DNA from: Catajapyx aquilonaris
Taxonomy: Eukaryota
DNA length: 64,000 nt
Reading direction: 5' to 3'
NCBI GenBank assembly: GCA_000934665.2
Contig: JYFJ02001604.1
Span: 1 to 64,000 of the forward strand
Shown here piece after piece: positions 1-64,000 of this stretch. The first letter of the stretch is position 1. The number at the start of each line of letters is the position of its first letter. The position numbers and the translations under genes are program-made. The notes beneath the pieces were generated by a model, which did no database searches, was not told the origin of the DNA, and saw nothing but the letters and a program-made list of their open reading frames with translations.

Positions 1-152
1 TCGCTCCAAAAATCAAATTCCAATGGTGGTAACCCACCCCCCCCTAAGGAGTAGCATAACTCCCCCAGTGGAATAATGAAAAAAAAAATTACGGCCCCAT
101 GCATATAGTCATTTTATCAAGTGCATTCCTGACCTCACCTATAGTCAAATAA

Positions 153-722
153 CAGTAAAACTTATAAGTCGAATCTCCATGGGACAGGAGAAGTTAGAGA
201 AGTTTGCAATTTTTAAAGCACATAACTCTATAAGGAAGCCTTTATATCCAGCAACGAAAGGTGTTCAAAACTTTAAAAAATAACTGTCACTATCACACTT
301 AAAATGTTCCTCATTGTCTTGTTGTAAAGAAATCTCCGTTATGGACATTTGCCTACTCTTAGATTCAAGGATTCAATTGTCACAATCGAGTCAAACACTT
401 CTTTCCGTACGTCTGGTAGACGGAGATCAGGAAATTGAGCCTTTCTGTACATGTGGCCTACTCTCGACCCTTCGGCTGGGAAATGAGAACATTTTCCGTA
501 CTCGCCAACATGAACTTGGACTTAGGGAGACTGAAAATGCATTAATATCCCATCGTAAGGCCCTGCCTGCACTTCGAGTTATGGAGAACTTCGAGTTATA
601 GAAATTCGAGTTAGGGAAGTTTATTTCCTATTCTTTTACATTGTGACCAACCAAGCTCATCATTTTATTCGACTTATAGAGAACTTCGACTTAGGGAAGT
701 TCAACTTATAGACGTTTTACTG
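153..722. mobile_element. Tigger/pogo-like non-autonomous DNA transposon (MITE), copy 1
   Basis: TIRs CAGTAAAACTT(CT)ATAAGTCGAA ... TTCAACTTATAGACGTTTTACTG followed by TA; internal repeats of TTCGAGTTA(T/G); the element recurs in reverse orientation at 52459-53039. Confidence 0.8.
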
Positions 723-1612
723 TACAATCAAATGAAATTAAAACCCAATTCCGACCCGTGTAATTTACCAGTGAATGCCACGAGTTATTTAGTGTTCTCG
801 TATGTCTTCATGACCCACGATGGTTTCTGACAACCCTTAGGGTCTTCAGTTGGCTGTTATACTCTTCATCACACTTTCGGACCTTTCACCATCACTCTTT
901 CATCGTCTCTGTTTAGGCCATAGGAATTGGGTTCACCATTTATTTGAATCACTTCGATACGTCTCTTTCATTCCATGAACAAATTGATAATGGCACCTTG
1001 TTCCCATTTCATTCGAAGGCATTTTTCTCTTGTGAATCAGAAAGATCATAATAGAAACAAAAAGCTGGAAATAGAGCGTCCACGGCGTCAGTGGGGCTTG
1101 GGATTCACGTGGAATATTCCCAACTGTTAGCAGAGTGAGAGCAGGAGAAACGAAATGGAGCGAACCCGACCAATTTGCATGATGGGAAAAATGCCAAGCG
1201 GCATCGCCCAATGCGCGACGCGATATTGGAGCCTCTCCATCAACCTTTATGGTTTTGTTTGTTAGTTTTGTTAGTTTTCCTCCTCGCTACTGTTAACTCA
1301 GACCCGGATTTATCCTGTAGTCCCGCTCTACACCCCCACCCTCGTTTTTTCCCTGAAGACTTTTGTTTTGGTGGTACAAGTTGGAGAGGGGCAGTGCATG
1401 CTCAGTAATTTATGCAACCTAGTTTGCAAGTTTGCCATTTGGGAAATGAAAACATAATAGGCGATTCCTCATTATGTTTATGAAAATAATTCACCAGATA
1501 TTCGAATTTATTCTCATCGATTTTTCGTGTTGCATCAATTAGTACAGCAAAAAGGCGAACCACGAATAATTGTAAATTTATATTACGACACAAAAGTGAT
1601 TTATATAATATA

Positions 1613-1814
1613 CAGGGTGTTCCAAATTCGTGGGTCGTTTTTTATAACTGCTGATATCGCCTGATAGTAGTTATTTGTGTAGCTTGTTGTGCCCTTAACC
1701 AGGTGTTCCATTCTATAGCAACTGCTATAATTATTGACCCCCTGGGAGTCGAATATAGCAGTGAATGTGGCGATATCAGTTATTAAAAACGACCCACGAA
1801 TTTGGAACACCATG
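1613..1814. mobile_element. Tc1/mariner-type MITE family A (TIR CAGGGTGTTCCAAATTCGTGGGTCG)
   Basis: TA|CAGGGTGTTCCAAATTCGTGGGTCG ... CGACCCACGAATTTGGAACACCATG|TA; further copies at 7132, 18667 and 33686. Confidence 0.85.
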
Positions 1815-4800
1815 TATATTATACATTATGTAATGCGTATGTTGGCCAGTTGGTGTACAGTGAGTGAGGTTGCATATTCATTCCTCGCATGCCTGCCACG
1901 TTTACACGCCAATCGATTCCTGCAAATTAAACTTGTCGCACGGTTTGCTCGCCCAGTCACATCTGCACTGGCTCGCTTTTCTCTGCCCTGCCCCCTGCCC
2001 CTCCTCTTCCCCACTACTCCCTCTGCCCTGTATGTAGCTCGCATTGCCCCAATCTGCAATCCCATTCACCACTTTCCCACATTTCATACCGTTACACACT
2101 TAGCTATTTTCACAGCGAGGTCATTCAACCGAGCCAGAGTCTAATCAGTTTGTTTCAGCTGTGACCCACCTCCTAAGTGCCAATTTTCATGGATCTGTCC
2201 CTTTTCATTATGGCTTCACTATAGCAACCTCATCATAGTACAGTATATTGTCTCTTCATTGCCTTCTGATAAGTTCACCACCATGCACCTTGGACTTTAT
2301 TGTGGTTGCAATAATTATTACATGCATAATAATTACCCGATGAGACAGGACCATATACACGTCATACAACTTTCACGATCAAAGTTACTTCGGTTTATCG
2401 AACATTGTTGCGTGCTACCGAATCCCAGCGGAAACGTCTGTTCTATGAGTTAATTTTTTTAAATATTTGCCATACAACTTGAATGAAGATTACATAGTAT
2501 ATAACAGTATGTTGATGGCAAACCCTCAGGTATGGCAGTAAAGTTACTTGTGGACGTTCCAGTTAGCATACTTTTGTTTTTGAAAAACTGATAGGCACTA
2601 GTGTACGTAGTACGTAAGGGCGAAATTCAGTAAAATGTAATAAATATCATTTAAAATAGAAATCCTTGCGGCCTGCGCTTTGAATACAAAAGATAAAATA
2701 AATCATGTAAGAGGATCAACTTCCCATCTAAAGTACAGTATGGTCTGCATAGCAGTAGGGTAAGAAACTAATGAGTTTGTGGAGTAGTAATTTACTTATA
2801 GAAATTCTATAAGGCGACTTCCAGATATTTAGAGTGAAATAATAATGAACAGTGAAATTAATGTACATAATGCATTAATTAATAACGAATACTTTAATGT
2901 CCCAAGTACACCTACTATTCCCAAGTAATTACTCTCTTCCAAGATGAAATTAAGAATAATCAGTGTCTTGTTTCACAAGACACAAAAAGACGCGAAGTGA
3001 TTGGGGAATATCTTAAAAAAGAAATTTTATTAGTGCTTTGTTATTGTATCTTTTTCATTTTAAGAGCCATATGGGAATTGGCATTAATTTTGTATCTTCA
3101 GGAACCTGGAAAATCTGGGAATATTCAGCGAAATGGATAAGTATAGACTTCAAGGAGTATATTCGTTCTGGGCCTCTACTAAATATTTTACTAAACGTTA
3201 ATGGTCCAGAGTTTCTAAAACAAATTTTGCACTTTAAGCAACATTACTGAACAATGGAAAGGTAGATAATGCTTTTTTTCTTCTTCTTCCCAACAGTTAT
3301 GGGCACATAAAGCATTAATCAATGTACAAAACTTAAATGGATGACGGCTTGTTTCGCGAAGGAATATTGGTCGAAAATAAATGACGCAAAATATTTTTTA
3401 TCCGGCAAAAAAGGGAAGGGCGAGAGGAAATCTCTAGTTTTTTTTGAGGTTTAGGTATCAAGGAAGGTGAGAGACACCATCCATATCCATGGGCTTGACA
3501 ATAGACCCTCTCTGCAAAAGTCCCAAGTTGCAAAGTTGTGCCAGACAGGAATCCATCCTTTCTTCGCCTTTTCCCTTTCCCTCCTTCTCCTCCCCCTCCT
3601 CCCTGACTACCTCCCCTCCTTCCTCCACCCTACCTCTCCCCATCCAACTGCCTCGGAATGAATTTCCGCAGCAAAAGCCTTCCAGCAGATGCTGAGGTTC
3701 AACATGTGGCTTTCTCTCACGTTGGAAATCAATACGAGGAAAAGGAACCAACCCAGGATTTTCCCTTTTTTGTCCGGTGTGGAGGGGGGGGGGGAGTGGA
3801 GTAGAGGGGGTGAGGATAAGTGACACTTCCCCTGCCAATCAAAATCTTGCAAAACAACCACTCTCAGTTTCACTTGCGCTCTTAAGCAAGCTTTGTGTTC
3901 CCACCAGGACATGGTTACAAACGTAATTTCCGGTGGTATATATTCAATTAACATTGGATTGTTCTCCAGATAATTTTCCATACTGCTATCAAACGATTCA
4001 CTCCAGTCATTATGTAAGTAATAAGTTACATAAAATATACTCCTTCTAGTTACTTAAAGTCTTGACTTGCAAATCGAACAGTTTCACAAAGATAAAGCAT
4101 TTTTAAAACAGGCTTTGTTCAATATTATTGACTGTTTAATATTTACAATATACATGATTTACATTGTGCATATACATTTATTTATTCAGGAAATTTTCAG
4201 GAGTCAAGGGTGCACAGCAGAGCTGGGTGCCCATTTTTTAAAACCCATTGCATGTGTTACTTCCCTCATGCAGCAAAACTGCTGAATGACCTATATTTAG
4301 CAAACACTTTTACAACATACCTCAACATAATATTTGCATACAGTAACGAATGTGCATTTTTCTTCTGTCTCTCCTCCCTTAAAAATTTCGCCGAGTTGAA
4401 ATTTGGACAGAAAACTCCCTAAGTTTCTTCCCCGAGCCCATCCATCACGCTTCCGGCTCCTGTGGGCCCAACTCGGGCCATGCAACGACCGGAAAAATAT
4501 ATATGAAAAAAGGGGAGGGGAAGGGGGAGGGGGTGCGTGGCGTCGGAGAATTGTGATCAAGGAGCGTCGGAGTCGTAAAAGTGCCGACGACCACTCGTTT
4601 CACTTCCAAAAACGGGGGGTCGTCATCGTTCCTGGAAAGTCTGGAGGCCAAGCGTCCGAAAACCCAGTCTCTTTTGCAACCCCAACCGCTACCCCATTTT
4701 TCTTTATTTTGATGACAACGCGTCTGCATGAGGTGCGGTAGTCGAATAAAAACGGAAGAGGGAGCAATAGGGATGCTGCTGTATTCTGAAGGTCTGCCGT

Positions 4801-6184
4801 CAACGATGAATATGGTATGAAAGCACGTGACAAACAAAGCAAAGAGTTCAGTCCATGAACACAGAGACGCGGAGATCCAACTCGGGACCTCAGAGATGGA
4901 AAGGCTGTGGCCTTAACCACTCTGCCGTCGTGCAGCCTAAGCTAACATCAATATACCGGAATTCCGTGGGAATCCCGGAGAATCCAAAAAAGCAGGTAGA
5001 GACTCCAGATATGTTTTTCTAAGGATTTCCCGTTATGAAGTGATCATATACCAAGGCAAGCTATTGTTTCCCAATTGAGCTATGAATTCTAATGTATAGT
5101 GTTAGCTACGTCATCAAGCATTCGTTGCAATCTATATCTATATTTTAGGAAGTGTGTTTGTGGATTTGTTCGCTATATAAATCCAGGGGAATGCACATGT
5201 CTCGCAAAGCACCCAGATTTCCTGCTTTCCTGCTTTCCTGCCTTCCTGCTTTCCTCGAGACGAGGAAAAAAGGCCCAAATAGAGCGCCCATACCAGGTTG
5301 TCGGCAAGTGCAGGTTCAAAGACTTTCCAGTCTCTTGTTGAAGCGTCTCTAGTCCTGAGAAGCGCTGTAGCGGCTATATCACGCACTACCATCGACGGCA
5401 GCCAACTGAACGCAATAAGAGTGGGAATGACCAGACATGTACGAGTATATTCTAACAGTAAGATCGTGGTATATCCTTAGGGCTGCAACTGCATCTCAGA
5501 GTGCTATAATCGTTATTGGGTTTATACGGATATTATAATTATTAGTTAATTCAGAATATGAACTTGCAAATTGTGGAAATTTATGGCGGTAAATATTAAA
5601 TGCAATACAAAATGAAAGAGGCTGATTACAATATTATTCGTAAACACCTTGGCACGATTTACGACACAGCTTAATAATTAAATGGTCTGATTTACATAAC
5701 CATAGACACCGGGTTGCAAATCAGGCCAAATGCAGAAGGTTCATTTAAAAATTGAGCAGGAATAGGCCTACTTCCACCATGGGTTTTAAAATTATTCGAT
5801 TACCATGGTGGAGAGGAAGGTTTGATCTTAGGCATGTTCTTATACTTCCCTCCTGTTTCTCGTCATCATCAAATCTGGTACGAGGGAATACTTGTACTTG
5901 AGGCCACCCCAACTACTGTATGAGTAGCAGCTATACTTCTTTAAAAACAACGTAGAAGCACGATGAGGCTCTCGAATGCCTCATTATAATGGGATATCAT
6001 TGATCTGTGGGCCTATTACAGCAATCTAATGATGTGAAATGAAGGGAAAACCTGCATGTAAATCAGAAAATCCGCTTATTTAGAATAGAGATATTATATA
6101 GTGACTCAACGCTATAGTCGTTTTAACAATATGCTAATTCCATGCGTGACTTACACGACATGATACATAGTTCATACCAATATT

Positions 6185-6870
6185 GGGTGTTCGAAAAAGG
6201 TGTTTCCCGTAAAGAACCAATACAGTTCCGGAAGTATTCCATATATTTTATTCAAATTTGCCGGAAAGGTGGCACATATGATCAAGTTTTTGTGCAAAAA
6301 GTCACACCTCCACATGTCCACCCTGGCGTCGAAGACACAGTTTAAACCGTTCTTCAGCCGCTCGCCAGGTGTTAGACAGCATTTCAGGAGTGATGGTGAT
6401 GGAACTCACCTCCACAATCTTCTGCTTCAGCTCAGCTACACTCCAGGTCCTGCACCATGTCATCCTGCAGCAGGATGGAGCGCCACCTGATCGGGCCATC
6501 CCGGTACGTGAATTCCTTAATTTGTCATTCAACGACAACTGGTGCGGCAGAGAAGGACCCATTCCGTGGCCGCCAAATTCTCCAGACAAGACTCATCGAG
6601 ACTTTTTTTTTTTTGCGTGGGGCTACATCAAGGACAGAGTCTATGCTTCAAAGTGCTGGAGCATAAGATTGAGAAGGTGAGTTCCACCATCACTCATGAA
6701 ATGCTCTCTAACACCTGGCGAGAGGCTAAAGACACCAGGGTGGACATGTGGAGGTGTGACTTTTTGTACAAAAACTTGATCATATGTGCCACCTTCCCGT
6801 CAAATTTGAATCAAATATATGGAATACTTCAGGAACTGTATTGGTTCTTTACTGGGAACACCTTTTTCGA
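6185..6870. mobile_element. Tc1/mariner deletion derivative with long inverted arms and transposase remnant
   Basis: Approx. 6190-6420 is inverted at approx. 6670-6870; the internal + strand reads QQDGAPP and WPPNSPD, Tc1/mariner catalytic-domain motifs. The right end stops at an N. Confidence 0.75.
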
Positions 6871-7131
6871 NGGGGGAACTGTCGCTTTCCATTCAGTCGT
6901 CGTTCAACTCGCGGGGGTCGGACCACGTGGTATGTCGACAGTTTCGGCAAATATTTCCGTGGATACCAATACCACACATGTGCGATGCGTATTTTCGTTA
7001 TGATGGGCTTCGTTCCGGCAATAAAGTCGAGATTCGCAAATCTTGAGAATGCAACATAGCGCGGTGTTGATTTCCACGATTCAGTTATTATTAAAAACTA
7101 ACCAACTAACTTGGATCACTGTATATGCATA

Positions 7132-8177
7132 CATGGTGTTCCAGGTTCGTGATTCGTTTTAAGCTATCACTAATATCGCCCGAAGTAGTTATTTTAGGGT
7201 AGCTAACGTAGCTTGTTACACCACAAACTTTTGCGGAGAGGTGATGACAGGTATCCGGCCAATGCGAGATGGTCCCTCGTCAGGCATTGGAAACAACAGC
7301 TATTTAAATAACAGTTACTACAAAATAACTGTTATTTTTACTCTCCGACGAGGGACCATCTCTGATTGGCCGATAGCTGTAACGATCACCTCTCCCCAGA
7401 AGTTTGTCATATCTGGAAGTAAAGGACCTGTTCAAGGTTATCCTGACTAAGCAAAGCAACCCGCATGGCACAATGATTCGTTTCTTTAGATTGGAGCAGA
7501 TCACTGAAACTGGCAATGCAGGGCAGTTGGATCAAAATGGCTGCTGTCCAGCCACTCTAATATATTGTCATTCAAAGGAAGAATGCTTCTAACAGGTGAC
7601 CTTCAACGCGTTCAACAGATTGGAGCAAGGGTTCGGCCTTGCTTTGCCAACGAAGGCCATTTTGAATCCCTCTTTCTCTCTCTTCTCTCTCTTATCGGGG
7701 GATTGGAGGAGAGAGAAAGAGAAGAGAGGGAGAGATACGACGCGATTGGAGATACGCGGCATATCAAAATGGGGGTTGCATTTCGCATGTTTGACACTCG
7801 CGTCAGGCATTTGTCCAACACTATTATTCTTACAACATTTTTACGGTGTAAAAACCACATAAATTGTCGTTGACGCAACTGTCATTATGATATGATGCGA
7901 TTGCCCCATGTGGCAACATATTTTGAATACTACCAAGGTTGCCAGATAGCACCACCTACCACATCAAAGATACAGTGAGTGGCGAACACAGCGGGGTATA
8001 GCGTAAAACTAGGTGCATAGAATATACATTACAATATGAGCCTAATTTTTGTCATTTGGGTTGTGGGGCTACTCAGGGTAACCTTGAACAGGTCCTTTGG
8101 GGCAACAAGCTACAAAAATAACTACTTCGCGCGATATTAGTTATAAATAAAACGACCCACGAACTTGGAACACCCTG
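7132..8177. mobile_element. MITE family A copy interrupted by nested MITEs
   Basis: Family A left end CATGGTGTTCCAGGTTCGTG and right end CCACGAACTTGGAACACCCTG; contains a palindromic insert (~7225-7405) and the family B element below. Confidence 0.7.
7424..8095. mobile_element. Non-autonomous DNA transposon family B (TIR GGACCTGTTCAAGGTTAYCCTGA)
   Basis: Terminal inverted repeats; homologous copy in opposite orientation at 19705-20392. TSD unclear, superfamily unassigned. Confidence 0.75.
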
Positions 8178-8550
8178 TGTTGGTGAAGTCAGCAATCGAT
8201 CTTTTACATCCTGCACCGTGGGATCACACATCTTCCGCCTCTACGGACATGTATGCCTAAAATCACACGCACAGCACGAGGAATAAACCTAGATCACGAC
8301 CCCGCGGCCCTGCTCCATACTCATACTCATCAACGTCGCATTGTTCATCATCGCCTTCTCCTTCACTTGTTTACACCGGGAGGCATGTTGTGCGCAGGCG
8401 CCAACTGTCAATGGTATACAGCTCTGGTTCGTAAAAAAGCGGCTAATAGAACGACGAAAATTCCACTTTAAACAGTACCGCTAAAAGTGCCTACCATGGT
8501 TATAGAAGACTCAGGTTAGGTCACTCCCCACCTGATACCAACCTTATATA

Positions 8551-8638
8551 GGTACCAAAGTGAAGAGCTACATGCTGGCCCAACATGGCCGCCGGCGGCC
8601 ATGTTGGGCCCCCCAATGTAGTCCTCCCCTTTCGTACC
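8551..8638. mobile_element. Short palindromic MITE
   Basis: GGTAC...GTACC termini flanked by TATA on both sides; loopless central palindrome GGCCCAACATGGCCGCCGGCGGCCATGTTGGGCC. Confidence 0.6.
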
Positions 8639-8869
8639 TATAAAGTTCAGCCTAGTCCGGTAGGGTCGCCACATAATTGCTCTGGGAAATGTCTCATGGC
8701 GCTCTCAGGTGAGCACCCGCTGCAAAACCCCTCGGCAGGCGATAAGCCCAGAATGTAGTATAAGTGTCCGGGGGCTGGTGCCTACGCAGTTACTAACATA
8801 CTAATCAGTTCTGAACAGGCACTACTAGCGAAAAGACGAAAATTCGACCCAATGTTTGTGAGAAGAGGG

Positions 8870-9715
8870 GTATGAGGATTAACGTAGATAAGACTAAGGT
8901 ATTGGTATTTGAGAGAGGACAGCAGGTTTCTCCTTGCATGTTGCAGGTACGAGGAAAACTGGTTGAGCAGGTCAACCAGTTTGTATACCTGGGTAGTGTC
9001 CTTGAGAGTAATGGTAGAATGGATGGGGAGATAGACAAGAGAGTTAGTTCTGGGTTGAAAGTGATAGGTGCCACAAGTAAGTTTTCTAGGAATAAGAACT
9101 TATCTCCTGCCTGTAGGTTGTCTGTCTAGATTCTCACGTTATTGTTCTTTCGCTTACGTACATGATAGTGAAGCGTGGGTTTGGTCAGATAGGCATAAGA
9201 GTAGGTGTTGGCTACAGAGATGCGTTATCTCCGGGCTGTTTGTGGGGTTACTGATGTAATGTTAAGGATACTGTTAAAGTTTGGCCATGTGGAGAGGATG
9301 AAGGAGGAGGAGATTGTGAAGAAGGTTTATTTGGGTGGAGTAGTTGGTAAGAGGGGTAAGGGGAGGCCTAGGAAGACATGGTTGGACCAGGTGGGTCAGT
9401 GTCTTAAGGGTGTTGCTAGTGTTAAGCCTAGACGCGTTCAGATGTCAATAGGACCATGGACGTGGCTGAGGCTAAGGTTGTTTGTTTAGAGAGGTGTTTA
9501 GACAGATGTAAATGGCGCAGGTTGATTAATGAGTAATAGAGGAGAAGGAGGGAGGTACACAGGGAGGGTGTGGTACGGGTAGTTTATAGTTTTATTTTGA
9601 CAAGATTTAATTATTTAGTTCATATGTGGGGTTAACTTGCGCCTCCCTTCATAGCTGACTACCCCTTATTGGGAAATGTGGTTACGTTGTTGTCGTTGTT
9701 TTTGTTGTTGTTTCT
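8870..9715 (+). mobile_element. Degenerate RTE-clade non-LTR retrotransposon (end of RT, C-terminus, 3' tail)
   Basis: Translation MRINVDKTKVLV...VEQVNQFVYLGSVL...FGHVERM...GKRGKGRPRKTW is typical of the RTE ORF C-terminus; stops and frameshifts present; ends in a (GTT)n-like tail. Confidence 0.85.
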
Positions 9716-11207
9716 TGTTCAAGAACGATAATTTTGTTAAAATATCAATATTATTAAATATTATTGCCAGGAGTTTGTAAGCCAGAAGAATGCCCTTCGG
9801 ATGCATTAGGATTAATATCAACGTCCAGAACAAACGTTGACTCTAGAAACTGCCAGGTGATGACATCCCTTGATGCCATGGAATCACAGTTATTTCAAAT
9901 CATTTGAGTTATTATGTGCCATAGAAAAGTGAGCCAGGTGTGTGGGTGCTAAATGTGCTACATGACTCAATTTAATACTCCTTAATTTTTAACCCGCTAG
10001 GAGACGTACCTCTTGCACAGCAATCTGTAGTTAAATGAAGGTGTCATGGAGAAGCAGTGTTGCCAAATAACGGAGTAAAAATCAATTTGTTTCACTGCAA
10101 ATTTTAAACAACATCCTGATCCAGGAGAATAACATGAAAACTCGGGACACAATTTGCAGTGATGCACCAAGTCAAGGTCATGTCAAATGATTAAATTGTG
10201 TTAAAATGTTGTTTTATACCTTCAAGTATGTACATTTAATTAGCTATAGTATTGGAACTTGTCTAATGTAATGATAAAATTGTCAGAAAATATACCTTGC
10301 TTTATAGTACGGCTTGTTAGTTGGGAAAAAAAGAAGTTACAGTCCCTTCCGGAAGAAAGCATGAAACTTGGCATGCACTTAGCTTTCATGTGTACGCTTC
10401 AATTTGGATGTGGGAACACGTCGAGAAATCATTGTTTCCCGCCAAATTTTTCGAAATTCAAAATGGCGGCTATAACAAGCGTAACTTTGCTGCAGACATA
10501 ATCAGTTGACACTGCGAGGTAATATAGGTGTCCACATATATGTTTTAGAGTACTAGAAATCCATTTCAATTATCAGATTTGGCGTAAAATTACAAAATGG
10601 ATGCCGAAAACCAAGATGGCGGCCGAAAATTCCAGAATTTGCTGCTAAAGTACAACAAAATTTGTTTAGCAGCGAATGTGGGAAATTTTGGTGATCATGT
10701 GTAATTTATTATTATTACTAGCAGTGGAACCCGTTCTTCGCACGGCCTGTTTCTATGGTAATCACCAACAAATGTCTCTTGCCATTGGCAAACGAAAATA
10801 TATATATTTTTGCCTTACATACGTAGATTATCAAAATATGTTATTTATTTATTAATTTATAGCAGCAAGCCGGTGTGTAGTGTCCGGTACATAGGTTGAA
10901 CATCATGTCAGTCAACGTACACAGAAGTGATCGAAAGCGGAGGGATAATTGGACAGTGTTATGCAATAATGGGTCAACCCACAAAAATGTCAAAATAATT
11001 GAGTTATGCCCAGGAACATACACCCAAAGGATAGCACTGGTAGGCTACTTCATTCAGTTAAAATCAAGGTGGCGAAATCTGCATACTTCTGTCACAAATG
11101 ACCGAAAAGGTAACTCACGAATGGTGTGCATGGACGGTGTTATGCAATGATTTGTCAACACACAAAAATGTCAAAATTGAGCCAAGCCCAGGAACATATA
11201 CCTAAAG

Positions 11208-11429
11208 CAGAGAGGTTCTTAACCTTTTCGGGCCTCCGCACCCCTTTGCAGACAATATATTGGTCCTTGTCGCACCCCCTATACCAGGGGTGATTGATTA
11301 CGTTCATAGTTAGACCAGTTATTAGCTCTTGGTTAGATTAAGTCCAGAGGTGCACCTTGCTCGCACCCCCAGGGAAGCCACCTATCGCACCCCCTGGAGG
11401 TGCGCGGGCACCCCAGGCTAAGAACCCTG
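11208..11429. mobile_element. hAT (Buster/Charlie-like) MITE
   Basis: CAG...GTTCTTAACC / GGCTAAGAACCCTG termini; 8-bp TSD ACCTAAAG / ACCTGAAG with central TA; subterminal CGCACCCC repeats. Confidence 0.8.
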
Positions 11430-11615
11430 ACCTGAAGGATCCTACTTCATTCAGTTAAAATCACGTTGGCGAAATCTGCATAGCTACTTCTGCCACAAAT
11501 GACCGAAAAGAACACTGAATTAATTTCACGGGTATGACCTGCAAAGCCCTTTTTCTCAAAACTCTTCTCATGTTGGTTGACGCATTATTGCATAACACCG
11601 TCCAATTATCAAATA

Positions 11616-12152
11616 CAGTAGGTACCTGTTTTACACCGCTCCATTTTACGCCGTTTTACATTAACGCCGGTTTGAAAATGACATTATACAATTTTTAAAT
11701 TGAAAAATAATTGTGACAAATATGACGATAACAACACAATCTGAACATAAGCACAACACTTCAACACTTTTGAGTCCAAATGCACCACCATAAAATAAAG
11801 TTATTTTTTTGTCTTTCGTGGTGCCTTGTGGCGGGTTCTATCGATAAATACAGTACTGTATTGTTGGTCTCATTGTAACCCATCGAAGTCTGTTAAAAAC
11901 CCTACGTCTACAGCAGTTCTTGCCAAAAGGAGGGAAAAGAGTCCTCAGAACCAGATGACCCTTAACCTGCAACCTCCCATTAAAACGCGCATTATAAATG
12001 TTTGATATAGTCGGAATTAAAAACTGCAATTTAAATCTTGGAATCTACCATATCTCATTTACTTCCATTATAATTTTGCCTCGTTTCCCCCCTTTTCATT
12101 TTACGCCGCGTTTTGCGGAAGCCAATTACCGGCGTAAAGCGGGTACTACGTG
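11616..12152. mobile_element. Tigger/pogo-like MITE
   Basis: TA|CAGTAGGTACCTGTTTTACACCG ... CGGCGTAAAGCGGGTACTACGTG|TA; repeated TTTTACGCC motifs. Confidence 0.65.
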
Positions 12153-12495
12153 TACCCTTATATGGGAAGCCTTGGGTGACTAGTAGCCTATAAGTGCGTT
12201 TTTCATACCTTGGAGTGGGCTACCAATGCACCGAATATCAAGAGAATCGGTGAGGTTTGAATTTGACCTCTGCCCCCCTCCAATATGGGTCACGGGGTCA
12301 TTTTGATTAGGTCACTATAGATGCGTTTTTCATGCCTTGGGGTGGGCTACCAATGCACCTAATTTCAAGAAAATCGGTGAGGTTGGAATTTCACGAGTTG
12401 AAAAATGTCCCAAGATGTCAGGGCAAATCTCAGGACATCATATGATGTCCATAGTCGCCAAAGGTTAATTTAGTGGCGTAGAAATATACACTTTG

Positions 12496-12814
12496 CAGGG
12501 TGTCTACAAATGATTGCAGCGGTTTCAAAAAATCACTGCGAGTTTTTTATTTAACATAGGGTATATCAAGAATTGCCATAGCAATCATTGTTGACCAACA
12601 ATGATTGCTATGGCAATTCTTGATATACCCGAGGTTCTAAGTTATACTGAGGTCGGTGCAACTGGCCCTAAGGGGGCACATATCGAGCACATGTAGGTGT
12701 CAAAGAAAACTTGGTGAGTTTCTCTATATATTTGTACAACAACTTCGATCCTATGTTAAATAAAAAACCCGCAGTGATTTTTTGAAACCGCTGCAATCAT
12801 TTGTAGACACCCTG
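12496..12814. mobile_element. Tc1/mariner-type MITE
   Basis: ~65-bp near-perfect TIR CAGGGTGTCTACAAATGATTGCAGCGGTTTCAAAAAATCACTGCG...; TA on the right flank; contains a 72-bp perfect hairpin (12559-12630). Confidence 0.8.
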
Positions 12815-13240
12815 TATAATTATGTATGATGTAATCCAGTTGTAACATTCCTGTCGCATTAAATATTTGTACTTCAAAGACTGTTTTGTGTTATTAATGT
12901 AAGGTGAAACCGTCGGCCATCTTGGTTTTCGGCATCCATTTTGTAATTGTATGCCAAATCTGATAATTGAAATGGATTCCTAGTACTCTAAAACATATAT
13001 GTGGACACCTATATAAATTACCTCGCAGTGTCAACTGATTATGTCTGCAGCAAAGTTACGCTTGTTATAGCCGCCATTTTGAATTTCGAAAAATTTGGCG
13101 GGAAACAATGATTTCTCGACGTGTTCCCACATCCAAATTGAAGCGTACACATGAAAGCTAAGTGCATGCCAAGTTTCATGCTTTCTTCCGGAAGGGACTG
13201 TAAATTTTGTAGTGGAGCTGTACTATTAAAATAAGATCCG

Positions 13241-14178
13241 TGTCACGAGGTCAAATTCAAGAGGCCCCAAAAGCAGAGAGTGACGTACTAAGGTGCAATT
13301 TAAAGAGAGAATTTATTCTCAAAAATAAACAGCTGTTCAGGAAAAGAAAGGACCAAGTCCGCAAAAATTAAAGGTTCACAATAAATTGGGATGTGGAAAA
13401 TGGACGGCTAGGAAGGTCAGATTAACAATCATAACAATCCTGAACAAAATATCCAAATCATGTTTACAACCAGAGTCATAACCAACACACTTGGCACTCA
13501 TGGAAATAACACTCCACACTCACTTTCACTTTCCACGCCCGCTTCACGCCCCACTAGCACGGAGCAACAAGGAAGCGCAGGCCCAAAAAAAAGGTATGCA
13601 CTGGCGCAATTAAACCACACGCACCGTAACACACATACGTTCAATAGAAGATCGAGGTCTGGAATTCCTGAGTCGAGCAATCACTCCGGTGAGACGACAA
13701 CTCCTAGTTGGCGTCCAAGAAGTCCAGAGTACAACTTCACTAGTGTTATAAAACACAGGCATATACCGCCTACTTCACCACTGTCGTTGAACACAGGCTT
13801 CTACAGCCTACAGTGTCAAACAGTGCGACACGTCCCCAATAAAAAGGGGAAGAGAGGGAAGGCAAAGGAAACGACCGTGTACAATTTTACCACGGCCTCC
13901 GAACCTTCAAACAACTGGCAAGTAACGGGAATCCACCCGTACCACAGCAACTCCCCAAAAATTACGTACAAGTACCTTTCACTCGTACAACCCAAAGGGG
14001 GGGAAAGTAGCAAGTCACCCAGCGTACACAGAGCATACCAGCTCCGCTGAGGAGACGCCACATACTAGCTACGCAGGGCCAGAAAAACTCTTCAAGAAAA
14101 AAAAATCCTAGCGACTAAGCAATTCCATTTTACAAGCCGAGTCCGTGAGACAGGCCAGTCCAAAAGTCACACGTGACA
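13241..14178 (-). mobile_element. Solo LTR
   Basis: TGTCACG...CGTGACA termini; 5-bp TSD ATCCG (13236-13240 / 14179-14183); AATAAA on the minus strand at ~13312; no internal domain. Confidence 0.85.
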
Positions 14179-14865
14179 ATCCGGACATGGCAGGAAAAGT
14201 GATTTTAGGCCCTTTTGGCATTTTTTGCAGTAAAAGATAATTTTTCTATGTTTGCATGGGGATGGCTAGTTGTCAACTGCTTCTACAAACGTTTAAAATG
14301 TAAGTCTATTTAAATTGTACAATTAAAATTTAAAATTAAAATTTCGATTTTTACTTATTCTCATTTGTCACATTTTTTCAAATGTTTCATTTATTGAGGT
14401 ACGGTATCTTAATTGTAAAATGTGAAATGTAAAATATATCGCAGTAAAATGAGGGGGATACCTGCATATTAATAATAATCGAGTTAGTTATGAAAATACA
14501 GGCAAAACTTTTGCCACGGACGAAGTCTGTTGTATACTTACGTTTCTTGCATAGAAAAGATACTTTACATGATGTACTTATACAGTACTTAGAGTAGATT
14601 TTTAATAACCAACATAATATATTAAGTTATATTGACCTTATTATTCCGTTCTGTACAAAGGTTAATGTATGAGAATGAAGTTTAATACAATCACATGTAA
14701 GAACACAAGAGTTGTGTGATGTACACTAGTATTAGCCTCATCATGAATGGTGTTCCGTAACAACGACAAACATCTTTTATGAGGTCCTGTAGAGACGCAA
14801 CTTGGTCTTCAAAGCCTCACGACAGACATAATTAGCTGAACACATATGGGGCGCGTTTAAAATTC

Positions 14866-15048
14866 TGTGTCCTTTGGGAGTGACAATATGCTATTAGTGA
14901 AGAGATCCGCAACATAAATAAAACAGAAATAATTATAAATTTTAATGGTCACGTATGGTCACCACGGTGACCATTAAAATTTACATTTATTTATGTTTTA
15001 TTTATGTTGCGGATCTCTTCACTAATAGCGTATCACTCCCAAAGGACA
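14866..15048. repeat. Palindromic MITE-like hairpin
   Basis: TGTCCTTTGGGAGTGA..GCTATTAGTGAAGAGATCCGCAACATAAATAAAACA is inverted at ~14990-15048. Confidence 0.7.
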
Positions 15049-15186
15049 TGAACCATCTAAAATCAAGAAAAATGATCGTCCTGTCCCCAGATCCCTGGGC
15101 ATTCTCAACATACCGAGCTGACTTTCGTCAACACAACACAGAGCACAAGCCAATAATAGGAACATTACGTTGTTGTGGAGTTAATA

Positions 15187-15680
15187 CAGGGTGATTCTCC
15201 CGAATGGAAACCCAAACATTCCTCAATAACTTTTTAACTATGGTATGGTTCTCGATGAAAACAAGGTCTGACTAAAGAATATACCAAAAGTGGTCCCCTC
15301 CAGCATCCAAGAATTTTTTAATTCGAGTCTGCATATTGCCGAAGACTCCTGCAGATGGCCGGCGGGAATGGCTCAACTCCCGCCCACCCGCCTGCTTGGT
15401 GAGAGGGGATCGCAAGGACACGGTCCCGTTGCCTTGAGATGCCCTCTCACCAAGCAGGCGGGCGGGTGGGAATGGATGGGATCGCCGCCTTCAGTCAGAT
15501 AAGACACGCCGTGAGAAACATTTCCCTGGACATGCTGGAACGCTTTATGAAGGGTTTCGTCCAGCGTTTGGAGGAATATGTGTTGCCCGCAAAGGTGGAC
15601 ATCTATCCGGTATTGTTTTCAAGAAGTGACTTTTTTGGACCTTGATCCATAAATGACATATCTTTCTCTGTGTAGTGCAA
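15187..15680 (+). mobile_element. Tc1/mariner derivative (family D left end) with transposase C-terminal remnant
   Basis: TA|CAGGGTGATTCTCCCGAA left end shared with 27329-28367; IRHAVRNISLDMLERFMKGFVQRL..KGGH resembles the Tc1/mariner C-terminus. Confidence 0.6.
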
Positions 15681-15682
15681 TT

Positions 15683-16662
15683 GAAGGGGTTAGAACCATA
15701 GTGGGCCATGTCCATATTTGGGTTAAATGCAGATTCCGCCATCTATTAGCAGAAGAGGCATTTCTCTGTCCCTACACGACATGTTGAGGCCATCCTGCCT
15801 CTGTCGTGAGATATTCAGGCTGTGCAAAAATCACTACTTTCCCTGTAGGGGAATTCATTGAGGGACATACTGGGCCATGTCCCCATGAGCCAATAGGATA
15901 GCCCCATTCTGGTCACATGGGCATGCATTCCAACATGGACGCGGACGGTGACAGGACAGCTCGAAAACGTGTCAGTTCGTCCCATTTCAGGTGCAAAATA
16001 CCGTGATTTGCAGATGTTACTGAAATATTTACCACCAAACTGCCATGACTTTTATAACAGCTCGGTTCATGATGATTAATATTGTGATTATTAAAAGATT
16101 TTCCTGTGGTGCCACCTATGATAATCTTGTTTCGTTATTAAACCATGCTAGGAACAAGTATACAGATGGATTATCCAAAAAATGACAATCATTCATAATA
16201 TTGATAAGAGCAAAAACATTCCCTTCAGTGAAAAAAAGAGAAGTAAGACCTCTGTGGCGGAATGAAAGTAGGCCTACTGAAACAAGGCAGGCGCACGTAA
16301 GACCTTCCCCAATAGATTTAAGCTGTACCAAAGGCCTTACTCAAGCAATTCTCAATTTACTGCTCATATTGATATGTTATTTTCCATTCTAGGTTGTCAT
16401 TTCTTTCTGCTGAGAACCAAAGTGGTCCATGTCCAAACACTGTTTTTTCCGATCTCATGAATTCAGGTTATTTTGTGGATGCCACACAAGGTTCTACAAC
16501 TTGATCAAAATAGAATCAGAGGCACATAACTATGGCGAATGCAATGATGTATGTATTTTGAAGTAAACCTGCCCAGTGATTTATAGTGATGTGGGAACTT
16601 TAGGCCACAATTTCTCAAAACTCCTCCAAGTGGACATGGCCCACTATGGTTCTAACCCCTTC
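15683..16662. mobile_element. Non-autonomous DNA transposon, possibly Sola1-like
   Basis: Perfect ~32-bp TIR GAAGGGGTTAGAACCATAGTGGGCCATGTCCA; flanks AATT / TATT (AWWT-like 4-bp target); internal GGGCCATGTCC repeats. Confidence 0.7.
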
Positions 16663-18666
16663 TATTGTTAAAAAATATAATCGTTCGTTACTTACGCCAT
16701 GCTGCGTTGTTTAAACCCGCCCATGACTTTTGGCCCACCCTGTATTATCATAATGCATTGGCTCGTCCACTGTGTATTACTCTAACAGTTTGTCGATGTT
16801 ATAGGAAAACACAATGTATACTATATAAGTTTTACGTTAAGTACAGAAACAATACAAGATCCTTTTATACTACCGATGCATACCTATATGACTAGTATTG
16901 TACCAGTGGTGTTTCAAATATGCCAAGTCAAGTGTTTATCCTGCAATAAACAAAAAAAAAATACTCGACCACATCATCACTGTTACAGGAGTCATCATCG
17001 TGCAATGGTGAACTTTAGTGCCTCCCTATAATGTAATTTTAAATGAGAAAATATGACTGTGTAAAATATGTGGAAAGATTATAAAGAACCCATGCTTACT
17101 ATACGTCTCCATTCCAACATTTGGTTACATGGACTATATGCAGAATTTACTGGTGGACAAACTTGCAATCTTGATCCACTTAATTGATGAAGTCATTTAT
17201 GAAACTGAATATACAAATAAATATTAAAACATAAAGCAAGGCAGAAAGAGCCGTTATGATGAATAAGTTGGCTCAAGATCGGATCCATTCTTAGTCGGTC
17301 TTTTTGCCACGACCATTAGCGCTCGGGACGCCAGTCTTCAAAAGAGAACTAATTCCCGGAAATTAATTTAATTACGGATTTAGCAACGGCTAATGACGTT
17401 GCTAATTCGCGTTTCTTCCAAAGCCCATACCGTTCTCCCTCATCCCCGTCTCTCTCGGGAAGGATGGTTCCCATGCCTCAAGCGAGTGCCTTCATTCTAT
17501 TCTGAGCCGCGTATTTCCAACTCTGACGACCCAAGTAATCGGATTTAGTAGGGCCAGACGCCATTTTACCCCATTTGGACAATCCGACGAAAATCCTGTT
17601 TGAGAGGTGCAAATCCGGTTTTGCTTTATTTCTGGCACTGCCTTAGACTTGGCCCACTCTAGTACCAACTGAGTCTAGCAAATTCCTCCTTGTGGATTAG
17701 TGTCCGATAAGATATCCTTACATTGTGTGTACACACACACACACCGGTATAGCGGTCAAAACAGCTGCAATCTATAGATTTAGGTACTTAATAGCTGCGC
17801 GATTTCTTAAAAATAGTTTGTCATAACAGTCAATCATTATTCCAGAAAGGTGTGCCATGCCCCAGTCCATTTTTTAGATATCAATCACTCATTGGTTGCA
17901 ACAAAATGTAACCATCAGCACTGTCATTTTAAAATGATGTTTTGGTTTACTGTATCACATCAGTGTAGAGCATAACAGTGACATATTTGTGAATCTGATG
18001 TCATATTGATGTTTTGAAAGTTAACTAATTATTCACAGATACTTTTATTGTGTAGTGATCAAAAAGCTATAGTTACTCCATTATACAAATTAATTAACAT
18101 ACCAAACCAATGCAATTCTGTAATAATGCATATCGTCCGGTAGTTTTTCAAAATAACATTTCATACACTTCAGACATTATACTCTGTTTTCTTACAACCC
18201 CAAGCAATACTCGCCCTCTCGTTATGACTCGTATCAAAAAAAGGTTAAGTACTTATGGAAGGCATCAATAACACGAGCTGATGATCATTGATTTTTCAGC
18301 CACCCTTGTCGATATTTCACCCTCCCTTCAGAGAAGCGAACTGCAAGGATTAATTAATATTAACAGGAAGGGAATCCCAACAGTGATTGATGGCCTGTTT
18401 TTCGGGTGCGGTCATTGAGGTTTTTTCTCCAGATTTTTTATACAGCAGCAAAGTAGCAACCTTTCTCAAATGCTTCGCTTTTCCCGTCTAAACATTGATT
18501 TTTCTGATGCGTTTTCATATAAAAAATATATTTCCCTTACAATAGGCAGTTTTTGCTTTTTTGTCATGTTAGATGACCTGAGATATCGTGCAAAAAGTCA
18601 AATTTATGACTTTCATCGAGCCATTTTTAATAAACACTAACTTGCTTCACAATATGTTACAGAATA

Positions 18667-18830
18667 GAGGGTGTCCCAAGTTCGTGGGATATTTTTAGTT
18701 ATCACTAATATCACCCAAAGTAGTTATTTTTGTGTATCTACAAGTAGTTGTGGCCCGATCCAGGTGCCCCATTACTCCCAGGTGGTCGAATATAGCAGCT
18801 TCAAAAGGACCCACGAACTTTACTACCCTG
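18667..18830. mobile_element. MITE family A, degraded copy
   Basis: GAGGGTGTCCCAAGTTCGTGGG ... CCCACGAACTT..ACCCTG; homologous to 1613-1814. Confidence 0.7.
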
Positions 18831-19704
18831 TGCACAGGGGGGCCTAACAAGGATGAACCACTGCTTACAAAAAACAGCTTATTTATCTGATTTTAGTAAA
18901 CATCAATTTTGGAAATAATTGTAATGTAATTTTGACACATGATTGATATACCGTACGCGATCGAGTAAATAGCCGTCGACCACTGCTATTTTTTTGCTAA
19001 CACGAGGAATGGTTAGTGGCTATTTTGTAGTGTTATCCTTATGTCGAGCAGAAGTTATCTGTCGATACGTCAAGTGGTGGATGGTCAATGAGTAACGAAT
19101 ATGGGTATACTTTCAAGTGTTAATTTGGTAATGGTGAATACGTCGGTTACCATGGCTTTAGAAGGTGGACATTGTTCAAAGGGAAGGAAGGTGTGGAAGG
19201 GAGCCCAGAATACTCACGGCCAGGGTAAGGCCCAAGGCCTCACCCTGACGAAGATACGTCACAGCTAGGTGTGCTGATGGGTGTTTAGAATGGCAGAGTG
19301 ACTCCTCTGCTGATCTGATTCTCAACTGAATCTCTGACCGACAGACTCACTTCGTGAGTCGTTTAAATACTGGCTCTGGATGGCACAAGCCGCACAACCT
19401 GGGGCTGGCATCCAGAAGCACAGCGAATAATTTGGAGAGCAAAAAGCTAATAATATAATTTGATGTGACAATCCCATCCCGCTGACAACACTAAAAGGAC
19501 GGCCGGATTGGAATGGTGGTGTATCAGCCCACTACATCTGGAGGGATCAGAGACCATCCGTAGGTGTTGGGTAATAATGAAAAGGAAACATAGGATAGAT
19601 GGATAGATCAATATTTTATTCTCCAAAGTCTTCTGATTTCCACAACTTACAAAAACTATGCACGGGTGAAGTTGGGTGAAAATAGGATTTTGCTCTTTCG
19701 GAAA

Positions 19705-20392
19705 GGACATGTCTAAGGTTATCCTGAGTAGCCCCGCAACCCAGACGAAACAAAATTAGGCTCATCATGTAGTGTATATTCTATGCACCTAGTTTTACAC
19801 TAAAGCCCGCTGTGTTCGCTACTTACTGTATCTTTGATGTGGTAGGTGTTGCTATCTGGCGGCCTTAGTAGTCTTCGTTAAATGTTGCCACATGGTGCAC
19901 TGTTTGATTAATAGAATTAAATGTATGAAAAATTTATTAATGTGGTTTTTACACCGGAGTGTGCTGAACTTAGCTAGAACTCGTAGAAGGAAAGAGTCGG
20001 TCAAAATTAAGAATCTCATACGTAGGCTAGAGTATGAGATTCTTAATTTTGACCGACTCTTCCATTCTACTTAAGTCCAGCGCAGCCCGGTAGGGTCGCC
20101 ACATGTATTTTCAGATCTGACAGGCCCTCTCAAGTGAGCACCTCCCCCAAAACGCCCCGGCAGGCGATAAGAGGGACCTTATTATTCTTAGGCCATGGTC
20201 CAAACAGTTGGTGGTCAGCTGTGAGCTGTCTGAACTGATCAGCTGGTGGTGGAAGCTGAGTGATCTTGCACTATTAGAGTGGCTTGGCAGCAGCCATTTT
20301 GATCCAATTCAGTGATATGTTCCTCTCTAAAGATAATAATCATTGGGCCATGTGGGTTGCCTTTCTTAGTCAGGATAACCTTGGACAGGTCC
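19705..20392. mobile_element. DNA transposon family B copy with internal insertions
   Basis: Ends are the reverse-orientation homologues of 7424-8095; contains a palindrome at ~19983-20070. Confidence 0.75.
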
Positions 20393-21523
20393 TATGCTGA
20401 ATGACTATTGTCTTGTCGAAATACAGTATAACAACTTCCGACAAAAAATGTTCCTGAATTGAGTTTTTTTATTGGTTGGGCAATTCTTTCACCCATCAGG
20501 GTTTATCGCCTTGGACCTTTATTATTAGCTGTTGGTGTATACATAGTACATGGTACCTGTTTAGCGTATCGCCCGGGCCCACGGGATTCGAGTTCTTTTG
20601 AATTCCTACGACGAAATATCGCTAGTTGATTTTTGCGATGTCGGATTCATTATGGAGATAACAACATACATGATAATAATAGCCTACCTCTCATCCTGCT
20701 CGCCAGGCGATCCCCCAAACATTCTTCCTCCATGTGCACCTTTGGCACTACCCTGGATAACCTTACTCTTGTGCAGTGCAGTAACGTCACCGATCCATGA
20801 CATATTGCTGTAAGTTGAATTGTCTATTTTTATTGCATTTTCGATGCCGTTGCCTAGATAGGTCCAAATGTCTTGAAAAAGTACCGAGACATTGTTTTAT
20901 GGCATAAGTACAGGTAGGAAGTTCCACCTGCATGTGATGTTAAAAGGCTTCCGAAGGGGAAAAAAAGAGAAAGGCTTTTTGTATGTTTTACTTTAGGGGA
21001 AAGGGGGCCTTGGCATAGAATAGCAGAAGAGAGGAAAGCCATTCATCTTAGTAAAGTTTCAGCGCTCGCATAAATCCCTCCGACCCAAACCCATAAATCC
21101 CACTGCGAGTTGGGTCAGCGAACGAAGTTGGTTGGGGGTTGCAGATGATGGTGGGAGGTGTAGGAGTACGAGGTGTGGGTGAGTGGAAGGAAGAGGGGCT
21201 CAGAGAGAGTTGTAATCAAAGTCCAGTGGGATTGTCTTTCAACTGAACCTAGACAAACCAAAAGGGCTTGCCACATTTAAGAAACTTTTTTGGAACAGTG
21301 CATTAGTATAGTAGTTAATGTAATTAACCTAGCAGGAGATAACTTTTTTTTGCATATAGTATTTTTATTACTTTTCATTATAATATCACTTTGAATTGCT
21401 ACTTCGATGACTCAATCACGGTTTATCCTACATAATCTTCAAACGGCACTTTTTTAAATTCAGCAGTTACTTCTTAACTTGGGTCGCTCATTTTTATTTA
21501 AACCATGTTATGTGTCCGAAATA

Positions 21524-22221
21524 CAGGGTGTCCCACAAATTACGCTACCCAGAATTGCATTAATAACTGTAACACAAATGAAGATATTGCAACGGAAGTT
21601 GAACTCAAGCAACCTCAACACTTGAGAAAGGAATTGGAATGGGTCTGGCAAATGTGGGTGCTGTAATACTGACGCTGGAGCGACGAATCGGCCAGACGAC
21701 ACCTGAGCAGTGGCGCGCGGCGGATGTCCTTGCTTCCTGATCCAAACGATGTGGAACTTTCGACTGGATATTTTCAACAGGATGGGGTGACATGCCACAC
21801 ATCACATGTCAGAATGGCCGAAATAAAGTCCTTCTTCGGCGACCAAGTCATTTCGAAGCGACTGTGGCTACCGCGGTCGCCCGATCTTACGCCACCTGAT
21901 TACTTCTCATGGGGCTTTCTGAAAGGAAGAGTGTACCGCAACAATCCACGGTCCATCCAGGCCTTGAAGGACAACATCGTCCAGGAAATTCAGGCAGTAC
22001 CGCAGGATAATAATAATTATGCTGGCCAGAAGATTCCAAAATATGTCGCGCCGTGTTGAGACCAGCCTGGCCGATAATGCTGGCCATTTCCAACACATGT
22101 TGTAATATCATTTCAAATCACACATGACAAGGTTAGTTCAGTTCAAATGTCGTTGCATTATCTTCATTTGTGTTGATGTTATGGAAGTAATTCTGGGTAG
22201 CGTAATTTGTGGGACACCCTG
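21524..22221 (+). mobile_element. Tc1/mariner internal-deletion element with transposase C-terminal fragment
   Basis: TA|CAGGGTGTCCCACAAATTACGCTACCCAGAATT TIR at both ends; ORF 21724-22059 reads YFQQDGVTCH...WLPRSPDLTPPDYFSWGFLKGRVY. Confidence 0.9.
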
Positions 22222-22390
22222 TAGCTTAACACTGGGGCGCACTGGGGGCTATTTCAGAATCTGCCCGGGCAATCTGAACAGCTATGCCCAAGTGAGTTCA
22301 CCTGAGTAACCTGGGAGACCTGAGGAGGCCGGTGATCCCAGGCACGGTGCACCGTTGAGGATACACCTTGCTCGAGTAAAGAGGGCTGCT

Positions 22391-22560
22391 TGTACAGTGT
22401 TGGTCATATATCGAGGCAACCGCCAGTGACATTTTCCGAAGCGGCAGAAGAAGGAATCGAAGATAAGCATACTTACAAGCCGGGCGAGCAAGATTCCTTC
22501 TTCTGCCGCTTCGGAAAAATGTCGCTGGCGGTTGCCTCGATATATGGCCAACACTGCACA
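22391..22560. repeat. Palindromic MITE-like hairpin
   Basis: CAGTGTTGGTCATATATCGAGGCAACCGCCAG...GAAGGAATC is inverted after a ~33-nt spacer. Confidence 0.65.
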
Positions 22561-23281
22561 GTGGGAATATGGCGTGACTGGCAAAAAACAACAACAACAA
22601 ACAAACAAAAACAACGACAACGACAAAACAAACATCCGCAGGAATGGGGTCTTTCTACCCTTGAAGGGCGTGGCCTACCAGCTCCATAAGCTCTATAAAA
22701 ATGAAATTAAAACTGCTTTGACTTCGGTAGAAATGCTCATATTAGCGAAAACACGTTTTACCATGGGCTAGAATAATGTGAAGAAAGTGGTCCCAGCGAA
22801 TATCCAAACCCCTTTTAATCTTTTAGGCCGCAACTTATAGTGCACAAGAAGGGCGAATATCCACCCACATGCGACAAGGGTTATTCACTTACATTTTTTG
22901 GCGTACGCGGACTACCACGGACTACCACCGGACTACAGTCTACGAAAGTGTACGCGGACTACCCTTAGTGAATAACCCCTTGTCCAAGGCGCATGGTATC
23001 TTTCCGGAAGATATACTGTACACTATACTAGCCTCATGAACGTGGCAACGCCGCACTTTATCGATCCACAGCTTGGACCGTGGCTGGGATTTAATGTATT
23101 ACACTTAAATAAATTTAATAATTTCTAATAGTGACCACCAAAGAAAATCAATGCATTGCTCCAATGCAATTCAAAAATTTTGATCTTATACAGTGATACT
23201 GCGATTTGTGAGGGCGATTTAAAACCTATTATTAGCTCTCCTGTAAAAGTTATAAAATGACACATTCACCTTTTCTCCTTA

Positions 23282-23695
23282 ATGCTGACGATATGACTGT
23301 ATCCAATCATTAATGATTTCAGATCAGCCCCCAGTCACTTTCACTATTGTCGCGTGAGCTTAGTTGATCTCCCCCACCGAGGGGGATTAGCCACGGTCGG
23401 CGATAGAGTTAAGTGCCGAGATGGTGGCGCCTTACCTTTCGGTCAACTCTGAACTATTTAGGTCGACACCGATAGGCTGGGGTAGTAAAGGCAGAGTCGA
23501 CCACAATGGTTCAGAGTTGGCCGCTAGGTAAGGCGCCACTATCTTGGCACTTGACTCGAGCGCCGTCCGTGGCAAACCCCCGTCGGTAGGGGAGATCAGC
23601 TAAGCTCACGGGGGTAGCAATGTATAGGGAGTGTCAGGGGGCTGATTCAGATCCTTAGAGACTCGTGCACACAAGCCCCATGTCTGTCGAAGCAT
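23282..23695 (+). other. Long imperfect GC-rich hairpin (candidate structured RNA)
   Basis: 23322-23467 pairs with 23496-23647 around a 28-nt loop, with looser pairing extending outwards; no clear TSD. Confidence 0.6.
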
Positions 23696-23730
23696 ATTTT
23701 TATCTGTGGTACACTACCAGATGTTGTATT

Positions 23731-24130
23731 TAGCCCTATGCAAAAGTTCGTGCGGTTTTTTGGGAAAATAAAAAATCTGTAAAACTTGTTGCAAAACATT
23801 CATTAATAAAAATATTGGCCATGACTTTCAATAACCCCTTGCCAACATCGGGGCAGTAGATGAATTCCCTGGTGGTAAAAGTTTCTGGGATTGGTCACAA
23901 AGAAGTCAACCACCCATTTCTCGACATCCAGCATTAGTGAGATTGGCGAAGTACTTGCCAGACAAGCCATGTTGCATGGAACGGAACAGGTGGTAATCTG
24001 AAGGGGCAATGTCTGGAGAGTACGCTGGGCGTGATAGCACCTCCCATCCCAGCTCCAGCAACGTTTTTTTCGTCCCTTTCTCCACATGAGGCCGTGAGTT
24101 ATAATGCATGAAGACCACAATGCAATTTGC
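23731..24130 (-). pseudogene. Mariner (Mos1-like) transposase C-terminal remnant plus terminus
   Basis: Minus-strand HYNSRPH...WEVLSRPAYSPDIAPSDYHLFRSMQH, then after a frameshift FYHQGIHLLPRCWQGVIESHGQY. Confidence 0.9.
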
Positions 24131-24463
24131 GAGACCCATGGCCTGTAGAGGCGCTGAAGTCGAATCCAAGATGTCCGACGGATGGGGTACTCGAGCAGGC
24201 AGGGCGTGAGCTTGGCACGAGGCAGGGAGAGCAGCAGACAAGGCTGAGCACACGCTATGTGGGCAGGGAGGGGGGAGGGGTCCACATATGGCCAGGGTGG
24301 GCCGGTGGGGCGGGCCCCGGGCCGAGGCAGATGAGGTAGCAGGTTTACCTACGCAAATGGCTAGGAGAGCGGGCGACGCGCGACACGGGGCCCAGCCGGC
24401 GTGGCTGTAGGGGAGTGGACACAAGGGGTGGATTTCACCCTAGCTGAAGGCAAAGCTACTTAT

Positions 24464-24979
24464 CCCTTTGACGCCTGAGTTTTTTTGGCCGTTTTAGACT
24501 CTTTTTGAAAAAAAAATCGAGTAGGAGTATTAATGACAAACAATATGCTCCAATATTTATGATTTCAACTCGTGGAGGTCCTTTTGAATGTAAAATGCCC
24601 CAAAAAATTATCTACAGGATGCTCCAGAAAAAATTTAAAAGTGCAATTAACTATAAACGCAATTAAATGTATTAAAATTTTTAAAGTCACTATAAAATTA
24701 TTACTATGGCTACATAATACTACTAAAACACTGTACTTTGAGAAATTCCTACGAGTCCAGACGCCGCATGTTGTCAAAAACTTTCAGGCGGGAGGGGGTA
24801 TGTTTGGCTCACGCTGGGAGGCGGAAAAACTGATTAGCATACGCCATGGTAGTTGAGCCTCCTTCCACGGGGTGGTAGGAGCAGTTTGAGCCTCAAACTG
24901 CGCCATTTTTGTGTAAACTCGAGCGCTCCCAGTTCAAAAACCAGCAGGACATCATATGATGTCCGTAGGCATCAAAGGG
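24464..24979. mobile_element. piggyBac-like MITE
   Basis: TTAT|CCCTTTGACGCCT ... AGGCATCAAAGGG|TTAA; a related right end occurs at ~12430-12468. Confidence 0.7.
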
Positions 24980-24989
24980 TTAATATGAA

Positions 24990-25545
24990 TTATGGGACTT
25001 CATAGCCTGTTAAGGCCCTCAGCCCATACACTCCTAACATTTATTCATACTAATGCAACACGTCAAAACAACTACAACAACAAACTCACTGCCACCAGAC
25101 ATCCATCATCAAGTGATACGGCCCCCATCATCCAAACATCAGGCCACCAGACATCCTCCATCATCCGGCAACCAGTCATCCATCATCAGGCATCAGGCAT
25201 CGCGCCGTCTCCTTGCAGTGGCCCCTCCTGCCCCCCGGAAGTCCCTGTTGAGGTCACTCAGCACACCATCAGCCTCCAGGCAAAAACGATTGAATGCATC
25301 ACGAATTTCAATGAAGGCACTCTTGTTACAGGGCCAACCCAGGCCCTTGGACACCGCCGCACATAGCAGTTGGCCACGTGCTCTCAAAATCTCTGGTAAT
25401 AAGCAGTCCCACAGCACATGTTCGGGGTCTTGCTTTCCCAAGCCGCACGAACATCTGGCACTCTCCTCGGCTCCTTTATGAAAAAATCTAGAGATAGGCC
25501 CGGAATGGGCCATGACCCGAGATGAAACGGGCAACGTGACCATGT
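24990..25545 (-). mobile_element. Non-LTR retrotransposon 3' remnant (R1/I-group-like)
   Basis: Minus-strand CSCGLGKQDPEHVLWDC is the C-terminal CCHC knuckle of apurinic-endonuclease-type LINE ORF2. Confidence 0.65.
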
Positions 25546-26513
25546 ACTATCAGTCCAACAAGAATTGTCGCAGCGGCAGCTCACGAACTACAATCTACGA
25601 GCACAGGGACACGAGAGACAGTAGTTCGTGCGCTGCCGCTGCGACAATTCTTGTTGGACAGCAAGGTACATGTCTCCTGATGTCCACCGCTGGCAGGAAG
25701 GCACGGCTCCAAGTCCTCCCATCCGCTTCCCAGCGAGTCTTCCACAGTTTCAAAATGTGATGCTCAATTCTCCAGTTCTACGCAGATCTGCGTTCCGGCA
25801 GGAACACCCGGCCAACTAACTGGTCCGCAGCCCGTCTTGCTTCCTCATCCGCTCGCGCATTCCCAGAAACCCCAGCGTGGCCCTTCACCCAAAACAAAGA
25901 AAACACCGCCGTGATGACCCGCTGAATACCCCTTATCCTGGCGGCCACCGTCGCGTCGTCTGCATCCTGGGATCGGCCAACGTCATGAGTGCTGACAGGG
26001 AGTCAGAGGCAAAGCTACTAAGGGAAAGTGGGGAAGAGCGGGAAGAGTTATCATATTTGGTGGAACACTGGTGGAATACCTGAAAATTGTGATATTAAAA
26101 AGGGAAACTTATTGAGAGATGGAGCTAGACGCCTGCTCAAGACTGCTGCCGAATTGCCTAGGGACACTTACCCGAGCTAACCAAATAAGGTATCGGCAGT
26201 CAGGCAAAGGTGGCCGCTTTGTCTGTGCCGAGGGGTAAATCACTCGGAAGTTGAGCGTACAACGGACTTGAAGAGTGATTTACCCTTCGTCGTCTGCCGG
26301 CAGCAAGTGTCGTAGTGTCGGCCGGATTTTACGCCGTGAGTAGGCCTACCCAGCATGGCCGACATGTAACAGGGGGTCCACATGCGATCCCGGATTATCG
26401 GGGGAAAGGCTGGGTGAGGTCTACTTTCGACTTCTAGCTCCGGTTCGAATAGGAGCCATGTCCCACTTACACCTCCTCCCGAGCAGGCGTAGAGATCCGC
26501 CCGGTTGTAAGTA

Positions 26514-26920
26514 CGAGGGCGGTTCAATAAAGACTGACACTGATTTTTTTCCATGGCTATATTACGTGAACTATTGAACAAATAGGGTTCGTGCACAATG
26601 ATCTGTCGAATAAGAGTTATTGCCCACATCGACACAGTGACATTTTGAATTGTCCTCCAGAGAGGGCAGCATTACTGACCCCCCCCCCCCTCTCGCAAAT
26701 CGCCTGCGGCAATCATGGCAGCCATCAGGGACGAGCAGTACGCGGCGCTGAAATTCTGCTTCCGCTTGAAGAAGACTGCTACGGAAGCATATCATTTGTT
26801 GCAAGAAGCATATGGAGATTATGCCATTCCCCGTCGATCCAGAAAGCAAACAGCAAAGCACAGTGTGGAAGTCTATACGAACTGTCCAACACCGAAAAAA
26901 GCAAAGGTGCAGGCTATCTA
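26514..26920 (+). pseudogene. Mariner left end and N-terminal HTH remnant
   Basis: TA|CGAGGGCGGTTCAATAAAG terminus; EQYAALKFCFRLKKTATEAYHLLQEAYGDYA matches the Mos1-type HTH; degenerate downstream. Confidence 0.85.
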
Positions 26921-27328
26921 GATGTGTTATGCCATTCAAGGGTTACCATTGCAGCCAGGAAATGTACATTCTCTCCACAAGTCCAGGTGGCTATAGTTCA
27001 GCTTTCACCAGTTCAGACATTGGTCAAGACCATGCACCGAAAGACATTCACTTTTTTCTTCAAATCCAGAAAATATTTGGCATGAGAAGAAAGCGTGCAA
27101 ATTGTGGCGAAGAAAGAATAATGCCAGACCTTTTTTCATGCCGTATATCGGCATGAAAATAAGGTACCGCTTTAATTATAAAATAAACAGCTATCGATAT
27201 GCCGCTTCTGTGCAGAAGTAGCTAATGGTTTCTGCTATAAATTTCGTACATCAGTTTTGGGGAGAATTCTTGATGTTTTTTAAAATTGCCAAATGATACT
27301 TTAAAATTAGGTAATGTAATGCATTATA

Positions 27329-27873
27329 CAAGATGATTCTCCCGAAACCGAACCCAAAGCTTCCTCAATAACTTCTTAATTATTGTACGGTTCTCAATAA
27401 AAAAATTGACATACTTACCTTGTATATGATGCCAAACAAGGTCTGCCTAAAGCATAATTATATGCCCTCCAGCATCGAAGAATTTTTGAATGCGAGTCTG
27501 CATACTGGCGTATATACAGGCGTATATGTATATACAGGGGGCGTAAGGGGAGGCGGAGTGGTGCTGCGGTAACGTATGCGCCCACGGATGTTAAGGTCCC
27601 GGGTTCGATCCCAACCCGGGGACACCCCCTTCATCTCGTGCTGAGTTCAGGGTCACCTCTGGCTTCGTCTCGGGTGGTATTTCCACAGACTAAACCACCC
27701 GGGGTAGTTCACTAAAAATGGCCACCACGTCAGATGCACTGCACTTGCACATCCCCTCCTGTCATCCTGCCCGTGGGCCCGGGCGCTTCTCAATGGCTCC
27801 AACTTGTACACTATGTACGATCAAATAATAAAGGTCCGTGCCGAACGCCGAAAGGTGAAGCACTACCCCCACA

Positions 27874-27945
<72 letters not shown>

Positions 27946-28367
27946 CAGGGGCGTGCAGAGGGGAGCGGGGCAGCCAGGTATACACCTGCCCGGCCTAGGA
28001 GAGCGGAAGCGTGTTGAGGGGGCCCCGCCAGACCTGATTTCTTCTTGTGGGGTTTAATGAAGGGCCGCACATCATAATTATACAGGATTAAGTCCAGAAC
28101 AATTCAAGCCCTCTGGCCCCGATACGGCGGGAGTTTGTTGCCAATATGATGTCACATTAGCACATATTATATATAAGCTTACGTTAATATGCATTCAAAT
28201 AATTTTGGATACTGGACGGCTGGAGGGAACCATTTTCAGCATATTCTCTTGGCAGACCTTGTTTGGCATGATACAAGGTAAGTACATGTAAATTTTAATT
28301 GAGAACCATACAATAATTAAAAAGTTATTGAGGAATGTTTGGGTTCGGTTTCGGGAGAATCACCCTG
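27329..28367. mobile_element. Tc1/mariner-type MITE family D with long TIRs, containing a SINE
   Basis: TA|CAAGATGATTCTCCCGAAACCGAACCC ... GGGTTCGGTTTCGGGAGAATCACCCTG|TA; arms ~170 bp. Confidence 0.8.
27552..27943 (+). mobile_element. tRNA-derived SINE with (ATT)n tail
   Basis: A-box-like GTGGTGCTGCGG, B-box GGTTCGATCCC, (ATT)n at 27873-27943; 3' half repeated at ~62035-62240. Confidence 0.85.
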
Positions 28368-29116
28368 TAGCCTGCAATCATTATTTATTCATCAACTAGA
28401 TTGTCCCAACAAAATAATACAAACTGGTATTGCGTAAGGAAAATACCACCAAATTCTGTTTTACCTGCATAACCGTCAACTCAGTAATTATTTACGCTAC
28501 AGTCTTTCACTTGCAGCTATTAGCAGGGCAAAATTTCCCAGGATATCCAATTAAAAGTTGGAGCAATCACAAAAGTCAACAAGTAATGTCTGGAGTAATG
28601 TAAATAGTTTAGGCCAAAACGTGGAAGTTAGTCACAGGGTAAGTCTGCTGGAAAGAAAAAAAGCTAAGGTAAAACGCGAGCGCGAAGTGATCTGAACTTG
28701 TAACTGCGCCTATTTGATTTCCGCTTTGAAGCTCCGATTGGGTCGCCGCTCTAATTTGCTTCATTTAGTACAGCAAAGCAAAAAAAAGGGGGGCGGGGGA
28801 AACGTAAAGGGAAAAACCTAAACGAAAAGATTTCTCCACCACAAAGTTTTACTTCCCTCCCACTACCCCCATTCCCCTACTTCCAATATTCCCACCGAAA
28901 TTCTCTTCAGACTCATTCAAATCAATTATAGCCATCTGACCCTATCGCTGCCGAAATAATGAGTTGCAAATACTGTGACGCTTCCTGTGCAAAAGGAATA
29001 ATAAGACGCAAAAGAAGCCTTACCATAAATATTCCACCACTCAAAACTTCCTTCCTATTCGCTAATTGTTCTCCTTTTCAAATACAGTAAGCTTATACAT
29101 GTACAGATACGTATAT

Positions 29117-31145
29117 GGGTGATTCTCCAAAAACTTACCAATACCATGTCCCGGCATAATAACTCAAAAATGGCTTGACTGAGAGAGTTGATATTTTAAA
29201 CATTTGTAGAAGCAGTTGACACCTAGCCATCCCCATGAAAACAAATAAAAATATTAAATTTAGTTTTACTGCAAAAAAATGTCTGAGGGGTTAAAATCAC
29301 TATTCTTGGCGTGTCCCGATCTCATTTTAAAGCATGCTATATTTTCTTACAATTTTATGAATAACATGAATAAGACAAGTTTCAGTACTATAATTAAATT
29401 GCACATAGTTGAAGGTATAAAACAACATTTTTAAAACGATTTATTAATTTCACGTGACCTTGCTGCATCACTCCAAAGTGTGTCCCGAGTTTTCATTTTA
29501 GTCTCCTGGATCAGGATATTATTTTAAAATTTGCAGTGAAACAAAGGGATTTTTTACTTAGTTATTTGGCAACACTGCTTCTCCATGACACCTTGACTTA
29601 ACTGCAGATTGATGTGGAAGGGGTACGTCTTCTAGTGGGTTAAAAAAATTAAGGCGTTTAAAATTCAGTTATGTGGCACATTCTGCACTCCCACTCCTGG
29701 CTCATTTTTCTATGTCACAAAATAGCTTAAATGTTTTGAAATAACTGTGATTTCATAGCATGAAGGGTCTTCTTGTGCCCACCGAAATCTCCATAGACAA
29801 CGTTTGTTCTGGACCGTGATATTAATCCTAAAGCATAAAAAGGCCATTCTTCTGGCTCACAAACTCCTGGAAATCAAAAGTTCCCACTCCTGGCTCATTT
29901 TTCTATGTCACAAAATAGCTTAAATGTTTTGAAATAACTGTGATTCCATGGCATGAAGGGTCTTCTTGTGCCCACCGAAATCTCCATAGACAACGTTTGT
30001 TCTGGACCGCGATATTAATCCTAATGCATAAAAAGGCCATTCTTCTGGCTCACAAACTCCCGGAAATCAAAAGTTCTCACTCCTGGCTCATTTTTCTATG
30101 TCACAAAATAGCTTAAATGTTTTGAAATAACTGTGATTCCATGGCATGACGGGTCTTCTTGTGCCCACCGAAATCTCCATAGACAACGTTTGTTCTGGAC
30201 CGCGATATTAATCCTAAAGCATAAAAAGGCCATTCTTCTGGCTCCCAAACTCCAGGACATAAAAAGTTCACACTCCTGGCTCATTTTTCTATGTCACAAA
30301 ATAGCTTAAATGTTTTGAAATAACTGTGATTCCATAGCATCTCCATAGTCACTCTCCTGGTGGCTAACAGGATCCCTGCCAGGATTTTACAGTTAACCGC
30401 AATAATTTTTATTGGAAGTTGTTCCTCATAATATTAGATCAAAAAGTGAAACTCAATTTTTAAATATCTGTCCCCCAAGTAGTGAACATCTGGGCTGAAA
30501 AGTAGAAAGTTTCCAATTTATTGTACTTGAAATGGCAACAGTAGGCATTAAAAAGCTTCCGGAATTTTAATATTAATTTTTCAGACGCTAGTGGCTGATG
30601 TCTAATATTTTGAGTCGCATATTGTTCACAAAAAGTATTATTTAATAAAAATAAATGCTACTTGCACAATGTGGCAACACTGCAAATAGAACATTACACT
30701 GTTGCGCGCAGTTTAAATTTTAACAAAATTATCGTTCTTGAACAAGATGCGACTCAACTCAACTAGTGTCTGAAAAATTAATATTAAAATTCCGTCAGCT
30801 TTTTAGTCCCTACGTGGTCATTTCAAGTGCAACAATATTCCAAATTCTCGACTTTTGAGCCCAGGTTTTCACTACTTTGGGGACAGATATTTAAAAACTG
30901 AGTTTCACTTTTTGATATAATATTGATATTGTGAGGAACAACTTCCAATAAAAATAATTTTGGTTAACTGCAAAATCAATTTCGGAAGGTTTCCCCCATT
31001 TTAGAATATCAGAATTAGTTCTCCATATTTTTCCCTGATTTGTGACCTCATATAGAGTAAGTGAGAATTTTTCCAGATTTTTAAAACAAGTTTTGAAATT
31101 CATTAATTTTTGCTTTGAAAATGGTAAGTTTTTGGAGAATCACCC
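29117..31145. mobile_element. Non-autonomous DNA transposon family C, full-length copy
   Basis: 24-bp TIR GGGTGATTCTCCAAAAACTTACCA; flanks ATAT/ATAT (4-bp or TA TSD, ambiguous); partial copies at 9720-14330 and 53424-54840. Confidence 0.8.
29692..30345. repeat. 193-bp tandem repeat (~3.4 copies) inside the family C element
   Basis: CACTCCTGGCTCATTTTTCTATGTCAC starts at 29692, 29885, 30078 and 30271. Confidence 0.95.
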
Positions 31146-31986
31146 ATATATTATCTCCTATGGTTTCCGAAAATGCCTTTCTCTCACACACGTTACATCA
31201 CGCACTTATGTACACGTAATAGTTAATATGCATCTAAACTCTCCCAATATTTAGCAAATTACACGGGATTTTCAATATTAGTCCGCAATAGCCTAGAGAT
31301 GAAAATAATTCTTCGCTCTCAATTAGCCAGCACTAAACTATCGGAGCTTGGTTTGGAAGTTCATGGGTGTAGATATTGTAATGTCCTGGCAACAGGGCCA
31401 TTGATTGTTGCCTGGAAACTGGGGCTGTTAAGTGTTAATGTTGTTTTGGTGTCCATGAGAGTTTGTTTGGAATGTGGTGTTCTTGACCGGCCGTTCTCCT
31501 GAACGGATCAGTTGTAAGCTTATCTGTTTTTCTGAATACGAGTCCACAGTGGTTCTTTTACCTTCCCCGGTGTGTTTCTTGGATTATTACGTGGCGCCTC
31601 TTACTACTCGAACGTGGGACACTACAATATTGAATTTCATGTAGTCGTCGTCGTCGGCGGTGGTGTCGGTTTCTCCACATTTCTAATCCATTTCTTTTTT
31701 GACTTTATATTTGGTCAACGGCTACGTGCGTGCAGGAAATTTCACGGAAAGAAAAATCATAAATACTGTATATTTGTACATTCGACTATAATTACTGCAA
31801 AATTATTGCAGAAGGAGGATTAAAAATCAATTAAGCTTTTTATATACACTGCCGCCAATATTGGTTGCAGTGAATGTTAGCCTTGACAGTATAATCATAC
31901 TTTATACTTTTACATTTCTGGCAAGTCAGTATACTACTACATACAACTTATGAATACCGTTATATCAGGGAGCATATACTACGTAA

Positions 31987-32307
31987 GAGGCGCAATCTTC
32001 TGTCGGCGCCTTTGATGTTCGCGTCTCTCTGTTTGGGGCGTTGCCAAGGCTGGCGGCCATTTTGAAGTGTGTGGAACGCCAACGAGGTATAAATAGGCAA
32101 AAATAGGGTCAGTCATCTTTGATGATTGTGGCGGCTATGGCAACTACATGGCAAGAAAGGCAAGAACACGCGCGAATCAAAGATGGCAGACCCTATTTTT
32201 GCCTGTACCCTATTTATACCTCGTTGGCGTTCCACACACTTCAAAATGGCCGCCAGCCTTGGCAACGCCCCAAACAGAGAGATACAAAAATCGAATGTTT
32301 GCGCCTC
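31987..32307. mobile_element. Palindromic PIF/Harbinger-like MITE
   Basis: TAA|GAGGCGCAA ... TTGCGCCTC|TTA; ~100-bp near-perfect internal inverted arms. Confidence 0.65.
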
Positions 32308-33370
32308 TTATGTTGCTCCCTGGTTATATTGCTTCTTTGTGTTGACGAGAATAATGAAAGGTAGTAAAACGTCGTCCTAAGGGCCAATAAATAAATAATG
32401 ATCACAAATTATTGACAGAAGACACAAAATGCAAGAGCAAAGAGGAAGTTCCAAAGACTTTTATGTGCGTAAGTAGAAATAAGAATCCTCCATTTTCTGA
32501 CACATAATTAAAGCATTTTTGTTGGTGGTTTGCTTTTGGAATCTAAGGACTATCAAAGCCTGTTGAAGATTTTGATGCGTTAGGCTAGCATGCCACTACT
32601 CTAACCTCAGATATTTTTTGGGCTCTGTAAAGCCTTGTTTCCACCAGCATCATTTTTGAGCACAAAATGAAAAGCACAAAAATAGAGCACAAAATCAAAC
32701 AAACTTAATTATTATTACTTTGTTATTAATCGCCTAGCAACAGAAAATATTGCATTTTGTCCAGAACAAAAATTATGCCGGTGGAAACAATACCGTAAGG
32801 TTCCACGAAAGGGCCGAGAATGGCGGGGGGCCAAGCCACGCCCACTAGTCTACATGACTTTGTTTACCTTCACGCTCACTGCGGGGCCCCCTTTACGCGC
32901 CTATTCGAAAAGAGGCCCCTGCGGAGGTGATGGGGTACGCTGTTCCAACCTAACCTAACCTAACCTTCCTCCCTTGCGGATACAGCCTATCTTCAGCGTA
33001 TACAGGCCTATCTTTCAGCAGATACACGCCCACGCCCTACACGCCTATTATTATATACCGTTATAGCATAGCAGCTATTGCAAAGTAGCATTCGAAGGGA
33101 GCATTCGAACCCGCGCTGCTTCGATTTAATGATTCTGATAATTATAAATAATTTAATAATAATTCCACAATATATGATGTCACATAATATTTCGGGTATT
33201 ATTTATGATAATTTTATTATTATTGAAGCAACAGGAACCAAGCGCGGTCAGATTATGCTCAATCGGGGCCCCACTTCCGTGAGATAAACGGAACTCCATG
33301 TGGGCCACTCATTCGCTGTAGGATAATCGCTCGAAACAATAAGGCTTACTAATACTAATACAGTACTAAT

Positions 33371-33545
33371 AGCATAGTGGATAGGGCGTCCGACTGCTAA
33401 TCGGGAGGTCCTGGGTTCGAATCCCGGGTCCGGCAACCCTGACCGTTGGTTTTCTGTGGTTTTCCACGGTCTTCCTAGGATAATTCCGGGGTTGCTTCCA
33501 TATAATAGGCCACAGCCGCTTCCTTCCTTCCTTCCCTATCCTTGG
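33371..33545 (+). mobile_element. tRNA-derived SINE
   Basis: AGCATAGTGG (A-box) ... GGTTCGAATCCC (B-box); same family as 54336. Confidence 0.8.
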
Positions 33546-34636
33546 AGGTTGAAAGGCAATGCTGGGCCAACCTCCTTAATATCAATAATAAAGAACTAAT
33601 ACTAATAAATTCCATTAATAGAAATAAGCCATAAAATAAAACCACGAAAAGTAATGGTAACTGGTGTATACAGTAAAATAATACACAGGTTTTTCCAGAT
33701 TCGTCGGTCACTTTTTGATAACTGATATCGCCCGATAGCAGTTATTTTTTGTAGCTTGTTGTGCCCTAACCATGTGGCACATTCTATAACTATTGCTATA
33801 TTCGACGCACTGGGAGTCGAATATACTGTAGCAGGGTGGTTCCATTTCAGATCAGGCCAGATCCAGAAAAGTTGTCAGGGCTTGGTCTCCGATTATTACG
33901 GATAAATTACACGAAGTACCGCTGTCGAAATGATGAAAATGACACTGGCTATTTTTCAGTGTCATTTTTTATTTGCCCTGAAAAAATTCATAACCGCAGG
34001 GGTACCAAATCTGATATTTCTCGAGGTTCATTTTTTCTCAACTTTGGACGCGTGTACCAATTTTCCTGTAAGTTACACAAAAGCCAAATTTGGAATGGAG
34101 CAACTGCCTACGTAGGTCTGAATTTTCGATATAAAATAATTGCGAATCTATAACATTAGCAACCGCGAAAAAAATTGGCAAAAATGCTGTTTTACGACAT
34201 TTTAGCAGATTTCGCGAAATTTTTTCATTTGCAAATTTTTTTGTGGGCAAATGAAACATATAGACTTTCAATACAACTCCTCCCCTCTCTATTTATCAGC
34301 TTTGTTAAGCTTTGAAGTCAAAGGTTAACAGAGGAGTCATTGTTGAACATTGTTAACTTCGCAAACCATGGTTTGGAAGAAAATAATTTTATCAAAAACA
34401 CCACGAGATAATTGAACGCCTATTTATTTCTGGGCAGAGGAACATCTGAGCCACACACCCTTGCAAAAATATTTTTCCCCCCAGAGGTATTTGAATTTTA
34501 TTACTTACTCGTTTCCCGGCGCTTGGAGCCCACTGACTCATGGCCAGATGGCCAAGACTCATATTGCCAAGGTTGAACACCTGCGCAGAGTAGTTCGTCA
34601 TGGGACATCTTTTAGCACTGGTAGGTAGTAAACAAG

Positions 34637-36772
34637 TAGTCCAGGTGCTAAGGGACAAATTTGACCCAAACTTCGCATTTTGTGACAAAAGTATGAAACT
34701 CGGTACACTTGTCCTATGGACACTTCTGATCATATCTGGACGTGGAGCCACGATGACCCACCCCGGTGGTGGTCCATTTCGCAGGGTTTCCATAACTACA
34801 AGATGCAGCATCCTTTTAGGACCTTGTATTGGGTGACAAAAACATGAAACTCGCCACAATTGGTCTTTGGACACTTCTGAACATGTCTGGATGTGGGGCC
34901 ATGATGACTGACCCCGCTGTGGGTCACTGGCAGGGTTACCAGATCTAACGGACCAAACATACATCTCTGCGAAGATCATGTGAATTGGGAGCTTGCATTC
35001 GGTGATAAAAGCGTGAAACGCGGTACGGTAGTTCTTCGAACACATCTCAACATATCTGGACGTGAGGGCACGGTGGGTGACCCCTGGTGGCCTCGCCAGG
35101 GGTCACTATCGCGGAGTTGCCAAATCGAACATGTGTTGCACACCTTTACATGAAAAAGGGCCTTGCATTCGGTGATAAAACACTGCTAAAACATGAAACT
35201 CGCCCCAATTGGTCTTTGGACACTACTGAACATATCTGTAAGAGAGCCCACTATGGATGACCCCGCTGGGGTCACTCGCAGGGTTGCCAGATCTAATGGG
35301 CTCTCTAAGTAAACTATGTGAATAGGGAGCTTGCATTCGGTGACGAAGACGTGAAACTCGGTACAATATAGTTCTTTGCACACTTCCGAACATATCTGGA
35401 CGTGGGGACACGATGACCCACCCCGGTGGAGGGCACTATCATGGTGTTGCCAAATCTAACAGACTGTGCAGCATGCGTTTATATTTTGATACGGAGCTTG
35501 CATTTGGTGACAAAGACGTGACACTTGGTAGAATTGTTCTTTGGACACTTCCGAACATATCTGGACGTGGAGCCACGATGACCCACCCCGAGGTTGGGCA
35601 CTATCGCAGGGTTTCCATATGCAACATGTGCTTATATTTAAATAATGAGCGTGCATTCGGTGGGTCATCGTGGCTCCACGTCCAGATATGTTCGGAAGTG
35701 TCCAAAGAACTAACGTACCAAGGTTTATGGCTTTGTCACCGAATGCAAGCTCCCTATTCATATGGAGAATTCCTAGGTTGGCCCGACTATATACGGCAAC
35801 GCCGCGATAGTGCCCTCCCTCGGGGTGGGTCATCGTGGCTCCACGTCCAGATATGTTCGGACGTGTCCAAAGAACAATTCTACCAAGTTTCACGTCTTTG
35901 TCACCAAATGCAAGCTCCCTAACAAAATATAAACGCATGTTGCACAGTCTGTTAGATTTGGCAACACCATGATAGTGCCCTCCACCGGGGTGGGTCATCG
36001 TGTCCCCACGTCCAGATATGTTCGGAAGTGTGCAAAGAACTATATTGTACCGAGTTTCACGTCTTCGTCACCGAATGCAAGCTCCCTATTCACATAGTTT
36101 ACTTAGAGAGACCATTAGATCTGGCAACCCTGCGAGTGACCCCCAGCGGGGTCATCCATAGTGGCCTCACTTACAGACATGTTCAGTATTGTCCGAAGAC
36201 CAATTGGGGCGAGTTTCATGTTTTATCAGTGTTTTATCACCGAATGCAAGGCCCTTATTCATGTAAAGGTGTGCAACACATGTTCGATTTGGCAACTCCG
36301 CGATAGTGACCCCTGGCGAGGCCACCAGGGGTCACCCACCGTGACCCCACGTCCAGATATGTTGAGATGTGTTCGAAGAACTACCGTACCGCGTTTCACG
36401 TTTCTATAACCGAATGAATGCAAGCTCCCAATTCACATGATCCTCGCAGAGATGTGGTATGTTTGGTCCGTTAGATCTGGCAACCCTGCAAGTGACCCAC
36501 AGCGTGGTCAGTCATCATGGCCCCACATCCAGACATGTTCAGAAGTGTCCAAAGACCAATTGTGGCGAGTTTCATGTTTTTGTCACCCAATACAAGGTCC
36601 TAAAAGGATGCTGCATCTGGTAGTTATGGAAACCCTGCGAAATGGACCTCCACCGGGGTGGGTCATCGTGGCTCCACGTCCAGATATGATCAGAAGTGTC
36701 CAAAGGACAAGTGTATCGAGTTTCATACTTTTGTCACAAAATGCAAAGTTCAACCCCTTAGTACCCGGACTA
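34637..36772. mobile_element. Academ-like foldback element built of ~150-180-bp modules in palindromic arrangement
   Basis: TAGTCC...GGACTA termini; 3-bp TSD AAG (34634-34636 / 36773-36775); module GCATTYGGTGACAAA..TGAAACTCG..GGACACTTCCGAACATATCTGGACGTGG..CACGATGACCCACCCC repeated ~6x on + and ~7x on -. Confidence 0.8.
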
Positions 36773-36987
36773 AAGCGACTCATTGGAGCTCCAGTGTCAG
36801 TCCTGAGAAAAGTAGCTTGCTGCTCAGTTTTGCAATTGTGGATCTCGTGCAGTGTCACACACATTGTAGTATGGAGGCAAGTAAGATTTGGAGTGATGGG
36901 CGTGTCAGGTGTGCGGACTACGGCAAGCGCCACAAGAAGATCATCTTCCAAAAAGCTCATCATGTATTCAGGGCAGTTGGGGATTTA

Positions 36988-37815
36988 GGGGCGGATTCTC
37001 GTGGACTTTACGGGAGGCCCGCAAGTCTCAAACGCCCGTATCGCCCCGGCAACTAAAAAAAACTCCCGAAGTGGAATTCTCGTGTCGCGCTCCCGCAAGG
37101 GCTGTGGGAAGGAAAGGCCCGCAAAGATACGGGTGGGTGGCAGCACCTGTAAGTGTGCCTGTAAGTCCTGTAAGTCACCTGTCGCTCTCAAAAATGGCCG
37201 CTTCCCCGACAGCAGCTGTGTGTCCGTAAGGCGGGGATCGAACACGGATAAACACGGCCCAGGGGCCCTTCCACGAGTCCTGGAGTGTCTTCCATGCGAG
37301 CCACAATTGCCTCTTTTTCACGGTCATCCCAGTTCGGCCGGCGAGGGGTGCGGGCGGAACCCGGGGCAGACTTCTTTCCCGGCATCGTCTTCGATCTCAC
37401 CTTGCTAGCAGCAGACCAAAGCGCAGCAGACACTCCAGATTCGAATGTCCCAGATTCGAATAAGGTCATTGACCTTAGACTCGGTTGCCTACTGCACACT
37501 CTCGCGACGTTTGCCCGAACTGAATTCTCGCTGTTCTTTTCTCAATAGCGTTTAATCCCGTCGCTGTCCATTGTGCGGCGGTGGGAATGCACCCTTTTCT
37601 CCTCTGCCATTGGCTCATGTCCGTTTCCGGTGGGCGGAGCTACAAGAACCCCCGTATCTCCCCCCTACTTTCAATTCTTTCTTGTAAGGACTTACAGGGT
37701 ACCACATTTATTCCACTTTTTCGGGGTCCCGCATCCGTCGCCATCTTGGACGGACTTGCGGGCCCGCATCTCCTGCGGGCCCGCAGACTTACAGGAGTCC
37801 ACGAGAATCCGCCCC
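36988..37815. mobile_element. PIF/Harbinger non-autonomous element (828 bp)
   Basis: TTA|GGGGCGGATTCTCGTGGACT ... AGTCCACGAGAATCCGCCCC|TTA; subterminal GGCCCGCA and CTGTAAGT repeats. Confidence 0.9.
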
Positions 37816-39765
37816 TTAACAGGCAAACTGAAAAAACTTGGGTCCATTGATGCGGATAGTGATGATCGTCTGTGCTATAAGTGCTTCGCGTATTACGAGA
37901 AACTCACGGCAAATGTTTCAAGTGAAGACGAAGAACCATGTGCAAGTACCTCCTCACCAGACCAGACTTTCATACCTGAGCTCACCCCGGGGGAATGTGT
38001 TGCCCGTGTTAATGAAAGCGTGCGGGAATTATCGGCGACAGATATGTCACCTTTGAAGACACCCAGCAGAATTAATCGTGACAGGAGGAAGGCGTATGCA
38101 GAAAGGAAAAGCGAACAACTTAGAATAGGTTCCAAGAAGCGAATCCGAGAGTTATACAACGTGTCAAGCGATTCTAGTGCCAATGATAGTGATGTGAAGT
38201 GCGGAGAGTGCGAATTGTGGCAGGAAAATGTGAAGTATGCAGTTGCGAACGGCCGAACAACTAGTGAAAAAATTAGGCTGTTAACACTTGTCCCAAATAC
38301 CTTGCCGAGGGACACCATCATGAGAACCTTTAATGTCACAAAGTACATGGTGGACAAGTCCAAGAAGATGGCATTGCAAAGGGGTGTATGGGCTCCATCT
38401 GATCCTTATCTGGGCCATAGTGTGAGTGATGAGGTCATCAAAAAAGCATGCCACAGACTACTTTCTGGAAGATCACATGGACTGCAGTAGGCAGAGTCCA
38501 AATAAGAACTTAGATGTTATCAGTGTCATGGAGAACGGGGAAAAGACGCAAAAAATAAAACGATATAATTATGACAAGGTCGATTCAAGAGACATACAAA
38601 CTTTTCAAGAAGCAGAACCCAGGTATTCAGCTGGGACATTCCAAGTTTTACAGTCTCCTGCCAAAATGGGTCAAGTACCACCCTGAAAGGAATGTGTGTG
38701 TGTGTGCGTGTACTGTGCCAATCTGAAATTGTGCTGTGCCGCACTCAGCAAGCTAGTGACATCTGCAGTGACCAACTCTGACCTGTTCCATCTCTGCCTC
38801 TGCCCATGTCCGACTGAGGAATGTTGGAACATGGAATGTGTTGAGTGTCCAGGAACTGAAGGACTATCTACAGAAAGCTTGTTCCTGACAGCCTATGACG
38901 ACGAAGAAGTGTCATTTGCAGTGTGGGGGCATAATGACCTAATCAAGAGAACATCATCAGTTGCTTCTTTTGTAGACAATGAACTTGTCCACTGGACTAC
39001 GAAAGTAATAACTCACGAACATGTACGAACGATTCAGCGAGAGGCAGTGCAATATAGTGACTCGCCCCTAGTATTACATTTCGATTTTGCTGAAAATTGG
39101 ACTGTAATACTTCCCGACGAAATTCAGAGCTACCACTGGGCGAAGACGCAGATCACAGTGTTCACCTGCGTGGCATACTGGGGTGACAACGTGAGGAGTG
39201 TCGCTGTTGTCAGTGACGATACGTCGCATGACTCGGCTCATGCTATTCTAGGATTTCTAGCGAGAATGAAAGTTGAAGAATCGATCATTGGGCAGAATAT
39301 TAGTCGAGTTTCCTACGTGTCCGATGGTGCACCCAGTCATTTTAAAAACATATACCAAAAATATGAACTTGAGCAAAGTGAAATTCCTGAGAGGGAATGG
39401 GTCTTCACAGCTGCCGGGCATGGGAAAGGACCCTGCGATGGAGTAGGAGGCCTAGTGAAGCATAAGGCCGGCCGCAAATCTTGCAATGAAGGTGCGACGT
39501 TGCAGCAACATGTTGCATCGAGACAGGATGCGCGCGCAGCTTCATTGCGATGCTACGTCACATCGCATGGCCAACGCAAATCATCCAATATCGGGAGCAA
39601 TGGATGGCAAAAAGGCGGCAGAGTTGAAACAGGTGCCTGTGACGGCCAAAAGGGGGCAGACTTGAACTGCATGCAGTTCAAGTCTGCCCCCTTTTGGCCT
39701 TTGCCTATTGTCAGCTGGGCAGACCTTGCTCCTGTCGCGATCGCGACCGGTCTGGAAGAAAGAAC

Positions 39766-41494
39766 ATGGACGACTCTGCAACATTGTGTCTGACTGCGGC
39801 TGTTGCTGCCACAGCTCTCATGGTAATTGCGGTCGCCACCGACATGGGAACGAGACGCAGGAGAGGGAAAACAAGGACATGGATACTAAGGCGTCCCAAA
39901 ATGGGAGTATTCAACACTCTGCTTCGTGAGCTTCGTTACGAGGATCCTACATCATACAGGTACAGTATTTCAAAAATGAAAAGGCAGTCGCATAATTATG
40001 ATTTATTGACTCTGGCAATAATCAGGCATGATTTTTGGCATCCAGAAAAGTTTGTATAATTTCATTTAAAAAAAAAAAAATCTGCTAGTGACACTGTGTT
40101 CCATTCCTTGACAGAAACTGGCTCAGAATGGATGTAGAATCTTTTGATTATTTGGCACATCTGGTTGGAGCCAGAATTAGAAAAAGGGACACAGCTTTCC
40201 AGGCAGCAGTCACCGCAAAGGAGAGGCTTGCTCTAACTCTTCGCTTTCTGGCCTCTGGGAACTCATTCAAGGACCTGCATTACATTTTCCGCCTTGGTGA
40301 ACGCACCATTTCATACATTGTGTTAGAGACATGCCAGGCTATCAGTACAGAATTGGCTGGTATGATCTCCATACCAACTACTCCAGCTCAATGGAAATTT
40401 GTAGCAGAAGCATTTGATCAAATGTGGAATTTTCCAAACTGTTTGGGAGCTATTGACGGAAAACACATTGTTTTAAAGAAGCCCCACCTTTCAGGCTCCC
40501 ATTACCACAATTATAAGGGGACTGAATCAATTGTGTTAATGGCAGCTGTAGATGCCAACCTCAAATTCATTTACATAGATGTAGGAACAAATGGCAGAAT
40601 TAGCGATGGAGGAGTATGGAACAAGTGCAGGCTCAGCCAACACCTTGCCATGGGTTGTCTAAACCTACCACACCCAGAGCCGCTACCAGGAAGTGTAACA
40701 CCAACGCCGTATGTGTTTGTGGCGGATGATGCCTTTCCTTTGAAAGAAAACATCATTAAGCCCTATCCTATCCGCAACTTGAGTTATGCTGAACGAATTT
40801 ACAACTACAGGTAACAAGCATGAAAATATTGCTTCATTGATAACATGATAATCATCCTATTCAAACGATTTCATTTCAGACTGTCAAGAGCACGCAGATG
40901 CGTCGAGAGTGCTTTCGGGATACTAGCAAACAGGTTCCGCGCCCTGCTGACACCAATGGCACTCCAGCCAGACAAAGCCGCAATAATTGTACATGCCTGT
41001 TGCACCCTGCATAATTTCCTACGTTCACGGCCGGGTGCAGTGGGTGTGTACAGCCCTGGCTACTTGGTGGACCAGGAGGACCAAGTATCAGGGAAAATTG
41101 CTGAAGGATTGTAAGTGCAGCACAGCATATGCTATGTACTATAATATGCCCAGTATATGTTCTACTTCAGTAGTTCTCTGAACAAAACTCACTCAGCACT
41201 AGATACTAATTCCAATAATTGAATGTAGAGCTTCAGTACTAAATGCGAAGAGAAACTTGCTTTAAACTTGCCTCACACTAACTTGTCAACCTGTGGGAAT
41301 AAAAAGTCTGAACAACATTAACTAATGCTTTCAGGTGGCGTAGAGACGACCATTCGCACTCCATGCTGAAATTGCAACCGACACAAGCACGAAATCATCT
41401 GGCAGAAGCTAAGCAGATGCGAGAAGCCTTTAAGTATTACTTCACATCCCCGCGTGGTGCTGTGTCATGGCAAGACAAAGCCATACAGAAATGA
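39766..41494 (+). CDS. Harbinger DDE transposase (HARBI1-like family), 426 aa; exons 39766-39959, 40115-40810, 40880-41110, 41335-41494
   Basis: GT-AG introns join in frame (1281 nt); motifs YRNWLRM, LRFLASG, GAIDGKH, NYKG, VADDAF, LSRARRCVESAFGIL and GAVSWQ. Confidence 0.93.
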
Positions 41495-41843
41495 AGCCTC
41501 GCCCATCTCAAAAACTTCTACAAAGGTTGTTGGTGAGAGCTCATGCCAAACCTTTTTCCATGGGCCAGAGAGAAATATGCTGAGAAGGCAAAAAATGTGT
41601 CACAAAGTTTAAAGCATCGCTTGGTTCCAATTCATGGATCAGTCCTGCGGCAAGATTATGCTATCATTCCTGTATTAGATTTTAGTAGCTAATTACCTCT
41701 TTGCATGTTGCAGTTGAATGCAAATTCCTTTGCCGTTGAAGATGTCTTTCCACCTCCCTCATTCCCCCCACTCACTGCAGTCCTAAGACACATAAACTAG
41801 AGCATTAATGAAACTGTTCTTCATTATTGAACATCCAACAACT

Positions 41844-43762
41844 TTATTTCTCCTCCTCCATCATGTATTGCAGAGTAATCTGATTAATATCAACCAGTGC
41901 CTTTTGTTGGTTAATTTTTGACAGGGATCTTAACTGATGGGCCACTGCGTGGCATGCATGATCCAGGTGATCTGTCATGGTGATGGTGTTGGTGTTGGTG
42001 TTGGTTTTGGTTTCCAGCTTGGCCATGGCAGTGGACAACACAGCTGCTGCCCCACCCAGGAATTCCACCCTTGCTTCACTTTCCAGCTTCTTCTTCTTCT
42101 TTGGTGGGATCACTACTTGCAAGTCAGGGCTTGGGGAGTTGGAAGGGGTGGTAGGGGATGAGGATTGGGATACATCTTGGGAATAGGAATAGTCTGGGTC
42201 TGGGTCGTCTGAATCCAGAACCTGTGAAGAGAAGAGGAAATTTGCTGTACAATGTGAAAAATAATACTCCCCACTCTGTTAAGAATTATACAGTTACCGT
42301 CACACTCGGTTCCTCCGTGCATGGCAGAGAGTCCTTGCTGGGGTCAGGATTAGCATCCCCCAGGAAGCTCATGGCCTGGAAGTGGTGCCACTTTGACACA
42401 CATGTGGAAGAGGCACCACTTCCAGACGGGGGCTGCTGCTGCTTCTTCTTCTCCCTGCCAAATGTTGTCCTCAAATTTCGAAACTTGAGTTTCATGTCAT
42501 TCGCTGTACAGAAAACAAATATATTCACAACATGTCATTAGTGTTTTTTCCCACATTCATGTAATTGAAATTCCTTCATTGCTGCTTGTCATGCCTTATT
42601 CAAAAATAATGAAATTGAATAAAGGGAATAATATTAATTTTAAAACCCAATTTGTGACTTTTGTGCGTTTCATTTGTTTATTATCACCGTAACAATCCGA
42701 AGCAATACATCCTATTCGGATGATTTCCATCCCATTTGTTTTTCATATTCTCTCACAGCAGTTGTGGAGCTGGTGGTGGTCAAGCGAATTGTATGGTACA
42801 TCATCACGTGGAAGTCGCTTACAATTTGCAGGTCGATAACTGTTTACAGAGATCAAGTGATGCTGGGCGACCTAGCGACTGGTAATAGTCTCCTCAGTCT
42901 GTTTATCCCGGTGCCGTGCACCGTCGCTAGGCCGCCCAGCACCACTTACTCTCTGTAAACAGTAATAAGTGACCTGTACACAGTAATCGACTTCCATATG
43001 ATGATGTCTGAACGGTTCGGTTGCCAGGTACTGCCAATGCCGTCGTTTACATTTAGGGACTGCTAATATGTCCAGCACAAATGCGCTTTCAACCAGAAAA
43101 TGTGATGAAGGACAAATCAACAGAAGACAGTAACCAAGGAGTACTGCACAGAAAATAAATTTTCACCATTTCCTCACTTGTTACTGTCAGGCAGGTTTGT
43201 GAGGCCCAGTCTGCACTCTGTACTGCAATGATTTTAACTGGCACCATATAAGCTGCATTTACATGCGAGTGATTTGAGTGATATGCGACCAATTGTTTTG
43301 GGCAAAAATATATTGCTACCACTCAGGGTCCTATTGCACATCACTGCACTTCCTGATCAAATTTCTCACATGTAAACGCGCTTTCATTGCTGATTAGAAA
43401 CCACGTACCTAAAAAAAAAACACCTGGCTCAGTTTTCATAACTTACCCGTGTACTGGCTGAAGCCAGCCGCCGCCATGGCCTCTTTTCCTGGCACATTCA
43501 TAAGGTAATCCCGTACATGTCGTTTAAAGTAGTCTTCATGCTTGTGGTCCCACAGACTCGGTTGTGCTGAAAATACAGCCAATTGATGACCGGTGCCCAA
43601 CTCAACATCAACCCCTTCGGCCCCAGGGCTCTTTTCCCCCTATATTGCCATCCCCTACGCTTGTAGGCGACTGAGGCCGAAGGGAGTTAACTACTTACTA
43701 CGGTAAAACGCGATTAATGCCTCCTCCGCCTCGAAACTCCATTCCGGCCTGTTCGGCGCCAT
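41844..43762 (-). CDS. Harbinger Myb/SANT-like MADF DNA-binding protein, 255 aa; exons 43762-43699, 43566-43447, 42503-42298, 42221-41844
   Basis: GT-AG introns join in frame (768 nt): MAPNRPEWSFEAEEALIAFYRTQPSLWD...KLKFRNLRTTFGREKKK...SGSG...SKWHHFQAMSFL; basic PKKKKK NLS-like run; BESS-like C-terminus. Confidence 0.9.
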
Positions 43763-44162
43763 CTTGGAAATTGCCTCCGATGGGGGGAGTTTTCAAGCAG
43801 TGCTGGAAACCTGCAACACACCTGCGACCTCGGAGGAAAGCGGCGCGCGCACCCTGCGCCTGCAACATGTTGCTGCAACGTCGCACCTTCATTGCAAGAT
43901 TTGCGGCCGGCCTAATGCAACAGCGTACAACTTGCGGCACAGTGCAACAGAAGCCATAAAAACAAATCACAAAATTTCGTGAAACTAGGGAGAAACTATG
44001 GCAGACAGTGAAACCGTTTCATGGTATACAGTCCAGCCATTACTGGAACGTGAAACGTGGCCAGGTTACTGTGGAAAGAACAGCGCAACATTTGGTGTGA
44101 CTTCTGGAAAAATGTGAGTAAGACTTTGCAAATCCCTCTATGCCTGATTTGACCTCACCGGT

Positions 44163-47100
44163 TGTGACCTCAGAGGTCAAAGGTTACCTTCTATGCCGAT
44201 TACATAATCAGAACACAGACTGCCTCGTTACGCATTGCTTTAATGCCCAATCAGGTAGGAGTACAGCACTCATTGCAACTCACCAGGGAGACGACCCACT
44301 ATGCGTCCACCCTACTCGGCTGCTCACACTCGACTCTCTCTCCCTCTCCCCCGCCTCCCCCCTCCCCGCCGCCGGCAATAAGTGGTGCCAATCGCACCGC
44401 ACCCCCAAGGTGCCAAACTCCCGGCGGGGAAGAGCAAGGCGGGCAGTACAATTCTGTCACATCACCCCGGACACTAGCTTGAGTGACCAGGAGGAACTCA
44501 CCAAACTTTACAANGGGGGGGGGGGAGTAAAAGGGAAAACAGTTTGTCCAAAGTGCCGGTTCATCTCCAGCCGTCCACATCCGGATGGTCTCGGGCTTTC
44601 GCTGGGCTGCAACCACCTCTCTCGACCACTGCTTCACGCCGGGTCAGCATCCAGACAGCCCCCACGCCAGCGATGCACCCAACGTCCTGGTCCATCCCGC
44701 ATGACGCCATGTCTGGCGCCTCTACGTAGCTCACTGGCAGTCTCGGTCGCCAGCTAACTCACGCCTGTCGCCCAGACCATGGCCGCCAGGCATGCGGCGA
44801 GGTCACCCCAGCGTCGTCCCAAACTGTCCAACACCACACCGGGGTGTCACAGAAGTCGAGCACTTGCCAACACCAACACATCAGGACCCAAAAGGATTAA
44901 CAGGGGAGGGGGGAAGGGATTAGGGAGGAGAAAGGATGGGTATCCGCCACAAAACACACTCATAAAGGAGGTGAAACAAAAATTTAAGAGTTCAGAAAGT
45001 TCACAAGGCCTTTAAAAAAGAATTCAAAAGAAAAAAAATCAATAAGTTCCAAGCAAAGCTCAATATTAAGCCACAAAACAAAAATACCAATCATTAAAAA
45101 AAATCACAACGGGAAAAAAGTTCACACTGGGGTGCTACCCCATGCACAGTTCAGCACATCCTCCGGAGTCACAACCAGCAGCCGAAGCACCAGCCAGGAG
45201 AAGAGCTACTCCATCCAACTCTCCACCATGGTAAACTTCAGACATCCTGTCACAGGAGTCAGGGCGGCCACTGCAGATCAAAGTGGCGCCGGCAGCAGGG
45301 GTCATCAGCCACCGATGAGTCCGCCTCCGAGGAAAATGCAGGCGTCAAACGTCAAAGTCCCAGTCACCGTCAACCGTTGGTGGTGGCGTCACAGCGTCAC
45401 AGTCCATGGTACTCAGCAGTACCAATTCAAAATTCATTGATCGTATGGGAGTCAAAAAGTGTCAGAAGCTCCAGACCACTGCAAAAAACGTGCCCCCAGG
45501 TTGCCAAATCCCCGGGGCCACACGTAATAGCTAAAGTCCGAACTGAGCGACCAGTCAGCGCTCTGACAAGAACCGTTCCCATCAGAAGTGGAACGTACTC
45601 CCACGACCAACTGCGTCCAAACCCACGTGCTCAGCAGCACTCTAGTGGGTCCTTCAGCTAAGCCACCACTTGAGCCTCGCTCCAGATCGTCTCCAAAGAC
45701 CAAACTGAGAGCGACAAGGCCCAAAATGAAAATGGCTGGCGACAGCTCAACCACAGGTGGGAGGGGAGGGGGGGGGGTAACCAGGCTGCCGAATGCCTTC
45801 CCGGCCATCGACTGTGCCAACATGTCCACGCCTCACCGACCGGACGACCAGGACCAGGTCACCTGATGAACACGGCCATCGGTTTACGACCTGTCCCCGC
45901 CCGGCCAGAGCGTCCAGGACCAGAGAATCAGGGGAGGGGGGATGAGGCCTAGGTACTTACAGGACTGTGCTTGCACCAGGCACGTCCGCCTTTTTCTCCA
46001 GACCTGCATCCCGCACCAAAGGAAGGGCGTCGCCACCACGTGCGCCATCCCATGCTCCACTGCGCCGTTTAGAAACGACTCCAAGTGGTCACAGGGTGCC
46101 GTCCATCTTACAGATGGAGGCTCTAGCGGGCCTGAAAAGTTTCAGCGCCCCATGATCTACCTAGATCACCGCATGCACATACGTATCTAATGTGCATGCT
46201 GCTCCAGTGCGAAAACAGATCGCTAGGAGCTCCCTGTCCGTGGCGAAACAGGAGAGCTCCTCCCAACTGGAGAAACAATCGGTCTGCTTGCAACAGCACA
46301 GGGGCTACCAGGCCCCGTATCATCCCCATGCAGAGGACTGACCCTATCGCAAAGCATTTCGGAGTTCCCGCGCAGATTGCTCTCAAAGAGCTTCTCTTTT
46401 CCCTCCCTAGATGGCAAGGGAGGTCAAAAACTCCAGTGGGGGCTTAGCAAAGCCACGCGTTCTCCCGCCCGCCAACAGATGGCGCGGGAGTGCAGTGCCC
46501 GAGTTCTCTCCTTTTCAAAAGGGAGGGAAGAGGAGGGGAGGAGGAGGACAGGCTTCACAAAGCCCCCCTCACTCCAACACCCTCCTAATGACGTCTCCAG
46601 CCTAGGGCGGGGCCCGATTCTTCCAATCAGGTGGCTGGAGAGGAGCGAGTTCGAGCGGGCTAACGGCGATGGTAGGGGTGCACGGGAAATCTTCGAAGAT
46701 TCCCCGGCGGGCACCATCACCACACTGGGCCGGCCAGCAAGACCGGAAAAAAAGCCCCTGACTCTCCCGCTAAAGAGCGGGGAGCGACCACGAGGTGCTG
46801 AAAAACGGCCATCTTGGGCCTTTTCCAGTTGCTCGGTTCCTTTGTGCCGTACTCGGCCAAGGCCTCGGCAGGCCCTTTCCTCATGGAAAATATAGACCTT
46901 AAAAGGTCGGCATTTCCTTCCCCGGTACTCGGGCGACCTAAGCAGGTCCGTACGCCCGAGCAACGAACTGGGGATACCAGACTACCTTATTAAAGCAAAG
47001 CAAAGCGGGTGTGGGTGGGCGGCTTGACCTTCATGCGGTCCTGCCGCCCCACGTTGGGCGCCACTTGTGACCTCAGAGGTCAAAGGTTACCTTCTGTGCC

Positions 47101-47364
47101 GATTACATAATCAGAACACAGACTGCCTCGTTACGCTTTGCTTTAATGCCCAATCAGGTAGGAGTACAGCACTCATTGCAACTCACCAGGGAGACGACCC
47201 ACTATGCGTCCACCCTACTCGGCTGCTCACACTCGACTCTCTCTCCCTCTCCCCCGCCTCCCCCCTCCCCGCCGCCGGCAATAAGTGGTGCCAATCGCAC
47301 CGCACCCCCAAGGTGCCAAACTCCCGGCGGGGAAGAGCAAGGCGGGCAGTACAATTCTGTCACA
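44163..47364 (-). mobile_element. Non-autonomous LTR retrotransposon (Gypsy-like), 3202 bp
   Basis: Two 299-bp LTRs (44163-44461, 47066-47364) with TGTGAC...GTCACA ends and only 2 mismatches seen by eye; 4-bp TSD CGGT; no recognisable pol. Confidence 0.93.
47046..47063 (-). promoter_or_regulatory. Primer-binding site complementary to the tRNA-Lys(CUU) 3' end
   Basis: Minus strand reads TGGCGCCCAACGTGGGGC, 2 nt inside the 5' LTR; this is the canonical Lys1,2 PBS. Confidence 0.9.
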
Positions 47365-49299
47365 CGGTCCTCACATAGCATTAACCAGTATCATATATAA
47401 GTTTCAAGGTATCATACAATCACATGTAGCCTACACGTACGAGAGAAGTTCTAATCAAATGTTCCGTACAAGATGCTATGAGTCATGGGATTGGGTCGGT
47501 GGGTTCCATGGAGAGCGCCGGAAACGAGTACGTAATAAAATTCAATACGGATCATAAACCTCAGGGGGGGGGGATATTTTTGCAAGGGTGTGTGGTTTAG
47601 ATGTTCCTCTGCCCAAAAATAAATAGGCGTTCAATTATCTCGTGGTGTTTTTGAGAAAATTACTTTCTTTCAAACCATGTTTTGCGAAGTTAACAATGTT
47701 CAACAATGACTCCTCTGTTAACCTTTGACTTCAAAGCTTAACAAAGCTGATAAATAGAGAGGTATGAGTTGTATTGAAAGTCTATATATTTCATTTGCCC
47801 ACAAAAAAAATTTGCAAAGAAAAGAATTCGCGAAAACTGCTAAAATGTCGTAAAACAGCATTTTTGCCAATTCTTTCCGCGGTTGCTAATTATAGATTCG
47901 CAATTATTTTATATCGAAAATTCAGACCTACGTTGACAGTTTCTCCATTCCAAATTTGGCTTTTGTGTAACATACAAGAAAATTCGTACAAGCGTCCAAA
48001 GTTGAGAAAAAATGAACTTCGAGAAAGAGCAGATTTGGTACCCCTGCGGTTATGATTTTTTTCAGGGCAAATAAAAAGTGACACTGAAAAATAGCCAGTG
48101 TAATTCTTCATCATTTCGACAGCGGTACTTCGTGTAATTAATCCGTAATAATCGGAGACAAAGCCCTAGCAGCCTCCGCCTGATTTGAAATGGAACCACC
48201 CAGCAGGTGCTATAGAATGGAGCACATGGTTAGGGGCACAACAAGGTACGAAAAATAACTGCTATCGAACGATATCAGTTATCAAAAAGCGACCCACGAA
48301 TCTGGAACACCCTGTATTATCATCACACATATACTGTATGCCCTCACAAGGGACCTCATTCATTGAAACTTCAATGTGATTCAGTTAGTTGGTTGCAAGG
48401 GGTTAACCACTTCAGTAATCCGGTATACACCTGCAGTGGTACTCCCAGGTACTCCTTATAGGTACCTTACTCTTTGGTACTCCTTGGTACTCCATGAATT
48501 TGTACACCAGTGTACTGTACACTTTACAGTTGCGTGATTACCCCCTTAGTTGGTTTGTTGGTTGGATCAACTAAGGCTGTGGGGCCGTACACATACAGTA
48601 TTACGTCATCATCGGGGGGGGGGGAGGGGGTTTGCTACCTGATGACCAAAGAATACGAGAGAGGGAGGGGGTTGCCATATGATGACAAAGTATGACCAGG
48701 GGGTTCAAAAATGTCAAAAATGTGATGACGTAATATGTTTACGGCCCCTGTCTGGAATATGGAGGGTGAGAACGGAGGAGAGATATTTCGACTGTGCGAG
48801 GAAATAAACGGGTGAACCACGAGAAAACCTACGCCGTCACGGAGAGAAACTCTCGAAACTATTTTCATATGAGAATCATCCGTCGTGGCTATCAAAAGCG
48901 GGACCTCGGATGTGGAAGACTGCTGACATTAACCACACCACCTGCACACCACCACTTTTCTGACTGATCGTTCTTATTCGGCGTAGTTTGCAGCCACCTA
49001 TAAGCGATGGAAGTGCTTCAGGCGGATTCGAGGTGACATAATACACTCCTTGATTTATGCCAATTATCCTCACCAACAAGTATGAGGAAACCAATATATC
49101 TCTTCATAATGTAATCCTTTGGTGTCCAGGAGTTCTCTCTAAAACGTTGTCGGAATTATTAAAGACCACCAGGTTGTAAAATGCAAGGAGATATTTTAAA
49201 GTTGTAATGACTCCTTTCATTTGACCTGCTACAATCTTGAGACGCTCGTGTGTTAATATTTTTGAAAACTGCTGAAACTGAGAAAACAGAATTCTCTAG

Positions 49300-50746
49300 C
49301 TTTAGAAGACTGTTTTGAACTCGGATTCTCGGATTTTGAAACTATATAACTCGAAAATTTGTAGACATATCTTAATGATTTAAGTTTTGAAATGCTAATA
49401 AATGTCTAAAGTTTTGGTCTTGCCATAGTTAGTTTCGACATGAGCTCCATTTGTTGCTTGGCAAATGTAAATCCGGTAACCGGTGTCGTGCCTAACCCGC
49501 TCAGGCATGTCTGGAGTCACCATAGGGATCCTATCCCATAGGTGATGTAGATGCCGGGTCTTTTCCCCGTACAGGTATTTCCACAAAACAGTCAATCGGG
49601 GTAAGATATGGGTTTCTGGGGGGGAGGAGGGGGGGGGCAAGGCATTGGGAAACTTCTCGTTCAAGGCTTCGCACACTGGGAGGCTGAACAAGTGAAACTT
49701 TTCTGCTGCAGGCTTGTTTCATGGATGAGGCGACTTTTTAAGTGCATCATCAAGAACAATGTTTATGGAGTACAGTACCCTGCATTAATGGCCATGCAGA
49801 CATCGCCACCTGGCCAGATTGAGCGGAACTAGGCGTCCGGTGGGCTGTGTCCAAAAATACTCTGATGATCAAGACCGCTCAGGTCGGCCCGGTTTTAGAT
49901 TGGCAGTCGAGTTCCCGCGGGTCGGGAACAGGCTTTTGCCTAGTTTTAAGTCTTCCTGAGAGCAACGTTGGCTTTAGTCAACTGGACACCTTAGGTCATT
50001 GTAGGGCGTAAAATTGGTTGCTCTCGGCGATGGTGTCGAGTCCTGCCTTTTGTTTTGGTTCTTTCGTTTCTTTTGTTCCCTTTTTTGTGGATTTGGCAGG
50101 TTAATTGGTGTCCCAACGCTGGTAGTTAAATTCGGTGGGCTTTAGAGCATTAGCTAGGCAAGCCCACCTTAAAAATCGTCCTTTCTCCCAGTCTGCTCTA
50201 GACGGCTCAAGATATCGCGGTGGATTAACAGGCATTCGCTTGGTCCGTGTAATAACTGGTTCACAACCTCAATACATTGATAGGAATCGCAATGGCCTTA
50301 TAATTCATCCCACAGATATATCTGTGATCCGCTGTGATCTGTAGCAAGAGTTTGAATCTAGGCTACCGCTATATCTTGAGCTGTCCAAGTATTTTGGACG
50401 CACCCCACCGACGCCTATTTCCGCTCGTTCTTGGACAGGTGGCGATGTCTGTGCATGGCCATTAATGCAGGGCACTGTACAGACCCGTCATATCCAGCAC
50501 ATACGGGAAAGGATTGCAATGGTAACTCCAGATATGATTGAGCGGGTTTGGCACGACACCGAATACCGTATTTTTTAAAAATTTGCTGAGCGACAAATAA
50601 AGCTCATAGAGAAACAAACTAACGTGAGACCAAAACTTTAGACATTTTATATCATTTCAAAACTTAAATCATTAAGATACCGGTGTGTCTACAAGTTTTC
50701 GAGTCGTACGGTTTCAAATTTCGAGAATTCTTTTTCGATCACCCTG
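49300..50746. mobile_element. Degenerate Tc1/mariner derivative with long inverted arms
   Basis: ~49330-49560 and ~49770-49812 are inverted at ~50435-50725; right end ATCACCCTG|TA; remnant VTPDMPERV...ICQATNGAHVE. Confidence 0.65.
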
Positions 50747-52458
50747 TATATCGGGGGCGTGTTTATTCACAATATGCACGGTGTTTGTGGCATTAGGCCA
50801 CCATATACCACGTTTGTCCTAAACAAGCCTAAAATACAGGAGTGAGAAAAGTAAGGGACCAAACGGTAACTAAATACAGGACAAGGTTGCTCAGCGAACA
50901 AAAAAGACAGTATACGGTCTCGAGCCAAACCAGCTCAATCATAATTATCTGAAGTTAACGTTGTGATCCTATCTCGTAGGTGTTGAAGATGACCACACAC
51001 ATTGTTCTTGATGATTCACATAAAAAGTCGCCTCATCCATGAAACATTTGTTCAGCCCTCCAGTGTGCGAAGTCTTGAACGAGAAGTTTCCCTATGCTTA
51101 TCCCTGAAAGTTTCAGAAAAATGGTGGTAAAATGGTGGTATTCCACCCCCCCCCCTAATGGAGTGCCGATTCTCCCAATGGGGTAAAAGAATATTTAAAA
51201 ACTTTGTCCATGAGCACAACCCAAAGTGGAGCTATAACAATAACTGCAGTAGGCCTAATTATATGTTTGGCATTTATTTTCATTCTCGTCAACCAGATGG
51301 ACATTCACGCAGAGATGCAGATGATAGAGAATGGTAGATATACATTACAAAAGCCAAAAGTCGCATCAAAGATAACCTATTACACAGTTAAGCTGTCGGG
51401 TGGAAATAAACGAAGGCAACTAAGGTTGTATGGTTGTCTCACTTATTGACAATAGCAAAAGAATATAATCACTTACAAGTCAGGCAAAAGTACACATCAG
51501 CCATGTATATCGTCATATGCTGCTACTTTTTATGTTTGGCACCTTAATGGAGGGTCTTTTTCTCTCTGAATTTGTCTCCTAACCCTATAGTGGTGGGGGA
51601 CTGTATTTCTCTTGGGCAACTTTTAGACATCATAGGCATGTGATATTAAAGAATGACGGAAAAAGGACCCGTCAGACTGAATAAACCGGGCAAATAGTGA
51701 AAAAATCATGCTCCACCATGATGGAGCATCTTCACATCAGCCTGCCAGATGCCTCGCTAATAGAGCTACCTCTTCTAGTGGCTATATTGATACTTAATTA
51801 GGGGAGAGTGGGGAGGAATGGGACGCAGGAGGAATATAACAGTGGACTTTTTCCTCAGACCGTGAAACATAAAAGCTCTGTTTTCATGGTATGGCCGCAC
51901 TGAGTGGCCCTTTGTCCCATGCTGAGTACCTGTCCGCATAAAACCGGAAGCGAAAACACTAGTTTCCTACAATTCGGTCGAGGTTTCTGATCTTTAATCC
52001 ATGCAATCGCAGCTTCATTAGAAGGAATTCATTGGTGACATTATGACAGTGACCCCTAGTGTGCTTTCTGGAGTTTCTCACGTGTGTTTTCAAGGCGGAA
52101 CTACCTTTTTGAAATGTCGTGCGCAGGAGAAATAGAAACAAAATTTTCAAGAATAATGGTTTCACAGCTTATAAAACCTGGTCTTTATCCTTTTTCACAG
52201 GCAGGGGTGAGAATAAGCTGTACAATGTGCATCAATAGTAGTGGGGTATGCTGGTTGCTTGGTTTTGTTAGTTTTTAATCAGCGCTTCTTTATGACGCAT
52301 TATTGAGGTAATGCTGTCTTTGCTCTTCGGATGAAGAAGACAGGGAATTGGGGAGTGATGAACAGGCTGTCGATTTCATGCAGTGGCCAGCCCTTCGAGT
52401 TATGGAGAACGTCGAGTTATAGAAAATAATTCGAGTTAAGGAAGTTGATTTCCCATTA

Positions 52459-53039
52459 CAGTAAAACTTCTATAAGTCGAACTTCCCTAAGTCGAAGTTC
52501 TCTATAAGTCGAAGAAAATGATGAGTTTGGTTGGTCACAATGTAAAATAATAGGAAGTAAACTTCCCTAACTCGAATTTCTATAACTCGAAGTGCTGGCA
52601 GGGCCTTACGATGGGATATCAATGCATTTTAGTCTCCCTAAGTCCAAGTTCATGTTGGCGAGTACGAAATATTTTTTCATTTCCCATCCGAAGGGTCTAG
52701 AATAGGCCACATGTACAGAAAGGCTCAATTTCCTGATCTCCGTCTATCAGACGTACCGAAAGAAGTGTTGACTCGATTGTGACAATTGAATTCTCGAATC
52801 TAAGAATATAGGCAAATGTCCATAACAGAGATCATTTTACAACAAAACAAGGAGGAACATTGCAAGTGTGATAGTGACAGTTATTTCTAAGTTTTGAACA
52901 CCTTTTGTCGCTGGATATAAAGATAGGCTCCCTTATAGAGTTATGTGCTTTAAAAATTGCAAACTTCTCTAACTCAAATCTTCTATAACCCGAAGTTTTT
53001 CCCGACCCCATGGAGATTCGACTTATAGAAGTTTTAGTG
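52459..53039. mobile_element. Tigger/pogo-like MITE, copy 2
   Basis: TA|CAGTAAAACTTCTATAAGTCGAA ... TTCGACTTATAGAAGTTTTAGTG|TA; reverse complement of 153-722. Confidence 0.85.
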
Positions 53040-53870
53040 TATTTGTAGCATTCGCAGTAAAAATCGACGCTGGGATCTGAGGAGGTTATACAGGGGGGTC
53101 CGGTACATAATACCTAAATCCATAATCCCGACATCCCAAAATACCGACTCCGCCGAAATACCAAATCTGAAAAATAACGACACCGCGGAAATAACTCGAA
53201 CCTACTCCAAACAATACTTACACCATCGAAATACCTATAATAAAAAATTCAGTTTCCCCTTCTGCGACCATACCCATACTTTAAAAAAGAACACAAATTT
53301 CATTATCATTTATATTATACTTATACAGTATGAAACACTTACAGTACTAACCTGATATCATGTAAGAATGAATAAACCAGAATACACGTCCTCTTTCTTT
53401 CATGCCCTAGGTTTGACTGATAACACTCCTGGCTCATTTTTCTATCTCACAAAATAGCTTAAATGTTTTGAAATAACATGTGATTCCATGGCATGAAGGG
53501 ATATCATGAACCCACAGAAATTTTCAGAGTCAACGTTTGTTCTGGACCTTGATATTAATCCTATTGCATATTGCATAGGTCATTCTTCTGGCTCCCGAAC
53601 TCCTGGGAATAATATTCACTCTCCTGGCATTTTCTGTGCCAGGAGTTAGAGAGACTCGAGGGAGAGAGTCGTCAATGTCTGATGTCACGGTCAACTCCGA
53701 TTGGCTACTCCTATAGGCATGTATCCTACTTGCACAATGTGGTAACATGCAAATAGAACGTTACACTGTTGCGCGCAGTTAAAATTTTAACAAAATTATC
53801 GTTCTTGATCAAGATGCGACTCAAAAAATTGTCATTCATCAACTAGTGTCTGAAAAATTAATATTAAAAA

Positions 53871-54123
53871 GGGCGACACGGTGGCCGAGTGGTTAGCGCC
53901 GCAGCCTTCCACCTCTAAGGTCCCGAGTTCGATCCCCGGGTCGGACGGAGGATACTTATGTGGATAGAGTTTCGATGGGTTCTCTCCGTGTTCGCGTGGG
54001 TTTTCTCGGGGTTCTCCCGTTTCCTCCCACTATCAAAATCCATCACATTACAGGCAAATGATTAAAGTCTGTCTATTAAAAGATGATCCCCTAAGAGGCC
54101 CAAGGGGCCTATCACGGGGTATC

Positions 54124-54187
<64 letters not shown>
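53871..54187 (+). mobile_element. tRNA-derived SINE with (ATT)n tail
   Basis: GTGGCCGAGTGG A-box, GAGTTCGATCCC B-box, ATTAAAA TSD-like flanks; same family on the minus strand at 61551-61800. Confidence 0.9.
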
Positions 54188-54189
<2 letters not shown>

Positions 54190-54335
54190 AATTCCGGCAG
54201 CTTTTTAGTGCCTACTGTGGTCATTTCAAGTGCAACAATATTTCAAATTCTCGACTTTTGAGCCCAGGTTTTCACTACTTTGGGGACAGATTTTTAAAAA
54301 CTGAGTTTCACTCTTTGATAATATAATATTATGAA

Positions 54336-54638
54336 CCGAAGCAGTTTGGTGGAGTGGCTATAGGGTCCGACTGCTAATCGGAATAAGGTCCTGGGTTCGA
54401 GCCCCGGGGCCGGCAACTCTAACCGTGGTTTTCTGTGGTTTCCCACGGTCCCTCCAGGAGAATTCCGGAGTTGTTTTCTAAATTAATAGGCCACAGCCGC
54501 CTCCTTCCTTCCATATCCTCTCCCAAAAAGCAAAGTAAGAATGTACGCAAGAGTTCCAGACAAAACAAAAATCCCCCCTAAAGAGCCAAAAATGGCTGAT
54601 AACGGGGTATATTATATTATATTATTATATTATATTAT
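54336..54638 (+). mobile_element. tRNA-derived SINE
   Basis: GGTGGAGTGG A-box, GGTTCGAGCCC B-box, AT-rich tail. Confidence 0.85.
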
Positions 54639-55663
54639 GATGAACAACCTCCAATAAAAATAATTTCGGTTAACTGCAAAATCAATCCCGGAAGGTTTCC
54701 CCCATTTTAGAATATGAGAGTTAGTTCCCCTGATTTGTGACCTCATATCGAGTAAGTGAGAATTTTTCCAGATTTTTAAAACAAGTTTTGAAATTCATTA
54801 ATATTTGCTTTGAAAATAGTAAGTTTTTGGAGAATCACCCATAATTATATAAAGCCCCAATCCGAGGATATAGGAGGATGGAAAGATTTCGCACTTCCCG
54901 GCGCGGCGTCGCAGAGACCTCGGACTTACACCGTTGGATTCCTTGCCCCCGGGTTATTGTTTCCAAAAATCCTCATAATCGCGGATTTCCCAGCCGTCTT
55001 TGAGATAAAAAAAATAAAGTGCATCCGAAAATACTCCCGGATAGTTGCCCCAGGCGGCCTATAGACGAGCGCTGCGATCGCCTCCACCACCTACAACCTT
55101 ACACTGCCCCCGGCCCCTCGAATCTTCCTCTCCTACTCAACGCTGCCTCTACGTCATCTGTTATTGCATCATGATGCCCTTTTCAAGATACGTCAGCTAG
55201 GGCGCATTCTGATACTCCACACCTTTAGTGGTGACGTCACGGGTGTTCTGTAAACGGGTGCCACCTCGCTCCGACCAATTAAAAGACTTGCTGTGTTCGC
55301 GTCGGAGAGTGGGGGAAGTGTGCGGCGGCCGACTGCACTTGCACCGCCGGGCCTCGGAGAGTTACGGAGACAGAGGAGGACCTGCGCGGGACAGGACCGC
55401 CCCACGGGGGGTGTGGGGGGGGGGGGCGAAGCCCCCAGCCTCGCAAAGCGAGTAGATGATAAAGCGCTTTGTATTTCAGAGCTTATTCCAATAATGAAGT
55501 TATAAAGATGCAAGTGACGTGGACAACTAGCCATAGTTCAATGATGGTCTCCCAGGTGGAGTTGTGGCCATAAATACTTTTGCGCAATATTAACTGTGCA
55601 GAACAATATGCCTCAAGCCACTTTATTCGTAATACTGTATTTGACCTTACATTGCACATACCG

Positions 55664-55819
55664 TACTATCGGGTTCAAATACTTTTGGTCACTTTATCCT
55701 GGTCTTGAAGCAACCCTTCGCTCAAACCCCACGAGGTGTTGGTGTGTGTGTGTGTGTGTGTGTGAAGGGTTGCTTCAAGACCAGGATGAAGTGGCCTAAA
55801 GTATTTGAACCCGATAGTA
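55664..55819. repeat. Palindromic MITE-like hairpin with (GT)n in the loop
   Basis: TACTATCGGGTTCAAATACTTT..CCTGGTCTTGAAGCAACCCTTC is inverted at ~55764-55819. Confidence 0.7.
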
Positions 55820-57094
55820 TATGCACCTAATATGCAGATAGAAGTTCGTCACGTTGAGAGAGAACTGACTATAACTTGAAGTGACAGCAATAAAGTTGCA
55901 AGGTAAAGTCGCGTCGCCCAATAACCAGGCAAAATGATGGCTCCTGAGTCCAGCCGGTCCCTTAAATACGGGGGAAAATATGAAGTGCCGAGTGAGTGTC
56001 ATGTAGGAGTCATCTAATGGCTGCATTTCAACTCGGAATGACTCGCGGGGACAGCTTCTGTCAGGACTGGGGAGAAGCACGTTCCTTAGGCTCCACTTGT
56101 GAGTCTGAAGGGGTGACGGGGGACGACCTACGAGTTGTAGGAGGATTAAGAGCTGCTTTTCCTTCCTCCCACACCGCCTGCCTTCCACAGCCTTCCCACC
56201 CTCCTCGTCGCAATCGCCACCTTTCAGGTGCAAACCGCGATTGGGAAATTGGATTAGAGTTGCTAATGGCTGCCGGGCGAATCGAGTTGGAGCCGCGGTT
56301 TCGGTCTCACTCGATTTGTTTTCCAATCCACCAAAGGGTGGGAGTAGCGAGGAAGTAGGGAAAGGGGGGGGGGGGATAAGCCGCGGCAGGAAAAAAAAGT
56401 TGTAGGATGAGTTAACAACAAAGAAAGGCCGAGAAAAATCTTTTTCTTTTCGAGTTTGGAGCATTCTTCAGCGGGTTCTTCAATAGCGCGAGTTTTCTGC
56501 AGTTAAGAGTTGGGAGGCTCATTAGCTGGTATTAGGTACCCGTGCCGTGCAGGTCCTTATTTTTCAATCGGCTCAGCTGATTGGACCTGGTCGATTTGGG
56601 ATCTGTGGAAGGTGCTTTTCACGGTGTATTAAAGGCGTGGCGGAAAAATTTCTTGCTCTTGTTAGAAACTGCGGAAATGGGATTTGAATATATGCTCGTT
56701 GCAAACTACGCTCAATATGTCAATTTTTCTACTTTTTATCTTTCACATATTTCTGCTGGAAAACTAATACAGTAGGCCTCTAGATCGTCCAAGCATACTG
56801 TAGAAGCCAAAATCCATGCACATCTTTATCTGAATTTCACCCTCCTACGACAAACCAAACCTAATACGAATACAAGACGCTCGTCAAGACGCGCTGAATA
56901 GTCGCACCATGCTTTAGAAGCAAGGTACATTGCGCATTTGTCGTGTGCCCGTCCGGCTGTATGGGGGACGCTACTTGGAGCCAGGCCTAGTGACCACACC
57001 AGCCCAGCCCTTATCCCCTTTGGCCCCAGTCACCCCAAAGGAGACGCACAGCTTCTATCAAAACTGTCTTTAATGATCAACACACACTTACAAT

Positions 57095-57384
57095 CAAAGT
57101 AACTCTTCTTACTCTCCTGAATTTTGAAAATTTTTGGATTTTCTAATTCTGCTTGGCCTATACTCCTACAGTGTTGAGAAAACATCACCTCCGCTGCTAA
57201 TTCCCACGTTAGCAAGGTGAAAATACAGCCAAAATGCGATGTTCCGAAGTCACAACACCTGCATCTGGTCGCGAGTCGCCGGTCCCGGCTGCCCGGTCGC
57301 GGTCGCCTTTCACCGCGTCTGTAGCGCTCTCCGGTTCGCGGCACCGGATTTTCAAAATTCAGGAGAGTAAGAAGAGTTACTTTG
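57095..57384. mobile_element. MITE with ~37-bp TIR
   Basis: CAAAGTAACTCTTCTTACTCTCCTGAATTTTGAAAAT is inverted at 57348-57384. Confidence 0.65.
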
Positions 57385-57915
57385 GTTTTCAGTTACAGCA
57401 CACTCTACTCACATACGAGGCGCGCCCAAGGGCCCCCACAAACACACTCCATGGGCGGAGGCCACTTTCGCACAACCTCACTCTGGTTTGCCGTAGATCA
57501 GTCTGTCCTTTGTCTCTCACTCCATCCCAACCATCACCTACTTCCAACTGTCACCACCAGATGGTCATCCTTACCAGGCCCACTACTACTGCCCTCTGTG
57601 GCGCCAGGTTCAAGCACAAGGCAATGCCACAGTGCTCCCATCATTAAGAAAAAGGCGGGGTCGTACCGTACCAACAAACGTTGTCCGAATAAATCGCAAC
57701 GGTATTGCGTAATTAGACTGAAGCTTGGAATGACGTGTTATGGCATAGTCATGTATAGCTGGGATATTTTTCTGCAAATTCCGAGATGGTCTAACAACAT
57801 TTCGGTCTACTTGATTCGGAATTACCCATTTACAGTATTTCGAGGAATTAGGTATTTTGACTTCCACTGCCCCAAGGTCAAAAACAAATCCCAGACAAAA
57901 TGACTGCTCAATATA

Positions 57916-58351
57916 CAGGGTGTTCATAAAAAACACCGACACTTTTATATCACCCCCGACCTAGAGACTAGACGATCACATTATGTAGAGGAGTGATTAT
58001 TCCTGGGCCGCGTCATTACCGCGCAAATTGCCTTCAAACCGGTAGTATAAAATATCCTGGAAGTTAGGCCACCCAACGAACCCTTCCCCAGTCACAAGGG
58101 TCTGGAAGGTCTGGGGGCCGGACTTTGTTGGTTTGTTGCCCACAGGTGGTAAGGCTTCTATGGCTAGTTACACCTGTAAATTCTATTTAAAAGTCAGAAG
58201 GAGCGATTAGGCAAAAATCGCTAATCAGCAACGAGTCAATTATCTCAGTAATGAGGCGGTGTAGACATAATGACTCCTCTTCATAGAATGACCCTCACGT
58301 TACCATTGGCCACTGGTTATCAGTTTGTCGGTGTTTTTCATGAACACCCTG
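57916..58351. mobile_element. Tc1/mariner-type MITE
   Basis: TA|CAGGGTGTTCATAAAAAACACCGACA ... TGTCGGTGTTTTTCATGAACACCCTG|TA. Confidence 0.85.
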
Positions 58352-58373
58352 TATTATGAGTTATCAGCTTGAA

Positions 58374-58652
58374 GGGAGGCATGGTGGTCTGGTGGTTACG
58401 CCACTGGCCAGCGAAGCGGGAGGCCGGGGTACAAATCCCGTCCGCGTCCCCGTCACCTCTGCTTGGCCGGGTCTTTTTCCGCTTTTCACCCGACATGTCG
58501 GGGCAGAATTGCACTCCCTACTCTGCCCAGGGCCAGGAGAAAAAGCCTGATGTATTTCAGAAAGTCAGAAATGAATATAATTACAGCGCCCTCCCTTGGG
58601 AACCTCCCTTCCCCCCTAAAAGGGCTCCGCCCTATCACGGGGCATTTTTTTC
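58374..58652 (+). mobile_element. tRNA-derived SINE
   Basis: TGGTGGTCTGGTGG A-box-like, GGTACAAATCCC B-box-like; 3' tail CCCCCTAAAAGGGC..CCTATCACGGGG shared with other SINEs. Confidence 0.7.
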
Positions 58653-58695
58653 AATGAGTTATCAACTTGACCTAAGGAACATGGAAATAGGATGA

Positions 58696-58957
58696 ACTAG
58701 CTGCGGTACCCGGCGTTGCCCGGGAAGAAATGAATGAAATGAAAACACCTACCTGTAGCTCCGTCAAAATTTCCACGCACAGAGAGCCGCCATGACACTT
58801 TTAAGAAGGCCGGGTCCGGGTCGGAAGGACTGGAGAGGTTGGAGGTGTAGGAAGCGGACCACAGATGGCAGGCAAATGACGTTTGGCGTTACAGGCGGAC
58901 AGACAGACAGACAGGCAGGCAGGCAGGCAGTTCACAAACGGCTTTATTTACATAGAT
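58696..58957 (+). mobile_element. Non-autonomous Helitron/HINE-like element
   Basis: 5' ACTAGCTGCGGTACCCGGCGTTGCCCGGG, (CAGA)n(CAGG)n microsatellite, 3' GCTTTATTTACATAGAT; this is the architecture of insect DINE-1/Lep1-like elements. Confidence 0.7.
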
Positions 58958-61550
58958 TTCGATGGACAAAAATCGTGTTACATAGTGTAATATGTGTTCT
59001 CGCAAAAATTGCGAAATTTGAAGGCTCTGCGGGGAATGAATATGAAGTCCGAAAATTATTATAAAAAATTCACCAGTGTTGTACTAGTCCATACACAACC
59101 TTTGACGCCCCGGGTGATTTAATTGGACAACTTTCATTTTTTTCGCTCCACCATAGGCCCTACTCTACAATTCTACATGCTACACATGATTGCCCATCTT
59201 CCGCAAAGAACCCTGTGGCTTATTTTGGTTTAATTCCTTATGTACATGTAAACATGCTGCCGTTTGTAAAGCCAGGGAACTGTGCTTTGATTACCATAAT
59301 GAATGAAAAAAACTTTGTTCCTTGCACCCGAGGAAATATTATCCATGTGAACTTGATACATCTGCAGACGTAGGGCAGGGCAAGACAAGGGCCAAAGGCA
59401 AAGTGAGTCTGCTAAGTAAGCCGTTGTTTCTTGTTTCTGTCTTCAAAGAACTTGAGGTGAATACCTCTACTTTGTCTCCGGGATTAGAATCTCAAATTCC
59501 TCCGCCCTTCCTTGTAAGGTACACTGAATTCCCACCCCCTGGCCCCAGATCTTCCTGCCACCTTTTGCAGTGTTCCCTGAAGACACACGCACATTCCATG
59601 AAAAGCAGAATTCGGCAAGAAAAATAATTATTTTGTCTAAAAATATTCTAAATAAATTTCCATGCGATTTGAAAAAACTATATGAGTTGCCAAAAATGAA
59701 AGCTTCCGGAGACTAAAATCCAGGATGAGTCAGTCAGCGTTGGTTTGGAGGAGATAGAGGGATGGGGTGGTGTCCGGCAAAATCCGGAATTGCGAAAATA
59801 GAGTAGAGTGGACGTGGGTTGGTCCCCAAAGTGCTGCAATTAGCGCCAAAGTCTAAGCTCATTAGGAGCTCTCCTCCACTTGGGATTTACTAAGATAAAC
59901 GCCCTCATTAGCTTCGCTTTTCCGACCAACGCCTCGCCTGCCGCGGAATTTAGTTCGTCACACTCGACACTACGTGCCTGAATTTAGGTGAGCCATACCA
60001 CATAAACACAATCTTGTATTGTTCGACGGCTAACCCTTGAAATCAAGATATGGCAAAAAAAACTTTGGTAACTTAAGAAGTCTATTTAGTGCTGAATTTA
60101 ACATAGTGACTTTTATCATATGCAACTTCACATCTTGCTGTGGATCGCAATAGGAGGACATAATGGGGAAGCTCTGTCGATTGTTGGCACTTTTCGATTA
60201 TCGTACTGCACGACATACTACGCATGTGCCCTCGGGGATGGAACTGCACGCGCATGCGCATCCGGCGCGGCGGGATGGATTCGAACACGCATAAGTTCGA
60301 CTTTGACGCACAAGTCGTAGTTTCAAGTCGATATGAGTTCTGACCTTTATTGTACACAACATGCAGGGGAACGCATCGCCTAAACACAACTTGTTAACCA
60401 TTCACATTTGGCTTCTTACATAATTAATAACCTGTGAAACACTCATTATTGATACAGCGATAATTATATACGACAAGAGTCAGTTCGTAAAGCACATTGG
60501 TATCATCGCATCGTGAGTTAAAGTTACGGACTGAAAACTTCCATTGATGTCATTTTTAACACTCTGATGATATGAAACCTCAATCACCACATCACAGCCA
60601 AAAGCTCATTATCTGACAAAGAACTTTTTCCCCAAATAAATCCCTTCATTTCAAGCATGTGGTGTGTGTTTCCGGTATCAATGGGATTCAGTTAAAACTT
60701 GAACAAAAGAGTCGGAGAATTTGGAAAAGACTGCATGAGTGTATATATTTTTCAATCAAATAGAAAGTTCAAAGAACTTCCTTACAACATTTGAATATTT
60801 CGCCGCATTTCTTTTCCCCCGTCGAATTGTCTTTTGTGGCCTGGGAAAAGCACGACGTGAATGCCAATTCTCTTGGCACCGAATTAAGTTTCCTCTAGCG
60901 TAGAAACGGAGAGTAAAAAGGAGGTGCGGGGAGAGGGGGGAGGCAAAGGAAGACCTTTTTCGGGGGATTTCAAATTCCAAATCGGCCAACGGGAAGTTTC
61001 AATCAGCTGCCTCTCCCTCCCCGATGTCTATTTGCCCACATCTCAAAGGGACGACATGAGTCTTCCACTTTCCTTAAATCTCTTCCTCGTTCCAAACCTC
61101 CTAAATAATTATTTTTTACGACTTAAAAGGAGACCTAGTTTTAATCATTGTAATGCTCACTTCACTTTTCCTGGAGAAATCTCTCTCCAGATAAACACTG
61201 GGGCGGAAACAATCCCAAGTTTAAAAAATGTCATGCATATTATTTTTCGCTTCATCGCACTTAAAAGGAACAATTCGTCGCTAATGGAAGCGACGTCTTC
61301 ATTTTGATAATTAGTGTCTTTTGTTGTTTAAATGACCTGCACGCTAATTACGGCGATGGAAGAAAAGTTTCGTTATGTTTACCAACTTGCCTTTTTATAT
61401 AAGTGGATGGCAAGGCCGGGCAATTACTGAAAAAACTTACTTTGCACTTTTACATGCATAATACATTGCTCCTCTTTATAAAATTGACTGCAAAGCACAT
61501 TTTGGAACCGTAATATTGGGATAATAATACGTACTAGCCAAATGCATTGT

Positions 61551-61800
61551 AATAATAATGGATCCCCCGTGCTAGGCCTCCTTGGGCCTCTTAGGGGATC
61601 ATCTTTTAATTAACTGTCTTTAATCATTGCCTTTGCTGTGATGGATTTTGATTGCGGGAGGAAATGGGAGATCCACGAGAAAACCCACGCTAACACAGAG
61701 AACCCATGGAAACTCTACCCACATAAGTATCCTCTATCCTATGCGGGGATCGAACTCGGGACCTCAGAGGTGGAAGGCTGCGGCGCTAACCACTCCACCA
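61551..61800 (-). mobile_element. tRNA-derived SINE (same family as 53871)
   Basis: Reverse complement of 53871-54130, including A/B boxes and tail. Confidence 0.85.
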
Positions 61801-63244
61801 CCCATTAGCCAAATGCATTTTGTAACATACACAGACCTACAGAGCTGTTCACTTTCTGTATTATTCAGGTTAGTTCACAGCTTAAATTTGTAATCCAAAC
61901 CTCCTCAGCAATGTCATAAGCTGTAAATAAGATGAGCTGTCGTGAATTGCCCAGTGTGAGAGCGACACATTGTCCATGGACGTCCCTTTCAAGCACGCGT
62001 CCATGGCGTAGCTGAAAATAATGGTCGCCAAAACCACAGTTCACTAAAAATGGCCACGTTTAAGACATTGCACTACACCTTGCACATCTCCTCATGTCAT
62101 CCTGCCCGTGGGCCCGGGCGATTCGCTCAAGATTCCAGCATTGTACTGCATTGTACTTCAAGTATAATAAAGGTCCGTGCCGCATACCCTATATAGGGTC
62201 AGGCACTACCCAAGGATTATTATAATATTATTATTATTAATGGTCTCCAAAAGAGGCATGGAACAAAGAGCTTATACTAGGAAGAGTGGAAAAAACGGTT
62301 TCCAAGCGTCGCCACTTTTTGGCCAGTTGTTTGGCCAACGTGTTTTGCTGTTGGCTCACTACGCGGCGCCACGGTCGAGTGCTGTCGAGATGAATTTCAA
62401 TAAACTGTGTTGATTTAATATCAAGAGGCACATAATTAAGAGTTATAAATCTAAAAACTGACCAATATGAGGTCGTATGGGGTTAAGGAACTAATTTTGG
62501 ACCCGAAACTGATATTCTGCGCAGCTGGCCACCCTGCACCTAACAATACAAATAATCACCTCGTTGCTTAGAAATCACGTTCGAATTTCGAAATTGGACA
62601 AGTTCCTTTGCCGGCATAGTGTGGCGTAGACGTTCGGGTGCCGCGTGCTACTACTGATGTTCGCGCACAGGGTCTCGGATCACATTCTTTTCGTTACCAA
62701 AGGGCCCTCCACGGTTCTCGAGTTCACGGGAAGAAGAACAAGCCCGTCCCGCCAGGACAAGATGGACATAGCAGCGGGGGGTATATCTTCCTGTCATGTG
62801 ACCATCACCATGTTCAGTAGGCCTATCATTATCAGTGTGTACCTTGGTGTGTATTGTATAGAGCAGAGTGTGGGATTGTACTGGCAATCAATAAACTTCT
62901 GGCAAATAATGTTTGCTTTTCATGGTGGTTTTTTTATTCACAGGTCTTCTGCAACGTGTTTTGTCGGCAATTTGACGGGAGTATACTAGTACTTATGACT
63001 TATTTCCAACCTCTGGGCATTTTATTGCCATATTTCCGGCACTGCCACGATCTACCGTATTGTACAATACAGTATCGAGTTTGGCTGTCGACTCGCCAGG
63101 TGGCAGGTCAGTCGATTGGAGACACGGTTGCTATGCTACCAGTTGTTTTTTCCACTCTTCCTAGTATTAAACTCTTTGGCATGGAATGTATGTTTGTTTT
63201 TCTTCTACACTACCTTCTTAGTGGAAGCGGTTCAACTAATATTA

Positions 63245-63401
63245 CCCTGTAATGCCCCTTGGGTCATATCTGGCACACCATTTAGTGCGATTTGGCACTT
63301 ACAGGAAATATAAAAATTGCAAAAGTTGCACAAATTGCACTAAATGGTGTGCCAGATATATGACCCGGTGGGCATTACTTAGATTAGTGGGCATTACAGG
63401 G
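63245..63401. mobile_element. piggyBac-like MITE
   Basis: CCCTGTAATGCCC ... GGGCATTACAGGG|TTAA; internal inverted repeat ATATCTGGCACACCATTTAGTGC. Confidence 0.65.
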
Positions 63402-64000
63402 TTAAGCAAAAGCGGCAAATTGTGATAAAAGCAATTCCTTTAGTACAGTTGTTAATATATTGGACCAATTAAAACGATTTGGCCCTGTGTTCCGACAATT
63501 TCACCCCTTAGGACTCGAATGGGCGGCCATTTTCCAAAATAGCTGCAGAGTTTTTTTTTTTTTACATTTTTTTGTTGTCGTAAACTTATAACTAAGTCAT
63601 TGGTCTTCTTAGACTAAACCGGGGTCGGAGATTACAAATCTGCAGTCAAAACAGTGAATAAGCAATTTTTCGAACGTTTTCAGGACGATTTCTACGAAAA
63701 AGTTCACATCTGTGTGGAACTTGGTGTGGAAGTAAATAATGCCGTAATGGCGGTTGATCTTGACGGCTTATATGCTGGGCTGCAGTGATCATTCTGGTGC
63801 CATTTCGCATTTCCTAGGTTTTCGGGGTCAAGAACTCAATTCTGACATTTCCAAAGCCCTCAGAGGTCAAAGGTCATTGTCTGGAGTACGGATAGTACAT
63901 GAGTTCCGATAGCCGCTGGTGGTCCTCTACCGCCATCCACCTCTTCTGCGATGATACTGATGGTTTTTGACTGTTATGGATTCTATTTTTTTTTGTATTT

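What the first reader, a model, noticed from the sequence alone, without database searches (positions are those of the whole stretch)
34637..36772. Shared 56/46-bp left/right end asymmetry in two unrelated Academ-like elements: a possible 12/23-like rule
Seen: this element and the one at 10305-13225 both have TAGT...ACTA termini and 3-bp TSDs, but their arms are otherwise not alignable by eye. Both carry the motif AAAG(C/T)ATGAAACT(T/C)G near each end. In both, the ATG lies exactly 56 nt inside the left terminus (10305->10361; 34637->34693) and exactly 46 nt inside the right terminus (13225->13179; 36772->36726). Here the difference comes from a 14-nt vs 4-nt spacer between an 18-bp terminal box (TAGTCCRGGTRCTAAGGG) and the long arm. 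Known: RAG recombination signals pair spacers differing by about one helical turn (12/23), and ProtoRAG ends are asymmetric. Inference: the mobilising transposase may require one short and one long end. I do not recall this being described for Academ, but it rests on only two elements and on a tentative superfamily call.
Basis: partly seen in the sequence, partly recalled or inferred. Interest (0 to 1): 0.85.

Follow-up and report, generated by a model that had tools for sequence, protein, structure and literature searches.

The report
Transposon lineage with unequal ends
Two gene-less jumping-DNA copies belong to a widespread animal transposon lineage whose two ends differ by about one turn of the DNA helix, much like the fruit-fly P element and antibody-gene recombination signals.

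Summary
In both elements (10305-13225 and 34637-36772) a conserved 16-nt motif lies 56 nt inside one terminus and 46 nt inside the other, and both have 3-bp target duplications. Contigs of one public sample break exactly at 34637 and 36772, which fixes the termini.

A pattern scan of metagenome contigs found at least 124 loci with the same end design. The box-to-motif gaps are bimodal: 31-34 nt or 41-44 nt, none at 35-40. They form about 9 short-end and 9 long-end sequence clusters. Of 27 complete copies of one family, 26 carry one short and one long end.

Full-length relatives are about 6 kb and encode a roughly 1,500-aa protein. Its core is a DDE domain closest in fold to P element transposase (Z 11.2). 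Its C-terminus is a FEN/XPG-like nuclease.

The two elements are distant relatives, not unrelated. Spacer length is conserved while spacer sequence is not, which points to constraint. A strict short/long pairing rule remains untested. The P element's 9/21 spacing is a known precedent.

The parts
10305..13225 (.). Element 1: 2,921-bp non-autonomous element with ~290-bp inverted arms. No homolog of the lineage's protein lies inside it.
   Evidence: Arms 10334-10526/13014-13206 (99%) and 10522-10625/12911-13014 (95%). tblastn with P0001-P0004 gave no window hit.
10302..10304 (.). Element 1 target-site duplication, left copy (TTA). The right copy is 13226-13228.
   Evidence: flanks.
10305..10312 (+). 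Element 1 left terminal box (8 nt, conserved across the lineage).
10313..10355 (+). Element 1 long spacer (43 nt between terminal box and motif).
10356..10371 (+). Element 1 left copy of the 16-nt subterminal motif.
10401..10420 (+). Element 1 second conserved block, in register with the same block of element 2 and of the metagenome families.
13169..13184 (-). Element 1 right copy of the 16-nt motif.
13185..13217 (-). Element 1 short spacer (33 nt).
13218..13225 (-). Element 1 right terminal box.
34637..36772 (.). Element 2: 2,136-bp foldback. Its two ~1-kb arms are built of about six ~165-bp subrepeats each, and most subrepeats carry a copy of the motif.
   Evidence: inverted repeats I1-I3 at 95-97%; direct-repeat family D2 with spacing 151-180.
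34634..34636 (.). Element 2 target-site duplication, left copy (AAG). The right copy is 36773-36775.
   Evidence: Termini fixed by contig break points.
34637..34654 (+). Element 2 left 18-nt terminal box.
34655..34668 (+). Element 2 left-only 14-nt segment between the box and the start of the long inverted arm.
34688..34703 (+). Element 2 outermost left copy of the motif (43 nt from the 8-nt box).
34732..34752 (+). Element 2 second conserved block.
36716..36731 (-). Element 2 outermost right copy of the motif (33 nt from the 8-nt box).
36751..36754 (-). Element 2 right 4-nt segment between the arm and the box.
36755..36772 (-). Element 2 right 18-nt terminal box.

Best explanation
Both elements are non-autonomous members of a widespread animal DNA-transposon lineage, most likely AcademX.

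Shared end design. Each end has an 8-nt terminal box, a spacer, a 16-nt subterminal motif, and a second conserved block about 30 nt further in. The spacer is 33 nt at one end and 41-44 nt (mostly 43) at the other, so the motif sits about one helical turn further from the cut site at the long end.

Shown. The design is found in many diverged families. One short and one long end occur per element. Spacer length is conserved while spacer sequence is not. Full-length relatives with these ends encode a protein with a DDE core and a FEN/XPG-like nuclease.

Inferred. A sequence-specific DNA-binding part of that protein binds the motif. Candidates are the N-terminal zinc-binding region and a winged-helix-like domain at residues ~126-211 of P0125. 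The DDE core works on the terminal box. The two spacings give the transpososome a distinguishable left and right end, as in the P element. They may favour or enforce short-with-long pairing.

The many motif copies in the arms of element 2 would act as extra binding sites.
For: Window. Identical 56/46 offsets and 3-bp duplications in two elements that BLAST cannot align but that agree in register (37/90 against 21.9 +/- 3.7).

Same genome. Both end types of element 2 are present in 15-23 contigs per run with different flanks (one sample).

Other genomes, exact pattern. Gaps were 28:1, 31:1, 32:7, 33:95, 34:4, 41:2, 42:7, 43:9, 44:2, and none at 35-40.

Other genomes, relaxed rescan. With any gap from 0 to 102 allowed, 109 hits fell at 31-34, 52 at 40-47, and 5 elsewhere.

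Clusters. The 9 short-end clusters have gaps 33 x7, 34 and 28. The 9 long-end clusters have 43 x5, 42, 41 and 44 x2. These counts include the two window elements.

Complete copies. 26 of 27 have one short and one long end, and 21 of 27 have perfect 3-bp duplications.

Length constraint. Spacer identity between clusters of equal length is only 0.42 (33-nt class) and 0.37 (43-nt class), against 0.27 expected by composition.

Conserved second block in register.

Autonomous relatives. Homologs of one protein lie just inside such ends in L005, L018, L024, L040, L048, L049, L054, L058 and L064. L040 (long end) and L054 (short end) overlap in one reading frame, which implies an element of about 6.1 kb.

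Protein folds. Residues 308-829 of P0125 align with P element transposase at Z 11.2, rmsd 5.0-5.2, 341-347 residues. Hermes scores 7.0, RAG1 6.7 and Transib 5.0. The C-terminal model's six top rows are XRN1/Rat1/EXO1 (Z 7.7-6.3); XPG, GEN1, FEN and T5 exonuclease (5.4-4.9) follow, with two short unrelated matches interleaved.

Invariant acidic residues fit both active sites.

Precedent. The P element's ends have 9- and 21-bp spacers between inverted repeat and transposase site, which its reviewers call reminiscent of the 12/23 signals (PMC7776569, passages).
Against: No experiment or computation here shows binding, or a need for unlike ends.

All 27 complete copies are one family, so 'one of each' could be pure descent.

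The long spacer varies (41-44, and 40-47 among individual copies) and one short-end cluster has 28. The rule is therefore not exact.

The link between end type and gene direction is inconsistent. The long end lies on the gene's 5' side in L005 and L040, and the short end on the 3' side in L054, L064, L049, L024 and L058. In L018 and L048, however, a long end lies 1.3-1.6 kb behind the stop codon, with no hidden short end.

The scan pattern required the terminal box and the motif, so lineages with other designs were not sampled.

The nuclease fold scores are below the Z of 8 that the tool treats as safe.

Assignment to Academ rests on features, not on comparison with a named Academ sequence.
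Confidence: 0.6

Rival explanations
1. The extra ~10 nt at the long end is a separate functional site rather than a spacer rule. It could be a second A-rich block for a bending or host factor, or part of the promoter or leader of the transposase gene. Non-autonomous copies would inherit it.
For: Left- and right-aligned consensus lines show an A-run about 21-25 nt from the terminus of long ends. They also show an A/T-rich block in front of the motif at both ends. In three clusters the long end reads like the short end plus an insertion next to that block (rows). In L005 and L040 the long end is on the gene's 5' side.
Against: The consensus is weak, with only a few columns at 70% or more, and was not tested against shuffles. 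In L018 and L048 the long end is on the 3' side. A promoter element would not need a fixed distance between terminal box and motif, yet length is conserved while sequence is not.
Confidence: 0.2
2. Neutral inheritance. An ancestor happened to have a 10-nt indel in one end, and all descendants keep it because indels are rare.
For: All families found share conserved blocks and so share ancestry. Within-family constancy needs no selection.
Against: Spacers of equal length are only 0.37-0.42 identical between clusters, against 0.27 by chance. Even so, 7 of 9 short-end clusters keep exactly 33 nt, and no gap of 35-39 was seen among 166 ends. Individual old copies do carry indels (gaps of 31, 32, 34, 40, 45-47, and the deletion in L044). 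Indels therefore happen but do not become fixed in families.
Confidence: 0.12
3. The elements are Tourist-like MITEs moved by a PIF/Harbinger transposase such as the one 3.3 kb downstream.
For: A 3-bp duplication that is TTA in element 1. The flank consensus of the element-2 family ends in TTA and begins with TAA or TTA. A DDE_Tnp_4 gene lies at 40092-41114 and a MADF gene piece at 42286-42534.
Against: That Harbinger copy has different inverted repeats (39460-39517/43861-43918). Full-length elements with these ends encode a different, ~1,500-aa protein without PF13359. Only 5 of 21 confirmed duplications in the large family are TAA or TTA.
Confidence: 0.03

Closest known systems
AcademX lineage of the Academ superfamily of DNA transposons (Kapitonov and Jurka 2010; Kojima 2020: both recalled, not held here. 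Kojima 2023, PMC10045372, passages seen)
   Same: 3-bp target duplications. One long protein that joins a DDE transposase core to a nuclease. Element length about 6 kb; a bivalve survey gives a mean of 5,565 bp for Academ and reports ORFs in Capitella (PMC10294476, passages). Relatives occur in cnidarians, annelids and amphioxus.
   Different: No named Academ sequence or profile could be compared. Whether the terminal box, the motif and the 33/43 spacing are already recorded for Academ consensus sequences could not be checked. The two window copies are gene-less, and one is a foldback of subrepeats.
Drosophila P element ends
   Same: Terminal inverted repeats plus an internal transposase-binding site whose distance from the repeat differs between the two ends (9 and 21 bp). 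Its reviewers liken this to the 12/23 signals (PMC7776569). The P element transposase is also the closest solved fold to this lineage's catalytic region (Z 11.2).
   Different: P makes 8-bp duplications and its transposase has a GTP-binding insertion and a THAP domain. Here duplications are 3 bp, spacers are 33 and ~43 nt, and a FEN/XPG-like nuclease is fused to the protein.
RAG recombination signals and Transib ends (12/23 rule; recalled)
   Same: Two classes of ends that differ by about one helical turn between a cut-site element and an inner element. RAG1 (Z 6.7) and Transib transposase (Z 5.0) are among the fold matches.
   Different: For RAG the pairing rule is shown by experiment. Here only the two length classes and their co-occurrence are shown. 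The sequences are unrelated.
Foldback-type elements (Drosophila FB and similar; recalled)
   Same: Element 2 has long inverted arms made of tandem subrepeats and no coding capacity.
   Different: Its termini, motif and duplication length are those of the Academ-like lineage. Its outermost 22-32 nt are not symmetric.

Membership tests
Academ (AcademX) | Target-site duplication of 3-4 bp (PMC10045372) | tested here: met
   3-bp direct repeats flank both window elements and 21 of 27 complete copies in the loci.
Academ (AcademX) | Encodes a DDE-type transposase | tested here: met
   This applies to the autonomous relatives only. Model of P0125 (pLDDT 79.8): residues 308-829 align with P element transposase at Z 11.2 (341-347 residues, rmsd 5.0-5.2); Hermes scores 7.0 and RAG1 6.7. 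Invariant acidic positions are D392/D395, D568 (90% or more) and E790. The window elements encode nothing of the kind.
Academ (AcademX) | A nuclease (XPG type, as recalled) in the same protein | tested here: met
   C-terminal model (pLDDT 84.2). About 16 of the first 27 VIA rows are FEN/XPG/XRN-class 5' nucleases, with Z 7.7 down to 4.0. Foldseek's weak rows name the same class. Conserved acidic residues fit. Caveats: Z is under 8, and Pfam and PDB sequence searches were silent.
Academ (AcademX) | Sequence similarity of the transposase to named Academ families (Repbase, or the Yuan and Wessler profile) | not testable with these tools
   No such sequences or profiles are held. The papers PMC7165386 and PMC3093488 are not held.
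PIF/Harbinger (Tourist-like MITE) | DDE_Tnp_4 transposase (with a Myb/MADF partner) in full-length elements that bear the same termini | tested here: not met
   Full-length elements with these ends encode another protein without PF13359. The window's Harbinger copy has other inverted repeats.
PIF/Harbinger (Tourist-like MITE) | TWA target duplication | tested here: inconclusive
   TTA for element 1 and AAG for element 2. The flank consensus of the element-2 family is TWA-like. 5 of 21 in the large family are TWA.
Transposons with a short/long end rule (RAG 12/23, P element 9/21) | Two classes of ends that differ by about one helical turn | tested here: met
   Gaps of 31-34 against 40-47, with none at 35-39 among 166 ends. 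Cluster modes are 33 and 43.
Transposons with a short/long end rule (RAG 12/23, P element 9/21) | Each element carries one end of each class | tested here: met
   Both window elements. 26 of 27 complete copies, all of one family. L040 plus L054, two contigs of one autonomous family.
Transposons with a short/long end rule (RAG 12/23, P element 9/21) | Recombination needs one end of each class | not testable with these tools
   This needs an excision or transposition assay.

The most novel reading that the evidence does not exclude
A short/long pairing requirement at the two ends is an old, shared property of the structural class of DDE transposases that includes P, hAT, Transib/RAG and this Academ-like lineage. 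The 12/23 rule of antigen-receptor recombination would then be one surviving instance of a general way to tell left from right. The Academ-like elements would offer an independent system to test how such a rule works.
Probability: 0.15. Interest if true: 0.8.

Novelty: new member of a known kind. Interest (0 to 1): 0.55.

Why it matters
As far as the searchable literature shows, Academ transposons are known only from sequence surveys. Nothing is in print there about how their ends are recognised.

The results give the lineage a conserved end plan with two fixed spacings one helical turn apart. The catalytic domain's nearest solved relatives are the P element transposase, Hermes and RAG1. Together these yield a concrete, testable model of end recognition.

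They also provide a third natural case, beside P and RAG/Transib, for asking how a transposase tells its two ends apart.

In practice, the box-gap-motif pattern is a sharp probe for finding and orienting these elements and their gene-less derivatives in animal genomes.

Tried and rejected
- Own genome: not held. No genome-wide census of the two window families was possible, and element 1's family was not examined at all.
- First metagenome scan, with element 2's own 18-nt box: 0 loci.
- BLAST between the two elements: nothing at E <= 0.01. The gapped local score was only marginal, with 12 of 500 shuffles as good. The relationship showed only in register.
- blastn of both elements against the 124 loci: 0 hits. 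The loci are therefore other families, not copies.
- PIF/Harbinger reading: I held it after and dropped it.
- Pfam on the lineage's protein: only a sub-threshold DUF6589 hit (E 0.0019). A profile search against PDB sequences gave nothing meaningful. The protein atlas gave unnamed clusters, most often cnidarian.
- Fixed link between the long end and the gene's 5' side: contradicted by L018 and L048.
- The idea that the long end holds a duplicated A-rich block: seen by eye only and not tested. I keep it as a lead.
- Possible third end at 63441: it has the terminal box with 2 mismatches, but no motif at either spacing.
- Papers not held: PMC7165386, the Sinzelle 2008 paper (by DOI and by a recalled PMC id), PMC4399808, PMC3093488. 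Prior description of Academ termini therefore cannot be excluded.
- Earlier notes of this scan: nothing on this genome or on Academ.
- Depth figures were not used as copy numbers.

Full report
**What is in the window**

The element at 34637-36772 is a 2,136-bp foldback.
- Three long inverted-repeat pairs (95-97% complementary) make up two arms of about 1 kb.
- Each arm is a run of about six subrepeats spaced 151-180 nt apart.
- An 18-nt box occurs only at the two termini.
- The long arms stop 14 nt short of the box on the left and 4 nt short on the right.

The element at 10305-13225 has arms of about 290 nt at 95-99% complementarity. These leave 29 nt of unmatched outer DNA on the left and 19 nt on the right.

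Both are flanked by 3-nt direct repeats, TTA and AAG. The motif with up to two mismatches occurs 9 times against 0.72 expected, always inside these two elements.

**Are the termini real?**

No genome is held for the window, so I laid Logan contigs of four public runs, all from one sample, on 34400-37000.
- In every run, 15-17 contigs lose similarity exactly before 34637 and 18-23 exactly behind 36772.
- Their flanks disagree with each other (agreement 0.40-0.43).
- Both the long-type and the short-type end of this family therefore exist at many different places.
- None of the 12 insertion/deletion rows shown lies in either spacer; 15 further rows were not shown.
- The flank consensus ends in TTA and begins with TAA or TTA.

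Because the four runs are one sample, possibly the one the window was assembled from, this counts as one piece of support, not four.

**Are the two elements unrelated?**

BLAST finds nothing between them, and a gapped local alignment is only marginal (12 of 500 shuffles as good). Compared without gaps in the register set by the motif, 51 of 108 positions agree, against 26.7 +/- 4.5 at 80 other shifts. With the motif left out it is 37 of 90 against 21.9 +/- 3.7, maximum 31. They are distant relatives that have kept their spacing.

**The same design elsewhere**

A scan of metagenome contigs with element 2's own box found nothing.

| Search | Short class | Long class | Other |
|---|---|---|---|
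| Exact pattern, 128 hits | 31:1, 32:7, 33:95, 34:4 | 41:2, 42:7, 43:9, 44:2 | 28:1; none at 35-40 |
| Relaxed, any gap 0-102, one mismatch in the box, two in the motif | 109 ends at 31-34 | 52 ends at 40-47 | 5 ends (28, 50, 80, 94, 94) |

- Grouped by sequence, there are 9 short-end clusters (33 x7, 34, 28) and 9 long-end clusters (43 x5, 42, 41, 44 x2), counting the window's four ends.
- None of these loci is similar to the window elements by blastn (0 hits), so they are separate families in other organisms.
- Behind the motif they share a second conserved block at a fixed distance. It is also present at 10401-10420 and 34732-34752.

**One of each per element**

Among the loci I could pair 27 different complete elements of 0.8-2.4 kb, all of one abundant family.
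- 21 have perfect 3-bp duplications.
- 26 have one short (32-34) and one long (40-46) end.
- The exception, L044, has a deletion inside its long spacer.
- The duplications are varied and A/T-rich. Only 5 of 21 are TAA or TTA.

**Length is conserved, sequence is not**

Between clusters of the same class, the spacers are 0.42 (33-nt class) and 0.37 (43-nt class) identical without gaps. Composition alone would give 0.27. Individual copies do show small indels (gaps of 31, 32, 34, 40, 45-47). Indels therefore arise, but they do not become the family state. This is the main argument that the two lengths are under constraint. It is an inference, not a test.

**What moves them**

Inside such ends, several loci encode homologs of one protein (tblastn).
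- L040 starts with a long end. L054 finishes with a short end. Their reading frames overlap by 18 identical residues, which gives an element of about 6.1 kb.
- The protein has several hundred relatives (at least 187 longer and 584 near-length hits), typically about 1,520 aa on contigs of 5-7 kb.
- Source names for these relatives include Acropora, Oculina, Nematostella, Actinostola, Capitella, Branchiostoma and Portunus.
- Pfam gives nothing but a sub-threshold DUF6589 hit.

Two structure models were made.
- P0125 (1,135 aa, pLDDT 79.8). Residues 308-829 align with the P element transposase at Z 11.2 (341-347 residues, rmsd 5.0-5.2). This is well above Hermes (7.0), RAG1 (6.7) and Transib transposase (5.0).
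- In the same model, residues ~126-211 resemble winged-helix DNA-binding domains (Z 5-7.4).
- C-terminal 327 aa (pLDDT 84.2). Most of its top matches are 5' nucleases of the FEN/XPG/XRN class: XRN1 7.7, EXO1 6.3, XPG 5.4, GEN1 5.2, FEN 5.0, T5 exonuclease 4.9. These scores are below the level the tool calls safe. However, six of the seven top rows belong to one class, and the conserved acidic residues fit.

**Which superfamily**

A review by Kojima states that AcademX elements carry a nuclease and make 3-4-bp duplications (PMC10045372, passages). A bivalve survey gives Academ a mean length of 5,565 bp and reports ORFs in Capitella (PMC10294476, passages).

I could not compare with any named Academ sequence, and the primary Academ papers are not held. 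I had briefly favoured PIF/Harbinger, because of the TTA-like targets and a Harbinger copy at about 39460-43918. That copy has other ends, and the full-length elements with our ends encode a different protein.

**How it most likely works**

- Shown: the end plan, the two spacings, and their co-occurrence and conservation.
- Inferred: a DNA-binding part of the protein sits on the motif, the catalytic core sits on the terminal box, and the extra helical turn marks one end as different.

The P element is the documented precedent. Its two ends have 9 and 21 bp between the inverted repeat and the transposase site, which its reviewers call reminiscent of the 12/23 signals (PMC7776569, passages). Whether unlike ends are required here is open.

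The relation to the gene's direction is not uniform.
- Long end on the gene's 5' side: L005 and L040.
- Short end 320-465 nt behind the stop codon: L054, L064, L049, L024 and L058.
- Long end 1.3-1.6 kb behind the stop codon: L018 and L048.

An alternative is that the long end carries an extra A-rich site rather than a mere spacer. That was seen only by eye.

**Novelty and limits**

Four literature searches found Academ only in annotation tables and in the passages cited above. None mentions its termini. The primary papers and Repbase were out of reach, so prior description cannot be excluded.

The scan pattern fixed the box and the motif, so only this branch was sampled. Element 1's own family was not examined. 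All complete copies come from one family.

I rate this a confirmed and generalised observation, and a new instance of a known kind of end asymmetry. It is of moderate interest, and its mechanism is untested.

Noticed in passing
window 39460-43918: A PIF/Harbinger copy: DDE_Tnp_4 exons at 40092-40814 and 40824-41114 (+) and MADF pieces at 42286-42534 and 43436-43639 (-). It is bounded by a 58-nt inverted repeat (39460-39517/43861-43918, 98%) and seems to be inserted into another coding element.
   Followed up: partly
window 37549-39793: Two long open frames (313 and 368 aa, + strand) without any Pfam family. They are probably part of another, unclassified mobile element that the Harbinger copy interrupts.
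   Followed up: no
window 63441-64000: A sequence that starts with the lineage's terminal box (2 mismatches to my 16-nt pattern) and later has a GC-rich block like one in the arms of element 1. It has no motif at either spacing. It runs off the window, so its other end is unseen.
   Followed up: partly
window 10459-10471 and 10611-10625; also arms in L066 and L088: A short GC-rich block recurs about 80-250 nt inside the ends of element 1 and of two metagenome families. From memory it resembles a YY1-type site. It could be an internal promoter element.
   Followed up: no
P0125 residues ~126-211: A winged-helix-like domain (matches to RFX, Rok and LmrR-type DNA-binding domains, Z 5-7.4) lies in front of the catalytic core. 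It is a candidate reader of the subterminal motif.
   Followed up: no
L034 4001-6368: Two copies of the abundant family lie head to tail, sharing a boundary at about 5260. The outer flanks form one matching duplication (AGT), as if one copy had inserted at the very end of another.
   Followed up: no
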